Assembly: GCA_963664705.1 (NCBI GenBank)
Contig: OY761556.1
Coordinates: 6,830,880-6,894,879, forward strand
Reading direction: 5' to 3'
From: Acidobacteriota bacterium
GTDB taxonomy: Bacteria; Acidobacteriota; UBA6911
Length of the DNA: 64,000 bases
In this document: piece after piece, positions 1 through 64,000 of the stretch
Position numbering within the stretch: the stretch's first letter is position 1
How the letters are laid out: the number at the start of each line of letters is the position of its first letter
Position numbers and translations under genes: made by a program
Notes under the pieces: generated by a model
What the model saw: only the letters and a program-made list of their open reading frames with translations
Databases searched by the model: none
Told to the model about the DNA's origin: nothing

Positions 1-653
1 ATGAATGCAATTTTCGAATTGTCCCAAGACCAGGCCGGGAACAAGTTCATCGCGCCATTGTTGATGAACGCCCTGGGGCCATGCCCATCATAATCCATTG
101 TGTGAATTTCCTTTTGGGCGCCGTGCTGAGACGTGAATGCTATTTTGGTCGATGCAATGCCACGGGAGGCTCCTGCGGTGAGAATGAAAACCAACTCGTC
201 TGCCCAGCGGTGCGCAACAGCGCGAATGTCTCCGGATATTTCACGCTCGAATCCCAAAGCATGCCGCTTCATATCCACAAGCTGAAAATGGACCGATACA
301 GTTTCCTTATTTATCTGCTTGAGGGTTCCCGCGCTGAGATAGCTGACCTTCAAATCGCGCCACGCATCGTAGCCCACATCTCGCCAATTTCCGATGATTT
401 GTGGCGGATAAAAGCTCCTGCCCGGAAGCGCGAAATATCCTGAAAACTTGAGGTCGTCCCATAGCACCTGATTCAGCATTTCCGAGAGCGCTGCGGACTC
501 CGTCGTTGGCGGAAGGCTCACAATATCGGGCAGTGCAAGCACAATATCTTCTTGCGGAGTAGGTCGGATGAGCACACGCGACTCTTGACCGGGCACTATG
601 GATACAATGCATAGCGTTAGCAGGGAGAGGCAGGTCAGTAATCTAATCAGCAT
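1..653 (-). CDS. tolB: TolB-like periplasmic protein (partial, runs off window start)
   Basis: Manual translation from ATG 653 (absent from ORF track): signal peptide MLIRLLTCLSLLTLCIVS, TolB N-domain (VLWDDLKFSGYF...IRAVAHRWADELV...GIASTKIAF), then KEIHTMDYDG and PD40-like LFPAWSWDNSKIAF. Confidence 0.85.
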   Translation of the reverse strand, partial: MLIRLLTCLSLLTLCIVSIVPGQESRVLIRPTPQEDIVLALPDIVSLPPTTESAALSEMLNQVLWDDLKFSGYFALPGRSFYPPQIIGNWRDVGYDAWRDLKVSYLSAGTLKQINKETVSVHFQLVDMKRHALGFEREISGDIRAVAHRWADELVFILTAGASRGIASTKIAFTSQHGAQKEIHTMDYDGHGPRAFINNGAMNLFPAWSWDNSKIAF

Positions 654-755
654 GTGGTTTCTCACGAGCAGGAGCCGGATTTATTCGCGCATTATATCCT
701 CAACAGAAAACGACAGAGCTTGCTGGCGCACAAAGCAAGTTGCTGCCGGGGCCCT

Positions 756-1271
756 TCAGCGCATCAGGTCGAGGGGTTGGGGAAGCGTGGCCAGGAGTTC
801 AAGCGAGAAATCCGCGTCGATGTGGAAGAAGACCATGCGTGTAAGCCTGTCGGATCTATTCTCCCAGGCATGATTGGTTCCACGCTGAACAACCAGGTCC
901 CCCTGCTTGAGGACAACTTCGCTGTCCTCAAGAATGAGGACGATTTCGCCCTCAATGACCACGGCATAATCGAGCGTCTTGGTACGATGCATCGCCGTAC
1001 GTTTGCCGCCGTCCTTGGCAGGGTAAACATCCAGGATCCGAATAAGGTGCCCCGTGGCCGGCATGATTGTGAATGCTTTTTCGGTCGGCTCAAGGTCCGG
1101 CACAGACGTGAGCATTGGAACCGGATTGGAGTCTCCCCACATTTCAAAGAAATCGGTGCCGATCGCCGAAACTTTCATCTCATGGTTTTGCGGAGGCAGG
1201 CCATCGGATATGACAATTGACTTTCCATTTTCGTCATGACCCGTTACCACTCGTCTGGGGAAAACTTTCAT
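756..1271 (-). CDS. Cupin domain protein
   Basis: RRVVTGHDENGKS N-terminus; MHRTKTLDY...EGE...GDLVVQRGTNHAW cupin motifs; start placed at ATG 1271 after a GGAG RBS. Confidence 0.85.
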   Translation of the reverse strand: MKVFPRRVVTGHDENGKSIVISDGLPPQNHEMKVSAIGTDFFEMWGDSNPVPMLTSVPDLEPTEKAFTIMPATGHLIRILDVYPAKDGGKRTAMHRTKTLDYAVVIEGEIVLILEDSEVVLKQGDLVVQRGTNHAWENRSDRLTRMVFFHIDADFSLELLATLPQPLDLMR

Positions 1272-1374
1272 CGAAATCTCCTTTTTGATTTTGTTTCTTT
1301 GGCAGCTAATGCCTTGCCTGGGATTCCGCCAACGCATTTGTTGGGACTGAGCCTTGGATAGCGAAGGTCAAACT

Positions 1375-1956
1375 CTATTCGGGACGCGGAGAGAGGTTTC
1401 GACTTCGCATTTCCTCGGAATAGGCGCGCTTCATGCGCGCTACCCGGTCAAGCAACCCGGCGCAGAAGACTCTCGGGTCGAGAACTTTTAACGCTTCATT
1501 CGACAAAATCGCCAGTTGGGCTCGCCATTCGGATTCGTATTCCTCGTTGACAACATCCCGGTCGAGGATGGCGGCAGCGTGCGGCCCATACATTGTAGGG
1601 ACCATTACTCCCACGAGTTCCTTCCCCGATTCCTCGTCTTCCGTCGTCTTCATTTCATTGGGAATACCGAAGACTTCCAGTGCGGCCCGCGATTTTGCGA
1701 TCTTTTCCGCAGCCCCGCCTCCGGGTACGTCCACGAACGAGCAAATACAAATGCCTCCGTTCGACCAGTCCGGCTTTACATCGTAATCCGCTATGGGTCC
1801 AGCCGCGGGGGATGGCTCGTGCAATCCTCGATCGGCTACTTCGGTATCGTAGGCCCCCTGCGCTGCCCTGGTCAGCTCATCGCGATCAATAGCGAGCAGT
1901 TCATCGTCAGATAAAGAAGCGTAATGGCGCTTTAGTTCGCGGAAACTGATCTCCAT
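1375..1956 (-). CDS. Hypothetical protein
   Basis: Acidic ORF with GGAGG RBS before ATG 1956; YASLSDDELL motif echoed near the C-terminus (LAILSNEAL). Confidence 0.65.
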   Translation of the reverse strand: MEISFRELKRHYASLSDDELLAIDRDELTRAAQGAYDTEVADRGLHEPSPAAGPIADYDVKPDWSNGGICICSFVDVPGGGAAEKIAKSRAALEVFGIPNEMKTTEDEESGKELVGVMVPTMYGPHAAAILDRDVVNEEYESEWRAQLAILSNEALKVLDPRVFCAGLLDRVARMKRAYSEEMRSRNLSPRPE

Positions 1957-2203
1957 AGATCCTCCAGAAAGGCAAAACGGATTTGCGGATTCCAAACCAG
2001 TGGAATTCGCGAAATTCGTGGCGCTTTGTGATTCCAATACTCTTCTGGAGTGACAGCCTAATACAAAACGGGTGCAAAAATGCAGAAATTTGCAGGAAGC
2101 TCTCGCTTCAAAATGATAGGGGGGCGATGTTCGGAAAAGGGCCGTCATGGATCGGGGCATTTGCCCGGAGCCATGACGGTCCTTGGTTGTATTGCAGATT
2201 TCC

Positions 2204-3298
2204 CTAACTTACCTTCTCCAGGACATAGTAGTGCGGCGGCAGATGAAAATAGATGGTGTCTCCCGACTTCCATTCGAAGAAGAGATATTTTGTGCCTTTC
2301 AATTCTCTGAGTATGTATTTACAGGCCGTATGGTCTCCGCCTTTATTCAATACGACCCCTTTGGTCCACGACAGCCACCGCCTCGGAGCATCGACATTTC
2401 GCCTCCCTTCGGGGTTGTCTAAGACCATTTTCATCTTTCCGGCATCCAGGAAGGTCATTTCTTCCAGAAATAAAGGGACGCTCATTGCGCGTTTGCCGGG
2501 AATAAACTGTTCGGGACTTTTTACAAAATCCACAGATTTCCATCTGCCAATGAGATCCGGATCATTTTCGAACGGCAGGTTAATATTGTCGACTGTCCGG
2601 TTCTTCTCGAGAATGGTTACCGGCACGGCTATCAAAAGGGTCAACGCCAGGAGTGTGCAGAATGCGACGCAGTACAAACGTCGGTTCGACGATTCCGCCG
2701 TGACAGCGTCTTCCTTAGGCAACTTCGTCCTGGCATAGATTCTCAGAGTTGAACTGAAGACGATATTGTAAAGAAGCACTGCCATCAGGATAACTGCTAT
2801 CTTGGCAAATTCGTTGAAATAGCCTGCAAATAGGACAAAAAGCAGACCGCTTACGATTAAGGAAAATACCAGGGTCCAATTGGCAACCCTTTGAAATTTC
2901 CTCCTCATGGAAGGAGTTTTGCGGCACACGGCAATGCTCAGAAAAATGGAAGCAGTGAAGGCAATAATTGAGATGGATCCCATGAAAGCCATGAACATGA
3001 CCGGGCTCGAGCTCAAAATTCCAATCAATATCCCCGCGGCCAGCGCAATGGCGGCCAGAATGATCGTTTTTTCAAGAATGTTTTTCTTTATTCGATGAAT
3101 CAATTGAACGGGTACGGTGTCAATCGGGCTTTCTCCTTTTCCGGAATTCGCGAATACCAGATTATTCTTCAGTCCGGCCAGGGTTTGTCTGCAGTCCTCG
3201 CAGTTTTCAATATGTTTTGCGACCAGGTCATTGCTGGGCTCGCTCGTTAATTGCTCGATGTACATCGGGATTAAATCCTTGATAACACGGCAGTCCAT
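2204..3298 (-). CDS. zf-HC2 membrane anti-sigma factor
   Basis: C..IKDLIPMY...HIENCEDC (HxxxCxxC) followed by about five TM helices and a soluble C-terminal domain; overlaps the stop of the ECF gene. Confidence 0.85.
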   Translation of the reverse strand: MDCRVIKDLIPMYIEQLTSEPSNDLVAKHIENCEDCRQTLAGLKNNLVFANSGKGESPIDTVPVQLIHRIKKNILEKTIILAAIALAAGILIGILSSSPVMFMAFMGSISIIAFTASIFLSIAVCRKTPSMRRKFQRVANWTLVFSLIVSGLLFVLFAGYFNEFAKIAVILMAVLLYNIVFSSTLRIYARTKLPKEDAVTAESSNRRLYCVAFCTLLALTLLIAVPVTILEKNRTVDNINLPFENDPDLIGRWKSVDFVKSPEQFIPGKRAMSVPLFLEEMTFLDAGKMKMVLDNPEGRRNVDAPRRWLSWTKGVVLNKGGDHTACKYILRELKGTKYLFFEWKSGDTIYFHLPPHYYVLEKVS

Positions 3299-3801
3299 TA
3301 TGGCACCTCACTAAGATCGTCGGATAAGAAGGCCCGTAATTGCAGTTTTGCGCGATAAAAGGTGGTTCTTGCCCATCCTTCGCTTCGGCTGAACAGTTCT
3401 CCCACTTCCTTGAAACTCAACTCATTGAAAACGTGCAAATAGATAATTTCCCTGGATGGCGTGCTTAATTTGCTGAGGGCCGCTGCCAAATTCGAATTTT
3501 GCTCCGCCTCAAGAATGGCTGCTTCCAATAGCTCCGGCGACGCCACATTTTCAAGGTCATCAAGAGAGGTCATCCGTCCCTTGCGGGATTTGGATACGTG
3601 TTTGAGATAAACGTTTTTTGCAATTTGGTACAACCACGTGGAGACCTTTGAATTCCCTTTGAACCGGAAAATGGAGTCGATCGCCTGATAGAAGGTTTCC
3701 TGCAGGAGTTCTTCCGCCAACTGTCTGTCTCCGCTCAGACAGACCAGATATCGAAACAGCCGTTTGGCATATTGACGGTACAGCTCCTCGAAATCCTCCA
3801 A
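3298..3801 (-). CDS. ECF RNA polymerase sigma-70 factor
   Basis: Region 2 (AEELLQETF...FKGNSKVSTWLYQIAKN) and region 4 (LSFKEVGELF...WARTTFYRAK). Confidence 0.92.
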   Translation of the reverse strand: MEDFEELYRQYAKRLFRYLVCLSGDRQLAEELLQETFYQAIDSIFRFKGNSKVSTWLYQIAKNVYLKHVSKSRKGRMTSLDDLENVASPELLEAAILEAEQNSNLAAALSKLSTPSREIIYLHVFNELSFKEVGELFSRSEGWARTTFYRAKLQLRAFLSDDLSEVP

Positions 3802-3945
3802 ACAATCACCCCCTGTCCGTTACATGAGTACTCGGCAAGGCTATTTCGTTACAAAAAAAGTAATGCGGCGCGATCGGTATCTTTAGCCTTTGTTGACATT
3901 ACTATGGGGACGAAACTATAGTCGAATTTTTGACTGGAAGCCCTG

Positions 3946-5334
3946 ATGAAAAAATCCAAAATGTTCGGTTTGTGTCTCGCGGTACTGGTAGGTGTTGCCA
4001 TCTTGCTTTTGCCTGCTCCCTCCGGAATGTCCGACCCGGCAAAATCAATGCTGGCTGTTGCCGCCTTTACCATCATGCTCTGGTTGTTTCAGGTAATGAA
4101 CAACGCGGTGGCTTCCATCCTGATGATGGGGTTTATGGTTTTGTTGGGCGCCAAACCGCAGCTCGTATTAAGCGGATTTGCCAGCCCCTCATTCTGGATC
4201 CTTCTGTGCGTGCTTTACTATGGATGCGCCATGGACCGAACCGGTCTGGCACATCGGCTGTCTTATTATGTCTTATCACTTTTTCCCGGGACGTACACCG
4301 GAATACTCTCTGCCTTCTTTGTGATCGGCCTGGTGCTGGCATTCGGAATCCCGTCCATGACGGTACGTACCGCCATCATGGTGCCGATCGCCTGGGCACT
4401 GGTGCAATCGCTGGATATTCCGGCGCGCAGCCGGGGATCCGCCCTGATCATGCTGACTTCCATTGAAATGGCGGTCTTGCCAGGATGCGCTATTCTCTAT
4501 GGTTCGCTGTTTGGTCCTGTGGTGGATTCCGTATTCCAGGCGAAGCATCTTCCTTTGAGCTGGCTTGGATATGCAAAGGTTTTGACAGTTCCTACTCTCA
4601 TTCTTTGTGTATTTGTCCTGATCATCAACCCGCTCATAATGCGGCCTGAAAAGAGGCTTCAATCATCGCCAGCCTTTGCCAAAGAAAGGCTGAAGGCGCT
4701 TGGCTCCATCAAACGCGAAGAGCTTATCACGATGGCCATTGTTGCTGTCTCCATTGCCTATTGGGCGACGGATCGAATCCATCACATGCCCAGCTTCCTG
4801 ATAGGCATGTTTGGCCTGGCGGTATTTGCCCTGACCGGAATCATTAAGGATCCGGATATAGGTGGGGGCGTTTCCTGGACGCTGCTCATTTTTATCGGCG
4901 GCGTTTTTGGCCTGGCGAATATCATCCAGGATTACAAAATTACCGAATGGCTCTCTGCGACTTTTCTGCCGATAGCGCAAAAACTGGCGTTCAGCCCCAT
5001 CTTGCTGTTTATCGTAATGGCTTTGGCCTTTTTTCTGATGCGGTTTCTGGATCCGACCGGATTCATCGCAATTCCCGTGCTCTTTCTGCCGGTGTCGGAC
5101 ATGATGATGGCTGCAGGAATACCACCGCTTGTCCTAACCGCGCCGCTGATTCTTTCGATAGGCCCCTTCTGGCTTTCGCACCAGAATTTTTGGATAGCCA
5201 TGGGGGAGGGGATGACGTCCAATCAGGCCTTCAGCGCCGGACAGCGCGTCAGCCTCGCCAACGTGTATGGTCTTACCGTTTTGATCTCGATCGTTGTGAG
5301 TGTCGGCTATTGGAAGCTGATCGGCCTTCTGTAG
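3946..5334 (+). CDS. DASS/SLC13 family anion transporter
   Basis: Polytopic; LSGFASPSFWI, TGLAHRL, IPSMTVR...MVPI and VSWTLLIFIGG motifs. Confidence 0.85.
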   Translation: MKKSKMFGLCLAVLVGVAILLLPAPSGMSDPAKSMLAVAAFTIMLWLFQVMNNAVASILMMGFMVLLGAKPQLVLSGFASPSFWILLCVLYYGCAMDRTGLAHRLSYYVLSLFPGTYTGILSAFFVIGLVLAFGIPSMTVRTAIMVPIAWALVQSLDIPARSRGSALIMLTSIEMAVLPGCAILYGSLFGPVVDSVFQAKHLPLSWLGYAKVLTVPTLILCVFVLIINPLIMRPEKRLQSSPAFAKERLKALGSIKREELITMAIVAVSIAYWATDRIHHMPSFLIGMFGLAVFALTGIIKDPDIGGGVSWTLLIFIGGVFGLANIIQDYKITEWLSATFLPIAQKLAFSPILLFIVMALAFFLMRFLDPTGFIAIPVLFLPVSDMMMAAGIPPLVLTAPLILSIGPFWLSHQNFWIAMGEGMTSNQAFSAGQRVSLANVYGLTVLISIVVSVGYWKLIGLL

Positions 5335-5568
5335 GGAGTGCGCGGATCAAAGGTCAAGATGCACGGCGGCGCTAACGCGCATGTATTCTTCCTGAAGTTT
5401 ATCCCGCAATGAACAATTCTTGTTTGGAGCGAGCAATACTTTCGCCCCTGTCTATTTCCTAACGGGCCTCCGGCCCTTTTAAATCGAAGCCAATTTAGAC
5501 CGGCCTGACGTTCATAGCTCCAGAAGCCATTCTGCGTCGATTGACGCTTCCACAAAAAATGTGTTCAA

Positions 5569-5610
5569 TACCTAGCCGTGCTATGTAATAATACATAGCG
5601 CATCTATGTA
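5569..5610. promoter_or_regulatory. Two tandem palindromic operators, probable PadR autoregulatory sites
   Basis: TACCTAG-N5-CTATGTA (5569-5587) and TACATAG-N5-CTATGTA (5592-5610) directly upstream of the padR RBS. Confidence 0.7.
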
Positions 5611-5629
5611 ACAATTCTGGAGGCTAGTC

Positions 5630-5968
5630 ATGATCTCGAAAGAACTGGTGGCCGCTTCAGCAAAGCCCTTGATCCTCTCAATCCTGGCTGGAGGTGAGAG
5701 CTATGGATATGAGCTCATACAGCGCGTGCGACTTCTTTCGGACGGAGAGGTGAATTGGAAGGATGGGATGCTCTATCCGGTCCTTCACCGTCTGGAAAAC
5801 CAGGGATTAATCCGTTCGGAATGGCGTTGCAGCGAGTCCGAGCGCAAACGCAAATACTATTTGATTACGCAGAAGGGCAAAAAGGTTCTTAAGGCGGAAA
5901 AGGCTCAATGGGAACGCGTCAATTCCACTCTGAATAAATCCTGGGAGGTGAAATTATGCCAATCGTAG
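5630..5968 (+). CDS. PadR family transcriptional regulator
   Basis: LILSIL...SYGYELIQ...GMLYPVLHRLE...RKYYLITQKG. Confidence 0.93.
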   Translation: MISKELVAASAKPLILSILAGGESYGYELIQRVRLLSDGEVNWKDGMLYPVLHRLENQGLIRSEWRCSESERKRKYYLITQKGKKVLKAEKAQWERVNSTLNKSWEVKLCQS

Positions 5969-6678
5969 ACAAGCGCATTCAGGAATGGCGTTGGAGCTTG
6001 CAGCAGAGGGATGTATTTAAGCCTGAAGATCTGGACGAGCTGGAAAGCCACCTCAAGGATGAAATCGGTTTGCTGCAAAAGGCCGGATTAACGGAGGAGG
6101 AATCCTTTTGGGTAGCAGCCCGGAGAGTGGGGGAAGGGAAAGAGCTGGTCGAGGAATACCGGAAAATTAATCCGGGCATGATTTGGAAGCAGCGGATTTT
6201 CTGGATGCTGGGTGGATATTTTCTGATCAATCTCTTCCTTTTGCTGAATGATATTGCTCAGACCGCTTATCTATTCCTGGTCCCCTGGGGTACCGTGCAA
6301 TCGTTCTTTTGGGGGGCTGACCTGCGAATTCCCGTGATTCCCTGCATCCTGGGAATTCTGTTTTTCGGGATTGTTTATTTTTGGCTTACGAGAAGGCGTT
6401 CTCAATTCAGCCACGGGTTGCAACCTATCCATGTAAACCGCAGGTGGAAAGCAATTGGCATAGTCATGCTTGTGGCTGCCCTTTCCGCCTCGATGGTTGC
6501 CTGCTGGGTTTGGTTGACATTATTCATCCGAACGATCTCTCCCCAATTGCTTGCTCAAATCAGCGCAACCAATAGCCTTTTTGCTCTGATTTTCAAGCTG
6601 CTGATTGCCATGATTTTTGTACGCCTGGCAATAGGGTTTCTGCTACAAGGGGAAAAGGGAGAGACTGAATCGGAATAG
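5956..6678 (+). CDS. Permease-prefix-domain membrane protein (PadR partner)
   Basis: ELESHLKDEI...GLTEEESFWVAARRVG motif then four TM helices; overlaps padR. Confidence 0.8.
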   Translation: MPIVDKRIQEWRWSLQQRDVFKPEDLDELESHLKDEIGLLQKAGLTEEESFWVAARRVGEGKELVEEYRKINPGMIWKQRIFWMLGGYFLINLFLLLNDIAQTAYLFLVPWGTVQSFFWGADLRIPVIPCILGILFFGIVYFWLTRRRSQFSHGLQPIHVNRRWKAIGIVMLVAALSASMVACWVWLTLFIRTISPQLLAQISATNSLFALIFKLLIAMIFVRLAIGFLLQGEKGETESE

Positions 6679-6735
6679 GGAATAATGTTTTTGGGATGTA
6701 ATGAAAGCTTCTCCGCAGCCAAGTTGCTGAGCCCC

Positions 6736-7053
6736 ACTGGGAGCACCGGCGCTCCAGGCTAATGTTGCATATTATTTGCCCGAGGAAGCTGGAAGCGCGA
6801 TGCATCTCAGCCCCAGCGGGGCGGTCAGAAAGTAGCCGGGGGTGAAGCGCAGCGAACCCCCGGCCAGCATGAAATTTAAAGGAGCCCCGGAGGGGGCGAA
6901 AGATATTTCCGTTCATCCACATGATCTAAAGCTGAACATTGGAGAGGGGCTCACCGTTTCTGGCGCCCTGCCAGGGCTCTTTCTCGCGCTTATCTTTACC
7001 GGGGGTTCGCTGCGCTTCGCCCCCGGCTACGATCTTTCGGCCCTCCAGGCCTG
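6736..7053. repeat. REP-like hairpin cluster
   Basis: GTAGCCGGGGGTGAAGCGCAGCGAACCCCCGG and its inverted copy, plus GCCCC-N3-GGGGC mini-hairpins; about 140 bp closely similar to 31680-31815. Confidence 0.85.
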
Positions 7054-7129
7054 GACAAAACCGAAGTTTGAGTTTTGAGACAGCCTCGCCGGCTCTCCCA
7101 GTGAAGAGCTTCGTCGCTTAACTCCGGAT

Positions 7130-7813
7130 CTATTCTTTACCGGGCAGCTTTAAGGCATCGAATTTTCGTTCGATCCGATCCAGGCGATCTCGATATTCTG
7201 CGGTATCGTTGAAATAGGCTGCATTCCACCGCATCATTTGAATCGAAGAGTCCGGGACATAGTTGTCCGGCAAACAGCGTTCCAGCAGGGCTTCAGCAAG
7301 ATAGTATTCCCGCAAGGTGTCGTGGATATTCACAATTTCCTCAGCTACATTGATATTCGGAAATAATACATAGCCATCCGCATCCGCGTGAGGATGATCC
7401 GGGACGTAGCGTTTGACTGGAGGTGCATTGTCGCTCACAACGGAGGCGTTCCCATTTTTGTCAATCAGGATATCTTTTTTTCGATAGGGCGCTACACCGG
7501 CGGGCCATGAGTTCCTGGCATTGACCACATTTCCCACGATCAGTTCCATCCGCATCTTCATAATATTAAGAAACTTGATAACCAGGGGGACGGTTTCCGG
7601 CGTGCCATGCACATATATGCGCAACAATCCGTTCGAATCTGTTTCCAGTTTTGCGCCGCGGCTTCGAAGAAACTCCAAAAACAAGGTATCCTTTACCTGA
7701 CTTTCAATCATTGTGTAGTATCTGGAACGATCGCGTCCAAAAACATAATCCTGCCCTTGAAGAGCCAAAAACAGGAACATAAGCGACGTCAGCCAAAGCA
7801 TAGTTCTCTTCAT
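7130..7813 (-). CDS. FlgC-like rod-domain protein with an N-terminal signal peptide
   Basis: RMELIVGNVVNA...PYRKK and PDHPHADADGYVLFPNINVAEEIVN match FlgC; extra hydrophobic leader. Confidence 0.7.
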   Translation of the reverse strand: MKRTMLWLTSLMFLFLALQGQDYVFGRDRSRYYTMIESQVKDTLFLEFLRSRGAKLETDSNGLLRIYVHGTPETVPLVIKFLNIMKMRMELIVGNVVNARNSWPAGVAPYRKKDILIDKNGNASVVSDNAPPVKRYVPDHPHADADGYVLFPNINVAEEIVNIHDTLREYYLAEALLERCLPDNYVPDSSIQMMRWNAAYFNDTAEYRDRLDRIERKFDALKLPGKE

Positions 7814-7869
7814 AGTCCCTCAATTGGTTTTATTGGCCCCCCCTAAAAGCGTGTGCCATCTGTCCGATG

Positions 7870-7885
7870 TGCAATCGCTGTGCCA
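7870..7885 (-). promoter_or_regulatory. Sigma-54 promoter
   Basis: Minus strand TGGCAC-AGCGA-TTGCA, full -24/-12 consensus, about 57 bp upstream of ATG 7813. Confidence 0.75.
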
Positions 7886-8020
7886 GGGAGTAAGGGCAAT
7901 TGTGCGACTAGATAAATTAAGTGATTTCAACCAGATACGGACCAAAAGGGCCCGCCTTCCGCTCTTGGCCCGGATAAACAACAGTCAATGTGTTGACAGT
8001 CAGGCGGCAAGCGTTTTGAA

Positions 8021-8327
8021 GTTTTTATATTTGAACCGCGAAGACCGCGAAGATTTTTGGGCTCATTTTGCTGCTGGGCAATGAGATAGTGTGATGGATA
8101 GGAAAGAGGTTGCGAATCATATTGTCGATTCAGCGGTGGCAATCCATACAGCGAGAGAATTGCAGGAGTCCGTTTATCAGCGGCGCCTATTATATGAAGC
8201 AGCAAGGATGGAATCCAGCGTATGATCTGGCGAAAACGATAACCATAAAACCTGCAAAAATATTTTCCTTGCGGTCTTCGAGGTCTTTGCGGTTAATGGG
8301 GTTACTATTTCGGTCAAGCCAGGTAAA
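8021..8327. repeat. Dispersed MITE-like repeat (long copy)
   Basis: Homologous to 58306-58540, with AACCGCGAAGACC...GGTCTTTGCGGTT inverted arms and about 80 bp extra internally. Confidence 0.8.
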
Positions 8328-8566
8328 AGCTATTTTTTGCTTTTTCCCCAGCGCGCTATGGCTGCCTTTAGGGTTATTGCTCTCCCTCTTCTTTGCAGGA
8401 GCTTCTCGTTTCCTTTTTTCCAGCCTTTAAGATCGGTAAGCCTGCCTACCACCAGATTCCTGGAATGGTTCCCGGCTGAGGAAGTCGGCGGCTCATCCAA
8501 ATCGTCTTCGCGTCTTTCCATTTTCTTGCCGTTTGAGAGAGATGCGCCTGGCTTGGCTATCCCTAT

Positions 8567-8896
8567 CTATTGTGATGGCTCGCGTCCGAGTCCGAAAATG
8601 GTTTGCGCGGCTGCCGGCTGCTTCCTGTAAAGCAATGCAGCCAGGAACGATCCAAATGTAAAACCAATCGCCATCCTGATGAGGATCTCGCACAGCATCG
8701 ATATCGCATCGGTGCTCGATCGCCAGAAACTCGAAGTGCCGACCAGATTGACCGCGCTAATGGCCAGGCAAAGCCCCACACAAATCGAACTGATCCAGAT
8801 CTTCCTGGATCCGCGCCCGTGAGCACCGGCAACAGCCGGGATGTAACACGCGAGAAGACCAAGCACAAAGCCGAATGCTTTCATGAATCCTGCCAT
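8567..8896 (-). CDS. Small hypothetical membrane protein
   Basis: Three hydrophobic segments; GGAGG RBS. Confidence 0.55.
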   Translation of the reverse strand: MAGFMKAFGFVLGLLACYIPAVAGAHGRGSRKIWISSICVGLCLAISAVNLVGTSSFWRSSTDAISMLCEILIRMAIGFTFGSFLAALLYRKQPAAAQTIFGLGREPSQ

Positions 8897-9172
8897 GAGC
8901 CCTCCGTGAGCATGCTGGTGTGAATAAACCTTATCGTTTTAATATGGCAAATTGTTATAATATATATTGCAAAAGGTTATAGGTGTCAACTGAAATATGC
9001 TTTCTGGAGTTCATGATCGGCAGGATAGGTTTGCGGAATCCTCCGGCCTCCCAGACTCAATGGCCAAACAGCCGGTTTTCCCTTGACAGGGTAGAGCCTC
9101 CGGTTGCCTTATAATGCCAGTCCCAAAAATCTCAACCGAATGTTTTCTTATCCAATATGAAAGGGTATCGGA

Positions 9173-10219
9173 ATGAAATTCAGACAATTGAGCATTACAC
9201 TCATACTGCTTGCATCCCTTATCCTGCTGGGAGCCTGTGGTCCTCAGGCGAAACAGGAATCTGCGCCGAACGCTCCGGCAAAGCCGGCCATTACCCTGGA
9301 TCGACAGGCCCTTGTCGACATGATGGGCAAATATCTGGCTGCATTGGTGAAACATGACCCCGCGGCCGTGCCATTTGCGGAGAAGGTGAAGTTTACGGAG
9401 AACACCGCGGAGATACCTGTAGGCAAAGGGCTGTGGGTCACCACAACCAGCGGTCCCCTGGAGTTCCAGATCTATGCCGCCGATCCTGTCGCGCAACAGG
9501 TGGCCGGCCTGGTAATGATGAAGGAAGTCAACAAGGACATCCTGTTGGGCGTGCGGCTTAAATTGGTGGACGGCAAGATTACCGAAGCCGAACACCATGC
9601 AATTCGTGATCTGGGCACGAGTCCCATGGGTGCCAGTGCCCTGAAAAACCTGAAGACCGCACGGCCCGGTCTGATTGAGGATGTGCCGGCGGCGGAACGG
9701 AGCCCTCGCGATCTGCTGATCAAGAACGGGCTTGCCTATTATGATGCGCTCACCGGAGAAGACGGCAAGCTGGTACCTTTTGCGGATGAATGTGAGCGTC
9801 ACGAGAACGGCGCTTTGACCGCAGGCGGAAAACCTGAGGCCAGTTCAGCGACTGCCCCGGCCGATCCCCAATTTGCGGAAATGATGAAGGCTATGGCGGC
9901 AGCAGGCCCGGTTCCCAATACCTGTGAAGCACAAATGAGCACCGGCCAGTTTTCCTACATTACGGAAATCCGGAACCGCCGCGTGCTGATCGGCGATGAA
10001 CAGAAGGGCCTCGCCGTTGGATTTTCAATGTTCTATCACGACAGCTCTCTGAAGGAGTACAAGTACAAAGGCTCCAAAGGGGAGAAGATGCTTCCTTCCT
10101 GGCAGGGAACCTTTAACATGGCCGGCATGCACGTCTTCAAGATCAAAAACGGTAAGATGTACGATATCGAAGCAACCGGCATCGTTCTGCCCTACGGCAA
10201 CAAATCCGGGTGGGAATAG
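9173..10219 (+). CDS. Uncharacterised lipoprotein with tandem NTF2/SnoaL-like domains (paralog 1)
   Basis: Lipobox LGAC; YLAALVKHD...KFTEN...GKGLW and YYDAL...CERHENG motifs shared with the genes at 16228 and 28972; fold is inferred. Confidence 0.75.
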   Translation: MKFRQLSITLILLASLILLGACGPQAKQESAPNAPAKPAITLDRQALVDMMGKYLAALVKHDPAAVPFAEKVKFTENTAEIPVGKGLWVTTTSGPLEFQIYAADPVAQQVAGLVMMKEVNKDILLGVRLKLVDGKITEAEHHAIRDLGTSPMGASALKNLKTARPGLIEDVPAAERSPRDLLIKNGLAYYDALTGEDGKLVPFADECERHENGALTAGGKPEASSATAPADPQFAEMMKAMAAAGPVPNTCEAQMSTGQFSYITEIRNRRVLIGDEQKGLAVGFSMFYHDSSLKEYKYKGSKGEKMLPSWQGTFNMAGMHVFKIKNGKMYDIEATGIVLPYGNKSGWE

Positions 10220-10399
10220 ATCGTCGCATTTGGCCGCCGTCAGCGGGCTAATGACGGATTGCTTTTCTGCGGACAACGATAAAGGGCGGCGGTTGGCCCG
10301 GTTGCAATGGGCCGGCCGCAGGCAAGGCCAGGCGGCCTTGCCTGCGGCCGCAATTCCATCCTTCATCAGATAGACTGCTGTCGACGCGGAGGTTCGCTC

Positions 10400-11977
10400 A
10401 TGATTGCCAATACGGTTGGCCTGTCCGCAGGATTCAATCTGGGTTGTATCTTTATCTTTCTCCTCTTCTCTTTGGTATCGGGATTGCCGGATTCTGTTTC
10501 TGCCCAGGTCAGCGCGGAAAAGGAAACGGCTGCCGCCCTTGCCAGGATTGAGAAGCTCAACCCTCTTCTCCATGCCGTAATCGCAGTAGACCCGGAAGCA
10601 CTGGAACAGGCCCGCGCGCTGGACCGGGCCAGCAAAGTACCTGGGCCCTTGTTCGGTGTTACCATTTTAGTTAAGGACAACATCGAGACGAAGGGCAAGC
10701 TGCCTACTACCGCAGGGAGCCTCGCGCTGCAGCACAATGTCACTGGACGTGATGCGCCAGTCGTAGGACGCCTGCGCTCGGCGGATGCCATTATTTTGGG
10801 GAAGACCAACCTTTCTGAATGGGCGAATATTCGGTCGAATGCATCGATTTCAGGTTGGAGTGCAGTGGGAGGGCAGACACGCAATCCACATGCCCTCGAT
10901 CGCAATCCCTGTGGCTCTTCGTCCGGCTCGGCGGTGGCTGTCGCATCTGGAATGGTCGCGGCGGCTATTGGCACGGAAACGGATGGATCGATCACCTGTC
11001 CGGCGGCCATCAATGGAATCGTCGGATTGAAGCCTACGGTTGGCCTTGTCAGCCGCTCGCATATTGTTCCGATCAGCCACAGCCAGGACACCGCGGGCCC
11101 CATGACCAAGGATGTCAGGACGGCGGCTCGTGTGCTTGCGGCGATGGCTGGAGGCGACTCGGATGATGCTGCAACAAAGGATGCGGATGTCCGCAAGGAA
11201 AACTATGTCGCGGCGCTGGATGTGGATGCGCCAAAGGGTAAGCGGATTGGAGTGCTTCGCTTTGCGGCTGGTTGGTCGGCGCCGGTGGACGTGTTGTTCG
11301 AGAAGGCCCTGGAAGTTTTGAAAGCCAAGGGCGCTACGCTTGTGGACATTAAGGAATTTGGAGATCGGCAGCGCATCATGGATGAGGAGCTTAAGGTGCT
11401 CCTTACCGAGTTCAAGGCGGATCTGAACTCCTATTTGGCCACAACTCCGCCTGCGGTAAAGGCGCGGACTCTGGCTCAAATCATTGCCTTCAACAGAGAA
11501 AATGCACACGCGGAAATGACTCTCTTCGGGCAGGAAATGTTTGAGCAGGCGGATGCGACGAAGGGGCTCAATGACCCGAATTATAAAGCGGCGCGTGCCC
11601 TGTCCTACCAGCTTGCGGGTCCCGGCGGCATCGATCGCATGCTTGCGGCCAATGATGTCGTTGCATTGGTTTTTCCCACGATGCCTCCGGCATGGAAGAT
11701 CGATGCGGCAAATGGCGACAATGTACCCAATGCTCCGATAGCAGGCTATCTCGCGGCTGTTGCCGGCTATCCGCATCTGACCGTGCCGATGGGTGAGGTC
11801 AGGCACCTGCCCGTTGGGCTCTCGTTTGTTGGCCCGGCTTGGAGCGAGGCACGCCTTTTGGGACTGGGCTATGCCTACGAACAGGCGGCCAGGATTAGTT
11901 TGATCCCGACCTTCATGCCGTCGATTGAAGATTCCTCCGAGATTTCAAAGCATCTCCAGCCGGCGGCAAAGCACTGA
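10400..11977 (+). CDS. Amidase signature family enzyme, probably exported
   Basis: VKDNI, GKTNLSEWAN, CGSSSGS and GTETDGSI (Ser-cisSer-Lys triad); GGAGG before ATG 10400. Confidence 0.92.
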   Translation: MIANTVGLSAGFNLGCIFIFLLFSLVSGLPDSVSAQVSAEKETAAALARIEKLNPLLHAVIAVDPEALEQARALDRASKVPGPLFGVTILVKDNIETKGKLPTTAGSLALQHNVTGRDAPVVGRLRSADAIILGKTNLSEWANIRSNASISGWSAVGGQTRNPHALDRNPCGSSSGSAVAVASGMVAAAIGTETDGSITCPAAINGIVGLKPTVGLVSRSHIVPISHSQDTAGPMTKDVRTAARVLAAMAGGDSDDAATKDADVRKENYVAALDVDAPKGKRIGVLRFAAGWSAPVDVLFEKALEVLKAKGATLVDIKEFGDRQRIMDEELKVLLTEFKADLNSYLATTPPAVKARTLAQIIAFNRENAHAEMTLFGQEMFEQADATKGLNDPNYKAARALSYQLAGPGGIDRMLAANDVVALVFPTMPPAWKIDAANGDNVPNAPIAGYLAAVAGYPHLTVPMGEVRHLPVGLSFVGPAWSEARLLGLGYAYEQAARISLIPTFMPSIEDSSEISKHLQPAAKH

Positions 11978-12082
11978 TAGAAGCGGCTATTCGGGCCAAC
12001 GCCGCCAATTATTTGCGGAATTGGCCCTAGGGAAGCGGCTAAGCTCTTGCCGGCGAGACGGCGCTCCCGGTGCGCTCCGGCT

Positions 12083-12418
12083 TCAGTCTGCGGCATTCGC
12101 CGGAACGCTCATTTCCTCTTTCAACTCGTAATGCTGCGATCGCAGGTCAAAATGGGACAGCAATGCTCTCGCTTTTTCCGGTACGACTGCAGCTTCGTAA
12201 TCCGCGCCGGCAAACGCCTGAATTGCATCGAGTGAGTCAAAATACATGATGGTTATGAATTCCACCTCGTCGCCAATGGGGCGACGCAGCAGTTGTATGT
12301 TTTTAAAGCCTCGGATTTGTCGATTGTTAATGCCGACAAAAATTTCCGCCTTGAGTAACCGCTCATATCCATCTGCATTGTCGAAGCTGGTCCATCCGTG
12401 CCAGATCCGCACTATCAT
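12083..12418 (-). CDS. Antibiotic biosynthesis monooxygenase (ABM) domain protein
   Basis: MIVRIWHGWT...EFITIMYFDSLDAIQAFAGADYEAAVVP. Confidence 0.85.
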   Translation of the reverse strand: MIVRIWHGWTSFDNADGYERLLKAEIFVGINNRQIRGFKNIQLLRRPIGDEVEFITIMYFDSLDAIQAFAGADYEAAVVPEKARALLSHFDLRSQHYELKEEMSVPANAAD

Positions 12419-12575
12419 ACCGGTATACTCCTTTCTCATCTTTCCGCTGCTCGTTATTGAGTGGTGAATGGAGGACACTCTATGCCGGGGAACTATCGTC
12501 CGGCAAGGAGAACCTGCCGGATGGAAGCTGCACGGGCATTGCCTCAGCGGTTTCGGATTGGGATGCAGCCCGCGT

Positions 12576-13436
12576 TCATGAGATGACGTTTGTCCCCATT
12601 GGACCAAAGCCGCGTGTTGCTTGAATTTGCAGCATCTCCGGCGAGTACTGGCCGTCCGGGCCATGAATAATCAAGGCCGGTTCCTCAACGGAGGGTCCGG
12701 AGCCATGAAGGCTGGCGCAATAGAGTGAAAACAGGGGTGGTTTTGATCGCGTAGGAACGACGTCCCGATAGGAATCGATATGAAATCCTTCCCGAGTCAC
12801 GAGGTCGAGCCCGCGTTGCTTTTGGCGATGCGGAAAACAGTAAATGAAAAGGCCATCGTCTTGCAGGCACCGCCTGACTGTCCGCGCATAGTCTCCCACA
12901 TGCCCCCGCAGCTCAAATCGCGCACAGGCCTTTTGAGTATCTTCGGGAAGTTGACCGGCGTGACGAGGAAAATAGGGAGGACTTCCGGTGACAAGATGGA
13001 AGAGCGTATCGGCGGCGAACTCGCGCAAATCGCCATGAATTGCAGTTGCACGGGAAGTCAGACGGTTGCATTCAAGATTCGCCTGCAGCAATGCATAACT
13101 GGCATCGTAGGCTTCAATGCATGTCAGCGTCGCCTGCTCGGAAAGGCCCCACAGGACGATCATTCCCACCGTGCCGACGCCGGATCCCAGGTCGAGATAG
13201 CGCGTGGCGCCGGGACATTTTTGCAGCGCGTACCAAGCGGTCAGCGCATCGTCGATGGAGTGACGATGTCCGCGCAGCCGCTGAAATATGCGCAGGGGCC
13301 CGGTCAGTCCGCTGATGGTCAGCGGTTCCCCCAGGTGTTTTTCCAGGGCGGCTTGTTGCGCGAGAAAGGTCTGCTGAATTGCCGTGACATCGGCAGTCGG
13401 CAAGGTTTTCGATTCGGCAATCCGGCTCATCTGCAT
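12576..13436 (-). CDS. SAM-dependent methyltransferase, tRNA1(Val) m6A37-like
   Basis: HRHSIDD, LDLGSGVG, SPPYF and ARFEL motifs. Confidence 0.8.
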   Translation of the reverse strand: MQMSRIAESKTLPTADVTAIQQTFLAQQAALEKHLGEPLTISGLTGPLRIFQRLRGHRHSIDDALTAWYALQKCPGATRYLDLGSGVGTVGMIVLWGLSEQATLTCIEAYDASYALLQANLECNRLTSRATAIHGDLREFAADTLFHLVTGSPPYFPRHAGQLPEDTQKACARFELRGHVGDYARTVRRCLQDDGLFIYCFPHRQKQRGLDLVTREGFHIDSYRDVVPTRSKPPLFSLYCASLHGSGPSVEEPALIIHGPDGQYSPEMLQIQATRGFGPMGTNVIS

Positions 13437-13846
13437 TTTGAGGTGTCCTGCAGACCTTGTATCGCTTTTGGAAGTCCGAAGGATTTTTCGAGGCTGCGAT
13501 AGACATGGCCTGCATCAATCAACTTCTTACGACCTGCACAGTTCATTAACGATGGATGTTCATTTTAGGTGCGTAAATTGCCAAAACCCAGAAATCCAGC
13601 CGCCAGTATAGCAAAATGAGGGGGCGCTCTGTGCAAGGCTATTTGACTGGCTGGAGGGTTCTGATGTCGCAATGAGAGCAATCTTCCTGTTGCCAGGGCA
13701 TTGTTTTGGTGTATTGACAGCCCGGATGATGTAGCGATATTTATAAGGACGGGTTGCGAACCTGTCACTCATGGGATAGGGAAGTCCATGCAGGCTCACA
13801 GCGAATCGTTGGCAAAGCATCGAACCAAACAACATGAGGTATCGTT

Positions 13847-14218
13847 ATGATCCCGGAAAAACTGCTGGAAATCATGAAACAGGATGGTGTTGTTGCTATC
13901 GCGACCTTAGGAGAGGATGGTCCGCATCTGGTCAACACCTGGAATAGCTACATCCGAATATCGACGGATGGGCGATTGTTTATTCCCGCAGGCTACATGC
14001 ATAAAACAGAGGCTAACATTGCCTATAATCCCAATTTGCTGATTACCATGGGAAGCAGCAAGGTCAAGGGCTTGCATGGGGCAGGCGCCGGCTTTTTGAT
14101 CAAAGGCAAAGGGAGCTTCATTACCTCCGGACCTGATTTCGATTTCATGAAAGAAAAATTCAATTGGCTGCGAGCCACCCTGGCCGTGACTATCGATTCC
14201 GCCACTCAGACCTGGTGA
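13847..14218 (+). CDS. FMN-binding split-barrel protein (pyridoxamine 5'-phosphate oxidase family)
   Basis: GVVAIAT...PHLVNTWNSY...TEANI...GFLIKG, resembling Desulfovibrio FMN-binding protein. Confidence 0.88.
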   Translation: MIPEKLLEIMKQDGVVAIATLGEDGPHLVNTWNSYIRISTDGRLFIPAGYMHKTEANIAYNPNLLITMGSSKVKGLHGAGAGFLIKGKGSFITSGPDFDFMKEKFNWLRATLAVTIDSATQTW

Positions 14219-14235
14219 GAGATGTCGTGATCACT

Positions 14236-14895
14236 CTATTTGATGATCAGGCCCAGCAGTCGTGCCAAATCTATCGCTTGCGCTGCATTGACAATGGCTC
14301 CTCGTAGATCCTCCGGCCGGACGGAAGCACCCTCGATCTCGGCTCCCCGCAGGTCCGTTCCTTTGAGTTTGGCTCGACTAAGGTCCGCACGACGAAGCAT
14401 GGCGTTCGTGAACAATGCGCCCTCAAGATCGGCTCCGCGGAGATCGGCGTCCCCCAGGTTGCACGATTTGAATTCAGAATTGCGGACTTGCCCATCGATG
14501 AATTGTGCATAACGCAAATCGCTGTTTTCCACCAATACGTCTTCCCAGCGACATTCAATGGCTCTCATCCCTGTCATACGGCAGTCGATGAGTTCAACTC
14601 GAGCCGCTTCAAAGCCCTGCAAAATGGAATTGGATAGATCGCACTTAACCAGCCGGACATCATGCAGCCGGGATTTGATAATCCGGCAGTTTGCGAAGGA
14701 GACATGCTCGAAAACCGAACTCAAGGCTATCAAAGAGGGGATTTTTCTGCCGGAACAGTCCAACTCCTGAAGGAGGCATTCCTCAATCAGTTCGCCGGCA
14801 AACAGCCTTTCGGTCTCGACGGTCGCCAAATCATCTCTCTCGGGGATGTTCTTGGGTGCGGTCCGGTGAAACGATTCCTCTTTTCGATGTTTCAT
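14236..14895 (-). CDS. Pentapeptide repeat protein
   Basis: ADLRG-ADLEG-ALFTN-AMLRR-ADLSR-AKLKG repeats. Confidence 0.92.
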   Translation of the reverse strand: MKHRKEESFHRTAPKNIPERDDLATVETERLFAGELIEECLLQELDCSGRKIPSLIALSSVFEHVSFANCRIIKSRLHDVRLVKCDLSNSILQGFEAARVELIDCRMTGMRAIECRWEDVLVENSDLRYAQFIDGQVRNSEFKSCNLGDADLRGADLEGALFTNAMLRRADLSRAKLKGTDLRGAEIEGASVRPEDLRGAIVNAAQAIDLARLLGLIIK

Positions 14896-15003
14896 AAAAC
14901 TCGATTATATTCTGGAATTTTGCAATTTACCTATCGTGTTTATCGGAGGCAGGACGATTGATCGCCGCCGTTGCCGAACAGGAAGAGACCGCATTGAGCC
15001 CGC

Positions 15004-15558
15004 TTAGTCATAAGGGTTGAGCAACTGTTCGATCGACACCGGCTTTTGATTCTGGCGCATCCCCTCCTCGATCATCTTTCGGGTTGCGTCGTCCAGATTG
15101 AAGAAGTTGACCAGCTGCAGTGTCAGATCAACCGGTTCAATCTCAGCGCCGGCGCATTGGATCTCCCATTTGGAGACCACCAGGGTTACTCCCGCTTTTT
15201 GCGCCACCGGTGAAAGTTTGTCCTTCAAAGCCTCCAGGACATTCGGGATCGAGAGGTTTCCGAAAACCTGCTGGTGCATGAGATTTTGGAAGGCCGGTCC
15301 CATGGCTTCGAGGGCTTTCAGCTTTTTTTCATCATTGGCCTCGCGGGCCTTCTGCTGTTCGAGATTCAGATTTCCCATGAAATCCCGGACCTTTTTCATG
15401 TTGTCCGCCCGGTAGTATGCCAGCGCGACGAATCGTGAATCGTAGGTTCCGATGCGAATCTTGGATTGAGCCTCCGCCGCATTCACTCTCTTCTCCGATA
15501 TTGCGGCGAACATTAAACCAATCATCAGCATTGCCACGAGCTGCCTGTTTCTTTTCAT
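15004..15558 (-). CDS. Exported helical hypothetical protein (loosely Skp/OmpH-like)
   Basis: Signal peptide; KIRIGTYD start, coiled middle, VAQKAGVTLVV...DLTLQLV end. Confidence 0.6.
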   Translation of the reverse strand: MKRNRQLVAMLMIGLMFAAISEKRVNAAEAQSKIRIGTYDSRFVALAYYRADNMKKVRDFMGNLNLEQQKAREANDEKKLKALEAMGPAFQNLMHQQVFGNLSIPNVLEALKDKLSPVAQKAGVTLVVSKWEIQCAGAEIEPVDLTLQLVNFFNLDDATRKMIEEGMRQNQKPVSIEQLLNPYD

Positions 15559-15667
15559 CCGGTTTCTCCTTTTCGCGTTTCATTCCCAGCCGCCAACCTG
15601 GCCAGGGAATGTCTGCAGCACAATAAGCCCTCGGGCCTTTCTATCGCCTGCCCGCCCCCACCAAATT

Positions 15668-15683
15668 AGCAAGATATGTGCCA
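15668..15683 (-). promoter_or_regulatory. Sigma-54 promoter
   Basis: Minus strand TGGCAC-ATATC-TTGCT; repeated TGTGCA boxes at about 15746-15782 may be activator sites. Confidence 0.78.
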
Positions 15684-16227
15684 ACGCGCTTTTTGTTGAG
15701 AACAATGAGGTTGGCCCGATTTGGTCGCGGGGCTTTGGTGACGCCTGTGCAATATGTGTCCGGGCCTGTGCATTTAGTGTACATGCTGCTTTGGAATTCC
15801 TCGATCCGCAGGAACGCCGGGAGTCCTATGCAGCACATATAAAGATAATACCAATTGGCAAAGGTCCGTTGGGTGGCTAAAGGGCAAAGCCCCGCCTATT
15901 TTTGTTGTCATTTGACCGTCCTCTGCCAATTACATTTGTCACCCCAGGGCTTGCAACAAGCGCAACCGTTCCTGGCGAGGCTCGTGTACCGATCCGCAGA
16001 GAGATATATGTGAAGATAGGCTGCATTGATAAGAATTTCCTATCGAATAGATGGATGGAGCACTCTGCAAGCTCGGCATATCATGGATCGTGAGTAACCA
16101 TGCAAATGGCGCTCCTAAAAGCTGGTTATGGAAATCAGATAAACAGAGGCATTATCTCTTCTCTGTTTCACATACTTGCAACGCCTTGTTGCGTGAGTGC
16201 CTTCGATATGAGTTTTGGTTCCGGTCT

Positions 16228-17136
16228 TTACTTTGGGAGAGGATCAGATGATGGCCAAAACCGCGCGGTTGATATCGGCAGGGGATGAAAGAAAGCGTTA
16301 ATGGAATGAATCTGTCCCCCCCATACTTTAAAAGCTTCATAGGTTACAAGTGAATTTCCTTGCCCGTAGGCGTCACCAGTGTGCCCAAAGTTCATCCACA
16401 AAAGTACTACTCCGTTTTGTTCATCCACGGATGCAACGCTGGCAATAATGCCCGGATGCAGAGTGATTCTCTGGGAATACATGCCGCAATCGGGACGGCC
16501 GCATCCCACGCCCGCTGTAATCACGCCGTTTTCAACGCGATAGATTTCCGGAGCAAAGGGAGTTCCGGCATCTGAGAAATTACCGATGCGCAGGCCTTCG
16601 GTATAGGTCAGCGCAGTTTTGATCATCGATTCTCTTGACTGTCTTTTGGCAGGAGGCACGGGATCATTCATTCCCATGATAGGTTTTCCCAACTCCCTCG
16701 GGGGGAATTTTGAGTCGGGCGTGATTCGCTGAACCAATGTCTCAATGCCGGCGATCCTCTTTCCTTTGAGATAAAGCAGCACAGAATAAAGAACCTGGTT
16801 TTTGTCTTCGTAGACTAATATGTGCGTGGCAGCGATCTGCCTTTTTGCATCCAAATAATCCTGCCGGAATTGCCCTTTTGCAGTCACTGTTTTCCAAAGA
16901 CCCTCACCCAAATCAATTTCCTTTCCATCCTCGGTAAAGCGAAATTTGTCGGTCAATAGGAACTTTGAATGATCGTGTGCCACAAGCGCATCAATATACA
17001 GTGTTATCATGCCAGTCATACAGGTGCGATTGCAGGATTCCACCGCGGCCGATGTCTGCGACACGCCTGCCGGAATTGCTATAACGAACATGGCAGCAAC
17101 GATTATTGATATAGAAAAATTACGTCGACGAATCAT
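16228..17136 (-). CDS. Uncharacterised exported protein (paralog 2 of 9173)
   Basis: CNRTCM...YIDALVAHD...RFTEDG...GEGLWKT, RVENG; GAGG RBS before ATG 17136. Confidence 0.75.
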   Translation of the reverse strand: MIRRRNFSISIIVAAMFVIAIPAGVSQTSAAVESCNRTCMTGMITLYIDALVAHDHSKFLLTDKFRFTEDGKEIDLGEGLWKTVTAKGQFRQDYLDAKRQIAATHILVYEDKNQVLYSVLLYLKGKRIAGIETLVQRITPDSKFPPRELGKPIMGMNDPVPPAKRQSRESMIKTALTYTEGLRIGNFSDAGTPFAPEIYRVENGVITAGVGCGRPDCGMYSQRITLHPGIIASVASVDEQNGVVLLWMNFGHTGDAYGQGNSLVTYEAFKVWGGQIHSINAFFHPLPISTARFWPSSDPLPK

Positions 17137-17935
17137 AGTCCTCTTTATCATGGGTGTTATGCAAAGAAAACAGCAAGCGATGGCTCCGCAAATCCCCAGG
17201 CGCCTGGGGATTTGCAAATGCATACGCCGGAATGAGCAGATGCCAGATATCCGCGATACTGTGCCCTGTGAAACCGTCAGTATGGTCAAACATTAGGCGC
17301 AACTCGCAAGCCATAATATCACTCTTAGTTATTTTCCCCGCCAGCCAGATTCCAACACAGGCTTCGAGCCTGATTATCAGGTGCATAGCCGGCAAAATAC
17401 ACAATCGACCGCGGACTGCTAAGGACCGAGGCGCGGCGCCAGGCCTCGATCTGAATAGATCGGAGAGCCCTGCATATTATTTGGATAATAATTTCATAGC
17501 AATTTCATCGGCCGTCGCTGAGAAAGAATGTCTAATTGCCCCCTATTCAATGTCAATTCTCTGGGTCTCAATTTCTATTCGCAAGCAGAGATTTGAACAA
17601 AAGCGTTATCACAAACCGCTGTTTGATTTTGCTGTGGGGGATTGCATGTACCTAAAGTAACGATTGAGTTTCTGCCATCATGCGCAGAGATGATATCACG
17701 CCAACAAGGCTAATCGACTATAGCGGAGACCCCAGCTGATGTCTCCCCAAGTACGAATCCTGGACAATTGTTGTCGAGCAAACGCTGGATGAGCACTCCA
17801 GGATTTGGCGTCCGATGCATTGGCTGTTGATGGAGGAGCAGATACGAACGAGTTCGCCTGCTTCGGCGGTTGCCTGCATGGTTTATTCGTCTTTGGATCA
17901 GGTATGGATGTTTCTAATCGAGGTCGATAAAGCGT

Positions 17936-20900
17936 ATGCCCAAAAAAGTAGTTTTATACAAATGGTTTGCTTTGGTCGCTGTGCTCCTGCCATGCTTTTT
18001 GGTTTCCGTGCAGGCTTTTGGCCAGACCCTCAGTTCTCTGAGTGGAACCGTTCAGGATGCCACTAAGGGGGTGTTGCCAGGTGCAACAGTGACAGCTACG
18101 AATACGGCAACCGGCGTTGCCACAACGACAATAACGAACAATGCTGGAGTCTATAATATGCCGGCGCTTCAGCCGGGAACATATCGGGTATCTGCCCAAA
18201 TGAACGGCTTCCAGACCAACATCGTAACTGGCGTCAAGCTGGACGTCGCCAGCCAGGTGCGTTTCAACTTTGAGCTTGCGATTGCCGGAGTATCATCACA
18301 GGTCGAAATTTCTACGAGCGCTGATAACCTCCTTCTTGAATCGAGCTCTACAACCGGGGCCGTTTTGACGCAGGATAATGTTGCGAAATTGCCTCTGCTC
18401 GGCAATAACATTATGGAACTATCCAACATCATGGGCGGAGTGGTCAGACAGGAAGATTCAATTTTCTATAATGATCAACAAAGTTTTGCCGGGGTTAAAG
18501 GCGGGAATATCAATATCCAACGCGATGGTGTTACCGTCAGTGATGCACGTTATTCCTCGGGCATCGTGTCGCCAAGCCGGCTTAATCCGGAAATGGTCAG
18601 CGAGTTTAAAATGGTCCTGACGCCGGTGGATGCCGAGATGGGGCGCGGAGCCGGTCAGGTTCAAGTCCTAACAAAATCAGGAACGAATACTTTTCACGGA
18701 TCCGGTGTATGGAGCAACCTGAATACAGGCATCGATGCTAATGAATGGGATAATAACAGGACTGGCACCGGAATAGACTATAGCAATGTTAACGAGTACA
18801 CCATCACCGTCGGCGGACCACTCATCAAAAACAAAACTTTCTTCTTCGGCAGCTGGAATCAAAACATCGTGAGGATGAGGTCGACAGTGCGAACGCCCGT
18901 ACTCACCAATTGTGCGCGGAAAGGAATCTTCCGATATTTTGACGGATGGATCGGTGCGAATACGCAGACGAGTATATCTCGTACAGCAAACGCACAGACA
19001 CGGCCTGTGACCGATAGCCAGGGGAATCCGCTGGTCCCGACGGATAATGTGAACGGCACCCCCTATTCGGGAGTTGGCACGGTCCCCAGCTACCAGGGGT
19101 TGAATTATTTTAGCGTACTGGGCCAGCTTACCCCCTCTGCCAGGCAGCAGGTTCTCGCGGACCCGGTTAATTGTTCGGCCTACGCGCCAAATGGACTTTC
19201 CTATGATGCAAGTCTGGCAACCCAGCAAGGCTTCAATGGCATTGTTGCAGGATCAAGCTGGGATACTCATCGGTTGGGATATGATTCCTCGGGCTATATT
19301 TCGCGATTCTCTGCATTGATGCCCGTGGCGAATGACTTCTATGGAGGTGGTTCTGCCAGCTGGGGCGATGGCCTAAATGTTGCGGACCACAAGTGGACGC
19401 GCACGACGCCTGGCAAGGATACTGTGTATGGAACGGGCTACGATAATCAACGGCGATCGCTCAATTTCAAGATTGACCACAACATTAGTTCAAATCACAA
19501 ACTTAGCGGGGCGTATTCCTATGAGGCTGATGATGCGACTGCTGCAGATCAAACCTGGCCCATGCCCAACGGTTTTCCCGGATCCACTCTCCGGAATCCA
19601 CAAACTTTTTCTTTAAACTATACAGCCACGCTGCGACCGACTCTCCTCAATGAATTTCGTTTTGGACTTGCCTATAACTGGATGCACAGCGAAGATCCCA
19701 TGACAGGGATCTATGGCACGCAGATGAAGGAACTATTGCAAAAGCTGCTTCCAACAAGCGACTGGCCGGATTGGAAGAGTATGCCTGTGGTTGTGGGGCC
19801 TGGTGCCTACAGGACCCTTTTCTCGCCGGACACCTACATCGCCCAAACGCCATCGGAGACGGCAGTCATTGCAACCCCTATTGCCGCTAGTAATCCCTAT
19901 GGCAGCCGCAACTGGTATCAGATTACCTGGGGCGGAGAGGACAAACGCTGGACTTGGGGCGATACAATGACATGGGTGAAGGGCTCTCATTCTTTCCGGT
20001 TTGGCGGTGAATACCGCTGGACACGGATAGGACAGCAGGGCAATGGAACTCAAGGCGCCACCTGGCGATCAAGTGGTACGACACCGTTTGTACTAGGTGG
20101 AGATGGAGGCATCGACACGGCCGCGGCTGCTGGTTTTCAAAACATATCCGGGCTGGTGGGCACGACAAAACAGGGGCTGAATCCCACAGGGAGCTATCAG
20201 CAGGCATACAACCTTCTGAGCTATTTGTCCGGTTCAGTCGGAGAATTGCGCCAATGGTATTTTGTAAACTCGGCCAAAAATCTGTCCTGGAATGATCCCG
20301 CGAAGGGAGAGCTGAATCAAGATCTTCCTATTCTTCAAAGGGAATTCAGCTTCTTCTTTAAGGATGATTGGAAGATTGCCAACAATCTGACCCTGAATCT
20401 GGGCATCCGATATGATTACTACGGAGTCCCGTGGGTGGATAGAGGAATGACTGTGGGATTGGAGGGAGGCAGCCAAAGCCTTTTTGGAGGTTCTCAAGGA
20501 GGCTTTAGCAACTGGCTTCAAAACAATGCCTCCTATGATGCCTCCAAGGAAACGGTTCTGCAGTTTATCGGGCCGGATTCACCGCATCCCGATCAAAGCG
20601 CCTACAACAAAGATTTAAATAACTTTGGTCCAGCGATAGGTTTTGCCTGGCAACTTCCGTGGCTTGGAAAAGGGAAAACCACAGTGCGAGGAGGCTATCA
20701 GGCTAGCTTCGTTCCCGTTGCCGCAGGAGCCTCGTTTGCCGGTATTATCGGCGGCGCGACCGGAACCGTGTATCAAGCCATTTATCATGGGGATGCCAAC
20801 GTCAGGGATGGGTACATGGATATGTCCATGGTCCGAGATATGATTCCCATTACGAAGGTTCCCGCAATCCAAGCACAAAATATCCAGCCGTTGCAGAAAC

Positions 20901-22303
20901 GAACACCGTCTTCCCGAGTCGGGTCAGTGGCTCTTTCTGTTTTCGATCCCAACGTCCGGAGCCCGTACATCCAGAGCCTGACGCTGGCAGTTACTCGCAA
21001 CATAGGATCCTTCCTTACTGCGGATGTCCGCTATATAGGAACGCTGAGCCGGAAACAGCTGGGGGGCACAAATCTAAATTCCGTCAATTTTGTTAACAAC
21101 GGATTGCGGGATGCTTTTGACTTGGCGCGAGCCGGACTGGAATCCCCGTTGCTGGATAAGCTAATTCTACCCAAAACGCTCACGGCCACGGGTATGACCG
21201 GAGCCAGCCAATTGCGCGCTTCCACCACGACCCTGAGGGCGCTGGCAATAGGCGATTACGCTTCATTGGCATCCGCTCTGGCGGCGACCAACGGTGTCCT
21301 CAAGCTGCCCTCCACTGTGAGCGGTGGTGTTCTCCGAAACAGTGGGACGCCAGAAAATTTCATTCTGACAAACCCCCAATATTCTTCCGCCAACTGGAAT
21401 GCCAATCTCGACAATTCAAACTACCACTCAATGCAGACGCAGATTACTCTGCGGCCGACCCATGGGCTCAGTTTCCAGGCCTCATATACCTGGAGCAAAA
21501 ACCTTGGATATATGGGAACTGTAACGGACCCGCTCAATCGTGCCCTGGATTATGGAATCCTCAGCACCAACCGTCCGCACAACTTCTCAACGTACGGCCA
21601 ATACACTCTGCCGTTCGGTCCGAATGGATATCTATTCCGTAATTCTACCGGGCTGAAACAGAAGTTCGTGGAGGGCTGGAATTTGAGCTGGATTTCCTAC
21701 CTATACAGTGGAGTGCCTTCTTCCATTACAACAACCAACTCCATGTGGGCTAACGGGCAACCGGATCTTGTCCGGGCAGAACTGTTTTCCCGTGATAGCG
21801 GTCATGTGGTATGGCCTGACGGCGCCCGGTATGGTCAATATTATGCGCGCCAAGATGGAACGCCGCTGTACACACGAGTCGCAGATCCTCAGTGTGATTC
21901 GGTGGCTTCCAGTCTGAAGGCCACTTGCCAGACAAGCCTATATGCTCTCGCCTATGTAAATCCAGATGGATCAACCGGGCCGGTTGTCTTCCAGCATCCG
22001 CAGCCGGGCGTCCGGGGTAACTTTGCGGCCAACCAGCTCCAAGCGCAGGGTAGATGGGGGATGGATATGTCTGCCAGCAAAAGTGTTCAATTCATGGAAG
22101 GCAAGAGCTTTACCCTGCGTTTCGATATCAAGAATGTGTTCAATCACGCAACCCCTTCAAATGGCAACACCACGTATAACTCACGAGATTATAACGTGAG
22201 TGGGCCTTCACTGGGGAATACCAGCAATACCAGCCCGTTCGGAAGCCTTTATTACAAGACCGGGCATAGAGTCTTCTCTGCGAAACTCCAAGTGAATTTC
22301 TAA
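17936..22303 (+). CDS. TonB-dependent receptor, Oar-like, with carboxypeptidase-regulatory N-domain
   Basis: GTVQDATKGVLPGATVT, TKSGTNTFHGS, GGPLIKNKTFFF, DDWKI...LTLNLGIRYDY, terminal Phe. Confidence 0.95.
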   Translation: MPKKVVLYKWFALVAVLLPCFLVSVQAFGQTLSSLSGTVQDATKGVLPGATVTATNTATGVATTTITNNAGVYNMPALQPGTYRVSAQMNGFQTNIVTGVKLDVASQVRFNFELAIAGVSSQVEISTSADNLLLESSSTTGAVLTQDNVAKLPLLGNNIMELSNIMGGVVRQEDSIFYNDQQSFAGVKGGNINIQRDGVTVSDARYSSGIVSPSRLNPEMVSEFKMVLTPVDAEMGRGAGQVQVLTKSGTNTFHGSGVWSNLNTGIDANEWDNNRTGTGIDYSNVNEYTITVGGPLIKNKTFFFGSWNQNIVRMRSTVRTPVLTNCARKGIFRYFDGWIGANTQTSISRTANAQTRPVTDSQGNPLVPTDNVNGTPYSGVGTVPSYQGLNYFSVLGQLTPSARQQVLADPVNCSAYAPNGLSYDASLATQQGFNGIVAGSSWDTHRLGYDSSGYISRFSALMPVANDFYGGGSASWGDGLNVADHKWTRTTPGKDTVYGTGYDNQRRSLNFKIDHNISSNHKLSGAYSYEADDATAADQTWPMPNGFPGSTLRNPQTFSLNYTATLRPTLLNEFRFGLAYNWMHSEDPMTGIYGTQMKELLQKLLPTSDWPDWKSMPVVVGPGAYRTLFSPDTYIAQTPSETAVIATPIAASNPYGSRNWYQITWGGEDKRWTWGDTMTWVKGSHSFRFGGEYRWTRIGQQGNGTQGATWRSSGTTPFVLGGDGGIDTAAAAGFQNISGLVGTTKQGLNPTGSYQQAYNLLSYLSGSVGELRQWYFVNSAKNLSWNDPAKGELNQDLPILQREFSFFFKDDWKIANNLTLNLGIRYDYYGVPWVDRGMTVGLEGGSQSLFGGSQGGFSNWLQNNASYDASKETVLQFIGPDSPHPDQSAYNKDLNNFGPAIGFAWQLPWLGKGKTTVRGGYQASFVPVAAGASFAGIIGGATGTVYQAIYHGDANVRDGYMDMSMVRDMIPITKVPAIQAQNIQPLQKRTPSSRVGSVALSVFDPNVRSPYIQSLTLAVTRNIGSFLTADVRYIGTLSRKQLGGTNLNSVNFVNNGLRDAFDLARAGLESPLLDKLILPKTLTATGMTGASQLRASTTTLRALAIGDYASLASALAATNGVLKLPSTVSGGVLRNSGTPENFILTNPQYSSANWNANLDNSNYHSMQTQITLRPTHGLSFQASYTWSKNLGYMGTVTDPLNRALDYGILSTNRPHNFSTYGQYTLPFGPNGYLFRNSTGLKQKFVEGWNLSWISYLYSGVPSSITTTNSMWANGQPDLVRAELFSRDSGHVVWPDGARYGQYYARQDGTPLYTRVADPQCDSVASSLKATCQTSLYALAYVNPDGSTGPVVFQHPQPGVRGNFAANQLQAQGRWGMDMSASKSVQFMEGKSFTLRFDIKNVFNHATPSNGNTTYNSRDYNVSGPSLGNTSNTSPFGSLYYKTGHRVFSAKLQVNF

Positions 22304-22395
22304 GGGGTAGGTTATTTCCTCCAATCGCGGGAATTGTGACAAAGATGTCATGGTTCCCGCGAATCCTTAACAGACTGTGTGGGTAAGAGGTAGAT

Positions 22396-24168
22396 ATGAA
22401 ATTTCGGGCATTATTTATGCCATCAATAATTCTTTTAACATCATTCATCTCATCCATGGGAATGGCAGCCGATGAAGGGAAAATTGTGGTTATGAATCCC
22501 CGAGGGATCATGCCGGAGATCCGGAAGATACCCATGGCTCCGCGATTCGACACGCTGGACGGAAAAACGGTTTACATGGTCGATACCAAATATCCGAATA
22601 CCAAGCCGTTTGTCCAAGAACTATTCGCTGGGTTGCAGGCAAAATATCCCAAGACAACATGGATATTGCGCGACAAACTCGGAAGCTACATGGATGACGA
22701 TCCCAATTTATGGAAGGAAATCAAATCAAAGAACGCCGGGGCTGTGGTTCTCCTGGGCCATTGAAGCAGCTGTTCGCCGTCGGTCGTCGGCCATGCAATT
22801 ACTCTGGAAAGAATGGGTGTGCCCACCGTCCCAATGGTCACGCAGCGATTTAAGGAACTCGTCACGTCGATTTCCTACAAGAAGGGGATTCCCAATATGC
22901 GGCTCACGTATACCCCCCATCCCATCACCGATAGACCAGCGGATGTCTGTCGCAAATATGTGGCGGGGAGCGATCCGCTGAGCGGAAAACCTATGCTGGA
23001 GCAGATATACAGCTCGTTAACCGCTCCCCTCTCGCAGGAAGATAGAAAAGCAGGTTTTCTAAAGAGGGATACCCGCGTACGGTTGCTTCCCCCGGATAAT
23101 CCCAAAAGACTCATGGATTATTTCCACGAACAGGGTTTCACGGACGGAAACCCTGTTGTTCTTCCGACGGAAGAGCTGGTTACGGAAATGCTGAAAGCAA
23201 CAAGTCACAAGGGTGATGAGTGGGTCGGCAGCATGCGGGCTGCTCCTCCGCATGAAGCCTGGTATTACACGGTTGAAATGGTTGCAATCAATGCGGTCAT
23301 GGCCGGTGCTAAGCCTGAGTATTTCCCAACGCTTCTCGCGCTTGCATCCAAAGGAACCACTTCATTATTCAGTTCCACTTCCTCCTTTGCCAGGATGGTT
23401 GTACTGAACGGTCCTGCGGCAAAGGAAGTTGAAATGAACACAGGAATCGGAGCCCTTGGACCGCTGAGCCGCGCCAATTCTACGATCGGAAGATGTTGGA
23501 CCCTGATATCCAAAAATCTCGGTGCATCGGGGAAACCTGGAGAGACCTACCTGGGCAGCATGGGAAATCCCATCAACTACAACAATCTCTGTTTTGCGGA
23601 GAACGAAGAGGGATTGCCCGCTGGATGGAACCCGTTGCACGTGCAAAAAGGATTTAAGAAAAGCGATAGCGTTGTCAGCATTTTCAGTGGCTGGTCGATG
23701 AGCAACATTGCAACGTACATGTCCATACCGATGCACGAACTTGTCCGTGGATGGCTGGAGCATTTCTTCTCATTCGGCCTGAATAACGCAACGCTGATAT
23801 TAGATCCGATTGTTGCAGCTGACATCGCTGCCAAAGGATATGGATCGAAAGAGGCTTTTGCAAAATACCTGGCTGAAAACACCGGAACTCCGGACTGGGT
23901 GTACTGGGGGAATCATCCCAAAGAACTCCAGCAAGCCAAGGAAGGCGTTGAGCCCTATGCCGCATGGCTGAGCAAGGGACCGGGCAATACTATTCCAGTC
24001 TCACGCTATAGAGCTCCCACGGGCTCATTGGGCTTTATTTCATCTAAAGGCGACTATAATTCGCGCACTTCGATTGAAGTTGTTGTAACCGGCGGAGGGA
24101 CGAACACTTTCTGGGCTGGAGGCGATTTCAGTTATGTGGGGAGCGCGTCCGTGGATTACTGGAGATAG
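22396..24168 (+). CDS. UGSC-family selenoprotein (Sec at TGA 22762-22764, motif U-S-S-C), exported
   Basis: Track ORFs 22396-22764 and 22813-24168 are in frame; read-through gives LLGH-U-SSCSPSVVGHAITLERMGVPTV; TDGNPVVLPTEE C-domain; signal peptide. Confidence 0.88.
22765..22795 (+). promoter_or_regulatory. Putative bacterial SECIS
   Basis: GCCG-UC-GGUC-GU-CGGC hairpin begins after an 11-nt spacer 3' of the UGA, with a G-containing apical loop. Confidence 0.6.
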
Positions 24169-24181
24169 GAGGCGGGAAAGC

Positions 24182-24751
24182 ATGAAATGCAGATTAACCC
24201 TTTTGGCAGCGTTCATGATGGCAGCGATTGCCTCATATGCACAGCAAATGGGAATTATAGAAAATAATTCCCCGTCGAATCCTGCAGCTGTCAACACGGC
24301 AGTTCGATCAATGGTCGAGCTTGGGTCGTCATATGCCAACATTTATGACATAACGATTGCAGTGATGGAGACTGTTCGTGGAAATGCTGCCATGGAACGC
24401 CTGAAGGCAGCCGATCCTAATGTCAAAACGCCTGCTGCTGGGTTCGAGTATGTGCTGGCACGCGTTAAGTTCGAGTTTAAGGGCAGGTATGTAAACGACA
24501 ACCTGGCGTTTGATTTGGGAGATGAACCACTTCAATGGGTTGCGCTATCCGGAACAGACCTGACGGAATATGACAGAGTATCGATCTCCATCCCCAAACC
24601 TGCACTGACGGGGAGAATCAAGCCTGGAAGTTATATGGAAGGCTGGGTTGGGTTTGCTGTCTCGCAGCAGGATAACAAACCGGTGATGGTGTTTGATCCG
24701 GATGCGGGCGGCGCCACAGGGCGCGGACGGACATTATTCTTTAGGCTGTAG
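24182..24751 (+). CDS. Exported Ig-like protein (DUF4352-like)
   Basis: Signal peptide; PAAGFEYVLARV...IKPGSYMEGWVGFAV; operonic with the selenoprotein. Confidence 0.6.
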   Translation: MKCRLTLLAAFMMAAIASYAQQMGIIENNSPSNPAAVNTAVRSMVELGSSYANIYDITIAVMETVRGNAAMERLKAADPNVKTPAAGFEYVLARVKFEFKGRYVNDNLAFDLGDEPLQWVALSGTDLTEYDRVSISIPKPALTGRIKPGSYMEGWVGFAVSQQDNKPVMVFDPDAGGATGRGRTLFFRL

Positions 24752-24855
24752 TAATCCCCAAAAAACTTGTGAAATCCGCGGCAACCGTTTTCCCCGCGGG
24801 TTTCACGAGTTCTTCCGCCTTTTCGCCTATCAATTTCCAATTGAAGGTAGGTCTG

Positions 24856-27813
24856 CTACCTTAGTTTTTGAAGAAGAATATGAGCTTCTCGGAAATCAGC
24901 GGTCTCATGTCCTTCTTTGAACCACGAATATATTTGTTTGAGGCGTCTGTGGGCTTCTTTGGACCGGCCCAATTTCTGAAGGCATTTTGCAAGGCTGATG
25001 GTGGCGCGAAGCTCTAGGCTTTTGGTCCCCTGCTTCCGGGCAATAAGAATTGCGGTTTCCAAATAATACGTCATTTCTGCGAGTTGCAGATCTTTCGAAT
25101 CCTGAGTCTTCTCCAGGGACATTTTCTGGAGAAGGCACTCTCCGTGGAGTCGATGCAGTTCGGCATCCATATGGTTTATTCCAGTACTGCCGGCCACATC
25201 GAGTGCCTCGCCCACCGCCTTCAGTCCTTCATCAATCTGGCCGCCATTTAGCAAAAGATCGGAATACAGAGTTAGCACCAGGGGTTTCAACCCGGACGCG
25301 CCATAGGATCGAATCACCTCCAGGGCGCAGCGTATCTGCTCAAACCCGTTCTCTGTCTGCCCTTTTTTGGCCAGCGCCCACCCATAAAGGCTGCGAATAT
25401 GTGCCAGCCATGGCTCTCCAAAATTGTGTTCTACCGCAAGGTCGAATGCAGTTTTGGCATGCTCAAATGTCTTTTGGATATCCCTTCGTTCCAGATGGAC
25501 TCTGGCTTTGAGCAGTCGGGCAAAGAGGCTGTTTTTCAAATCCTCAGCCTCACAGTCACGCAGAAGTATCTTCTCAAGACTGGCCAGGGCTCTATCTGGA
25601 TAGCCGATATACCATAGAGCCAGCGCGGCCAGGGAATGGCTATATGCATTATTGCTTCTTCTGAAGTGTTTGAGTGCAGGTGCAAATTCACCATGATCCA
25701 TGAGGAGCCATCCAAGAGCATAATGGGCATGATCAAGCATGGCAGGATTGCGGTCCATTTCAGCTACATGCATCATCCGTTCCGCAAAATCCAGGGCTGC
25801 CGCGTATTCGGCATGAATCCAATGATAGCTCCACAATCCATATAGAGCCCGGTACAATATCGATCTTTTGGCGGATTGTTTCCGTGCACTCAGTTTCCGA
25901 AAGAGAAACCTTGCCGTACTGAACGCCAGCTTGGCCTCTTTATCGCCCATTCCGCGAGACAAAATTACAGCGTTGCCCAGGCAATTTTGCAATTGCACTT
26001 CGAGCTCGATACGGTCGGCGCTCTCGGGCATATTCGAGATCAACTGTAACCCCTGGCCAGCCAGTTCCAGAGCATCGTGGCCGGCATATCTGGAGATGGC
26101 CTTTTCTGCAGCGTTCAGATAATACTGCACTGCCTTCGACGGATTTCCTCCGCGATCCATGTGCATCGCCAGCAGGGAGGCCAAATCATCCTGATCGCTT
26201 TTTGTTCTTCGAAGGTATTCGGCTATCTTCCGGTGGTACTGCACCCGGACTTTTTCGGACAGAAGCTGGTAGAATGTCTGCTGATATAAAGAATGGACGA
26301 ATTTATAGCTGATAGTCCTTGCGCCGCCATAGATCGCAACCTGGATGAACTGGTTTTGTCCCGCAAGTGATTGAAAGGCCGCCGCCACAACTCCCGGTTT
26401 GCCTCCGATAATCGAGGCAACCCCCGTAGCGGAGAATTCCACCCCTTCAACGCTTGCAGCCTTCAAAAGTTCTTGTTCTTCAACGGTACATCTTAGGAGT
26501 TGTCTCTCAATGATCTGCTGAATGGTCGGAGGCACAAGCTTCGCGGCTGTCTTGAGATTATCCTCCAATACCCAACGACTATTGCGGAGCACCAAAATGT
26601 TTTGAGCCATCAGCTGGCTCAAAACATTTATCATAAAAAGCGGATTGCCGCTTGTCCTCTCGCGTATCCATGCGGCAAAGTGATTTGGTAATTTGTGGCT
26701 CGGATAGCAAGACCGCAAGTATTCCGCTACCTCTGATTCATCAAGCGGAGGTATCGGCAGATCTTTGCAAAGTTGTCGCGCCTGCAATTCCTCCTTCATG
26801 CTTTTTAGGCGATCGTTGGAAGAAGTTTCCTGCGGGCGACAGGTGGCAATCAGCAGAAGTTTGGATAGGCCCTTTCTTTGCGTCCAATAGGATATGAACT
26901 CGAGAGTGGAGTAATCGCTCCAATGTAAATCCTCCAGAATCAATATCATGGGTTTTTCGCAAGTCAGGACTTCAAGTGCCTCGGCTATTTCCCTCATCAT
27001 GTGTTCTTGGTTGGAACCAGTGGCAGACCAGGAAGTCGGCTTTTTTGCGGCTTGCGTCAACTTAGGCATCAGGGGCAACCAGAGTGGGGCGTGACGCCTT
27101 AAAACACTGGCAGTGCGATTCCTGTTGCCACTGCCGCTGATCCCGATGATAGCTTCTATAAGGGGCATATAGGATTCATTCGGTCCATGCGATATAACGC
27201 ATTGTCCCCGGGCAATCAGGCCGTTCTGATACTTTTCGTTGGATTTGTCTTTCAAACTCTCTATGAATGCATCGACCAGCCGGGTTTTTCCGACACCCTC
27301 ATTTCCAGAGATAAAGATTGTCTGCCGAGTACCGGCGGCTGCTTCCTTAAGTCCATTCTGTAACTGTGCCAGTTCAGTGGCCCTTCCTACCAGCTGTTGG
27401 TTGAGAACACCAGGCTTTCTGGCAGACGTTTCTATTAAAGCTTTAGGGCCGAATTCCTCAAAATACTGCTCATCGGTTTCCGCAATAAAACAAAACCCAC
27501 GGCAGCTAACGGTCTCGATGAACTTGGGATATTTCGCACTGTCGTTGAGAGCTTGTCTTATCTCGGCTACACAATGATTCAAGGCTTCTTCACCAACATG
27601 GCTGCCCTTCCAAATCTCGCTAAGTAATTCGCGTTTTGTCATCAATCGCTTTGGCTGCTTGGCAAGCATCAGAAGAAGGGCATAGGTTTTTGGACGCAAG
27701 CGGATTCTCTCAGGTCCTTTCCAGAGTAGCTCGCTCTCCACATCCAGAGAAAATTCTCCAAAACAAATATGGCGATGGGTGGTCACAGATTTTCCTAGGT
27801 TGTCCAAGTGCAC
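24856..27813 (-). CDS. Winged-HTH / AAA+ (STAND-like) / TPR transcriptional regulator
   Basis: OmpR/CadC-type wHTH (FIETVSCRGFCF), LVGRATEL, Walker A GNEGVGKT, Walker B LILEDLHWSD, SGNPLF, SLELRATISLA tail. Confidence 0.9.
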   Translation of the reverse strand: MHLDNLGKSVTTHRHICFGEFSLDVESELLWKGPERIRLRPKTYALLLMLAKQPKRLMTKRELLSEIWKGSHVGEEALNHCVAEIRQALNDSAKYPKFIETVSCRGFCFIAETDEQYFEEFGPKALIETSARKPGVLNQQLVGRATELAQLQNGLKEAAAGTRQTIFISGNEGVGKTRLVDAFIESLKDKSNEKYQNGLIARGQCVISHGPNESYMPLIEAIIGISGSGNRNRTASVLRRHAPLWLPLMPKLTQAAKKPTSWSATGSNQEHMMREIAEALEVLTCEKPMILILEDLHWSDYSTLEFISYWTQRKGLSKLLLIATCRPQETSSNDRLKSMKEELQARQLCKDLPIPPLDESEVAEYLRSCYPSHKLPNHFAAWIRERTSGNPLFMINVLSQLMAQNILVLRNSRWVLEDNLKTAAKLVPPTIQQIIERQLLRCTVEEQELLKAASVEGVEFSATGVASIIGGKPGVVAAAFQSLAGQNQFIQVAIYGGARTISYKFVHSLYQQTFYQLLSEKVRVQYHRKIAEYLRRTKSDQDDLASLLAMHMDRGGNPSKAVQYYLNAAEKAISRYAGHDALELAGQGLQLISNMPESADRIELEVQLQNCLGNAVILSRGMGDKEAKLAFSTARFLFRKLSARKQSAKRSILYRALYGLWSYHWIHAEYAAALDFAERMMHVAEMDRNPAMLDHAHYALGWLLMDHGEFAPALKHFRRSNNAYSHSLAALALWYIGYPDRALASLEKILLRDCEAEDLKNSLFARLLKARVHLERRDIQKTFEHAKTAFDLAVEHNFGEPWLAHIRSLYGWALAKKGQTENGFEQIRCALEVIRSYGASGLKPLVLTLYSDLLLNGGQIDEGLKAVGEALDVAGSTGINHMDAELHRLHGECLLQKMSLEKTQDSKDLQLAEMTYYLETAILIARKQGTKSLELRATISLAKCLQKLGRSKEAHRRLKQIYSWFKEGHETADFREAHILLQKLR

Positions 27814-28165
27814 TGAGAATGCTGGGCAGAAAGGCCCATGACTCGGTTGTCGCTAAAACCCTTATTATCCCGTATTATTCCTTTATCAGCAATAACCTAC
27901 AATATTTGTTGATGCGCGGAACAGGAATAGACCAATTGATATAGGCTAACAGTTTCTTGCGGTTTCGTTCACATCACATTTCTTTTAGTTGCCAAAAAGC
28001 GTATCTTCCCTCCGGAATATGCAATAGCCATGGCTGGTAAGCGACGCTGGCCCGAGTACGGTACCCGGAATTGCTATTTGATGCATCTTAGAGGCGATTC
28101 TTGGTTTCGGGAAAATCTGGGGTAAGTAAGAAATTGATGTATAAGTGTTCATTTACTAAAAAGAG

Positions 28166-28252
28166 CGGAGGAAGTAGGATTCGAACCCACGAGGGGGTTA
28201 CCCCCCTAACGGTTTTCAAGACCGCCGCCATCGACCACTCGGCCATTCCTCC
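28166..28252 (-). tRNA. tRNA-Ser (anticodon TGA)
   Basis: GGAGGAA/TTCCTCC acceptor stem, CT-TGA-AA anticodon loop, long variable arm, GGTTCGAATCC T-arm; CCA not encoded. Confidence 0.97.
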
Positions 28253-28274
28253 GCAGTCTTAAATCGTGGGGAAA

Positions 28275-28302
28275 ATTATACTTTCACTGCTGCATTTTGC
28301 AA
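28275..28302 (-). promoter_or_regulatory. Sigma-70 promoter of tRNA-Ser
   Basis: TTGCAA-16-TATAAT about 23 bp upstream of the tRNA 5' end. Confidence 0.6.
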
Positions 28303-28348
28303 GATGAAACGCCGGTTGAGAACTCGGAAAGAATCGGATGCCCCCGAT

Positions 28349-28846
28349 TTACCGGGCCCGATAGACCAATTCGCTGCGAGGAGATGGATGATGAGCGAGC
28401 GATATTGCCGCCGCCGCCCCTCCGAATACGGCGCCCATCACCGCCCCTACCTGAGCGCGTTCTCCGGCCGGCATGCTGTTCTGGTCCGCGATGGTGGCTG
28501 CGGACGCATATCCCAGGCCAAACCCGATTCCGAAGAGAATGCCGCCCGCAATCCCGGCCACTTTAGCCTTCGAGCCCGGCCTCATCCATTGGACCCGCGC
28601 AACCAGATCCTTGAGATAGGTTCGTTCCGTGCCATCTTCCTGCAACAGGATCGAGTCTTCCGTCAGGCGCACGAATTCGCCGCTGATGGTGCCTCCGCGC
28701 TTCAATTCAACCGTGATATCCGCCCGGGCGGGCAGGGACTGAACCTTATTCCAATTGCCGCCGGGCGGTTGAATCTCAACACTGCCAGCCCAGGCATTGG
28801 AGAGCATTACAAATACTAACAATATAGATGTGAGTGATTTTCGCAT
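28349..28846 (-). CDS. Hypothetical exported/membrane protein
   Basis: Signal peptide, Sm-like beta segment, glycine-rich hydrophobic C-terminal helices. Confidence 0.65.
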   Translation of the reverse strand: MRKSLTSILLVFVMLSNAWAGSVEIQPPGGNWNKVQSLPARADITVELKRGGTISGEFVRLTEDSILLQEDGTERTYLKDLVARVQWMRPGSKAKVAGIAGGILFGIGFGLGYASAATIADQNSMPAGERAQVGAVMGAVFGGAAAAISLAHHPSPRSELVYRAR

Positions 28847-28971
28847 TTTGATCTCCCGGATTTTTGAAGCTTTTTCCTGCGATCAATAGGTAATGCGAAA
28901 AACAGCGAAAAAACGGATCAGCCCGCCGCCGTGCTGCCCTCTGCTTCCTGCCACATCAGGCCTGGCAAACC

Positions 28972-30039
28972 CTATTTGGGAGCAGGGGGTAAGGGCCAGT
29001 TGCCGTCATAGGGTGGCCAATTGGGCACCAGCGCATCATCCTCCGGATAAAACATTGATGAGTAGACAGACCGAATCTTGCCCTGTTCAATCACGAACCA
29101 CTCGCTGAATACGTTGCGGCGCATTGCAACGCCAGGTTTGCGGAGAAATACTCCCAATCCCAGCACGACGCCGGCCTCTTCATCGACAATGGGGAAGCGC
29201 CGGGCTACCACGGCAAAAATATTCCGCATGGCGGCTTCGTTCATACAGTCCGTCTGGCCTTTAAAAACCCCCACTGAATCCTGCGGCGTATCTTTCGCAA
29301 CCTCGCGCTGCGTGGTGGAAAAGCCGTTCTCCAAGCGCACACACCCGGGGTGTGCCATCATGACTTTGCCGTTCTTTGCTGACAGCGAGTCGAAATAGCT
29401 GTTTGTGATGGCGATCAGATCATTGCGTGAGACCGAATCTGTCTTGGGCCGGACATTCTCCGGCGGCGGATTCTTCGTCAATTGTTCCGGGTCCCAGAAC
29501 GAAGCATTGGTTTGCGGGCCCGCGCCGACGCCCATGCCCGGGTCCCCCTTTCGTGACAGGTACCACTCGGCCTCCGATACCTTGCGATTTTCTATCTTCA
29601 GCCGCAAAGTCACGATAGCCGCTTCGCCCGATTTCTCCACGAGCGTTCCGAAGTAACCGGCGTTGCCTGTCACCGTGTCGAGGTATCGCCGCTGCACCTT
29701 GCCCAACGCTTTTGCCGTTTTCCAGATCCCCTGTCCCGGGCGGCTTACCACCGAGTTTTCGGTTTGCCGATAACCGGGAGCCAATGGCACCGCCCCATGG
29801 TTGTTCTGTACCACCGCATTCAGATATTGATCGAGCAACCCCTTCAGACATGCCCGATCACAATTCTGGGCGAACGCGTTCGACATTCCCAGGCCAACGA
29901 TGAGTGCCAATAAACAGCTTACTGAACGGATTTGCCTTGCCCGCGCCATGTTTGCCGCGCCGGCAGGTTGTCTTCCGATGAATCCGGCTGCAGTGTCTTT
30001 TGCCATCCCATGGCTCTTTAATCGAAAATCTCTTTTCAT
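28972..30039 (-). CDS. Uncharacterised exported protein (paralog 3 of 9173); start may be 29949
   Basis: CDRACL...YLNAV...RQTEN...GQGIWKT, YFDSL...CVRLENG. Confidence 0.75.
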   Translation of the reverse strand: MKRDFRLKSHGMAKDTAAGFIGRQPAGAANMARARQIRSVSCLLALIVGLGMSNAFAQNCDRACLKGLLDQYLNAVVQNNHGAVPLAPGYRQTENSVVSRPGQGIWKTAKALGKVQRRYLDTVTGNAGYFGTLVEKSGEAAIVTLRLKIENRKVSEAEWYLSRKGDPGMGVGAGPQTNASFWDPEQLTKNPPPENVRPKTDSVSRNDLIAITNSYFDSLSAKNGKVMMAHPGCVRLENGFSTTQREVAKDTPQDSVGVFKGQTDCMNEAAMRNIFAVVARRFPIVDEEAGVVLGLGVFLRKPGVAMRRNVFSEWFVIEQGKIRSVYSSMFYPEDDALVPNWPPYDGNWPLPPAPK

Positions 30040-30294
30040 AGGTTTTTTCCGATCCGTTTGAGGGCCGATCCGGAAACCATTCCCTGCCCGGCCGCCGGTG
30101 CAATTCGATTGGACAGCGCTCTGAAAATAGCTCCATTGTAATGAAATTGCCTATCGTCCGGAAGTAAAGATGCGGACCGAAAACCTCCCCTCCGACCCGG
30201 TCCCATTTGATAGCGGGCCGACATAAACGCATTGTGTCGTGACCGGATTTATCCAATAATCGGCTGGTAAAACGAGACCATCCTGGGAGGACTT

Positions 30295-31656
30295 ATGAAT
30301 ACATGCCTGCGCCGTAGAGATTTGTTGATGGGATTCGCCGCCATGATCCCGCTGCGTTCACTGCTGGCCGATACGTGGCCTCAGTTTCGGGGCGCGGAGG
30401 CTCGGGGCATAGGCCCGGACGATCCACGACTTCCGGAAATATGGAGCAGCAGCGAAAACGTCCTTTGGTGCGCGGACGTTCCTGGAACCGGATGGGCTTC
30501 GCCTGCTGTCTGGAACAACAGCATCTTCATCCACACGAACGTGAGTGCCGCGGGTGAGCGCGGTGCTCAAAAGGGTATGTCCGGTGGACGCGTGCAATAT
30601 TTTCCTCCGACCGAAGAGCACCGCACAATGGCGCTCTGTCTTGACTTCAAAACCGGCAAGACCCGGTGGGCGACCGAGCTTCATCGAGGTGTGCCGCTAA
30701 GCTCACGCCACCCCAAGAACAGCTATGCCTCGGAAACGCCGGTTACGGACGGCCAACGCGTCATCTTTCATATTGGCGATCTGGCGACCTATTGTCTCGA
30801 TATGAAGGGAAAAATTCTGTGGACGAAGGAGTGGCCATTACAGGCTACGCGATACGGATACGGCACCGCTTCCTCGCCGATACTCTATGGAGATCGATTG
30901 TACCTTCTGAAGGATAACGAGGTGGAGTCGTATCTTTTTGCTCTGGATAAGAGCACGGGACGCGAAATCTGGAAGGTCCGGCGCGAAGAGCCGAGTACAT
31001 GGTCGACTCCTTATATATGGCGGAACAAACTCCGGACCGAGATTGTCACCTCGGGATCCAAAAAAATCCGCTCCTATGACCTGAACGGGAAGCCGCTTTG
31101 GGAAATAACCAGGCTGGCAACTCTTGCCGTGCCGTCTCCCTATTCGGATGGCGACCTGCTTTATGTCACCTCCGGGTATCCTACCGATCCGACCAGTCCG
31201 ATCTACGCCATACGTCCCGGTGCGAGCGGCGATATTACGCCCAAGAACGGGGAGACGAGCAATGAGTACATCGTATGGAGCGTGTTGCAGGGAGGCCCCA
31301 TCGATCCTTCATCCATTGTCTACAAAGGCAAGTATTACAGCCTGACCGATGCCGGATTCCTGATCTGCCTCGATGCAAAAACAGGGAAGGAATTTTATGG
31401 GAAGCAGCGGCTCGATCCGGCCAGCGGAACCTTCACAACCTCTCCATGGGCATACAATGATCGCATCTTCTGTCTGAGCGAAGATGGAGACACCTATGTG
31501 GTGCAGGCCGGCCCGGAATTCAAGCTGCTGCGCAAGAACAGCCTCGGCGAAGCGTGCATGGCATCGCCGGCTATTGCGAATGGAAGCCTGATTCTGAGGA
31601 CGTACACAAAGCTTTATCGCATCGAAACAAAGGGAAAGGCCGGGAAGAAAGGATAA
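30295..31656 (+). CDS. PQQ-like/BamB-type beta-propeller protein
   Basis: WPQFRG, YASETPVTDG, repeated ALD..TG..IW blades; RRRDLL Tat-like leader. Confidence 0.9.
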   Translation: MNTCLRRRDLLMGFAAMIPLRSLLADTWPQFRGAEARGIGPDDPRLPEIWSSSENVLWCADVPGTGWASPAVWNNSIFIHTNVSAAGERGAQKGMSGGRVQYFPPTEEHRTMALCLDFKTGKTRWATELHRGVPLSSRHPKNSYASETPVTDGQRVIFHIGDLATYCLDMKGKILWTKEWPLQATRYGYGTASSPILYGDRLYLLKDNEVESYLFALDKSTGREIWKVRREEPSTWSTPYIWRNKLRTEIVTSGSKKIRSYDLNGKPLWEITRLATLAVPSPYSDGDLLYVTSGYPTDPTSPIYAIRPGASGDITPKNGETSNEYIVWSVLQGGPIDPSSIVYKGKYYSLTDAGFLICLDAKTGKEFYGKQRLDPASGTFTTSPWAYNDRIFCLSEDGDTYVVQAGPEFKLLRKNSLGEACMASPAIANGSLILRTYTKLYRIETKGKAGKKG

Positions 31657-31668
31657 CCTCAACCATCG

Positions 31669-31986
31669 CGCCACTGGGAGCGAAAGATATTTCCGCTCCT
31701 CCCCATGACCTAAAGTTGAACATTGGAGAGGGGTTCACCGTTTCTATCGCCCCGCCAGGGCTCTTTCCCGCGCTTATCTCTACCGGGGGTTCGCTTCGCT
31801 TCACCCCCGGCTACTTTCTGACCGCCCCTTCGGGGCTGATTTGATGGAGATTCCAAGTTCCTCGGGCAAATAGTATGCGGCATCAGCCGGGACGGCGGTG
31901 CTCCCAGCGCTCTCGTCAAGCCACAGGTTTTTCCACTCGGCTTTGCTGGTGGAGAAGCTCACTCCCGGCTGTTTTCTGGCGCGCCT
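31669..31986. repeat. REP-like cluster, left part (continues at 33752)
   Basis: Same GGGGGTTCGCTTCGCTTCACCCCCGGCTAC units; the last unit is cut at GCGCCT. Confidence 0.85.
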
Positions 31987-32149
31987 ATGATTGTGCAACA
32001 TGGCCTGTTCAGGTAAAAAGGAAAAGAAAAACTTGGAGTTTGGGTGTGGAAACCCGGAAGGAGCCCGGAGGGCGACCGAAGGGTTTCTACTCCCAAACTC
32101 CAAGCGCGGATGCACTCGGATAGCACAGTCCTACATATTGAAGGCGCCC

Positions 32150-32968
32150 ATGATCAATAACACCAACCTTTCTCACTGGAACAGACTCCAAGCGAAGAGC
32201 CTTGACGCTCAATTTGTTAATGAGATGATTACCGGCCTTAACTGCTCTCCTTTCGAGGCGGAAGCTATTGTAGAGAAAGTTCATGAGGTTTACGTGCCGC
32301 TGTTTCAGACGGCGCAGGGACTTAAGCCGGGTCAGATTCAAGTGGCCGTGATCGATGCTTCGGTAGCGCCTAATGTGCCACTGGCAAAAGCCAAGCAGAG
32401 ACTGGTAACCCTGACCCTTCATGCAGGTACCGAAGATATCGAGACTCGAAAAAGGGGATCCGTACCAGCTCTTCGTCAGAAACGATTGTGCCGCATGTGC
32501 CAAGAAGCATTTCAGCAAGGGGGATTGTTGACCTTGGAGGATTTGGCCAATCTGTTCAATTGCGGCGTCCGCACTCTGGTGAACGACCTGGCGGCCTTGC
32601 GCAAACAGAGCATTGTGCCTCCTCTGCGCTCTACGACCAAGGATATGGGCCGCGCCATCACCCATCGCCAACTGATTATCACGCTCTGGATGCAAGGGCT
32701 TGAGTACTCCGAAATCGCCCGTAAGACCAATCACACCATCGACTCCGTAGCCAACTACGTGGATAAGTTTAAACGCTGTGCAGCCCTGTTTGTTTCTGGA
32801 TTTGACGTGGATACAGTTGCTCTGATGGTAAAGCTTTCAACGCCTCTGACCAAGGAATTTCAGCGTATCCACTCCGCTTGCCACGGGACTCCTCACCGTC
32901 TTCGGGAATTGGAAGATTTCCTCAAAAAAAACCGCATACCAAGCCTGCGCGGGAGGAAACGGTCATGA
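32150..32968 (+). CDS. DUF1670-like protein A
   Basis: LKPGQI, VTLTL, EAFQQGGLLTLEDLA, DMGRAITHR, HTIDSVANY motifs. Confidence 0.85.
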   Translation: MINNTNLSHWNRLQAKSLDAQFVNEMITGLNCSPFEAEAIVEKVHEVYVPLFQTAQGLKPGQIQVAVIDASVAPNVPLAKAKQRLVTLTLHAGTEDIETRKRGSVPALRQKRLCRMCQEAFQQGGLLTLEDLANLFNCGVRTLVNDLAALRKQSIVPPLRSTTKDMGRAITHRQLIITLWMQGLEYSEIARKTNHTIDSVANYVDKFKRCAALFVSGFDVDTVALMVKLSTPLTKEFQRIHSACHGTPHRLRELEDFLKKNRIPSLRGRKRS

Positions 32969-33750
32969 TTGCCCAATCTGAGGCTCAAAAACAATTCGGC
33001 TCTGCGCGGAAGCGCTTCCTGCAGTCTTCTATTGAAAATTTTCTGGACCAGGAGTTCCCTCGCACCTTCGGACCAGTAATTCGCGAGAAAATGGCAGAAA
33101 AGATTGTGGCGCTTGTCGACCAACAACTACCTCCCAAGGATCATCTGCGCCCTGGACAGTGTGTTTGGAATGCCGTATCCATTGCGACCCGGCCTGACAG
33201 CCCCAACTGTCGTCTTGTCCCCATAGTCTTGACGCTTGTGGATTCTTCGGATGCCGAGCAACTGGCTCGCGGAACACCCATGTCCAGAATCGCCCAAACG
33301 TCCATCGCTCGGATTTGCCGTGAAGCCTTTGAACAAGGAGCCTTGCTCTCGATGCGCGATATTGGCCTCTTAGTCTGGCGAGATAACGCCCACATCTCGC
33401 AGGTCCGGAAAAAGTGGGAGGCTGAACAGCAAACATCGTTGCCTCATGTCGGAACTATTCAAGATTTCGGCTCATGCATCACTCATAAGTCGGTCATTGT
33501 GCGCAAGGTTGTTTATGAAGGGAAAGATCCCCGTCGTGCTGCAGATGAAACCAAGCACTCGCAGAGAGCCGTCGATCGTTACCTAAAAGACTTTCATCGA
33601 GTAAGAACGTGCTTCGAACATATCCAAGATGTTGAATTCGTTATCAAAACAACAGGTCTATCCAGGCAGCTGGTAAACCAATATGTCAGAATCATCATGG
33701 AAAATGAGAAAACGTTTCCTAAAGAGAACTTGACAGGCAAGATTGCTTAA
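32965..33750 (+). CDS. DUF1670-like protein B
   Basis: LRPGQC, IVLTL, EAFEQGALLSMRDI, DFGSCITHK, HSQRAVDRY; ATGA overlap with A and GGAGG RBS. Confidence 0.85.
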   Translation: MIAQSEAQKQFGSARKRFLQSSIENFLDQEFPRTFGPVIREKMAEKIVALVDQQLPPKDHLRPGQCVWNAVSIATRPDSPNCRLVPIVLTLVDSSDAEQLARGTPMSRIAQTSIARICREAFEQGALLSMRDIGLLVWRDNAHISQVRKKWEAEQQTSLPHVGTIQDFGSCITHKSVIVRKVVYEGKDPRRAADETKHSQRAVDRYLKDFHRVRTCFEHIQDVEFVIKTTGLSRQLVNQYVRIIMENEKTFPKENLTGKIA

Positions 33751-33751
33751 A

Positions 33752-33930
33752 CTCCGGCGCTTAGTGCAGATGGAACAAAGATCCAGCGCCGGAGGCGCGA
33801 AAGATAGTAGCCCCGGGCGAGCTTGCGAGCCCGGGGTTAAATTAGGGGTTCAAAGAGCCCTGCAAGGGCGAAAGAACGGCCATGGCAAAAAGGTAAATGG
33901 CCTTGGGAGCGACGACGGCGCCCCCAGTGG
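33752..33930. repeat. REP-like cluster, right part
   Basis: Colinear with the uninterrupted cluster at about 43100-43240. Confidence 0.8.
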
Positions 33931-33938
33931 TGCGGGTT

Positions 33939-34442
33939 TCACGACAGGTGGTGTGCAACGCGCGCCATCATCAGCGTGTCCATGTAGCGCCCCTCTCGAA
34001 ACGCACTGCATATCTGTGTGCCTTCCACGCGAAAACCAAATTTCTTATACAACCGGATTGCCGGCTCATTATCGGGATACACCTCGAGTTCAAGCCGCGA
34101 GAGATTCAGCCACATGTCCGCCAGATCCACGACGGCCTGCATCATTTGCGTGCCGATTCCCTTGTGCTGCCAGTCATCGCGCACGATCATCCCGAGATGC
34201 CCCACGTGTCGCCGGCGCGGTCGAGTCGGAAAGGTCATCAGCGAAATCTCACCGATGACCTCGCGCTCCGCGCATGCGACCAGGCTGTACAAACCCTCCT
34301 GGGGATCCGCCAGCTTTCTGCGCCATTGCTCGACGGAAGGGTAGGGGGTCTGGAGCGTGCCCCAGATTACCCTGGGGTAAGTGAGAATATTGGCGATCGC
34401 CTCGTAATCACCGGGTTCTGCCCGTCGAATAGTTATGACCAT
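33939..34442 (-). CDS. GNAT acetyltransferase (YhhY/AaaT-like)
   Basis: RRRHVGHLGMIV...WQHKGIG, WLNLSRLELEV..DNEPAIRLYKKFGF. Confidence 0.9.
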   Translation of the reverse strand: MVITIRRAEPGDYEAIANILTYPRVIWGTLQTPYPSVEQWRRKLADPQEGLYSLVACAEREVIGEISLMTFPTRPRRRHVGHLGMIVRDDWQHKGIGTQMMQAVVDLADMWLNLSRLELEVYPDNEPAIRLYKKFGFRVEGTQICSAFREGRYMDTLMMARVAHHLS

Positions 34443-34539
34443 GGCTTTCTCCTTTTCTCCAGTACAATCCTGCTTCTGATTCAACTGCGCACCCGATTCG
34501 GCGGATGCGAACCGTTGCCCGGTTTTTCCGGAGTACCTT

Positions 34540-35385
34540 TCAGGCCTCCGATACGGGCCGTGCGGTGAGGTTTTTCCACCACTTGCGCAGATCCTCGAGT
34601 GCCGCATCGAACACCGGTTTCTGCATGGCGGTTCGTTCAAAAAATGCCGCTGCATCTGAGATGGTGGTTCCCATCATTCCAGGGAGAGAGACGAACTCGT
34701 GTATCAAGCCCGAATAGAGCCGAAGATCGGCGACTCCTCCGGCCTCGCGGATGGCGCGATAGAGACTGGTAGAGAGTTCCGGCGGCGTCATGATGTCCTC
34801 GTCTCCGCAGAAGATGATGGTCGGCGGGTAGCGGGCGGCGTGGGTGATCGGGCTGATGGCAGCCAGCATGGCGGGATCCAAAACTCCCAGCATCGCGCCG
34901 ACCTGGGGCTCGATGCGCGTGGGCGGGAAAAAGACCGCGACTCCGGCGACCGCTTCGGACTGATCGGGATAAGGCTCTTCTGCACGCGCTGGGCCCGCAA
35001 ATCCGCTTGCTGCGATCAGTGCCAGGTGTGCTCCCGCCGAATAGCCGGTCAGAAAAATCCGATCGGGCAGGATTCCCAGCGATTCTGCCTTTGCGCGAAC
35101 AGCCCGGATCGAAGTCCGGGTGTCGCTGAGTGGTGCCGGCCAGGGCGCCTCGCCAAGCAGTCGGTATTCCGGCGCGATTGCCACGTAGCCGAGTTTGGCG
35201 AAGGCTGTGCCGGCGGCGGTCATGGCTGCACGGTCGCCCACACGCCAGCCGCCGCCGTGGTATAGCAGTACCGCGGGAGCTTTGCCCATGCCGGCGGCAG
35301 GACGGAAGATGTTCCATCGCAGCGGACGCGCATTTCCTGCATAGATTGCATCAAGTTCGACGATAACACCGGCGTTCTCGGCCAT
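34540..35385 (-). CDS. Alpha/beta hydrolase, HSL-family esterase
   Basis: HGGGW, GYSAG, GDED, HEF; AGGAG before ATG 35385. Confidence 0.9.
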   Translation of the reverse strand: MAENAGVIVELDAIYAGNARPLRWNIFRPAAGMGKAPAVLLYHGGGWRVGDRAAMTAAGTAFAKLGYVAIAPEYRLLGEAPWPAPLSDTRTSIRAVRAKAESLGILPDRIFLTGYSAGAHLALIAASGFAGPARAEEPYPDQSEAVAGVAVFFPPTRIEPQVGAMLGVLDPAMLAAISPITHAARYPPTIIFCGDEDIMTPPELSTSLYRAIREAGGVADLRLYSGLIHEFVSLPGMMGTTISDAAAFFERTAMQKPVFDAALEDLRKWWKNLTARPVSEA

Positions 35386-35485
35386 GGTAAATCTCCTGTT
35401 CAGGGTGGAATGATCCGGAAGACCCAATGATGTTAACCCGAATTTGACGACTGAAGGAATTTGAATCTGTGTTTTTGCGAACAGC

Positions 35486-35971
35486 TCACGGACTGCGTCG
35501 GATTCCACGAGCTGCTTTCAGCCGGGGAATCCATCGATTCACTTGTGTGCGGTATTGCATCCAGTCATTGCTGAATTTTCGGGACAGCGTCGGCTCCTCA
35601 TACAGGATGATGCGCAGATGGAAGCAGACGGCGAGAAAGCAGACATATGTCGCCAGGACAGGGGATCCGGAGATAAGGCTCCAGCCCGCTACGCATCCCA
35701 GGACCCCCACGTACATGGGATTCCGCATAAACCGATAGAGTCCAACGATCACCAGTTTCTTCGGAGGATCCCACGGGGCCAGGGTGCCTTTGCCGACAAC
35801 ATAAAAATCACGAACGCACCAAAGCAGGAGAGAAAGGCCAATGAAAAATACCGGCCAGCCGAGAATCGTCCCGCGGATCCGCCAGCGGTCTATCCCGAGC
35901 AGCAGCCAGGGACAGAAACCGCCAACGACAGCCGGCAAGGCCATGAATGCCAGGAGAGCGCGAAAAAGCAT
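35486..35971 (-). CDS. ICMT/PEMT family membrane methyltransferase
   Basis: GKGTLAPWDPPKKLVIVGLYRFMRNPMYVG...EEPTL...RW. Confidence 0.9.
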   Translation of the reverse strand: MLFRALLAFMALPAVVGGFCPWLLLGIDRWRIRGTILGWPVFFIGLSLLLWCVRDFYVVGKGTLAPWDPPKKLVIVGLYRFMRNPMYVGVLGCVAGWSLISGSPVLATYVCFLAVCFHLRIILYEEPTLSRKFSNDWMQYRTQVNRWIPRLKAARGIRRSP

Positions 35972-36156
35972 GAATTATTTTACTTTCTTGCGATAGGGTT
36001 TTCGAGAGAGATTCCTGAAGACGGAGGGTGGATGCACTATGCTACTATCCTATCTATCACGTGATTACCACTGGATGATTGGGATTCCCAAGGGCCATCG
36101 ATTTCGGGAATTGGCATAAGCCGCCTGGCAAATTCTCTGATGTGAGAGCGACTGAA

Positions 36157-37851
36157 ATGATCCGGAACTTGTGTGTTCTCGTTTTGATCGGAGCTATGCT
36201 TCACCCCTTGTTTCGAGTTATGGCGAAGGATGCAGGTTTTGACCGGACAATCCGGGGTATCGTTCGCGATGATGAAGGGATTGTTCCAGACGCGGTGGTC
36301 AGAGTTCAGACCACTGTGCATAGCGCGGTAACCGGTGCAGGCGGAGAGTTCGAGTTGACTGTGCCCGAATCCCTTGGCAACTCGGTCAAACTTACGGCAT
36401 GGGCTAAAGGGTACTTCATCAGCGGCCCGGTAAAGGCATCGCCTGGAGCGAAAGATGTAACGATTGCGCTGCACCGGCATAGCCAATGGGATAATCGCGA
36501 ATATGCCTGGACGCCCGCCTCCCGGTCGACGGGATCCGGTGAAAATCAGGGGTGTTCCGAGTGCCATCTTCGCGGCAACGCCGCGGGTTCCGCTCTTCCG
36601 GTGGACGAGTGGCTCCAGGACGCTCACGCTCAATCTGCGGTTAACCCGCGTTTTCTTTCGATGCATTCCGGGACAGATGTGTCCGGTCGCCGGAGCCCGT
36701 CAACACGGTTCAGGCGCAACAATGAATCCAAATTGGTTCCGCTTCCTCCAAATCCTGAAGCGCCCTATTACGGGCCGGGATATCGACTCGATAATCCAGA
36801 CCACACAGGGGATTGTGCGGCCTGCCATGTCCCTGCGGCGGCAGTCAATGAGCCCTATAACACCGATCCTCTTTCGGCCCGGGGCGTGGGAGCGGAGGGG
36901 GTCACCTGCGATTTCTGCCACAAAATCTGGGATGTCCGCCTTGACTCTCGCACCGGGCTGCCTGTTCCGGAAAAGGCCGGAGTGCAGTCCTTCGAGTTTC
37001 GGCGGCCTTTCAGCGGGCATCAGTTTTTCGCCGGTCCGCTGGACGATATTGCTCCCGGCGAAGACACATATTCCAAAATCCAGAAAAGCAGCCAGTTCTG
37101 CGCCCCGTGTCATTTCGGAGTATTTGAGGATACGGTTGTTTACGATTCCTTCGGGGAGTGGCTGCGGAGCCCTTACAGCCGAAAGGAAACCGGGAAAACC
37201 TGCCAGGACTGCCATATGCCAATCTCGGGGGCGGAGTTCTTTGCTCACCCTGAAAAAGGCGGATTGAAACGAGACCCGAATACCATCGTGAGCCATCGGA
37301 TGCCTGGAGCCAGGGACGTCGATCTGCTCCAGAATGCTGTGTCGCTAACCCTTGAGGCGGAAAAAGTGTCCGAAGGGATTCGCGTTCGAGCGAGAGTTGT
37401 AAACGATCGCACGGGGCACCATGTCCCTACGGACTCTCCGTTACGACATTTGATCCTGCTGGTTCGAGCCTATGGTTATGATGCCGCTCCGCTATCGCTG
37501 CAGCATGGACCGGTTCTTCCGGAGTGGTGTGGTTCCGGGAAACCATCGGACGGCTATTATGCCGGGCTCCCGGGCAAGGTGTTTGCGAAGGTGCTTGAAG
37601 AGAAATGGACGGGCGTCTCTCCGACAGCCGCATATTGGAATCCCACCCGCATCGTGATGGATACCCGGCTCGCCGCATTCCAGTCCGATGTCAGTGAATA
37701 TCTGTTTGCCGCTCCTGAGGCCGGGAATGTGCGAATCGAGGCGGTGCTTCTTTATCGAAGGGCGTACAAGAATCTCATGAATCTCAAGGGCTGGACCGAC
37801 CCGGATATCCTGATGGAATCGTCAACCGCTTTGGTCGTGCAGGGTCGCTGA
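36157..37851 (+). CDS. Pentaheme c-type cytochrome with N-terminal carboxypeptidase-regulatory-like domain
   Basis: CSECH, CAACH, CDFCH, CAPCH, CQDCH; TGHHVPTD motif; N-terminal hydrophobic leader. Confidence 0.88.
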   Translation: MIRNLCVLVLIGAMLHPLFRVMAKDAGFDRTIRGIVRDDEGIVPDAVVRVQTTVHSAVTGAGGEFELTVPESLGNSVKLTAWAKGYFISGPVKASPGAKDVTIALHRHSQWDNREYAWTPASRSTGSGENQGCSECHLRGNAAGSALPVDEWLQDAHAQSAVNPRFLSMHSGTDVSGRRSPSTRFRRNNESKLVPLPPNPEAPYYGPGYRLDNPDHTGDCAACHVPAAAVNEPYNTDPLSARGVGAEGVTCDFCHKIWDVRLDSRTGLPVPEKAGVQSFEFRRPFSGHQFFAGPLDDIAPGEDTYSKIQKSSQFCAPCHFGVFEDTVVYDSFGEWLRSPYSRKETGKTCQDCHMPISGAEFFAHPEKGGLKRDPNTIVSHRMPGARDVDLLQNAVSLTLEAEKVSEGIRVRARVVNDRTGHHVPTDSPLRHLILLVRAYGYDAAPLSLQHGPVLPEWCGSGKPSDGYYAGLPGKVFAKVLEEKWTGVSPTAAYWNPTRIVMDTRLAAFQSDVSEYLFAAPEAGNVRIEAVLLYRRAYKNLMNLKGWTDPDILMESSTALVVQGR

Positions 37852-37942
37852 ATTTGCCGCGCCATTCGTGGTAAGGGCTGCCAAATCACCACGAATGGCA
37901 TGCGACAAAAAATCATCAACACTAATACGTTTTAAAAACAGG

Positions 37943-39748
37943 TCAGACCGTCTTCTTCTGCTGCCCGAGAATGCACAATCCATCCTCACATTCATGATAG
38001 GCGGGCATGCGGAGAGGTTTTTTATCCAGTTTGATTCCGGCCTTGGGTATCCACTTATCCACGGATGCGGTCTTGTAATAGACATAGTCGGTTGCGTGGA
38101 AGATTGGATTGGTCTCGCCTCCTACCACCACAAAATTGATCCCCTCCGGTTTCAGGAAAGGGGAATTGGATTTTTCAGCCAGATGCTTGCTCAGCTTGTC
38201 CGGGTCATCCCAGCCTTCGGCTTTCAAGGCCTTGACCGCGAGCGGGTCCACCACGAAAGTGTAGGTGCCCATCGATTCAAAGGCCTTCATGCGCTGAAGC
38301 ATTCCCGCGGTAGTGCCGATCCCCAGGGTCACCACGTTCCAGCCGCGGAAAATGCTGACAGTGCTTTCCGATGCTTTGAATCCCTTGCGTACGTGAAATG
38401 GCTTCCAGGGGCTCTTTCCTTCATTTTCGGCGCAGCACTGGTTGGTAAAGCTCAGACCATTGCCGATCGTCGCCATGAAGGTATCGCCGGCGCGGGCATC
38501 TCCAAAATTGATGCTCATGAGCGTCCAGGTTCTGCCAATGACCGAATTGGCATAATTGAACGGGCCCATAGCGCCTACGCCGCTGTTCATGCCGATGGTT
38601 TTGGACGCCGGACCGTTGACTACTACCATGCTGCCGTAGGATCCGGTGGAACTCGGCATTGCGGGGTGCTGAGTCGAGGCGATTGCCAGAATGACCGGCA
38701 GATGCTCCGGCCTGGCACCGGCCATGACCGCGTTGATGGCAACCTTTTCAACCGTATATTCCTTCATTTCCTCGTGAGTGGTGACGGACATCATCCCGAC
38801 TACTTCCTGCGGGTCATGATCCGTGCCCGCTAGCATTTCGGCGACTCTTTCCTCGGTCGGGAGCACGATCGGCAGACCGTCAGTCCAGCCGTTTCTCAGG
38901 AACAGGTGCTGAAGGTTCTCCTCGGTGTCCGCTTCCAGCACGCGCGGCCGTCGGGGCTTCTTGGGAATCTCCGGATTCTTTTCTGCCTCGGTCAGCGGTT
39001 TTGTCAGCGCATCGATTATTTCAGTGGTTAACTTCACACCGGTGACAGGATCGTCGCCCTGTACGTATTGGCGCAGCGTTTCTCTTGAAACCCACGCGAC
39101 CGGATATGGGGGGAAGGCCCAGCGCAGATTCATGCCGTGAGAGTTGCCGTCGCGGATGACATAATCCGCAAACCGCGCGGTGACGATGGGCGCCGTGGGA
39201 AGACCATACTCTCCTTCGATGGTTCGCGAAAATTCGGCGAGACTCGCCGAACAGCCGTCTCAGCCACCAACGCCGAAGATCACGCCATCCGCTTTTTTCT
39301 TGAGCACTGCCCAAAGGTCCGGGCTGTCGGAGAATGGAGTGCCCCCTTTGGTGACCAGCACTGTCTTGACGGCGGGCATGTTTTTGGTGAACCACGTCTG
39401 CAATTCCTCGAGAAACTCTTTGGCTCCTGCGAACCCTGTATCCACCAGGTAGATGGTTTTATTGTCCAGGCTTGCCAGCCGTGGCGCCATTCGCAGTGCA
39501 ACCAGTTCGTCCCGGGTAATGGTGGGATGCGTGTCCGGGTTGAAAATGGCCATCATATGGGAATCCGGAGCCCCGCGTCGGCCGAATTTCCCGGACGGCT
39601 GCCCCCGGGGATCAAGCACCGTTACCTTTTTTGCTTCGGAATTGGCTGATCCGGACAGGTACCTGCAACCGCTGCAAGAGGCCAGAATGATCGTGCCGAC
39701 AAAAAGCAAACTCCAATACCGGCTGACGCTGTATTGTGATGAACTCAT
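37943..39748 (-). CDS. UGSC-family selenoprotein (Sec at TGA 39262-39260, motif U-D-G-C), probable lipoprotein
   Basis: Track ORFs 39260-39853 and 37943-39133 are in frame; read-through FGVGG-U-DGCSASLAEFSRTIEGEYGLPT; WTDGLPIVLPTEERV; lipobox-like LASC. Confidence 0.88.
39233..39259 (-). promoter_or_regulatory. Putative bacterial SECIS
   Basis: Perfect 8-bp stem UUCGGCGA-GUC-UCGCCGAA just 3' of the UGA. Confidence 0.7.
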
Positions 39749-39879
39749 GTTTTTCCTCTGCCTGACGCCCATGAAAATAGCGTCAATAGATCTTGGACTT
39801 CTTGGATATACCGCATGGATACTGATGGCGCGAGTGTAGCATCGAAGGACCATTCGCGGGTAAGCATTTTACTGCAGAG

Positions 39880-40112
39880 CGCCGCCGTCCCGGCTAATGC
39901 TGCATGATAATTGTTCTGAGCTCTGCGATGCCAGCGAGGCAACAGGCCCGGAGGGCCGAAAGCGAGTAGCCAGGGGTGAAGCGCAGCGAACCCCTGGGAA
40001 GATAAGTGCGAAAAAGAGCCCTGAAAGGGCGAAAGATCGGAATTCTGCCGCCCCTTCAGGGCTTGTTACTGATTTAATCCAATCCAGGGGTTCGCTACTC
40101 TCACCCCTGGCT
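39880..40112. repeat. REP-like cluster, left part (continues at 41653-41800)
   Basis: GTAGCCAGGGGTGAAGCGCAGCGAACCCCTGG and GCCCTGAAAGGGC units; last unit cut at CCCCTGGCT. Confidence 0.85.
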
Positions 40113-40203
40113 GATATGGAGTGATCGGTCAAGTACAATCAATCCGTTCCTTGTTCGTTCATTTTGGTTTTCTTCGGTTCATAAATAAATCAGCCAGTAA
40201 AAA

Positions 40204-40386
40204 GAACAGGGGATCGAGTTGGCAACAGCGACGATAATCAATCTGATATTCGCGGGTCGATAAGCACGCATGACAACTGATTCATCGGGAGCGGCCTCAC
40301 TCTACTTCCGTGGATTCTGGTTTCCCATACCAACATAGCCAGGTCGAGGTTTCTCCTTTCGAAGCCTGGAACTCGATCTCCTGTTC
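40204..40386 (-). ncRNA. Bridge RNA / seekRNA of the IS1111-type element
   Basis: 17-bp enclosing stem with one mismatch; segments CCUGGCUA and AAGUAG match the two target strands, and AUAUCAGA matches the donor junction. Confidence 0.8.
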
Positions 40387-40458
40387 CGTTCACTAACCGA
40401 ATGTTTCCGTTATTAATCCATTGAAGAACAAAATAGCTGCAAGAGCTGGTGCCTTATG

Positions 40459-41553
40459 TCATGCAACACGACCGATAGCCCAGATAAATCCTGCCAATTC
40501 TCGACTTACCGCAACCGCGATCTTTTGTCTTTCTTTCCCTCGGTTGAGCATGCGTCGGAATTTTTGATTCAATCGCTTATCGCAACGTTGTGCAATCTCG
40601 ATAACTTCTGCCGGCAAACACTCTCGTCGTTTCTTGAGAGTTTTGCCAGCTACTGAAGAATGACGGTAGTGCCAGGCGCTTTCGATCAGCACCCTACGTA
40701 GGTGGCTGTTTCCCGTTTTGGTTATCCTTCCCCGTCTTTCAAGTTCACCTGAGCTGCTTTCCGAAGGCACCACCCCAATAGCGGCCATAAACGAAGGCGC
40801 ATCAACGAACCGTCTTAAATCGAGCGCTTCTGCGATAATCGTCATCGCCGTCAGAACCTGAACACCTTTTAGCGCCATCAAATAGCTGACTCGCTTTTGA
40901 TAGTTCGGCTGTTTTGCAACTTCCTCGATTTTTTCCTGGAATTTTTTCAACCGCTCCGTCTGTTGCTCAAGCGCCTGTCGATATTCCTCCAGTACTGTTT
41001 GATCCCCATCATCCTCAAACACAAGGCTCTTAATCCATTTTAGGTGCCCAAGCGACCAGTTCTTGCCCTGCGGATATTTCAATCCACGTCGCATCAGAAA
41101 CCGTGCTAATCGATGCCGTGCTCGCTGCTGGTCTTCCAATGCGTCTTCTCGCGCGCGCACTAGATCTCGCAGACTTTCCTGTTCTTTTTGCGGGATCACA
41201 ATACATGTTAGTTCTCCCGCTCGGTACAATTTGCCCAGGGCTTTCGCATCCAGCTTATCCGTTTTTACTTTTTTCCCCGCTCGTCTCGGGGTCAACGAAG
41301 GGGCCGCAACCTCACAAGAAATCCCATGTTTGGCCAAATAGCGCTGCAAATAGTATCCATTAACGCCCGCTTCGTAGACGCACCGTACATCATCTTCAAA
41401 TGCCCTTAGCTTTTTCGCTAATCGCCCCAGCCCCGTACTGTCGTTTGATACAACAAGTTCTTCTCGTGGGTTACTTTCCTGCCCGCGAAAAACTGCGACG
41501 TTTATCTTTTTTGCTGAATCATCCATCCCTACCCAAGTGATACAATCTGCCAT
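40459..41553 (-). CDS. IS110 family DEDD recombinase/transposase
   Basis: VGMD, YEAG, KTDKLDA (DEDD) and GVVPSESSSG...GRITKTGN (catalytic Ser domain). Confidence 0.96.
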   Translation of the reverse strand: MADCITWVGMDDSAKKINVAVFRGQESNPREELVVSNDSTGLGRLAKKLRAFEDDVRCVYEAGVNGYYLQRYLAKHGISCEVAAPSLTPRRAGKKVKTDKLDAKALGKLYRAGELTCIVIPQKEQESLRDLVRAREDALEDQQRARHRLARFLMRRGLKYPQGKNWSLGHLKWIKSLVFEDDGDQTVLEEYRQALEQQTERLKKFQEKIEEVAKQPNYQKRVSYLMALKGVQVLTAMTIIAEALDLRRFVDAPSFMAAIGVVPSESSSGELERRGRITKTGNSHLRRVLIESAWHYRHSSVAGKTLKKRRECLPAEVIEIAQRCDKRLNQKFRRMLNRGKERQKIAVAVSRELAGFIWAIGRVA

Positions 41554-41799
41554 GATCGGTCTCCTCATGTTTTATGGCTCTGCAGCTTTGTCACCACGAC
41601 TTCAGCTGTAACCCACGATATTACATGCTAGAGACCGATCACTCCATTATGTCTACTTGCTTTCGGCCCTCCGGGCCTGTTGCTCCACTCGCGTCGCAAG
41701 GCTCAGAACAATTCATTGGCGGCATTAACCGTCCCGGTGGGCACCCGCGACGTTGAGGCGGCTGCGCCTTGACGGCGAGACGCCGGCGGTCACGGTGCT

Positions 41800-42924
41800 C
41801 TAGCGTATGATCGCGCCGGATGAAACTACCTCGAAAGCATTGCCCGGAACCGCTTTGAGCTGGTTCAAATCAGTGTCATTCCAGCGCGGATCGGTTGCGC
41901 CGGTGAAGAACCAATCGGATCCATTGTCTGCGAGGATCAGTCCATATTTCTTCATCGCGACCAGGAGGACTTTTGCCGTCCCGGTGAATCCTGAAATATC
42001 GTAGCCGGCCTTCAGCCGAACTCTCAATCCCATGGGAGGTGCGTTCGGATCCGTGTTGCTGCTGGCATAGTGCGTGGCGGGGTGAATGAAAGCCTTCTGC
42101 GTGGATTGCACGGTAAACCTTATGGCATGGTTGATCTGGCCGGCGACAGCTTCGTCATAGCGCACGAGTCCAGGCAATATCGGCAATCCGGCGGCATCTG
42201 CAGAGGTCCAGTAATCAGGGCGCAGCCCATTGGATTTCAGATCGAATACTGCGCCTGATCCACATTGCCATCCGGGAGACTGGTAATGCGAGTCATACAT
42301 TTCATAGAGAAGACAGGAATCCTTTTCCAGGACTAGCACGTGCCGGTCTCCGGTTGAGGAAGCTCCGCCCTCGATCGGGGCATCCGCGGGTATTGGGTAA
42401 GGACCGGGATCGCTTTCATCCGAGTAATCAAAGCTCACTGGCACTTTGGGTTGCGTTCCTGGCACCACGGTGAAAGGGATGCCGTAGGACGGATTGGAGC
42501 CGAAATCGGGATGAAGGTATTTTGTGTTTCCGTTCATGTGTGCGATGTAGTTGGCGGAATTCGGGTCCAAAGGCGCATTGGAAATGTCCTGGTTCCAGGG
42601 ATTGTCGGCAGGAAAAATCTGGCATCCGGAGATCATGGGGAGGCCGGGGCCATGGTCGGACAAAATGTAGTTTGTCAGCAACTGAAGGTCGATGACATTG
42701 ACACTGCCATCTCCATTCAGGTCTCCCGTATTCGATGAGGATCCCGATAAAATTCTGTTTACCAGGTTCTGGATATCAAGGGCGTTGACGGCTCCGTCCC
42801 CATTGATGTCATAGCCCTGTGCGGCGGCTCGGACCGGCAGTATCGCGAAAACATAGAATAGGCAAAGAGCGGCAGCCAGGGGCCACCGCGGCTGGGATCG
42901 CTGTTCATTGCTTTGGCAATTCAC
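41800..42924 (-). CDS. Secreted dockerin type I protein with an uncharacterised C-terminal domain
   Basis: Signal peptide; DINGDGAVNALD and DLNGDGSVNVID duplicated Ca-loops; GDRHVLV, WTSADAAGLPILPGL, YGLILADNG. Confidence 0.8.
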   Translation of the reverse strand: MNCQSNEQRSQPRWPLAAALCLFYVFAILPVRAAAQGYDINGDGAVNALDIQNLVNRILSGSSSNTGDLNGDGSVNVIDLQLLTNYILSDHGPGLPMISGCQIFPADNPWNQDISNAPLDPNSANYIAHMNGNTKYLHPDFGSNPSYGIPFTVVPGTQPKVPVSFDYSDESDPGPYPIPADAPIEGGASSTGDRHVLVLEKDSCLLYEMYDSHYQSPGWQCGSGAVFDLKSNGLRPDYWTSADAAGLPILPGLVRYDEAVAGQINHAIRFTVQSTQKAFIHPATHYASSNTDPNAPPMGLRVRLKAGYDISGFTGTAKVLLVAMKKYGLILADNGSDWFFTGATDPRWNDTDLNQLKAVPGNAFEVVSSGAIIR

Positions 42925-43019
42925 ATTCGGGCTCCTGGAGTAGAGCGAACAGCTTACTACGGAGCCGAAAAGGGAAATGTGACTGAGCTCACCTATGCGG
43001 CAACCAGAAGGGGCAAGTG

Positions 43020-43350
43020 AATTTGGGAGCGCTGCGCTGTGGAAGCGGCTGCGCTCTTGCCGGCGTCTTGCCCGCTTTTTTTTCGGCGTTTTTCTTTCGG
43101 TCCTTCAGGGCTCTTTGAGCTCCGAATGCAACCCCGGGCTCACAAGCTCGCCCAGGGCTGCTAGCTTTTGCGCCTTCGGCGCTTGGTTTAGGTGGAACAA
43201 AAATCCAGGCCCGGAGGGCCGAAAGCAAGTAGCCAGGGGTGAGCGGAGCGAACCCCTGGTAGAATAGTTGGAAAAACAGGAGCCCTGAAGGGGCGAAAGA
43301 ACGGCAATTGCAAAAAAGTAAATTGCATTGTGCCAGACGGCTGCGCTCCC
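43020..43350. repeat. REP-like cluster (uninterrupted)
   Basis: Contains GCGCCTTCGGCGC and AAGTAGCCAGGGG, intact counterparts of both interrupted units. Confidence 0.85.
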
Positions 43351-43355
43351 AGTGC

Positions 43356-44189
43356 TTACTTCTTTCCTCGCTTCTTATACACGCCGAGCCCGGGCTTATA
43401 GGACTTTTCATCGAGGAATTGTTTGAATCCCTCTTCGCGGGCGTGACCTGCAAAGAACAGCATCTGTTCCTGTTTGGATACGAGATAATCCTCCGAGGTG
43501 TCCCATGGAAGCCCTTGAATTCTCTTGAAGGCGTCCTTTGCTGCCTTCACCACGGCAGGATCTTTTGCCAGTAGAACGTCGCAAAGTTCGCGCGTTGCCT
43601 GGCGCAACTGGGCCAGCGGCACGGATTTGTTGACCAGGCCCATTTCAGCGGCTTGCTTTCCGTCGAAAAGTTCACCGGTCAGGATGTAGTAAAGACCGTC
43701 GCGGGTATTCATGGTTTCGGCGACTGCCCGGCTCACGTTGCCAGCCGGCAGGATTCCCCAGTTTATTTCCGAAAGCCCAAATTTGGCTTCGTCGGCGGCG
43801 ATGGCAAGATCGCAGGAAACGACCGGCAGGAATGCTCCGCCAAAGCACCAACCATTTACCATCGCGATGGTAGCTTTCTCAAAATAGCGAAGCCGCCGCC
43901 ATTGCCATTCCCAATTCATCCGGCGTGCCTTGATGGTTGCAATGCGCGGCTGGTTTTTCAGATCTCTGAAGTATTCCTTGATGTCCATGCCCGACGAGAA
44001 AGCGGTCCCTTCCCCGGTCAGTACCAAAACCCCGACATCGTCGCGTGCCTCAACTTCGTCCAGGATTTCGAGCATGCGCATGCTGGTGTCCGGGTTCATG
44101 GCATTTCGTTTTTCCGGCCTGTTGAGCGTGACCCACGCAACACCACTGTCATATTCAAGCTTTACCAAATTATTTATCTCTTTAGCCAT
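43356..44189 (-). CDS. p-Hydroxycinnamoyl-CoA hydratase/lyase (crotonase family)
   Basis: LNRPEKRNAM, GMDIKEYFR, WQWRRL, NGWCFGG, SEINWG..PAGNV, FLDEKSYKPGL. Confidence 0.88.
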   Translation of the reverse strand: MAKEINNLVKLEYDSGVAWVTLNRPEKRNAMNPDTSMRMLEILDEVEARDDVGVLVLTGEGTAFSSGMDIKEYFRDLKNQPRIATIKARRMNWEWQWRRLRYFEKATIAMVNGWCFGGAFLPVVSCDLAIAADEAKFGLSEINWGILPAGNVSRAVAETMNTRDGLYYILTGELFDGKQAAEMGLVNKSVPLAQLRQATRELCDVLLAKDPAVVKAAKDAFKRIQGLPWDTSEDYLVSKQEQMLFFAGHAREEGFKQFLDEKSYKPGLGVYKKRGKK

Positions 44190-44312
44190 AGTCGTTCAGT
44201 CTTTTCGGAAGGAATGTATTTGTGGAATTTGAGAAATACGCGGCGGATACATTGCTGAAGCCGGGGATTACCAGGCAATTTGCCCGGCACTCCCCGGCAA
44301 TTGCAGTCTGGC

Positions 44313-46316
44313 TTAAGCCTTGCCCAGTTTTCCTTTGGCTGCCATTTTGTCGGCGACGCTCTTCAGGCCGAAATCCTCCAGGGTTTTTCGCGTGGGCCAA
44401 CCATGTTCATTATCCCAGCCTTCCAGTGCGTAGAAGTGGTTTTTGAAGTCGTCCACGCCCTTCCGATCGAGATACATGTCGGGGGCGTTGTCGGATCGCC
44501 ACTTGCCGTTTTCATAGATGGGCACGCCACCGTAGATCGCCATGCCTGACGCTCCCGGCTTGTACATATATGGGAAGAAATCTTCTGTCTGTCGGCTTCT
44601 TCCATGCATCACGCGGATGGCTCGTTCCAGCGTCCAGATCTTCTGGCCCATCCGCATGGTATCGGCAAACGAATCATTCTTACCGGTGACGGCCTTGTAG
44701 TACTTCATTTCGATTTCCGGGCTGTCGCCGGTCAGTTCCGGGAGGAACATTTCGCAGAAGCCCATCGATTCGTTCCAGAACCCTGTAAAATGGCGGCTCC
44801 ACGCCACCTGCTTTGCCTTGTGAGGCGAATAGATGCCGGTTTTCCAGGCTTCATCGCCCTTCCACGCGTAGTTGAACATGAAGATATCGTCGGTGTAGGG
44901 AATGGTCTTCTTGGCGAGTTTCCCGAGCGATACCTCCAAGGTGGATCCATCGCGAGGAGTGCCTACGGGGGCCATGAACCCGTGCCATGTTTGATCTCCC
45001 GCTCCGAGGATGTAGCCATAGGCCCAGTCTACCCAAGGCATTGTCCAGTGGCTTGTCGCGCCCCAGGAGGGAAGACGGAGGGCGCAGCTTTCCTTGTCTA
45101 TTTCCAGGCGTCCCCATTTCTCTGCCGCGCGGCAGCATCCTTCGGCCAGCGCATCGCCGATTCCTACGCGCCGTGCGATGGCATCCATCAGGGCCAGCCG
45201 GAAACTCAACTGTCCCCATTGATCCATGGGCAGTGGCGCCGAGTCGATCTGCTTTCCGGGGCCCAGCACTCCCTGATCATAGAGGCATTGGAGATACCAG
45301 CCGAGGCCGGAATCCGTCGGCACCTGTCCATGGTAAATCGGGGGCACTCCGTCGACCTTCATTGTAAAGGCATGGAAATGAGCCGACCAACTGCTGAGGC
45401 CGTATCGTATCAATGCTTCCGCGGCGTGATCCGAATCCTTGCCGCTGAGCCAACCCTGGCAGGCGCACATGGTCTCGCCCCCGTTGTAGTTGCTTCTGCG
45501 GCGATCGCCGCGCAGGCAGGGTGAGCAGGAAGCCGCCCCCGGCTGGATTGCGGCGGGATTTGCCGTTTGCATCTGGTGCAGTCTCGCCTCCACAACCGCT
45601 TTCGGATCGGAAACCTTTACACTGCCGGTCCCTGTGACGCTGATCGCCTTCAAATTCTTGGCCCCGAAAACCGCGCCAAAACCGCCGATGCGTGCACTGA
45701 TGCCGCTGCCGGATATCAGCGCAGCGAGCCTGGATTTGGCTTCACCGATTGGGCCAATGCAAACGATCTGAGGGCGGCCTGTGGTGTAAGCGCTTTCGAT
45801 CTGCTGCCATTCTTCACCGAAGCGGGTTCGCCCGCCGACCATCGATGTAATGCGGGCTTGGGTCTCATACGTGTCCAGACCCCATAGTTCTTTGGCGTCT
45901 TCGATCTTTACCTGATCGTTGACAATATTGATCCACACCGGTTTTTCGGCTTTGCCTTCCACCACAACGCCGTCCCAGCCGGCCAGCTTCATTGTGGTTC
46001 CAAAGCGGCCGCCGAAATTGCCTCGCCAGAACTCGCTGGTAGGGAAAGTCTCGGGGGACATTCCGCAAACGCTGGTTCTTCCGGCTCCAGGGACACCGGT
46101 GCCGGCGAGAGGACTGACAATGAGAGGCAGGACATTGCGCGGGTCATAGGGATCCTTCAGATCCCATTCGCCCGGAGCCACCGCCAGATCCCAGAAGATG
46201 GCAGTCCCGATTCCATAGCCACCTCCAAATTCCTCGTACCTGGCTGTGTCCAGGGTGCTGATTTGCTTGGTTGTCAGATTGACTCTCAATATCTTTCCGA
46301 TGTTTCCGTTTGGCAT
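44313..46316 (-). CDS. Aldehyde ferredoxin oxidoreductase family protein (tungstopterin)
   Basis: GKILRVNLT, NFGGRFG..MKLAGWDG, CIGPIGE, GFGAVFGAKNLKAI, GWD..HGWPTRKTL..FGL. Confidence 0.9.
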   Translation of the reverse strand: MPNGNIGKILRVNLTTKQISTLDTARYEEFGGGYGIGTAIFWDLAVAPGEWDLKDPYDPRNVLPLIVSPLAGTGVPGAGRTSVCGMSPETFPTSEFWRGNFGGRFGTTMKLAGWDGVVVEGKAEKPVWINIVNDQVKIEDAKELWGLDTYETQARITSMVGGRTRFGEEWQQIESAYTTGRPQIVCIGPIGEAKSRLAALISGSGISARIGGFGAVFGAKNLKAISVTGTGSVKVSDPKAVVEARLHQMQTANPAAIQPGAASCSPCLRGDRRRSNYNGGETMCACQGWLSGKDSDHAAEALIRYGLSSWSAHFHAFTMKVDGVPPIYHGQVPTDSGLGWYLQCLYDQGVLGPGKQIDSAPLPMDQWGQLSFRLALMDAIARRVGIGDALAEGCCRAAEKWGRLEIDKESCALRLPSWGATSHWTMPWVDWAYGYILGAGDQTWHGFMAPVGTPRDGSTLEVSLGKLAKKTIPYTDDIFMFNYAWKGDEAWKTGIYSPHKAKQVAWSRHFTGFWNESMGFCEMFLPELTGDSPEIEMKYYKAVTGKNDSFADTMRMGQKIWTLERAIRVMHGRSRQTEDFFPYMYKPGASGMAIYGGVPIYENGKWRSDNAPDMYLDRKGVDDFKNHFYALEGWDNEHGWPTRKTLEDFGLKSVADKMAAKGKLGKA

Positions 46317-46491
46317 CGTCCCTCTCCTTCCCGATGCTTATCGATGGCTTTGCTGGTTTGTGGAGTTAGCGAAGGTGATTTTACTACAGATCGGCAAAAA
46401 AGCGGGAAATTTAGAAGCGGCTCGGGCTGACCGGGATTCCGCGGGATTTGCGAAATTCGCTGCGGAAGTACCACTCTTCATCCTCCGAATT

Positions 46492-47658
46492 TCACAAATC
46501 GGAAGAACGGTAAATATACTTCTTTGGAGCGGAGCCCTTTATCCTGCGCCAAAGCCGGGAAGGCCAGTCTGGATTCATGCAGGGACGCTCGACCGTCAGA
46601 AAGAAGATTGCAGAGGCAACGGCAATGACAGGAAAGCTGAACAGAAGCTCTGCGGTGAAGCTGCTCGAATAGCCGGAGACATTGACTGCCTTGCGAACGG
46701 CCCAGCCCGTTACCCAGATGATGCAGAAATGGACGAGGTAGATGGAATAACACATGCCCCCGATTGTGACGGGGAGCCGTCGGCTGAAAATCCAGTGGGA
46801 AACACGTCCGCGAAAAGCCCCCATATACGCGCAAAAAATGATAAGCGGAAGTGCAATGGATTTCGGATTTGCCATTACTGTGATGACGAGCGCCGGCCAT
46901 GCAATCAGTGATGCCAGATCCCAGGCCATGGAATGAGGGGGGGCTTCATTCAGGTCGGCAACAAAGATGTCTGCCAAAAGAAATCCCGCCAGGAAGTAAT
47001 TGAGATGCCACAGCAGGCAATTGTGGCGGGCTACGAGCCCGGGAGAGGAAATGGCCGTGAGCAGTCCGGTTCCCAATATCGCTGCCGTCAGCAGACCGCG
47101 CCGCAGTTTCGGATTCGGAAGGGAGAAGACAATCGCCAGGAGTGGTGCGAGCAGATAGAACTGGACCTCGATTTCCAAAGACCATGCCACGCCGTTGATA
47201 ACACTGGGTTCGCCATAGATCAGGTTATGTTGATAGAGGAGGCTGGCATATAGATTGTTTAGTTTGGCCAGGTGGCCACCTCCATAGGCCGCGAGGCCGG
47301 CAACAAACAGCACCACCATCGCCACCACATAGGGAGGTTCGATGCGGGTGAGACGCCGCATGTAATAGGCCTTGAGAGAGGGGCGAGGGGCACGGCCCAG
47401 TCTCCATCTTGCGAAAGGGAGGGCAAGAAGAAATCCGCTCAGGACGAAGAAGAGCGGAACGCCAAAGGTTCCGGTCTCAAAAAGATTGGCGACCCGCCGT
47501 TCCAGTGGGCCCCATTCCACTCCCTCCATATGCCGCGAAACAGTGAAAATATGGATGTGGTAAATGACCACGGCGGCGATGGCAACAAAGCGGAGTCCAT
47601 CCACCTCGGGGACAAACCGGCGGTTGGACGAGAGGATGCGGTTGAATGAAAAACGCAC
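46492..47658 (-). CDS. Acyltransferase-3 (OafA-like)
   Basis: DGLRFVA, GVPLFFVLSGF, RRLTRI, WSLEIEVQFY, YSIYLVH, VERP. Confidence 0.93.
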   Translation of the reverse strand: MRFSFNRILSSNRRFVPEVDGLRFVAIAAVVIYHIHIFTVSRHMEGVEWGPLERRVANLFETGTFGVPLFFVLSGFLLALPFARWRLGRAPRPSLKAYYMRRLTRIEPPYVVAMVVLFVAGLAAYGGGHLAKLNNLYASLLYQHNLIYGEPSVINGVAWSLEIEVQFYLLAPLLAIVFSLPNPKLRRGLLTAAILGTGLLTAISSPGLVARHNCLLWHLNYFLAGFLLADIFVADLNEAPPHSMAWDLASLIAWPALVITVMANPKSIALPLIIFCAYMGAFRGRVSHWIFSRRLPVTIGGMCYSIYLVHFCIIWVTGWAVRKAVNVSGYSSSFTAELLFSFPVIAVASAIFFLTVERPCMNPDWPSRLWRRIKGSAPKKYIYRSSDL

Positions 47659-47688
47659 TCGGAGTGCTCCCGGTTTCGGTGGATTTCA

Positions 47689-48324
47689 CTAGCGCTGATT
47701 CCGCATGCTCCAGAGGACTTCGCCAATCTTTCGATCCAGTATGTTCTGGCGGGTATCGTCGGGAGCATTTCCAGCCGGCGGAACGGTATAAAACCCGGTC
47801 AATGCATTGGCATAATATTCCGGGCCCTTCGGGAATTTGACGGCCTGGCTGGTTTGAGGCATCAATGCATTCAGGTACCCTTCCACGAATCCAAGCCGCT
47901 TTTTGGCCGAGTATTTCAGCCAGGCCTGCCCGTCAAAGGATCCGGTTGACTGATCCGTCGTGGCGATTTCCGACTCCGGACTGGCCAGCATCCCCGCGGC
48001 TTTGGCTGCTCGGCGGATCACCTCCACCACCAGCGTCGATTCCTCATCGACCTGTTTTTCATAATAGGAGGATACTGCCGGCTCCAGTTCGTTTTTGTCC
48101 GCGCATAGACGGAGTTCTTTCCGGCAGCCGTCAGAGTTGAAGGCCACGAACCCTTCGATGAATCCCAGTTTCTGATCCTGGGGCGTGTACTTCCACCAAT
48201 TGCCATTGTAGCCCTCGAAGGGCCTGGAACGGTTACAGCCCGGGCTCCCCAGGGCAAGCAGCAGGGAGAAGAGCATTAATAGTGTTATCCGATTCAACCG
48301 GTGTTCGCTCCCGGAGTACGCCAT
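47689..48324 (-). CDS. Hypothetical lipoprotein with an internal duplication
   Basis: SPGC lipobox-like; YNGNWW...KLGFIEGF repeated as FDGQAW...RLGFVEGY. Confidence 0.65.
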   Translation of the reverse strand: MAYSGSEHRLNRITLLMLFSLLLALGSPGCNRSRPFEGYNGNWWKYTPQDQKLGFIEGFVAFNSDGCRKELRLCADKNELEPAVSSYYEKQVDEESTLVVEVIRRAAKAAGMLASPESEIATTDQSTGSFDGQAWLKYSAKKRLGFVEGYLNALMPQTSQAVKFPKGPEYYANALTGFYTVPPAGNAPDDTRQNILDRKIGEVLWSMRNQR

Positions 48325-48466
48325 CTTTTCCTCCAATTCCAAACCACAGGGATTGGCATTTTACCGCGTCGCCCTATTGTTTTGCCAATCCAGATAAGCT
48401 TTAAGCGTAGAGATATCCATGCTCGGTGGAACCGGTTGGGCCAAACTGGGGCTGAAGCCCGGGAGT

Positions 48467-49093
48467 TCAGTGCTTTCCCCACTTTGTTTTATCTACGGCA
48501 TAGGCAGCACCGTCGATTTCCGGAGGCAGAGCCTGCCAGAAGAAGCGGATAGTGGCTATTTTGAGCGTGCCTTTGTCGTCCAGCATCAGTTCATAGAGAG
48601 GCAGGTAATTCTTCCTGACCTTGATCTTGTTGGTGGCCGTTTCGTAAATTGTCGCTTCGAGAAAAGCGACCGCAACCAGCCGTTCTGCATCGATGAAGAC
48701 ATCCAATACCTTGAACTTTTCGTAATCCGAGGGATGTCCCGTCAGCATGCTAAGAAAGGCGTCTCTGCCGGTAATGGCGCCCTCGGGTCCACCGAAGACA
48801 TACATGTACGGGATAAAGGTAAAATTCGGAGCAAGGTAGGTGTCCATCTTGTGGGCAGTCTTTGCATCCTGTGCGCTGGCATTGTATTCAGTAAAATAGT
48901 CATTCATCCACTTGGCAATCTCATCACGCGTCGGCTTCATGGGCTTGCTCTCCAATCCTCGTCCCGGCTCCGGCTTTCCGGTAATTACCAGTGTTCCCGG
49001 AGGGGCTACGGATTTGTTGTCCTGGGCTGTCAATCGGCTGCTGGTGTTGGCGAGAGTAATCATCACTGCGAGCAATAGGATTCTCACGGTCAT
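48467..49093 (-). CDS. Exported NTF2/SnoaL-like protein
   Basis: Signal peptide; YFTEYN...LAPNFTF...ITGRDAF...LKIATIRFFW. Confidence 0.65.
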   Translation of the reverse strand: MTVRILLLAVMITLANTSSRLTAQDNKSVAPPGTLVITGKPEPGRGLESKPMKPTRDEIAKWMNDYFTEYNASAQDAKTAHKMDTYLAPNFTFIPYMYVFGGPEGAITGRDAFLSMLTGHPSDYEKFKVLDVFIDAERLVAVAFLEATIYETATNKIKVRKNYLPLYELMLDDKGTLKIATIRFFWQALPPEIDGAAYAVDKTKWGKH

Positions 49094-49159
49094 GGAGTTC
49101 CTCCCCTTTTTTAGATTGCCTGATTGTATCACCAGTAGTTCTTCAATTCATGATGTTGT

Positions 49160-49535
49160 GGCTGTTTGCCGGAGAGTTCCTTCGTCCCGCTTAATGCCGC
49201 ATATTATTTGCCCGAGAAAGCCGAAGGCACGATGTATCTCAGCCCCGAAGGGGCGGCCAGAACGTAGCCGGGGGTGAGCGCTTTTTGCGAACCCCCGGAT
49301 TGGATTAGTCATGTAACAAGCCCTGACGGGGCGGCAGAATGCTGATCTTTCGCCCCTGCCGGGGCTCTTTCTCGCGCGTATCTCTACCGGGGGTTCGCTG
49401 CGCTTCACCCCCGGCTACGATCTTTCGGCCCTCCGGGCCTGTTGCTTCGCTCGCGTCGCGGGGCCTGGCGCAAGTAATATGCAGGCGAGACGCTGGCGCT
49501 CACAGTGACCGCTTCTACGGCGGCGCTCCCAGTGA
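49160..49535. repeat. REP-like cluster
   Basis: GCCCCGAAGGGGC and GGGGGTTCGCTGCGCTTCACCCCCGGCTAC units. Confidence 0.85.
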
Positions 49536-49537
49536 TG

Positions 49538-51085
49538 CTAGGGCAGGGTAAAGCGCAATCCGGAAAAGATCATGTGCGTATGCATGGTTGAATCGCTCTG
49601 TGGTGCAACCGACCAGGGAGCGCGTGTCACATATGAATATTGGCCGTGAGCCTGGAATGAGCCGAAATTGGAATTCTTCCAGAAGATCCGCGCATAGCCA
49701 ATCGTGGCTTCCTGAATTTGCCGGTTTGCCAGACTTGAGGAACCCGGATAGCCGAAGCCGAGGTAGTTCCCTGGCGAAACGGTAATAAAGTTCCGGTTAA
49801 AGTAGGCGCCGTTATAATACGCAAAAAGTTGAGAGGCGCGGGTGAACTGATATTCCAATCCCGCAATGCCGGAATAGGAATGAACCGGCGAAATCGTGCC
49901 ATCCGGTCCTACAACGGCATCCGGTCCCATTCCCATGATGTACCGCCCGCCGCCGCTGCTGAAGTATGTCGTCAGGATCCAGCGCAGGTTCTTGACCGGT
50001 TCGACAATCAGGTTCACGGAACCGCCCAGTCCCTGGGCGCTGTGCTTGGTGTTATCCGGCGTCAGTGTTCGGAATTGTCGGGATATGCCGGCCAGTTCCA
50101 GGTGCACCGACCGATTATGCGGCCTGGCATCGAAAGCCACCTTGGCTACAAATTCGGGCCGGCCGTTAGGGACCGTGGAATTGCCGCTGCTGTTGTCAAA
50201 TTGCGACGAGTAATTGGACGGGAGAAGGGTTCCGTTTGTAACGTATTGCTGAGGATTTTCCACGGAAAAGGCCGCTGTCCAATGAGGCGTAACCTTATAG
50301 GTTGCTCGAACCTGCCCCTGACGTACCCAGAGCAACCCGGCCAGGTAAGAGGAATCCTGGCCTAATCCCAGGAATATGTCCGCCGGGAACGGCGAGGTGC
50401 CGGAACGATTGGGTGTCATCAATGTCCATGCCTGGCCCCCAAGGATTTCCAGTTTTCCAATCTGCACGCTGCCCCAGGCCTGGCGCATGCGGAACGAGTT
50501 GCTGTTGCTGGTGACATAGGCGGTAGCCGGGACGGTGCCGGCAAAGTCCGTTTCAAGATAGGCGGTCGCCGATATATTCTCATTTTCCAGCGGGCGCTCC
50601 GTGACTTTCAGTGTCGCGCGGGAATTGTAGGCGCTGAATCTCCATTCGGAGAGTTTTCCGGCCGGGCTGTTATTGGCCGGAATGCTGCCGAAGGATGTGG
50701 CTACTCCGCTGCCCCCATTGGTTGAACGCCAGACGGCAGACAAATCCATGAATCCACCCGGAGTAAATTCTGCTCCACCGATACGGAAGGAAAGGGGATT
50801 GTAGGATGGCGCTTCTTTTCCTTTCTTCGGCAAAGCGGCAGTGTCGAGTGCCGCCGGGTTTGGCTGCTCCGGTTTGGTCTGCTGGACGGCTGTCTGTGGG
50901 GATGCCGTGGTCGAAAGCCGTTCCAATGCCTTTTGTTGTTGTTCGAGCAGCGATTTCAATTCATCAAGCTGCCGTTGCTGCAGTGATATTTGTTGTCGAA
51001 GCTTTTCGATCTCCGAGACGTTATCCTGACCCAGGACTACGGGTGGAATACAAAAGAGCAAAAACGCTACAAACCTTCTGAACAT
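49538..51085 (-). CDS. Outer-membrane porin with N-terminal coiled coil (DcaP-like)
   Basis: Signal peptide, Q/L heptad coiled coil, YLETDF...FRMRQAW...GQAWTL beta strands. Confidence 0.75.
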   Translation of the reverse strand: MFRRFVAFLLFCIPPVVLGQDNVSEIEKLRQQISLQQRQLDELKSLLEQQQKALERLSTTASPQTAVQQTKPEQPNPAALDTAALPKKGKEAPSYNPLSFRIGGAEFTPGGFMDLSAVWRSTNGGSGVATSFGSIPANNSPAGKLSEWRFSAYNSRATLKVTERPLENENISATAYLETDFAGTVPATAYVTSNSNSFRMRQAWGSVQIGKLEILGGQAWTLMTPNRSGTSPFPADIFLGLGQDSSYLAGLLWVRQGQVRATYKVTPHWTAAFSVENPQQYVTNGTLLPSNYSSQFDNSSGNSTVPNGRPEFVAKVAFDARPHNRSVHLELAGISRQFRTLTPDNTKHSAQGLGGSVNLIVEPVKNLRWILTTYFSSGGGRYIMGMGPDAVVGPDGTISPVHSYSGIAGLEYQFTRASQLFAYYNGAYFNRNFITVSPGNYLGFGYPGSSSLANRQIQEATIGYARIFWKNSNFGSFQAHGQYSYVTRAPWSVAPQSDSTMHTHMIFSGLRFTLP

Positions 51086-51624
51086 GCCATCTACTCCCAG
51101 TGTGTGCGATGCGTATGATTTCGCGACGGTATTGAATCTCCCCCGGCCACAGCCATTTCCTGGCTCAAGATTCCTACAACGCCTTCGGGCTTTGCCGTTG
51201 AATGGGCGCCGACCGTCTGGCATCGCCGGGTCCGGTTACTTTCGCTGAGCTTAAAATCTGTTAGGAATGGTCAATTGAGGGTTCTGACTTTCCTGGCTTC
51301 ATGGATTCGATATAGGGAATTCCTGTCTACTCTGTCGCGGCCTTTTGAAACGCGCTCTGAGGCCGGTTGGAGTTACAAATACGCAATTATACCCGCTGCA
51401 AAACTTTAGGTAGATAAACTAAACATCTCCAGTTATCAAGAGAAAAACACTTGGTTTGTCTTGGGAAGTCTCCCAAGCCTGGAACCGGGAGAGTGGCGGG
51501 ATCTCTCCAGCAACATTCCTTGCTTTTTCTTTTCGCCTGTCATAGTAAGGTACAATCCGGATAAACAGATGCTCATGCTTCATAAGGTTAGCCTGCCAAT
51601 TAACGGACAGAGAGGTGAGTTGGA

Positions 51625-52005
51625 ATGAAAAAAAGATGCCTCCATTTTTGCGTCATTGCCATGCTTGCAGTGTTCGGGCCGCTTTCGACATCCTGTGCGA
51701 AAAGGGCGGAAATGCGCGATCCGTTGGGAACCGTGACTCTTGTTCCCCCCTATCCCGCCGGGTATCCGGGAGCACCAACCGATAGAATTTCTGTCCAATA
51801 TGCCGTCATCGCTGTCGCGGACCAGGCGGGAATCGGCTACGACTGGAACACATCATTTATTTATACAGACCCAGTGTGCAGGGAGTGGATCGCTCCCGTG
51901 ATTGTAAACAGACCATTTGCGCAGGCGTTGGAAACCATTCTCGGGCCAGTGAAACTGACCTATACAATTTCAAAGGGCAAAATCATACTGGGCTATCGAA
52001 GATAA
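51625..52005 (+). CDS. Small lipoprotein, STN-like domain
   Basis: STSC lipobox-like; PFAQALETILGPVKLTYTI. Confidence 0.55.
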   Translation: MKKRCLHFCVIAMLAVFGPLSTSCAKRAEMRDPLGTVTLVPPYPAGYPGAPTDRISVQYAVIAVADQAGIGYDWNTSFIYTDPVCREWIAPVIVNRPFAQALETILGPVKLTYTISKGKIILGYRR

Positions 52006-52121
52006 TCTGGATCCGTCTGGATGGATCGATTGTTAAGGTGCGCTAAAGCTTATATCAAAGCTGGACTTACGGCACGCCGCTACCGGGCGAAGCGGGCTGG
52101 GTAAAAGCTAAATCCTTTCGA

Positions 52122-55100
52122 ATGCCGGCCGATATGGGCAGCATGGAAATGGTGATGCTGCCCTGGGTATTTCGCTGCCGCTGCCACTGGAAATCGATTC
52201 GCTTTTTCGGAATTCTTTGCGTTTGCACTCTGGCTCTTCTGCCCTCTGCATTTCCGCTCAATCCTCGGATTGCGGTTTCGCAATACAGCCATCGAATGTG
52301 GCAAATTGAGCAGGGATTGCCGCAAGTGTCTGTTCATGCGATTTCGCAGACAACGGATGGCTATATCTGGATCGGGACAGAAGATGGATTGGCAAGGTTT
52401 GATGGCCTCCAGTTCACCATTTTTGATCAGCAGGCATTGCGGGGGATAGAGAGCATTTCCTTTGAAGGGATGCTGACTGCGCCCGATGGCAGCCTCTGGG
52501 CTTCCACAACAGGCGGTTTGATTCACCTCTCGAAGGACCGGTTCAAAATATATACATCCAGGGACGGCATCCCGCGCGCCCATTTCAGCGCTATGGTCAT
52601 GGATAATGCCGGGGTTCTCTGGATTGGGTCCAAAGGGAGCGGGCTTGTTCGTCTGGATCAGAATGGATTCACCAAATACACGACCTCGGATGGGTTGATT
52701 CACGACGAAATCTGGGCTCTCGAGTTCACCGAGGATGGAAGCATCTGGATCGGGACTCGTGGCGGATTGAGCCGCTATAAGAATGGGCAGTTTACTTCAT
52801 TCACAGTCGCCAATGGACTGTCAGATAACTGGGTCTGTGCCCTGCATAAAGATCAAAGCGGTGGATTATGGGTCGGCACGGATAAAGGTCTGGACCATGT
52901 GCGAATCGGTGCGACCCCTGCAATCTCAAAACACCAGGGTCTGCAGCAGGTGTCGGTTCAATCCCTGCTTGTGGACCGGAATGGCGTCACCTGGATAGGG
53001 ACGCATGGAATGGGCTTGAAGCGGATGCAGGGCGATAAAATCGACACCCTCTCTCCCGCGGAAGGATTGTCGGATGACTATGTTTTAAGCCTATTTGAGG
53101 ATCGCGAGGGCAATCTTTGGGTCGGTACGAGCAACGGAGGACTCAACTGTCTGCGTGACAGTATCGTACAGTCCTACGGCAAGCCCGAAGGACTGCCTCC
53201 CGGCAGCGTCCAGTCCGTTCGCGAAGATAGAAACGGCGCTATCTGGATTGGAAGCGAGAAAGATGGTCTGCTGTGGCTGAAGAACGGCAAAGTGCGTCAA
53301 TATACCATGCGCGACGGAATGCTCCAGAACAGCGGGGGCGCCCTGACGGAAGATGCCAGGGGAGATATGTGGATCGGTTCCGACGTGGGGCTGAACAGAA
53401 TACACAACGGCCAGGTTTCCAATATTCCCGCCGGGCCGGATGCGCCTGTTTCGTATGTGCGCGTCATTTATCCTGCGCGTGACGGAAGCATCTGGATCGG
53501 GACCAAAGGCAATGGAGTCCTGAAATACAGCAATGGCCGGTATACGCGGTTTACCAAAAAAAATGGATTGCCGGATGATTGGGTCCGGGTCATTTTGCAG
53601 GATAGCCAGGGAACCTTCTGGTTCGGCACCAACGCCGGCCTGGCCTGTCTGAAAAACGATCGGTTCATTAAATATGATTTCTCCTCGGGACTGCCGCAGA
53701 ATTCCATTACAGCACTTTATGAAGACCGCGACGGTGTCCTGTGGATCGGGACTTATGGCGGCGGGCTGGTAAGATTGAGCAAGGGAGAATTCAAGACCAT
53801 CAGTACTCGCCAGGGCCTTGCGCATGATGTGATTTACGCCATCCTGGAAGATAACCTGAATTATCTGTGGTTTTCATGCAATCAAGGGATTTTTCGCGTC
53901 GGACGCGAGGATCTGAATGCACTGGTTCGCGGCAAGCGCCCTCGTGTGTCCTCCACCTTTTTTGACACATCGGACGGCATGCGAAGCCGCGAGTGCAATG
54001 GCGGCACCCAGCCTTCAGCCTGGAAAGGCGCGGATGGACGACTGTGGTTTGCAACCATCGAGGGCGCCGTGAGTGTAGACCCGGCCCATTTGGAGATGCA
54101 GACGCCTCCTCCAACCGTCCTCCTGAAAAGCGTCCGGATCAATGGGGAGAATGTGGATTTCACGAATCCACGGTCTCTGCCTCCCTCTCGCGGGGACATG
54201 GAATTCGAATATACCGGCTTGAGCTTTATTGCGCCGGAGAGGGTCCGTTTTTCCTATAAGCTGACGGGTTTTGATAACGACTGGATCGATGCCGGAACGC
54301 GGCGAACGGCTTTTTATACAAAGGTGCCCCCAGGCCGGTATACCTTTGTCGTGCAGGCTATCAACCGGGACGGCCTGTGGAGTCGTAATGGTGTTTCCTT
54401 TACCTTCGTGCTCCGGCCGGCTTTCTATCAAACCCGGTGGTTTTATGGCATCTGCATTGTCGGTTTCGTGGGACTTGGGGTCGGCATTTATCTGCTGAGA
54501 CTGAGAGTTTTGAAGGTGCGTGAACATCAATTGGTGCAGTTGGTCGATGAACGCACGCTTGAGTTGAAGAAGGAAGTCAATGAACGACGACAGGCTCAGG
54601 AGGAAGCGATGGAGGCACGCATCCAGGCCGAGTCTGCCAACAGAACAAAAAGCGAATTCCTTGCCAACATGAGCCACGAGCTTCGAACGCCGCTGAATGC
54701 CATCATCGGCTACAGTGAACTCCTGCAGGAAGAGGTGTACACGATAAGCCCGGAAAAAACGGTCGCGGATCTGAAAAAAATCCGCGCAGCCGGAAAGCAC
54801 CTTTTGGAACTCATCAATGAGATTCTTGATTTTGCAAAGCTCGAAGCGGGGAAAATGGGCATTTCCCGCGAAGTATTTGATGTCAGAACGCTGGTGGAGG
54901 ATGTTGCGGTCATGGTGCAGCCGCTGGCGGAAAAAAATCAGAACAAACTTTTTGTTCACTGCCCGCCTGACCTGGGGGTCATGAATGCGGACCCGCTGAA
55001 AGTGCGCCAGATTCTGTTTAACCTGCTGAGCAATGCCTGCAAGTTTACCGACCGTGGAGAAATCAATTTCGGATCCGAACGGCAGAATCACGCAGGGAAA

Positions 55101-55334
55101 GAATGGATTTGTTTTCGGATCAAGGATACCGGGATAGGCATCGCCCCGGACCAGGTGAGCAGGCTATTTCAGCCTTTTTCCCAAGCTGATTCATCAACCA
55201 GTCGCAAATATGGCGGAACGGGGCTTGGTTTGACCATCAGCCAGCAGTTCGCTCAACTCATGGGTGGCAATATCACGGTAGAGAGCGTACCGGGTGAAGG
55301 CTCCACTTTTAGCCTGAAGATTCCTGCCGAGTAG
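52122..55334 (+). CDS. Sensor histidine kinase with regulator-propeller and Y_Y_Y domains (start uncertain)
   Basis: Repeated LWIGT..GL blades; [15 protein letters not shown]-box; [22 protein letters not shown]. Confidence 0.95.
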
Positions 55335-55520
55335 CCACCGGGAGCGCCGACATCCCCTGGATTGGATTAGCCCATAAACCAGCCCGAAGGGGCGGCAGAA
55401 GGCCGATCTTTCGCCCCTTAGGAGGGCTCTTTCTCGCGGTTACCTCTACCAGGGGTGAAGCGCAGCGAACCCCTGGCTCGCCCTGCCGGGGCTGTACGGC
55501 AGGGGACGTCCAGTCGGCTC
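55335..55520. repeat. REP-like cluster
   Basis: CCAGGGGTGAAGCGCAGCGAACCCCTGG between convergent genes. Confidence 0.8.
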
Positions 55521-55542
55521 TCCCGATATGTGTTCCCCGGTT

Positions 55543-56004
55543 TTAGTGGCCAGCCTGGTTTTGCAGGCGATCCAGCCTTTTCTGCAGCGCATCTATTCGT
55601 TTCTGCTGGCGTTCCTGCAGAATAGCCAACTGATCCGACGTCAGCTTGGACTTGATCTGGCTCAGAATCTGCAAACGCATTTCCATCAGTTTTGTCTGCA
55701 ATGAGCCAAAATCAACGGCACCTTTCGGATCCTCCTTCAATAGTGCCATCCGGGCTTGTAAAAGCGCCTCGCGACTTTGAATAATCTGGGCCTTGTAGTC
55801 CTGCATGATGGCCCTGATTTGATCTCGCTGGGCTTGTGTCAGCCGTAGCGCCTGGATGTATCCGCGAATGCCGATAACATCCGCAATTCCGTTGCCCGGG
55901 CCCATTCCCGCTCTCCTCCCCTGTTGAGCGTTCGCCGACAGGGTTGTCGCAAAAGCGAGAGACAGAGTTAATGCGGCAATAATGCCTAATTTTGGGATTC
56001 TCAT
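55543..56004 (-). CDS. Spy/CpxP family periplasmic chaperone
   Basis: Signal peptide; two LTxxQ motifs (LTQAQ, LTSDQ). Confidence 0.85.
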   Translation of the reverse strand: MRIPKLGIIAALTLSLAFATTLSANAQQGRRAGMGPGNGIADVIGIRGYIQALRLTQAQRDQIRAIMQDYKAQIIQSREALLQARMALLKEDPKGAVDFGSLQTKLMEMRLQILSQIKSKLTSDQLAILQERQQKRIDALQKRLDRLQNQAGH

Positions 56005-56078
56005 ATTTGGTACTCCTTCCTTGTTCACGAGTATCAAACACAGAAAACCGAAAAAAGTTCCGGAGATGTTTTGTGGGC

Positions 56079-57332
56079 TCAGTAGCCATTAAAGCGAGGA
56101 TTCACGACATTGCTGAAAATGGAGCCGAATGAATAGCTGAGTCCGATCTGCCCGTAATAGCTGTAGCTTGTCGCCAGTTGGGTGCGGCGCAGCAAAACCT
56201 CCTCGAGACTTGCCTCTCCTTTGCGTAATGACAACTGATCGTGAATGCGGGAGAAGTTGCCATACAAAGTGAGCGATAATCCTCTATACAATCGGAGCGA
56301 CAATTCCGAAGACATTTGAAGATGATTCTTCTCCAGGTCGCTGAAATAGTGGAAGGCCTCGAAGGCGTTGGTGATCGTGCCCCATTTTTCCTTCAGTTCA
56401 AGGGCAACAGAAAGTGTTTGCCCCCATTTTCCTTCGGCAGTCTTGTCGTAGATGGTCTCGTCCTGGTAATGGTAGCTGTTGTAGCCGGGCTTCCAGAGGA
56501 CTCTCAATTGCCGGCGTGTCGATTCGGAGTAGGGGAAAAAATTGTATTCGATTGCGGGTGCAGGCCTAATTGCCAACCTTATGTTGCTGTATGTCGATGA
56601 GTTTGCGCTTACCCCCGCACCGGCAGACCAGTGATTGGTAATGCTTTTCACTCCCAATACATAGAAGTTATGGCTTTTGGAAGTGCTGATGATAGAGCTC
56701 GAATCGAAGGAAAAGCGGTCGGTGCTTCTGCTGGTGCTGTAATAGGTTCGGAACTTGAATGATGGAGTGACCCGATTGGCCGAAAGGGATCCATACAGGT
56801 TGTAGTATCGTGACGTTTTTTCTCCATTAAAATAGGCGCTTCCGCTCAGGCTGAAGATCCAGAAATGCCACTTGTCCTGCACCGAGGTCGGTTTCGTTTT
56901 ATCCTGAAATGTCACGGAAATCCGACTGGCAATTGGCGTTTTGGCAGCGTAGCGAACCAGTCCGATTTTCAGGGTTTTGACGAGGCCGTTCCGAATCTCA
57001 TCGGAAGTGTCCGTTTTACCGGAGACATGTTTCAGAACCGCATCATCTCCGGCAAACCGATCCTGTCCGTTGAATGACAAGGTATACTCCGTTCCTCCGC
57101 TGCCCGTGGACTGCGTTGTCACCAAAACGTGGACCTGCGCATCCTTTCGATCTCTTACATGATTGACAAAGGTTATTTCTGTGCGGAAATAGTCCATATC
57201 GCAGGAGCTGCAGTCAATGAAGACGGTGGGAGCCGTCATTTTCAGACTGTCGCTATCCGTGGATTGAGCTGATGCAGGCCATGGGTAAGATAGAACCAAC
57301 ATCAGCATAGAGAAACGTAGGAACAGGTGCAT
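56079..57332 (-). CDS. Putative outer-membrane beta-barrel protein
   Basis: Signal peptide; FIDCSSCD N-domain; amphipathic strands; SYSFGSIFSNVVNPRF terminus. Confidence 0.7.
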   Translation of the reverse strand: MHLFLRFSMLMLVLSYPWPASAQSTDSDSLKMTAPTVFIDCSSCDMDYFRTEITFVNHVRDRKDAQVHVLVTTQSTGSGGTEYTLSFNGQDRFAGDDAVLKHVSGKTDTSDEIRNGLVKTLKIGLVRYAAKTPIASRISVTFQDKTKPTSVQDKWHFWIFSLSGSAYFNGEKTSRYYNLYGSLSANRVTPSFKFRTYYSTSRSTDRFSFDSSSIISTSKSHNFYVLGVKSITNHWSAGAGVSANSSTYSNIRLAIRPAPAIEYNFFPYSESTRRQLRVLWKPGYNSYHYQDETIYDKTAEGKWGQTLSVALELKEKWGTITNAFEAFHYFSDLEKNHLQMSSELSLRLYRGLSLTLYGNFSRIHDQLSLRKGEASLEEVLLRRTQLATSYSYYGQIGLSYSFGSIFSNVVNPRFNGY

Positions 57333-57601
57333 AGAGCCGGCGCCTCCGGAGGAATTCGATTGAACATGAACGTGAAATGCTGGCTTGCCTGCTGGCAACA
57401 AAAGGGAAAGGGCTCCTCGTGCCAGCTGGAGGCATAGCTACACTATGCCCGGATAAGCCGTTGGCGACATCTCCCCGTGTTTGAGCAATGCATAATCCTA
57501 TATGGCCTTTTAGATGTCGCAGTCTATAAAAAAGTTGCTTTTTTCTTGTGTTGACGGAAATAAGAGGGCTACGGTAAAAAAATCAGCATTCAGGAGGAAA
57601 G

Positions 57602-58285
57602 ATGGGCACCAGGCCTTCACTTGTTTTTGATCCGGGTCTCGAACCGCGAAATGTGCGTGCTGCCCTGGTTTGGGGGCTGGGGCTCCCGGGCTGTCCGAAG
57701 ACAATGGCGCCGCCGCCGTGGATATCCGCGGTGATAGACCGCGTGCGGAGTAAAGGCGAAGGCTTCCTCATGCCCGAGCGCAAGACTGCCGTTCGCAATA
57801 TGCTTCGATTCGGCAAATATAAACCTGCCGGCCGGAGCAAGCCATCGAGCGAGTATCTGCTGAGTGCCGCGCTGGAAGGGGACTTCCCGCTGGTTAACGG
57901 GCCAGTGGATGTGAACAATGCCGTCAGTCTTGAATGGGGATATCCCGCCAGTATTTTCGATATTTCCCTGAGCGGTCCGGCTCTCCTGCTGCGCCGTGGC
58001 CGGGCCGGCGAAACTTATGTCTTCAATTTTTCGGGACAGGTAATCGATCTCGAGGATCTGCTGTGCGTTTGCCGTTTGGAGGGCGAGAGCTGGTTGCCGT
58101 GCGGCAATCCGGTGAAGGATGCCATGGCTACCAAGATACGCGAATCCACCAGCGAGGTGTCGGCTGTCGTGTTTGCGCCGGTTTCAGAACCACCGCAGGG
58201 ACTTGAAGCAGCAGCCGCGCGATTTGCGGAATTACTTCGCACGGAATGCGGTGCTGCGGAGTCGGGCTGGAGTATTCCCGCATAA
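57602..58285 (+). CDS. Stand-alone B3/4 domain protein (PheT editing-like)
   Basis: GKYKPAGRSKPSSEYL, VNGPVDVNNAVSL. Confidence 0.82.
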   Translation: MGTRPSLVFDPGLEPRNVRAALVWGLGLPGCPKTMAPPPWISAVIDRVRSKGEGFLMPERKTAVRNMLRFGKYKPAGRSKPSSEYLLSAALEGDFPLVNGPVDVNNAVSLEWGYPASIFDISLSGPALLLRRGRAGETYVFNFSGQVIDLEDLLCVCRLEGESWLPCGNPVKDAMATKIRESTSEVSAVVFAPVSEPPQGLEAAAARFAELLRTECGAAESGWSIPA

Positions 58286-58305
58286 AATATAAATGGCGTT
58301 GATTA

Positions 58306-58885
58306 GTTTTTATCTTTGAACCGCGAAGACCTCGAAGACCGCAAAGATTTTTTGGCTCATTTTGCTGCTGGGCAATGAGATAGTGGGATGGATAGGAAAG
58401 AAGTTGCGCGTCATATTGTCTTGGAATCCAGCGTAGGATCTGGCGAGAACGATAACCGCAAAACCTGCAAGAATATTTTCTTTGCGGTCTTCGAGGTCTT
58501 GGCGGTTCATGGGGTTACTATTTCGGTCAAGTCAGGTAAATCCCCGAGCCGACTTCAAGGCTCCATTATCGATAACGCGATTTGCAAAATGCGCGGCAGA
58601 GAGGAGGGCGAAGACCGCAAAGATTTTTTGGCTCATATTGCTGCTGGGCAATAAGATAGTGGGATGGATAGGAAAGTAGTTGCGCATCATATTGTCTTGG
58701 AATCCAGCGCATGATCTGGCGAGAACGATAACCGCAAAACCTGCAAGAATATTTTCTTCGCGGTCTTCGAGGTCTTGGCGGTTCATGGGGTTACTATTTC
58801 GGTCAAGTCAGGTAAATCCTCGAGTCGACCTCAAGGTTCCATCGTCGATAACGCGATTTGCGAAATGCGCGGCAGAGAGGAGGGC
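58306..58885. repeat. Tandem two-copy 276-bp repeat, same family as 8021-8327
   Basis: Landmarks recur at a 276-bp period (58364/58640, 58531/58807, 58609/58885). Confidence 0.9.
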
Positions 58886-58912
58886 TCCAATCTGCTGCCA
58901 GTTTCGCTATTT

Positions 58913-59881
58913 CTATTGCGATCGTCCAGTCCACTTCATTTCACTGATGTTGATGCTGCCGCCGGATGTGTGAAGCCGCAATTTAGGTCCGCCCTGATTC
59001 ATCCGGGCATCCAGACGGTTTCGGCTGATATCGCCCTTAATCGTTACCGGGATGTTGGTATGGACCGAACCGCCACTTGTCTTTGCTTCCAGATCCAGGT
59101 TGAGGCCTTTGTCCAGATGGGCCCGGATGGAACCACCCGAGGTGCTGAGTTCGCAATCTCCCTCCGGCTGACTGGTGATGGTGGCCTCGATGCTGCCCCC
59201 CGAGGTGGAAGCCCTGATTCTTCCACGGACCTCTTCCACCGTGATCCCTCCGCCGGAGGTGTGAGCCTCCACCGGGCCTTCTACCTTGCCGAGCCGGATG
59301 CTGCCTCCGGATGTTTCCACTTCAACCGGACCGGAGCCTCCGACAAGATTGATGCTGCCTCCGGATGTGTGCCCGTTGATCGATCCGCTGATATGACCGA
59401 AATGCAGGCTCCCGCCGGAAGTTCGAGCCTGGACAGTGCCCTGGAGATCGTTCACCTTGATGCTGCCGCCGCCTGTCTTCAAATCGAGGTTATATTTGTC
59501 CGGGACGAGTATTACAAATCGGAGATTCAGGCGCCGGCCGATGCCGAAATTAAAGCGATTGTCCGGATAGCGCGCCATTATGTAGACATTATTTCCTTCC
59601 TGCCGGACATTCAGATTCAACTCGTTAAGGATTCGTTTTGCGTCTTCACTGTTGGCGGCGCGGATATCCCTCTCAATGTCTATCCGTACCTGATCCATTC
59701 CACCGGAACTGACCTCGATGGAGCCCCTGTCGGAGTCCAGGACGAGCGTGCCGCCGGGCTGCACCGCATAGCTTCTGTGGAAATCATCGCGGATGCTGTC
59801 CATGGCAAGTTCATCGCAGGCTGTCAGGAATAACGCCCCAAAAATCGCTAAAGCACAAAAGACTCGGCTTCCCATCCCCAT
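58913..59881 (-). CDS. DUF4097 beta-strand-repeat lipoprotein
   Basis: LTAC lipobox; many TSGGSI repeats. Confidence 0.88.
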   Translation of the reverse strand: MGMGSRVFCALAIFGALFLTACDELAMDSIRDDFHRSYAVQPGGTLVLDSDRGSIEVSSGGMDQVRIDIERDIRAANSEDAKRILNELNLNVRQEGNNVYIMARYPDNRFNFGIGRRLNLRFVILVPDKYNLDLKTGGGSIKVNDLQGTVQARTSGGSLHFGHISGSINGHTSGGSINLVGGSGPVEVETSGGSIRLGKVEGPVEAHTSGGGITVEEVRGRIRASTSGGSIEATITSQPEGDCELSTSGGSIRAHLDKGLNLDLEAKTSGGSVHTNIPVTIKGDISRNRLDARMNQGGPKLRLHTSGGSINISEMKWTGRSQ

Positions 59882-60107
59882 CTCCCTCCCGCACAATGGA
59901 CGTAACAGTATCAACCCCTATGAGTCTCTAAACGAATTATTCAGTGAATAAGTTCTCAATAAATTCACAATTTCATGTTTTGCATCCAGGAGCATGTTCA
60001 CTGGGATTTGAAATTTGAAATTCTATTTACGGAAGCGGTCGATAACGATTAAGGTTGAGAACTGGTGGAAACGAGTCACTATTTCCAGACAAAAAACCGG
60101 AGTCGCG

Positions 60108-61859
60108 ATGCCGAAAATATTCATCAGAGCACTGTTTGCCTGTTTTGTCCTGTCGATATGGGTCCGAATCGTGCCCGCTGCGCAGAGTCCGGATCCGACC
60201 GAGTTTCTTCAGCTGCCGGGCCTGACTGGCACGCGGGGTGGAAATCTTGTTGTATCCATCACTTCCGATCCATCCAATTTTAACCGGATGATGACGCCGG
60301 TTCTATCCAGCGCCATGGTTGCCGAGCGACTGGCTGCCGATCTTGTTCACATCAATCGCAGTGACTTCAAGCTCGAGCCATCGCTGGCCGCACGCTGGGA
60401 AGCGGATAAAAGCGGAAAAGTATATACAATCCATCTCCGGCGCGGCGTTCGCTTTTCCAATAACACTCCGTTAACTGCGGACGATGTTCTGTTCACCTGG
60501 CAGGTACTCACCGATCCGAATGTCCAGAGCGCTATGGCGGGGCAGGTGGAGACCAACGGCACATTCCCGGTCATGAGTAAAGTGGATGCCTACACCGTGC
60601 GGCTCACATTCCAGCAGTCGGTTGGAATGGGGTTGCGCATGCTGGATTCGATTCCTGTTCTGCCGAAAAATGTGCTCCAGAAACCATACCAGGAGGGGCG
60701 CCTGGACAAGGTCTGGGGACCCACGGTGAATCCCGCAGATGTCGTGGGGCTGGGCCCATTTCGGCTGAAAGAGTATCAACGGGGTGTGCGGGTTGTACTC
60801 GAGCGAAATCCCTACTACTGGAAAAAGGATCGTTCCGGCCAGGTTTTGCCGTATCTCGATTCCATCACGTACCTGATTATCCCCGACCTGAATTCGGAAG
60901 CCCTGCAGTTCAGGCAAGGCGAACTGGATCTGGTGAACTCCCTGAATCCTGAGAACTATGCCATGCTCCGGCGGGCTCCGGGCGCCAATACTCTAAAAGA
61001 CCTGGGTCCCGGGTTGGCAATGGACTTTATCTGGTTCAACCTGAACCAGGGGCGCAAACGCGATGGGAAGACGGTGATCGATTCTGAAAAGATGGCTGTC
61101 TTTGAAAAAACCGAATTCCGTCAGGCGGTTTCCTTTGCCCTGGACCGTAAAGGGATGGTGAACGCAATCCTGCTCGGACTTGGTACGCCTCAATACGGTC
61201 CGCTGAGTTCCGGAAATACCGCCTGGTACCATGGCGGGATTGATCGTACCGAATATAATCCCGGGCGTGCCAAGGCACTCCTGGCACAGGCAGGATTGAA
61301 GGATACCAACGGCGATGGAATTCTGGAATATGGGGCCAGGCGCCAGCCTCTCGAAATTGCCATGCTTACATCGCGCGGGAACAGCGTTCGCGAAAAGACC
61401 GCCGAAGTCGTGCGAGACAATCTTTTGAAGGTGGGGATTCGTGTCGGGATTCAAAATCTTCTGCCCAATGAGCTGGTGTCCAGATTCCTGGAAACCTATG
61501 ACTACGAGGCGGTCCTTTTTGGTTTTACCCCGACCGATGTTGCTCCCGATCTTCAAACGGACCTCTGGTACAGCAGCGGGAAGACGCATTTCTGGTGTCC
61601 GGATCAGGAAAAGCCAATGCGTCCCTGGGAAGCTACCATGGATTCTCTGGTGTCAACGCTGATCAAAAGCCTCGATCCTTCTGTCCGAAAAGCCACATTC
61701 GATCAGGTGCAGGGCCTATGGGCAAAGCAAATGCCGGCCATTCCCACGATGGCTCCCAATATTCTGTCCGGATGGAATAATCGGCTGAGCAATATTCGAC
61801 CCTCGGTCATGCGTCCGCACCTGATATGGAATGCGGAGGAAATCAGCAAGCGGAAATAG
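60108..61859 (+). CDS. ABC transporter substrate-binding protein, family 5
   Basis: PSLAARWE...YTIHLRRGVRFS...TADDVLFT, GPFRL, RNPYYW, FRQAVSFALDR. Confidence 0.93.
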   Translation: MPKIFIRALFACFVLSIWVRIVPAAQSPDPTEFLQLPGLTGTRGGNLVVSITSDPSNFNRMMTPVLSSAMVAERLAADLVHINRSDFKLEPSLAARWEADKSGKVYTIHLRRGVRFSNNTPLTADDVLFTWQVLTDPNVQSAMAGQVETNGTFPVMSKVDAYTVRLTFQQSVGMGLRMLDSIPVLPKNVLQKPYQEGRLDKVWGPTVNPADVVGLGPFRLKEYQRGVRVVLERNPYYWKKDRSGQVLPYLDSITYLIIPDLNSEALQFRQGELDLVNSLNPENYAMLRRAPGANTLKDLGPGLAMDFIWFNLNQGRKRDGKTVIDSEKMAVFEKTEFRQAVSFALDRKGMVNAILLGLGTPQYGPLSSGNTAWYHGGIDRTEYNPGRAKALLAQAGLKDTNGDGILEYGARRQPLEIAMLTSRGNSVREKTAEVVRDNLLKVGIRVGIQNLLPNELVSRFLETYDYEAVLFGFTPTDVAPDLQTDLWYSSGKTHFWCPDQEKPMRPWEATMDSLVSTLIKSLDPSVRKATFDQVQGLWAKQMPAIPTMAPNILSGWNNRLSNIRPSVMRPHLIWNAEEISKRK

Positions 61860-61957
61860 GTTATAGATATTTCCGGAATCCCTGTTTTCTTAAGGAAATG
61901 TCGGCTGCCGGTCGATAAAAGCAGGAGCTAACCAATATGGGACGATGGAGGTATTGA

Positions 61958-62323
61958 ATGGCGGGCGCATGCGGGCGTTCGGAGCCATTGGATCGCGGAA
62001 GATTGCTGCAGGATTGCGATGACGAGACCGCATTTGCGCATCGCTGTCTTCAGATTTTTGTCCGTGAAACGCAGAAGGACATGGCGGGCATTGCTGCAGC
62101 GTTCGAGCATCAGGACCTTCCAGCGGTTGCCAGGTTGGCTCATAGAATCAAAGGTGCCTCCGCATCCATCCGGGCGACGTTTTTGAGTGAGGAAGCCGCA
62201 CGACTGCAGACTTTTGGTGAGGAAATGGCTCAATTGGATGCAGTCGCATGCTTTTCACGACTGCAGACGGAATTCGAAAAATTTCAGCGATTTATCCTGA
62301 CACTTTCTTCGTTGTCGGATTGA
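61958..62323 (+). CDS. Hpt phosphotransfer protein
   Basis: LAHRIKGASASI motif. Confidence 0.88.
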   Translation: MAGACGRSEPLDRGRLLQDCDDETAFAHRCLQIFVRETQKDMAGIAAAFEHQDLPAVARLAHRIKGASASIRATFLSEEAARLQTFGEEMAQLDAVACFSRLQTEFEKFQRFILTLSSLSD

Positions 62324-62332
62324 GAGATTATT

Positions 62333-63061
62333 TTGTCTACGGAAGAACAGAATCAAGGTATCGAAACGGCTGAACCGCGCAAGCCTGTTATCGGGATATT
62401 GCTGGTCGACGATCATGAAGTTGTGCGTCTGGGGTTGCGCCACCTGATCGAAAAACAGCCGCATATGAAGATTGTGGGAGAGGCGGCCAGCGCCGAAGAA
62501 GCTCTCAAGATTGCCGCCGGGGAGAAGCCCGAGATCATCATCCTTGATTTATGCCTGGGGGCCGATAACGGCACCGATATTATCCCTGAACTTACGCAGG
62601 TTTCGGAAGAGTCCCGCATCATTGTGCTGACAGGGGTACAGGATGAAGAAGAGCTGCGCCGTGCCAGCCGTTTGGGCGCCATGGGCGTTATTGCCAAAGA
62701 TACGCCAATGCACATGGTGATCAAAGCGATTGACCGCGTGAACGCAGGCGAATTGTGGCTCAACCGCCGCCTGACAGCCGCACTGGTTGCCGATTTGAGA
62801 CGACCGGGCGAAGACTCGAACGGCAATGCGGAAGGGAAGTTGATTGCCCAGCTGACCGACCGGGAAATGGAAGTTATTTCCCTGATAGGGGAAGGATTGA
62901 AGAATAAGCAGATTGCAGATCGCCTGTTCATCAGCGAGACAACAGTCAGACATCACATCACGTCCATATTGAAGAAACTGCAGGTTTCCGACCGTCTTGA
63001 GCTTCTGATATTCGCCTATCGCAATAACCTCGTTGTCATGAAAAACTCCGCAAGAACCTAG
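62333..63061 (+). CDS. NarL/LuxR family response regulator
   Basis: LLVDDHEVVRLGL, IILD receiver; LTDREMEV...GLKNKQIADRLFISETTV HTH. Confidence 0.95.
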   Translation: MSTEEQNQGIETAEPRKPVIGILLVDDHEVVRLGLRHLIEKQPHMKIVGEAASAEEALKIAAGEKPEIIILDLCLGADNGTDIIPELTQVSEESRIIVLTGVQDEEELRRASRLGAMGVIAKDTPMHMVIKAIDRVNAGELWLNRRLTAALVADLRRPGEDSNGNAEGKLIAQLTDREMEVISLIGEGLKNKQIADRLFISETTVRHHITSILKKLQVSDRLELLIFAYRNNLVVMKNSART

Positions 63062-63365
63062 ACGCGCCTCCGACTTCTTTTCCCAAAGACATTCGGATCC
63101 GGCACCATTGTGCCATTCAGCAAGGAACGGGATTCGACACAATCGTTCCATGATAAATGGGAATTTTGTCCAATATTCCCGCGCACCTTCCCTGCCGAAA
63201 GCGCAAGTGAGCATAAAAGGCGGTTTCCACTCCGCCGACAGGAACGCTGCCGCGGCCTGTCGCTGCGAAATATTGCGCACGGAGTGGAAAGGGATTTGAC
63301 CCGGACGATTGGTCTTTCCCTGAAAGAGATTAGTGAATTCCCCGCAGCATAAACCCGCCTTGCTC

Positions 63366-63426
63366 CCGGCCGTCAGCCGATCGCTGGTCCCAAAGTGAAC
63401 TGACGGCCGGCTTCACTCCTTTTTTT
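63366..63426 (+). terminator. Putative intrinsic terminator-like structure
   Basis: CCGGCCGTCAG/CTGACGGCCGG 11-bp stem followed, after 9 nt, by a T7 run. Confidence 0.45.
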
Positions 63427-63666
63427 GAAAAATCCCCTATGGCATTGGTGGTTCCTTTATGGTGGTCGTTTCCTTATATCACTGAAAAAAATGGGCTTTT
63501 GGCCGCCAATGGCACAATTGTGCCGTTGGCAGCGGTCAAAGAGCCCATAGATATCCGGATAGTCCCGACACAACCGTTCTACTAAAAATGGGAATATCCT
63601 CCAATATTTGCCCCCAATCCTTCTGCCGAAAAAGCGCGAGTACAAACAAACAAGCCGAGGAGAGAG

Positions 63667-64000
63667 ATGATGAACATCCCGAAACGTTCCCTGGAGAAAC
63701 TGGTTTTCGCGATTATCGCCGCGATGCTGGTTTTCGTAGCGCCGGCCGTTTCCAGCCAATCAAGCAAGCTTGAACATGCGCTGGAAGTTCTTGATAGCAA
63801 GACTATCGATCAAGGCAGCATCGCCAGCTTCATCATTCAGTTTGTCGAGGATGAGGCCATGGTCGGAACTTCTGCAAACAAGCAGGAACTCAAACGCGCT
63901 GCCAAGCTGGCGCGCAAACAGGCCATCGTGGCTGCGGGAGGCGAAGCGGGATTGGAGTTCGACAACTTCCCCATCCATACGGCGAAGCTGAACTACGGTG
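63667..64000 (+). CDS. Secreted protein N-terminus (partial), possibly an S8 protease propeptide
   Basis: GAGGAG RBS; manual translation MMNIPKRSLEKLVFAIIAAMLVFVAPAVSSQSSKLEHAL...FIIQF...AAGGEAGLEFDNFPIHTAKL, open to the window end. Confidence 0.6.
   Translation, partial: MMNIPKRSLEKLVFAIIAAMLVFVAPAVSSQSSKLEHALEVLDSKTIDQGSIASFIIQFVEDEAMVGTSANKQELKRAAKLARKQAIVAAGGEAGLEFDNFPIHTAKLNYG

Follow-up and report, generated by a model that had tools for sequence, protein, structure and literature searches.

The window analysed here is a 64,000-nucleotide stretch of an Acidobacteriota genome, in which a 1,765-bp unit occupies positions 31987-33751 on the forward strand (31986-33751 if the T of the CT at its left boundary is taken as its first base) and carries two genes on that same strand. 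ORF A (32150-32968, 272 aa) and ORF B (32965-33750, 261 aa) belong to DUF1670 (PF07900), a family to which Pfam assigns no function, with matches of 137.8 bits (E 4e-40) for A and 149.5 bits (E 1e-43) for B against a cut-off of 25, and they are 27% identical to each other over 213 columns. An earlier note on this DNA had called them two DUF1670-like paralogs, which the profile matches confirm. The note overlooked a run of eight adenines at 32924-32931 (+), with an in-phase A_AAA_AAC, that is a predicted -1 frameshift or slippage site and likely fuses them. B lies in the -1 frame relative to A, with an ATGA overlap; of 80 distinct pairs, 75 show this frame relationship and 73 have an in-phase A_AAA_AAN within the stretch open in both frames, as compared to 9 of 956 background windows. 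Given an in-phase slippery heptamer in that many pairs, frameshifting or slippage likely yields an A-B fusion of about 530 aa.

The genome carries three copies of this 1,765-bp unit with no differences among them, and every copy is bounded by CT on both sides and interrupts a GCGCC-TNN-GGCGC palindrome of a dispersed repeat. At the window copy, the left half of the target palindrome reads GCGCC-T at 31981-31986 (+; the left CT is 31985-31986), the element follows at 31987-33751, and CT-CCGGCGCT at 33752-33761 includes the right CT, the remainder of the 3-nt loop and the right arm GGCGC (33752-33760, +). Removal of the element together with one CT restores the reverse complement of 33785-33799, so that the junctions and the rebuilt palindrome are as the earlier note had read them at both ends, and the copies with identical boundaries for which it had proposed a search do exist. 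Five intact repeats at other genomic positions align with the rebuilt window site through its junction; they include the cluster around window 43150-43300 (71% identity, 154 columns), in agreement with the colinearity claimed for an intact REP cluster at about 43170-43235. Across the rebuilt empty sites of the three copies, 2, 9 and 5 intact paralogous repeats can be aligned, and 42 further GCGCC-TNN-GGCGC-type palindromes in the genome are unoccupied. The search for empty sites was therefore answered in part: paralogous intact repeats span the rebuilt junctions, whereas an orthologous empty allele in another strain was sought and none was found. In contigs from three runs of the same sample, a single 1,773-bp element unitig with exactly three right-hand flanks was recovered, at a depth of 14.2 versus 5.9-8.3 and of 49.2 versus 12.9-15.1; these runs are probably the assembly's own source, and the result serves as a check on the assembly, its support not being independent. 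Identical multiple copies, exact ends, unrelated insertion sites and an empty-site sequence, the features by which an insertion sequence is recognized, are all found here. That the unit is a mobile element is virtually certain, and it represents a genuine insertion sequence, active recently and belonging to an undescribed family, here in a form that combines palindrome targeting with a predicted junction promoter.

Outside the element, an intact neighbouring repeat unit of the host at 33785-33836 (-) matches the Rfam family Acido-Lenti-1 (44.8 bits, gathering score 37), a motif listed for Acidobacteria and Lentisphaerae as outlined in PMC2864571. A second Acido-Lenti-1-like unit lies upstream of the element at window 31783-31837 and scores 32.8 bits, under the gathering score. 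The window also holds an IS110-family element (about 40110-41658, -) that is present in 11 genomic copies, and the flanks of 10 of these resemble an Acido-Lenti-1-type repeat, with insertion in the spacer between its two hairpins. As these copies use the same host repeat at another position, two unrelated elements share one repeat.

The earlier note had reported no terminal inverted repeats. This holds at the termini themselves, where 2 of 23 positions match, but further in the two ends form an imperfect inverted repeat, subterminal and offset by 3 bp (15 of 23 matches; arms 31990-32012 and 33729-33751). Each arm contains a near-palindromic 10-bp box: GCAACATGGC, 8 bp inside the left end (31995-32004, +), which is likely a protein-binding site, and GCAAGATTGC, 5 bp inside the right end (33737-33746, +). 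When the two ends are joined, TTGACA (33730-33735, +), 17 bp and TATGAT (31986-31991, +) form the -35 and -10 hexamers of a predicted sigma-70 promoter. The hexamers and spacing agree with those proposed earlier, and the pattern is created by joining alone, with no occurrence of TTGACA-17-TATGAT in the linear 6.9-Mb genome. Among relatives, TATGAT or TATAAT is found at 67 of 71 distinct left junctions (position 1 being the T) and TTGACA at 56 of 65 distinct right ends, and a perfect TTGACA-17-TAT(G/A)AT is present in 45 of the 58 related loci that have both ends, with kin copies all counted; the ends were located via the motif of this element, and these figures are conditional on that. A -35 at the right end and a -10 at the left end are therefore both conserved, and relatives of the DUF1670 pair have sharp, conserved ends, the two matters on which the earlier note had suggested that its proposal be judged. 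A looser form of the box also occurs near the ends of distant, mostly archaeal pairs, upstream in 13 of 22 (shuffle mean 1.0, max 6) and downstream in 9 of 18 (shuffle mean 0.5, max 2); several of these loci are related to one another, and the pattern was drawn up once the data had been inspected. A circular form was not seen in the contigs searched, a kind of data that drops rare forms; a circular intermediate is considered likely.

Two other loci with recognizable ends were encountered. In one (L195; G003:C56, about 16600-16640), a 41-bp mini-element consisting solely of the left and right ends sits between CT and CT in a palindrome with an 8-bp stem. In the other genome (G018), three left ends (L196-L198) lie at contig ends with differing flanks and represent a multi-copy relative collapsed by the assembler, which the gene search missed.

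Homologs numbered 878 for A and 798 for B, and most of the 120 homologs listed per protein reside on 1-3 kb contigs, as is typical of collapsed repeats. Ninety-two loci were examined: every one of the 12 found in representative genomes plus the 80 best among 423 in metagenomes. Wherever a locus left at least 300 nt of room, B followed A (85 of 85). Scanning the 92 loci for the end motif placed the left end in 77 and both ends in 59, the latter 1,650-1,862 bp apart. The two DUF1670 ORFs take up this short length and leave no room for another transposase, and the possibility raised earlier that DUF1670 pairs always lie inside larger, transposase-bearing elements does not apply to these relatives. 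Record labels of the related loci name several bacterial phyla and a methanogen. With the centre genome included in each count, the family was detected in 4 of the 61 relatives, 4 of the 401 genomes from its own phylum, 30 of 301 genomes of an archaeal phylum and 5 of 301 genomes of another phylum; it was searched for in plasmid, phage and viral collections and not found there. One locus (L156, G1039:C223) contains a single DUF1670 gene between long inverted copies of a large hairpin, and no partner gene was detected at it.

In order to describe the insertion target, 58 distinct two-ended sites (3 from this element and 55 from relatives) were used after four rows had been dropped. The flanks at these sites rebuild a palindrome with a 3-nt loop: pairing at loop size 3 reached 4.83 of 6, whereas shuffled partners gave a mean of 3.98 and a maximum of 4.26 in 1000 and other loop sizes gave at most 2.91. 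A relative with 51% protein identity is inserted in a palindrome with 23-bp arms and a quite different sequence, which suggests that the symmetry or shape of the target matters. Most targets nonetheless have CCC...GGG in common, so a sequence preference is also present. The left and right dinucleotides were CT/CT at 44 sites, TT/TT at 7, CT/CA at 3, CT/CG at 2, CA/CA at 1 and GT/GT at 1. The CT core of the earlier note thus stands on both sides of this element, but in relatives it is the first base alone that always matches on the two sides (58 of 58 sites, 8 of them with a base other than C). Since it is equal on both sides and the TT core arises at several separate positions in the tree, this base varies with the target. 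At the second position, the left side has T in 57 of the 58 cases, and the two sides differ at 5 sites, each with T on the left and non-T on the right (1 of the 5 is possibly chimeric). The simplest reading is that T would be the first base of the element and of the -10, with one base duplicated or matched; alternatively, there may be a 2-bp overlap with biased repair.

Median dN/dS is 0.072 for each of the two genes (unsaturated comparisons, 42 of 80 for A and 15 of 80 for B), and A and B are both under strong purifying selection. Invariant residues are R115, Q123, R160, D165, G167, H172, H195 and Y203 in A and R116, Q124, D167, G169, H174, K175, H198 and Y206 in B. In A numbering, R115, Q123, D165, G167, H172, H195 and Y203 do not vary in 81 of 81 distinct A and 80 of 80 distinct B proteins, an invariance that holds down to about 23% identity; position 173 is R or K throughout the 81 A and 80 B proteins, and two acidic residues are near-invariant, D96 being kept in 160 and E119 in 159 of the 161 distinct proteins. 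AlphaFold models (pLDDT 78.8 and pTM 0.46 for A; 88.5 and 0.60 for B) are mostly helical, with one beta-hairpin, a short third strand, a winged HTH and further HTH units. Fold searches with these models gave no significant match, topoisomerase VI A and vaccinia topoisomerase IB appearing only among tied HTH rows. Pfam and NCBIfam scans of A and B returned, beyond DUF1670, only weak HTH models and no transposase family. There was no match to PF01548 or a related HMM for a DEDD/RuvC domain in A, B or 83 aligned members, no Y1_Tnp match in A or B and no HUH motif in the conserved columns, and no match to DDE-family HMMs except two weak single-member ones (E 0.004-0.006). The absence of DDE, DEDD and HUH motifs that the earlier note had reported by eye is thus matched by the profile scans of A and B. 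In a test for profile similarity to tyrosine recombinases (PF00589), hhalign gave a probability of 0.4%, and A and B showed no significant similarity to the genome's own tyrosine recombinases, from which their His-Tyr spacing is off by one.

Known insertion-sequence chemistries are DDE, DEDD, HUH, serine and tyrosine. Judged from its sequence, this element resembles IS110/IS1111 in its way of working and IS1/IS3 in its layout, and its proteins match the defining enzyme of neither. In the descriptions of IS110/IS1111 elements (IS621, ISEc11, ISEc21) drawn on here (PMC11208160, PMC11187229), a sigma-70 promoter at the circle junction marks circular intermediates, insertion is site- and orientation-specific and directed to REP targets with a short core (CT in IS621), and IS1111 has subterminal inverted repeats. 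The DUF1670 element resembles them in a junction promoter predicted from the letters alone, in site- and orientation-specific insertion into repeats with a short core, and in the subterminal repeat described above. It differs in having no DEDD/RuvC domain, two DUF1670 genes in place of one recombinase, no covarying guide RNA with a leader of down to 75 nt, and a first core base that follows the target. With IS1 and IS3 it shares two overlapping ORFs in the 0 and -1 frames and the A_AAA_AAN slippery signal, and IS3 also has circle-junction promoters. However, IS1 and IS3 elements end in terminal inverted repeats, duplicate a longer stretch of target and encode a DDE domain in their second ORF. 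Here the termini match at 2 of 23 positions, no DDE Pfam match is found, the two ORFs are paralogs within a single HTH-rich family, and insertion is specific to hairpins. Hairpin-linked, duplication-free insertion, a tyrosine nucleophile and association with REPs are known from IS200/IS605 and RAYT (HUH Y1), from which the element is set apart by its lack of an HUH motif or Y1_Tnp match and by a hairpin that lies in the target, not at the element ends.

A and B share features with tyrosine recombinases such as XerCD and Int: the C-terminal HTH bears an invariant R...H-(R/K)...H...Y, and the spacing of G and H is close to that of the LRH...G...GH motif. The recombinases differ in that A and B lack sequence or profile similarity to them and an HxxR motif, have a His-Tyr spacing of 8, not 9, and would act with an overlap of 1-2 bp, whereas tyrosine recombinases use 6-8 bp. 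Elsewhere in this genome (near 2927115, 5024574, 5618423 and 5622760), adjacent pairs of tyrosine-recombinase genes are repeated four times, which we take to be a possible RIT-like element. Strand-biased circularizing elements (SEs) also form circles, but are described as carrying four core genes, and their median length is 15.7 kb (PMC10214605).

Our preferred reading, which we consider on balance probable, is an autonomous insertion sequence that inserts at the loop edge of palindromes, probably through a circle made by its own DUF1670 proteins. In the proposed mechanism, A and B, or the frameshifted A-B fusion, would bind the 10-bp box at each end through their HTH units, and the ends would then be joined into a circle, creating the sigma-70 promoter and with it a burst of expression. 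The circle junction would be exchanged into a short palindrome at the 5' edge of its 3-nt loop, in one orientation, with one shared crossover base and no longer duplication. Strand exchange would most plausibly proceed by a phosphotyrosine intermediate on Y203 (A) or Y206 (B), with R115, D165, H172, R/K173 and H195 as helpers; tyrosine chemistry is favoured by the invariant R, H, R/K, H and Y on the C-terminal HTH and by the near absence of duplication. It is highly likely that A and B are needed for movement, and likely that they carry the catalytic site. A tyrosine as the nucleophile is nearly an even call, leaning slightly against. More tentatively, DUF1670 may be a new class of recombinase in which HTH units have gained a catalytic tyrosine, act as a frameshifted two-domain fusion, read the shape of a hairpin or palindrome in place of a set sequence or a guide RNA, and insert a circle there with a single shared base.

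Two rivals to tyrosine chemistry are live. A and B could be the enzyme and cleave and transfer strands in a metal-dependent manner via D96, E119, D165 and H172, without a tyrosine adduct, as the near-invariance of the first two residues and the invariance of the last two would allow and as the -1 frameshift layout at A6C, shared with the DDE elements IS1 and IS3, would suggest. We hold this to be unlikely, as the models are mostly helical with little strand, the DDE HMM matches are confined to the two weak ones and the junction match is at most 1-2 bp. Somewhat less likely still, A and B may merely bind and pair the ends while a recruited host enzyme (a XerCD-type recombinase, a topoisomerase or a hairpin-processing nuclease) cuts. 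All recognisable parts of the two proteins are HTH DNA-binding units and neither protein matches a catalytic family, which would fit such a role; however, the same ends and gene pair occur in records labelled as several bacterial phyla and a methanogen, and in 30 of 301 genomes of an archaeal phylum, so a recruited partner would need to be common to both domains, and the R, D, H, H and Y that never vary in either paralog would fit an active site better than a transcription factor.

That the unit is instead a non-autonomous passenger, with the DUF1670 genes as cargo, moved in trans by a host IS110 or Y1/RAYT enzyme is very improbable. The genome does have 11 IS110-family copies, mostly inserted in the repeat family that this unit targets, along with a single match to a Y1 transposase, and the CT core, junction promoter and repeat target are as described for IS621 (PMC11208160). 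Yet the host IS110 sits in the spacer between hairpins, not in the loop, and has no common word of at least 10 nt with the junction of this element; the ends and boxes accompany the DUF1670 pair in hosts far apart, purifying selection on A and B is strong, and the core varies, CT not being fixed.

Between the left box and ORF A, the leader contains a 73-nt hairpin (32032-32104, +; -50 kcal/mol) whose near-invariant tip (32063-32073) resembles the target, and which matched no Rfam family. The tip is present in 62 of 77 leaders and absent in 15, some lineages having no hairpin. Two Bacteroidota relatives (L021, L023) have a different long leader hairpin in which a GAAGCGTAGCGAAG-type tip replaces the target-like one, and in one genome (G009) the two copies (L199 and L200), both truncated, carry the tip in opposite orientations. 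A bridge- or seek-type guide RNA from this hairpin that picks the target, as its position downstream of the junction promoter, great stability and target-like tip could suggest, is the least credible of the alternatives, since by inspection the tip does not covary with the target and stays unchanged where targets differ (for example, L047 and L056), is missing from both-ended elements with leaders of 75-81 nt and is inverted in one G009 copy.

Searches of the literature for 'DUF1670' and 'PF07900', with ISfinder, subscription journals and supplements outside their scope, found no paper and no account of the element, and a database entry could exist. A widespread, selected and site-specific element outside the known families points either to an undescribed DNA-joining enzyme or to a new way to borrow a host one. 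The element is compact, with two short genes, ends of about 25 bp and a palindromic target, which makes a direct test in E. coli feasible, and if active it may offer a compact, near-scarless integration tool. DUF1670 would gain a function, and the element is likely missed by insertion-sequence finders based on transposases. If the reading of DUF1670 as a new recombinase is true, this would be an insertion-sequence family that extends across many bacterial phyla and archaea.

Follow-up and report, generated by a model that had tools for sequence, protein, structure and literature searches.

A hairpin module inside the ends of DUF1670, IS3, IS21 and IS481 elements, and a target-complementary ribosome-binding segment in a DUF1670 leader, as found by sequence comparison

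Bridge RNAs are defined by covariation with their target, and the sections of PMC11208160 dealing with IS621 give this IS110 element a structured non-coding left end after a circularisation promoter, a CT core and a REP target. The IS1111 seekRNA elements ISPa11 and ISKpn4, as presented in the relevant part of PMC11187229, combine sub-terminal inverted repeats and folded or REP targets with a segment complementary to the top strand. These features recur, the circularisation promoter in silico, in the two-gene DUF1670 element analysed here, whose 163-nt leader folds into a long hairpin. The tip of this hairpin may also be compared with sites of a different kind, namely the ssi sites of the GNA type. 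GNA hairpins are placed at priming sites, and located at the phage G4 origin, RSF1010 ssiA and the N4 promoter, in the pertinent portion of PMC13037366, according to which such mini-hairpins are far more stable in DNA than in RNA; our tip has the same strand-specific triloop, C-GNA-G, carried by a short GC stem. Likewise, ColE1, whose ssiA (n'-pas) is described in PMC3167613, has a GA-capped core of this kind between the origin region and rop. The module reported below differs from the ssi sites in that two purine internal loops and a variable stem of 9-24 bp support its core, inside IS ends, and a role in priming is here our own suggestion.

The element lies in a 64,000-nt stretch of an Acidobacteriota genome, hereafter the window. 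Its ends, insertion site and genes are as follows.

31987..33751, + strand: DUF1670 two-gene element of 1,765 bp, present in three genomic copies that are internally identical
31981..31986, + strand: left arm of the target hairpin and CT core (core at 31985-31986), the same in all three copies
33752..33760, + strand: CT core (33752-33753), two loop bases that vary among the copies, and GGCGC, the right-hand arm of the target hairpin
31986..31991, + strand: -10 box TATGAT of a predicted circle-junction promoter, with a 17-nt spacer after in-silico joining
33730..33735, + strand: TTGACA, -35 box of the same predicted promoter, from the sequence
31995..32012, + strand: left sub-terminal inverted repeat, read from the sequence and conserved in 18 leaders
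33729..33746, - strand: right sub-terminal inverted repeat, read from the sequence
33785..33836, - strand: right-flank Acido-Lenti-1 repeat (REP-like host repeat), which exceeds the gathering score at 44.8 bits
32150..32968, + strand: gene A (DUF1670, 272 aa), for which no folds other than helix-turn-helix were found
32965..33750, + strand: gene B, DUF1670, 261 aa, a paralogue of A with 27% identity

Each of the three copies has CT on both sides, inside REP hairpins, and the rejoined flanks read GCGCC-TYY-GGCGC, with TCC, TTC and TCT as top-strand loops. All three copies used the GCGCC type of REP and none the GGCCC type, the genome holding 36 and 48 such hairpins, respectively. The Acido-Lenti-1 host repeat (RF01687) is present in both flanks and carries GNA hairpins of the targeted kind; when Rfam covariance models were run on the element and 20 related loci, hits were obtained only in such flanking repeats, and the leader was unmatched. 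In-silico joining of the element ends generated a predicted TTGACA-17 nt-TATGAT promoter, in agreement with the junction promoter that a preliminary description of this DNA had placed directly upstream of the leader, and no circle junction was found in the contigs searched; one run of raw reads contained none from this stretch. In addition, an IS110 transposase gene (40459-41568, minus strand) adjoins a GGCCC-type REP hairpin at 41666.

Domain searches at E <= 0.1 matched genes A and B to DUF1670 and helix-turn-helix (HTH) domains only. DEDD_Tnp_IS110 and Transposase_20 were absent from both at this threshold, whereas the control IS110 gene at 40459-41568 matched the two, and no RNA-binding recombinase domain was found by domain search. 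Structure models of A and B likewise consisted of HTH folds only; an H..H..Y spacing resembling that of tyrosine recombinases is present, and fold searches returned HTH-type matches only (best Z 6.8 and 6.1). The stop codon of gene B, at 33750, is one base short of the element end. Unlike IS110 elements with a bridge RNA, the DUF1670 element has no DEDD recombinase domain, and where those have two guide loops it has a single hairpin; unlike in the IS1111 seekRNA elements, its non-coding region is located upstream and not downstream of the genes, and its proteins are others.

DUF1670 relatives at E <= 1e-30 occurred in 1 of 401 genomes of the phylum, and no match was found among PLSDB plasmids. 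In total, 32 loci from genomes and 29 loci from metagenomes were collected; no literature on DUF1670 or PF07900 was found. One clade (L050, L053-L055 and L058) has a TT core replacing CT, and AA in the ribosome-binding segment where CT-core elements have AG. The Bacteroidales elements (L007-L028) carry other tip variants and no purine-rich ribosome-binding segment, and their ends appear to form what we take to be a Bacteroidetes-type junction promoter (TAnnTTTG box). Two viral matches to the left-end pattern were put down to chance.

The leader is dominated by the following structure.

32032..32104, + strand: long hairpin, its outer stem variable in sequence with pairing kept (13 of 14 stem pairs changed on both sides among 18 aligned leaders)
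32056..32080, + strand: 25-nt tip (GGA, 2 bp, GA, GCCC-GNA-GGGC, GA, 2 bp, GGA-type triplet), common to IS3, IS21 and IS481 elements

The arms CTTGGAGTTTGGG (32032-32044) and CCCAAACTCCAAG (32092-32104), the arms GTGGAAACCC (32046-32055) and GGGTTTCTAC (32081-32090), and the 11-mer GCCCGGAGGGC of the tip (32063-32073) are all present as originally described. The RNA fold of the 163-nt leader has a free energy of -66 kcal/mol (z -4.38), which none of 200 shuffles equalled, and the 77-nt hairpin likewise outdid all 200 shuffles when folded as DNA, on either strand (z -7.14), in an energy model that ignores sheared pairs. The 11-mer is found at five places in the window (32063, 39946, 41666, 43209 and 49428; 0.06 expected), including the REP mini-hairpins at 39946 and 43209 to which the tip had been said to be identical, and at 64 in the genome (6.4 expected). 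It is over-represented because it constitutes the inside of the common 5-bp REP hairpin GGCCC-GGA-GGGCC.

Some departures from this arrangement were observed. L001 (2867-3003) and L056 have lost the tip; what is left of their loop lies in inverted orientation between the arms of the stem, and their right flank is not a hairpin arm. In L052 the leader is interrupted inside the tip by another sequence. In one reading frame (31991-32149 of the window; also L101, L103 and L149) the tip encodes EGARRAT(G), which is part of the N-terminus of IS3 OrfA. This open frame lets an ORF finder lengthen gene A to 325 aa, an extension that is likely an over-call since leader lengths in relatives vary out of frame.

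Its location after the junction promoter, the CT core and a 7-nt match to one target could suggest that the tip is a bridge-RNA-like guide loop base-pairing with the target. To this proposal we give next to no chance. The target test set comprised 19 sites with both flanks, 17 of which are hairpins (at least 4 of 5 pairs) in tip-bearing elements, and tip loop and target loop agreed at only 3 of the 17. GTA tips go together with the target loops AAA, CAA, GGA, GTA, GAA, ATA, GCA and CTA and with the target arms GCCCC, GCGCC, GTCCC, GCCCT and GCTCT, and L039, with the same target as the element of the window, carries a GTA tip. That is, the loop stays constant across elements with different targets. 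Complementarity between tip and flank showed no excess over permutations (3,339/20,000; 13 clusters), and the covariation of loop with target by which the preliminary description had wished to recognise a guide is thus absent. Moreover, the bases matching the target lie paired within the stem. The same tip also serves elements with unrelated targets: in eight IS3 copies with a GGA tip the flanks are unrelated, 3-base duplications being present in several, and the flanks of four IS21 copies with the module likewise differ. As for the likenesses that had led to the proposal, CCGGAGG does match the bottom strand of the insertion site in one of the three copies but not in the others (bottom-strand loops GGA, GAA and AGA), and its 2,025 genomic occurrences compare with 1,852 expected; similarly, the 11-mer does occur in a REP, yet one of the GGCCC type, all three insertions being in the GCGCC-TYY-GGCGC type. 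On these sequence comparisons the guide reading of the tip is rejected. In contrast to the IS110 bridge RNA, the DUF1670 tip does not covary with its target, and the module is common to unrelated IS families.

It might also be imagined that the A and B proteins of the element dock at the tip, or are lured away by it as by a decoy, by virtue of its likeness to the target hairpin. Both are GNA-loop hairpins, and the tip is nearly invariant in the family, with 5 of 6 tip pairs never varying in the 18 leaders. We nevertheless consider either role quite improbable, since elements of the IS3, IS21 and IS481 families, which lack DUF1670 and insert elsewhere, retain the tip, and Bacteroidales DUF1670 elements have other tips.

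The caveat that similar tips may occur in unrelated IS turned out to be well founded. Searches with the tip pattern gave matches in 22 of 351 genomes of another phylum and in 17 of 301 genomes of the own phylum, compared to 1 match each for the reversed pattern, and most of them were not DUF1670. Pfam, NCBIfam and plasmid annotation at the matches pointed to IS3, IS21 and IS481, IS21 and IS3 being those named on annotated plasmids with the module. Tip variant 1 was found in 66 distinct contexts, of which 58 have a stem (at least 7 of 10 pairs), 5 do not and 3 are cut by contig ends; the stemmed contexts were labelled, by tblastn or a shared end, as DUF1670 (20), IS3 (17), IS21 (13), IS481 (2) and other integrase-core elements (2), with 4 unassigned. 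Variant 2, in which the inner arms are flipped, was found in 41 contexts (26 stemmed, 11 stemless and 4 cut by contig ends). As many as 25 of the 26 stemmed contexts are at IS ends, and none of the 11 stemless ones was assigned to an IS, with labels carried over from the variant 1 tally and two relabelled by shared end. Protein references for labelling were IS3, IS21, IS481, IS110 and DUF1670 only. A covariance model (R2) built from 44 modules found at least 49 places in 4 of 5 genomes, with 150 candidates scored per genome; 16 hit regions covering the types were fetched, and 14 matched IS3, IS21 or IS481 proteins while 2 share ends with those.

In the 44 modules, 95.5% of cells are paired, 12 of 12 outer pairs are compensatory, and the C-G pair closing the loop is kept in 43, even with the inner arms flipped. 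The register is fixed in 64 of 66 contexts. Wherever an element end was identified the module points inward, and it lies about 70-150 nt inside where measured. It is on the sense strand at left ends and antisense to istB, IS3 orfB and IS481 at right ends, so that it is often absent from transposase mRNA. By sequence comparison, the module is an established IS-end hairpin of at least four unrelated element families, as demonstrated by its position, orientation, fixed tip, covarying stem and independence from the target. It was not found elsewhere in its own genome outside the DUF1670 element, being absent at 7 IS3-like, 1 IstB and 11 IS110 places there, including the IS110 of the window, nor was it present in 5 IS630 regions (the cut-and-paste control) or detected when E. 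coli genomes were searched with a single 51-nt query. The absences in E. coli and at the IS places of its own genome indicate that circle-forming elements move without the module, which is optional. No description of the module was found in the literature, subscription papers, ISfinder and bioRxiv supplements (e.g. the cluster tables of 10.64898/2026.10.21.760802) falling outside the search, and neither IS3 nor IS21 is named in the accessible portion of a 2026 preprint on non-coding clusters.

Several individual loci deserve mention. In L141/L153, two module-bearing IS481 ends stand back to back, about 240 bp apart. An IS3-family element (L249, L250 and L262-L267) has the ends CCCCCTGTG.../...CACGGCCCG in place of TG/CA at the termini, and most of its copies are flanked by short duplications. 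Between genes of viral contigs (L173, L177, L192, L209 and L226), the 17-nt variant 2 core was also seen without an outer stem, and in L209 it precedes ORFs that by eye resemble packaging genes.

The middle base of the loop in variant 1 is T (37), G (20), A (5) or C (4), which corresponds to a GNA pattern, and the internal loops of the tip are GA/GA and, on both sides, pyrimidine-GGA-purine. In DNA, GA/GA and GGA/GGA form sheared zippers. Judged by sequence, the C-GNA-G triloop and the GA/GA and GGA/GGA loops are features of single-stranded DNA mini-hairpins, and sequence features and predicted fold together describe a strand-specific DNA hairpin with a GNA mini-hairpin. The DNA hairpin of the preliminary description thus stands as regards these features and finds no support as a device for target recognition. 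G-T exceeds A-C in the stems (24:15, and 25:1 in variant 2), implying that one strand folds, an excess that fits RNA and DNA alike. ColE1 has exactly one GA-capped GNA hairpin, at position 1334, which we take to be the place of ssiA; nothing in the F-G region of phiX174 fits this descriptor, and model R2 has no hit in ColE1 or phiX174. With 168 GA-capped GNA hairpins in the own genome, the core alone is unspecific.

Our tentative reading, which may well prove wrong, is that the module of DUF1670, IS3, IS21 and IS481 elements is a strand-specific single-stranded DNA signal, likely for the host machinery in circle formation and not for target choice. IS3 and IS21 are listed among the circle-forming, presumably copy-out families (10.1101/2023.06.07.543989), IS481 not being in the portion of the list available, and the conversion of figure-eight to circle takes place by replication according to the corresponding section of PMC7780238. 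DUF1670, IS3 and IS21 elements would accordingly move through a circle, which for DUF1670 is suggested by the predicted junction promoter. Copy-out would displace one strand, and the strand with the purine-rich tip may fold into an SSB-resistant mini-hairpin that could aid priming or protection of the displaced strand, like the GNA hairpins reported at primase sites in phage G4 and in RSF1010; on this model, the donor end should be the one far from the module. Counting against a DNA signal, the hairpin lies within the first codons of orfA in IS3 elements, where an effect on the mRNA is plausible.

The main rival to the DNA-signal reading is that the module acts as RNA, in which case transcripts entering from either end would fold, pause, be cleaved or be poorly translated, and the element would be insulated. 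The inward orientation, the stable RNA fold of the leader, the G-U pairs tolerated in the stems and the presence of the module inside orfA codons of IS3 elements all fit this, and the long perfect stem is a possible substrate of RNase III. However, RNA from right ends would be antisense and without evident use, no U tract follows the stem (CGCGGATGC does), so that the hairpin does not qualify as an intrinsic terminator, and the three-base GNA loop with C-G closure is a DNA feature in the relevant portion of PMC13037366. An RNA insulator is possible, although we think it unlikely. More remote still is the idea that several elements picked up REP-like DNA and have carried the module along as a functionless relic, given the register fixed nearly throughout, the compensatory stem changes, the narrow range of distances from the ends with a single orientation, and the persistence of the module within coding sequence. 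The core does resemble host REP hairpins, and the module can be lost (L001/L056), but we regard a relic as very improbable.

A second feature of interest lies at the 3' end of the leader.

31989..31998, + strand: 5' side of helix P1, with pairing in 89% of cells and 1 compensatory pair
32121..32130, + strand: 3' side of helix P1, which repeats the left end in inverted form, from leader comparison
32140..32147, + strand: GAAGGCGC, ribosome-binding segment complementary to the left arm and core of the target, covarying with the target

The 5' strand of P1 overlaps the -10 box and is therefore mostly missing from the junction-promoter transcript. P1 as proof of RNA was ruled out, G-T (10) and A-C (10) showing no strand bias. 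Across 13 leader clusters, the six-base complementarity of the ribosome-binding segment to the flank covaries with the target (47/20,000 permutations). That is, the arm GCGCC is accompanied by GAAGGCGC in this window and GTCCC by AGGGAC, and the TT-core clade has GAAAGGGC. Opening of the ribosome-binding region costs a mean of 12.7 kcal/mol in read-through transcripts vs 4.65 in junction transcripts, in a set leaving out the tipless L001/L056 and elements with less than 20 nt of flank; the cost is higher in 16 of 16 pairs, and for read-through it is above that of shuffled flanks (9.8) in 12 of 16. For one window copy, the costs differ little (6.0 vs 5.5). Pairing of the segment with target-derived bases thus likely silences read-through transcripts: in transcripts entering from the host, the ribosome-binding site would be sequestered by pairing with these bases and gene A thereby silenced, whereas transcripts from the circle promoter would lack the target-derived strand. 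The translational regulator of the preliminary description accordingly finds support in a part of the leader that it had not named, segment 32140-32147 and the preceding helix. IS10 and IS50 are protected from outside transcription in that read-through transcripts fold and hide the translation signals. The same would hold here, with the difference that part of the hiding strand is the conserved target site and not the element. Unlike in IS1111 seekRNA, the complementary segment overlaps the ribosome-binding site, and no bottom-strand match was seen by eye.

This 8-nt segment could itself be a guide, pairing across the core with the top strand of the target, whose bottom strand would meanwhile fold into its GNA hairpin. 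Besides the covariation of the six bases, two further bases of the segment match the target loop (113/20,000; 9 clusters), and this is not explained by read-through pairing because those loop bases lie past the far end of the inserted element. The two-base test was post hoc and small, with kinship only partly controlled, and its signal weakens to 565 and 999/20,000 once 1 and 3 left-out sites are added, so that the match hints only weakly at pairing with an empty target site. Furthermore, the near-identical leaders L039 and L042 have different arms, L003-type elements match at 4 of 6 bases, and A and B have no recognisable RNA-binding recombinase domain. Finally, none of 20 Bacteroidales leaders reaches 5 of 6 matches within its final 19 nt, despite hairpin targets, and the segment is hence not family-wide. 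Guiding by the segment is on balance improbable.

The bridge-RNA lead at the tip is thereby removed, leaving the eight bases at 32140-32147 as the only target-tracking part of the leader. A bolder possibility, rather unlikely in our view, would unite a portable single-stranded DNA priming signal in IS3, IS21, IS481 and DUF1670 elements, by which the displaced strand would be copied into the active circle, with eight ribosome-binding bases that, in this DUF1670 clade, would be guide and translation switch in one. For the conversion of the displaced copy-out strand into a double-stranded circle, the pertinent section of PMC7780238 offers no more than 'host replication'. A 49-nt module in four unrelated families, at either end and even in coding sequence, would offer a concrete cis element for mutation in IS21 of cultured rhizobia.

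What the first reader, a model, noticed from the sequence alone, without database searches (positions are those of the whole stretch)
40113..40458. Readable bridge/seekRNA that programs an IS1111-type recombinase to the host REP
Seen, in element orientation: the target is GCAAGT-AG-CCAGGGG and the donor circle junction is CCATATC-AG-ACATAAT. Inside a 17-bp enclosing stem (40204-40220 with 40370-40386) the RNA has, 5' to 3', CCUGGCUA (40343-40336, reverse complement of TAGCCAGG) and AAGUAG (40307-40302, left target plus core). These are followed by UGUC (40275-40272, a weak right-donor match) and AUAUCAGA (40249-40242, donor junction). Established: IS110/IS1111 elements use such bispecific RNAs, encoded 3' of the gene in IS1111 types. 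The class is known; this member and its specificity may be new and reprogrammable.
Basis: partly seen in the sequence, partly recalled or inferred. Interest (0 to 1): 0.75.

Follow-up and report, generated by a model that had tools for sequence, protein, structure and literature searches.

The report
RNA-guided jumping gene targeting host repeats
This small jumping gene carries a predicted guide RNA whose short segments match the host repeat it sits in and its own two ends, so it likely moves by the RNA-guided recombination described in 2024; it is a new member of a known kind, and its relatives carry a predicted antisense copy of one guide hairpin at the other end.

Summary
Observation confirmed. 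The stretch is the right end of a 1,540-bp IS1111-type element (ISSso6/ISCARN28/ISEc45 subgroup). The genome has 11 full copies; 10 sit at the same GT-AG-CC(A/G)GG position of a GTAG-type REP with a RAYT-like gene, and the 11th keeps a 10-nt match to one guide. In 52 clusters of relatives with different flanks, all four guide segments and both handshake positions covary with target or element ends (permutation p about 1e-4 or lower). The 'weak' UGUC is chance-level alone, but its position is a real donor guide. Read on the other DNA strand, the core is CT and the layout is IS621's. The class is known (Durrant 2024 modelled ISCARN28; ISPa11 targets REPs), and this scan noted a similar element in another genome. 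Extra: in 35 of 42 relatives the left end carries the guide-hairpin arms on the antisense strand, next to a conserved antisense -10 box in transposase codons 3-6. This predicts an antisense RNA mimicking the guide hairpin; my searches found no paper on it. In this copy one arm is degenerate. No RNA data; nothing was tested at the bench.

The parts
40113..41652 (-). Whole IS1111-type element, 1,540 bp between two AG cores
   Evidence: 11 full copies in the genome, 99.0-100% identical, with sharp ends
40459..41553 (-). DEDD recombinase/transposase gene, 364 aa (D11, E61, D102 invariant in 19 relatives; VVPSESSSG motif with invariant S267)
   Evidence: PF01548 + PF02371, NF033542 over cut-off, alignment A1
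41653..41654 (-). Left AG core (CT on the + strand)
   Evidence: sequence; present in all 11 copies
40111..40112 (-). Right AG core (CT on the + strand)
   Evidence: sequence; present in all 11 copies
41633..41647 (-). Left subterminal inverted repeat, 15 bp, 7 bp from the end counting the AG
   Evidence: I6, 100%
40116..40130 (-). Right subterminal inverted repeat, 3 bp from the end
   Evidence: I6
40127..40132 (-). -35 half (TTGACC) of the predicted circle-junction promoter
   Evidence: 17 bp from CATAAT once the ends are joined through one AG (read); promoter activity inferred
41646..41651 (-). -10 half (CATAAT) of the predicted circle-junction promoter
   Evidence: inferred
40204..40386 (-). 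Predicted bridge/seek RNA core with enclosing stem 40386-40370 / 40220-40204
   Evidence: scaffold pairs supported in 42 relatives, 87.7% of cells paired, 16 of 28 pairs with two-sided change
40337..40344 (-). Target loop, 5' guide ACCUGGCU (complement of AG-CCAGG-T; equals the IS621 LTG when the DNA is read from the other strand)
   Evidence: covaries with right flank, 214/294 matches vs 83 shuffled, 49 clusters
40302..40308 (-). Target loop, 3' guide GAAGUAG (same as left target + core)
   Evidence: 152/245 vs 84 shuffled, 49 clusters
40300..40301 (-). Target-loop handshake dinucleotide AG
   Evidence: matches the element's first two bases 79/104 vs 58 shuffled; no signal against the target
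40272..40279 (-). Donor loop, 5' guide CAGUUGUC (4 of the last 6 bases pair with the left end here; ends at the core G, as IS621's LDG ends at the first core base)
   Evidence: 162/260 vs 116 shuffled, 52 clusters
40243..40250 (-). Donor loop, 3' guide AAUAUCAG (same as right end + core)
   Evidence: last three end bases 155/156 vs 140 shuffled
40241..40242 (-). Donor-loop handshake dinucleotide AU (does not match the target in this element)
   Evidence: first base matches target +1 in 19/52 vs 10 shuffled, p=1e-4
40084..40110 (-). Right part of the interrupted REP: hairpin CCAGGGG...CCCCTGG
   Evidence: 142 pattern matches in the genome
41655..41680 (-). Left part of the interrupted REP, ending AAGCAAGT
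39966..39997 (+). Partner REP in inverted orientation (REP doublet)
   Evidence: (I1, I4, I11)
41551..41647 (-). 5' leader hairpin of the transposase mRNA; an internal copy of the inverted repeat (41563-41551) would cover the ribosome-binding site and start codon
   Evidence: I18; fold z=-5.2
41551..41652 (+). Predicted antisense RNA of the left end carrying the guide-hairpin arms (5' arm 41572-41582, degenerate here; 3' arm AACCCACG 41610-41617, intact)
41538..41546 (+). Predicted antisense extended -10 box TGATACAAT inside transposase codons 3-6
   Evidence: third base T of codon 4 in 35 of 42 relatives vs 12.4 expected from synonymous use

Best explanation
This is the right end of an IS1111-type insertion sequence whose two RNA loops match the host GTAG-REP site and the element's own joined ends, and it likely works as a bridge/seek RNA that guides the element's recombinase. 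Shown here: the element's ends, its copies, their target, the RNA scaffold, and covariation of all four guides and the handshake bases with target or donor DNA. Inferred from IS621, ISEc11 and ISPa11: the element is released as a circle joined through one AG; the junction forms a TTGACC-17-CATAAT promoter that transcribes the transposase gene and the RNA; the RNA is cut out, perhaps at the enclosing stem; one recombinase dimer binds the target loop and opens (A)AGT-AG-CCAGG, another binds the donor loop and opens ATATC-AG-ACA; strands are cut at the core through phosphoserine links and exchanged, helped by the handshake bases. Read on the + strand the core is CT and guide order, guide lengths and linkers follow IS621, so the reversed order of IS1111-type guides likely reflects a flipped reading of the DNA, not different chemistry. 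The working target is about 10 bp (-3 to +5), which in this genome points mostly to REPs.
For: Copies: 10 of 11 full copies in the REP at one position and orientation, plus a truncated left end at the same position; the 11th (C1:2938671) lies outside any REP at ATGAT-AG-CCAGGT, a 10-of-10 match to ACCUGGCUAU. AAGTAGCCAGG occurs 20 times in the genome, 19 in REPs. Occupied REPs are CCAGG in 9 of 10, against 34 of 86 intact empty ones (Fisher p=0.005), as the guide's U predicts; the REPs flanking the RAYT-like gene are the CCGGG form. Covariation in 52 clusters at 90% RNA identity, repeated in 40 clusters at 80%: four guides each p=5e-5 (limit of 20,000 permutations), cross-controls null. In close pairs 28 of 30 guide differences match each element's own flank. 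L082, 79% identical in protein, has guide ACUGGGCA and right flank CCCAGG. Scaffold: 87.7% of cells paired vs 27-45% for slid controls. IS621 numbering from PMC11208158.
Against: No RNA data: expression, ends and processing are unseen. No circle junction appeared in the seven assembled runs laid. The full 7-nt left guide plus right guide (GAAGTAGCCAGG) occurs 0 times in the genome, and only 6 of 11 copies match AAGT on the left, so distal positions tolerate mismatches or other factors help. Among intact REPs the preference for A at -3 is not significant (8 of 10 vs 44 of 86, p=0.10). The donor 5' guide pairs at only 4 of its last 6 bases here. A few relatives do not match their flank (L060, L061, L162, L163). 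Clusters are related, so permutation p-values overstate. The structure counted was drawn by me from these sequences.
Confidence: 0.92

Rival explanations
1. seekRNA-only mode: only the target loop is used in the cell as a short processed RNA, the ends are recognised by the protein through the inverted repeats, and the donor loop is dispensable or acts in only one step.
For: PMC11187229: the 82-nt short RNA of ISEc11 is enough for movement. Long 15-bp inverted repeats are present. The donor 5' guide is the weakest match in this element.
Against: Both donor guides and the handshake bases covary with the ends across 52 clusters, including rare end variants AAC, ACC, CCT and AGC that are all followed by the RNA, so the donor loop is under selection to pair with the ends.
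Confidence: 0.12
2. REP structure or REP-bound host proteins, not the guide sequence alone, decide where the element lands.
For: 10 of 11 copies are in REPs, although TAGCCAGG occurs 213 times with only 42 in REPs. Several occupied REPs mismatch the left guide.
Against: The longer guide-matching word is itself REP-restricted (AGTAGCCAGG 26 of 29). One copy lies outside any REP at a guide match. Selection against insertions in genes could also enrich REP sites. Relatives carry 51 different flank words in 52 clusters.
Confidence: 0.15
3. The matches are chance, or relics of target DNA copied into the element.
For: Single matches are short; AAGUAG has p=0.097 and UGUC p=0.68.
Against: Joint p about 2e-4, fixed positions in a conserved scaffold, and covariation in relatives.
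Confidence: 0.01
4. For the left-end module only: it acts on the sense strand, as part of the mRNA leader hairpin or by pairing of the leader with the bridge RNA, and no antisense RNA is made.
For: In this element the sense fold is as stable as the antisense fold (-40.5 vs -37.2 kcal/mol). Leaders pair slightly better with their own bridge RNA than with others (mean -1.9 kcal/mol, p=0.002, 41 elements; this element ranks 8th of 41). The window copy's 5' arm scores -0.6 of 9.8 bits.
Against: Antisense -10 signature. Consensus fold -12.6 antisense vs -8.7 sense; G-U cells outnumber A-C cells on the antisense reading (74 vs 14, and 27 vs 13 using the sense-derived structure). GNRA/UNCG loops 5 vs 0 of 40. 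The variable arm pair does not track the bridge RNA of the same element (T in the left end with C in the donor loop in 16 of 17).
Confidence: 0.3

Closest known systems
ISSso6 / ISCARN28 / ISEc45 subgroup of IS1111-type elements (ISCARN28 bridge RNA modelled in Durrant et al. [quoted passage not shown]
   Same: Transposase 38% identical to ISSso6 and 36% to ISEc45. ISSso6 is 44% identical to ISCARN28 and ISEc45 and 14-25% to the other elements in the 218 columns shown, which include ISEc11, ISPa11 and IS1111A (PMC11187229 source data); it is listed there as IS1111. An ISSso6 copy has the same right-end scaffold and left-end motif.
   Different: New element; nearest database proteins are unnamed (88% and below). 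Different target. I saw only the legends of the ISCARN28 figures, so I cannot compare the guide assignment.
ISPa11, ISEc11, ISKpn4 seekRNA elements (Siddiquee et al. 2024, PMC11187229)
   Same: Subterminal inverted repeats 7 and 3 bp from the ends, non-coding region 3' of the gene, top-strand match 5' of bottom-strand match; ISPa11 also targets a REP.
   Different: Distant transposases (about 20% for the subgroup). That paper describes target matches only; here a donor loop and handshake bases are readable.
IS621 bridge recombinase (PMC11208160, PMC11208158, PMC13626964)
   Same: Two internal loops, four guides, handshake dinucleotides after the 3' guides, REP target, CT core when read on the other strand, donor 5' guide ending at the first core base before an A-U linker, conserved A seven bases before three of the four guides. 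Best PDB relatives are ISCro4 and IS621 (E about 1e-23).
   Different: RNA is 3' of the gene and pairs with the opposite strands relative to the gene; long inverted repeats; both loops branch from one enclosing stem; conserved A-to-G spacing is 6 rather than 5; the fourth arm lacks the conserved G.
ISPpu9 with Asr9/Ssr9 (PMC8450116, PMC12288879)
   Same: IS110-family element in REPs with an AG core, a structured leader and an antisense RNA whose promoter lies in the first transposase codons.
   Different: ISPpu9 has its bridge RNA upstream, so Asr9 would be complementary to it. Here the bridge RNA is downstream and the predicted antisense RNA carries the same arms as the guide hairpins.
GTAG-type REP with RAYT/TnpA(REP); Rfam Acido-Lenti-1 (RF01687)
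   Same: GTAG precedes the hairpin in 89 of 142 matches. The single PF01797 gene found is flanked by inverted copies. RF01687 scores over cut-off at 12 places of 150 scored candidates, and weakly on the REP beside this element.
   Different: The REP definition by a GTAG tetranucleotide is recalled, not from a call. Whether the 12 over-cut-off RF01687 hits are these REPs was not checked one by one.

Membership tests
IS110/IS1111 superfamily | DEDD RuvC-like domain plus C-terminal serine (Tnp) domain | tested here: met
IS1111 type | Subterminal inverted repeats, 7 bp from the left and 3 bp from the right end | tested here: met
   15-bp perfect repeat, 5+AG left and 3 right; same spacing in 91 of 176 loci examined, the rest lacking an end or not fitting my pattern
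IS1111 type | Long non-coding region downstream of the transposase gene | tested here: met
   346 bp right vs 99 bp left
IS1111 type | Top-strand match 5' of the bottom-strand match | tested here: met
IS1111 type | Transposase inside the core IS1111 clade (ISEc11, ISPa11, IS1111A) | tested here: inconclusive
   No tree built. Nearest named elements are ISSso6 and ISEc45, a block only 14-25% identical to the others shown but labelled IS1111 in the source data
IS1111 type | Specific target, one orientation, no duplication beyond the core | tested here: met
Bridge RNA systems | Target-binding loop with two guides covarying with the target | tested here: met
Bridge RNA systems | Donor-binding loop with two guides covarying with the element ends | tested here: met
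Bridge RNA systems | Handshake bases covarying with the non-cognate DNA | tested here: met
   (family level; in this element only the target-loop A fits)
Bridge RNA systems | RNA is expressed and bound by the recombinase | not testable with these tools
   no RNA holder listed
Bridge RNA systems | Circular intermediate with junction promoter | tested here: inconclusive
   Promoter halves present at 17-bp spacing; no junction seen in assembled contigs, which drop rare forms
Bridge RNA systems | Reprogramming by guide change | not testable with these tools
   natural retargeting seen in relatives only
REP/RAYT repeats (target) | Multicopy hairpin with 5' GTAG and a flanked Y1 transposase gene | tested here: met
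   intergenic location not counted

The most novel reading that the evidence does not exclude
This subgroup makes a second RNA: an antisense transcript starting at the transposase start codon that is an inverted duplicate of the bridge RNA's recombinase-binding hairpin, with the guide positions closed or occupied by anti-ribosome-binding-site sequence. The recombinase would bind it as a decoy loop, so transposase level would set how much antisense RNA covers its own ribosome-binding site: RNA-guided self-regulation of a bridge recombinase. Support: the arms are the best match outside the bridge RNA in 35 of 42 elements, a 35-nt hairpin in L130 differs from its donor loop only by one compensatory pair, and the antisense -10 box is conserved against codon expectation. 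In the window's copy one arm has decayed.
Probability: 0.4. Interest if true: 0.75.

Novelty: new member of a known kind. Interest (0 to 1): 0.5.

Why it matters
The element is a fully readable, recently spreading IS1111-type bridge system with 11 natural insertion sites, and its relatives give about 50 natural retargetings of one scaffold. The covariation bears on a live disagreement: IS1111-type RNAs in this subgroup do have a selected donor loop and handshake bases, and their reversed guide order maps onto IS621 by reading the other strand. That gives design rules for a subgroup with no solved structure among my PDB hits. The short target (about 10 bp) limits its value as a tool. The predicted antisense hairpin mimic, if real, would be a regulatory layer not found in my searches and easy to test.

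Tried and rejected
Expression: no RNA holder listed. Laying seven assembled runs and one raw-read run: no circle junction; the raw run had 0 reads laid, so it was no test. The joint that skips exactly the element (40110 to 41653) comes at least in one run from a long contig of another REP locus, so I did not count it as excision. Rfam has no family for the RNA (two weak hits, both on flanking repeats). Four end or scaffold strings were not found in the Durrant supplements; long cells are cut and one PDF was unreadable there, so this says little. A DNA search for further copies in four related genomes found only the known one. The promoter scanner did not list the antisense site, because it needs a -35 box and none is evident. 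The position profile was uninformative (5 rows long enough) and was replaced. The Fisher test of A at -3 used 7 instead of 8 of 10 and was rerun. The idea that the left-end loop guides to a DNA target was dropped: its would-be core bases pair with each other, with G-U pairs in some relatives (by eye). Rows left out: 85 of 176 loci without both ends recognised; one duplicate locus dropped and four added by hand, giving 94 loci and 74 distinct RNA cores; loci with short flanks drop out of single tests (n given); L061 was left out of the protein alignment and of the left-end alignment. No tree, structure prediction or complex prediction was run.

Full report
Observation. Every string and coordinate in the finding is in the sequence. 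The region is the 346-bp right end of an element spanning 41652-40113 on the minus strand, between two AG dinucleotides. It encodes a 364-aa protein with PF01548 and PF02371 and NF033542 over cut-off. A perfect 15-bp inverted repeat lies 5 bp plus AG from the left end and 3 bp from the right. Joining the ends through one AG places TTGACC 17 bp from CATAAT (read). In 5,000 shuffles of the enclosed 183 nt, the three longer matches together appeared once; UGUC appeared in 68%.

Copies and target. The 6.9-Mb genome holds 11 full copies (99.0-100% identical) and one 92-nt left-end stub. Ten full copies and the stub sit at the same position of one repeat, GT-AG-CC(A/G)GG. The eleventh lies outside the repeat at ATGAT-AG-CCAGGT, which matches ACCUGGCUAU in the RNA at 10 of 10 positions. 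The repeat has 142 matches to my pattern, 89 preceded by GTAG. The only PF01797 gene found in the genome is flanked by inverted copies, so I call it a REP with its RAYT-like gene; the GTAG rule for REPs is recalled. Occupied REPs are CCAGG in 9 of 10 against 34 of 86 intact empty ones (p=0.005). The preference for A at -3 is not significant (p=0.10). The full guide-encoded 12-mer is absent from the genome. The host is likely an acidobacterium, from the labels of near relatives and RF01687 hits.

Relatives. Loci came from GTDB genomes (80), related genomes (30) and metagenomes (79). Of 176 loci with a transposase hit, 91 had both ends recognised; after one removal and four manual additions there were 94 loci and 74 distinct RNA cores, forming 52 clusters at 90% identity. 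Matches of guide to own flank against 20,000 permutations: target 5' guide 214/294 vs 83; target 3' guide 152/245 vs 84; donor 5' guide 162/260 vs 116; donor 3' guide 155/156 vs 140; target-loop handshake vs element end 79/104 vs 58; donor-loop handshake vs target 19/52 vs 10. Swapped controls and cognate-handshake controls were null. The pattern held in 40 clusters at 80%. In close pairs, 28 of 30 guide differences match each element's own flank. Pairing is strong at +1 to +4 and -1 to -3 and fades beyond. The A after the 5' target guide also tracks target -1 (43/52 vs 32.5), but it could equally be pairing within the RNA. Related clusters inflate these p-values, and some loci mismatch (L060, L061, L162, L163). 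The two-loop scaffold I drew had 87.7% of cells paired and 16 of 28 pairs with two-sided change in 42 sequences, above all 500 shuffles and the slid controls.

Mechanism. On the plus strand the core reads CT, the IS621 core. In that reading each 5' guide equals left DNA plus core and each 3' guide is the complement of right DNA plus core, followed by two handshake bases. The donor 5' guide stops at the first core base before A-U. These match the IS621 numbering in PMC11208158 (passages and section 7). I infer the same recombination chemistry with the DNA read in the opposite direction relative to the gene. Circle formation, RNA processing, binding and strand exchange are inferred, not shown. 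PMC11187229 (parts 1-3 of 9, passages, and supplement rows) reports that a short target-only RNA suffices for ISEc11 and that excision may not rejoin the flanks; a preprint (10.1101/2025.10.25.684509, abstract only) reports copy-out and direct-transfer routes. Those routes remain possible here.

Known relatives. Named elements nearest in two plasmid listings (100 rows of 1,324 records) are ISSso6 (38%) and ISEc45 (36%). The source data of PMC11187229 put ISSso6 at 44% to ISCARN28 and ISEc45 and label it IS1111. PMC11208160 (passages, legends and supplement rows) predicted bridge RNAs in 93% of IS1111 elements and modelled ISCARN28; I could not see the figure. ISPa11 and IS621 target REPs. So the finding is a new member of a known kind. 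This scan noted a similar element in another genome (e1-7893816); a sequence look-up found nothing like this RNA.

Left-end module. A pattern for the inner hairpin arms of the two loops matched the antisense strand of the left end in 61 of 71 sequences, the sense strand in 1, and shuffles in 0.7; I wrote that pattern after seeing the similarity. A weight matrix built only from bridge-RNA arms then put the best hit outside the bridge RNA on the antisense left end in 35 of 42 elements, a region of about 3% of the scanned sequence. The window's element is one of the 7 misses: its 3' arm is intact (11.7 of 13.2 bits) but its 5' arm is not (-0.6 of 9.8), and its left end aligns to its RNA no better than background. 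Of five plasmid relatives, two scored high (ISSso6, L195) and three low, including ISEc45. The module's stem covaries (U-A 22, C-G 18 of 41). In L130 a 35-nt stretch differs from the donor hairpin only by one compensatory pair. An antisense TAnnnT sits at a fixed place in codons 3-5 in 28 of 42 elements; the third base of codon 4 is T in 35 of 42 against 12.4 expected, codon 3 in 18 against 9.6, and codons 2, 5 and 6 show no excess (misframed rows were kept as misses). No -35 box is evident. Strand evidence favours antisense in the family but not in this element's fold, and leaders pair slightly better with their own bridge RNA than with others (p=0.002), so a sense-strand role is not excluded. 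An antisense RNA with its promoter in the first transposase codons is known for ISPpu9 (PMC8450116 and PMC12288879, passages). An antisense RNA carrying the guide-hairpin arms was not found in searches (listings and abstract starts), nor in term look-ups in PMC11187229, PMC13626964, PMC13604230 and preprint 10.64898/2026.10.21.760802 (passages and section 8). Two Science papers on bridge recombinases cited there were not read, figures were not visible, and bioRxiv supplements were closed, so prior description cannot be excluded.

Verdict. The class is established; the member, its target and its readable donor and handshake positions are new but expected. The predicted antisense hairpin mimic is the part worth an experiment. 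Interest 0.5.

Noticed in passing
window 41538-41652 (+ strand); L001, L085, L130, L192 and others: Antisense copy of the bridge-RNA inner hairpin in the left end, with a conserved antisense extended -10 box in the first transposase codons; degenerate 5' arm in the window's copy.
   Followed up: partly
G000:C1:1439920-1440261 (L190:1408-1854): Single RAYT-like Y1 transposase gene flanked by inverted REP copies of the CCGGG form, which the element uses less often than the CCAGG form.
   Followed up: partly
window 39944-39974 and 36 places in G000: Rfam Acido-Lenti-1, described as a candidate RNA, scores on this genome's repeats (12 over cut-off); it may be part of a REP family rather than an RNA gene.
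   Followed up: no
G000:C1:4126127-4126219: Left-end stub of 92 nt joined to the REP hairpin, apparently by deletion between short GG-containing matches near the ribosome-binding site and the REP.
   Followed up: no
G000, 11 copies: Two sub-lineages (3 and 8 copies) differ at about 12 sites, nearly all in the gene; the guide region is identical in all 11. One copy (C1:4951995-4953086) has an in-frame stop.
   Followed up: no
L090 right end: A relative whose right-end RNA seems to have one hybrid loop, target 5' guide joined to a donor-like 3' arm, as if deleted between the two similar hairpins.
   Followed up: no
L045, L053, L121, L124 (AG/AA) and L089 (AG/AC): Relatives whose two junctions share only the A of the core; in the AG/AA cases the 5' target guide ends in UU, matching AA.
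   Followed up: no
window 40111-40139 (+ strand): Weak promoter-like match CTGATA-17-TACAAT reading into the right end, antisense to the RNA; 2 sites found vs 1.4 expected, so likely chance.
   Followed up: no
window 37943-39853 (- strand): Two ORFs separated by TGA next to the element; an earlier scan note (e1-3090004) reads them as one selenoprotein gene.
   Followed up: no
L190:2024-2152: Three tandem 43-nt repeats beside the RAYT-like gene.
   Followed up: no
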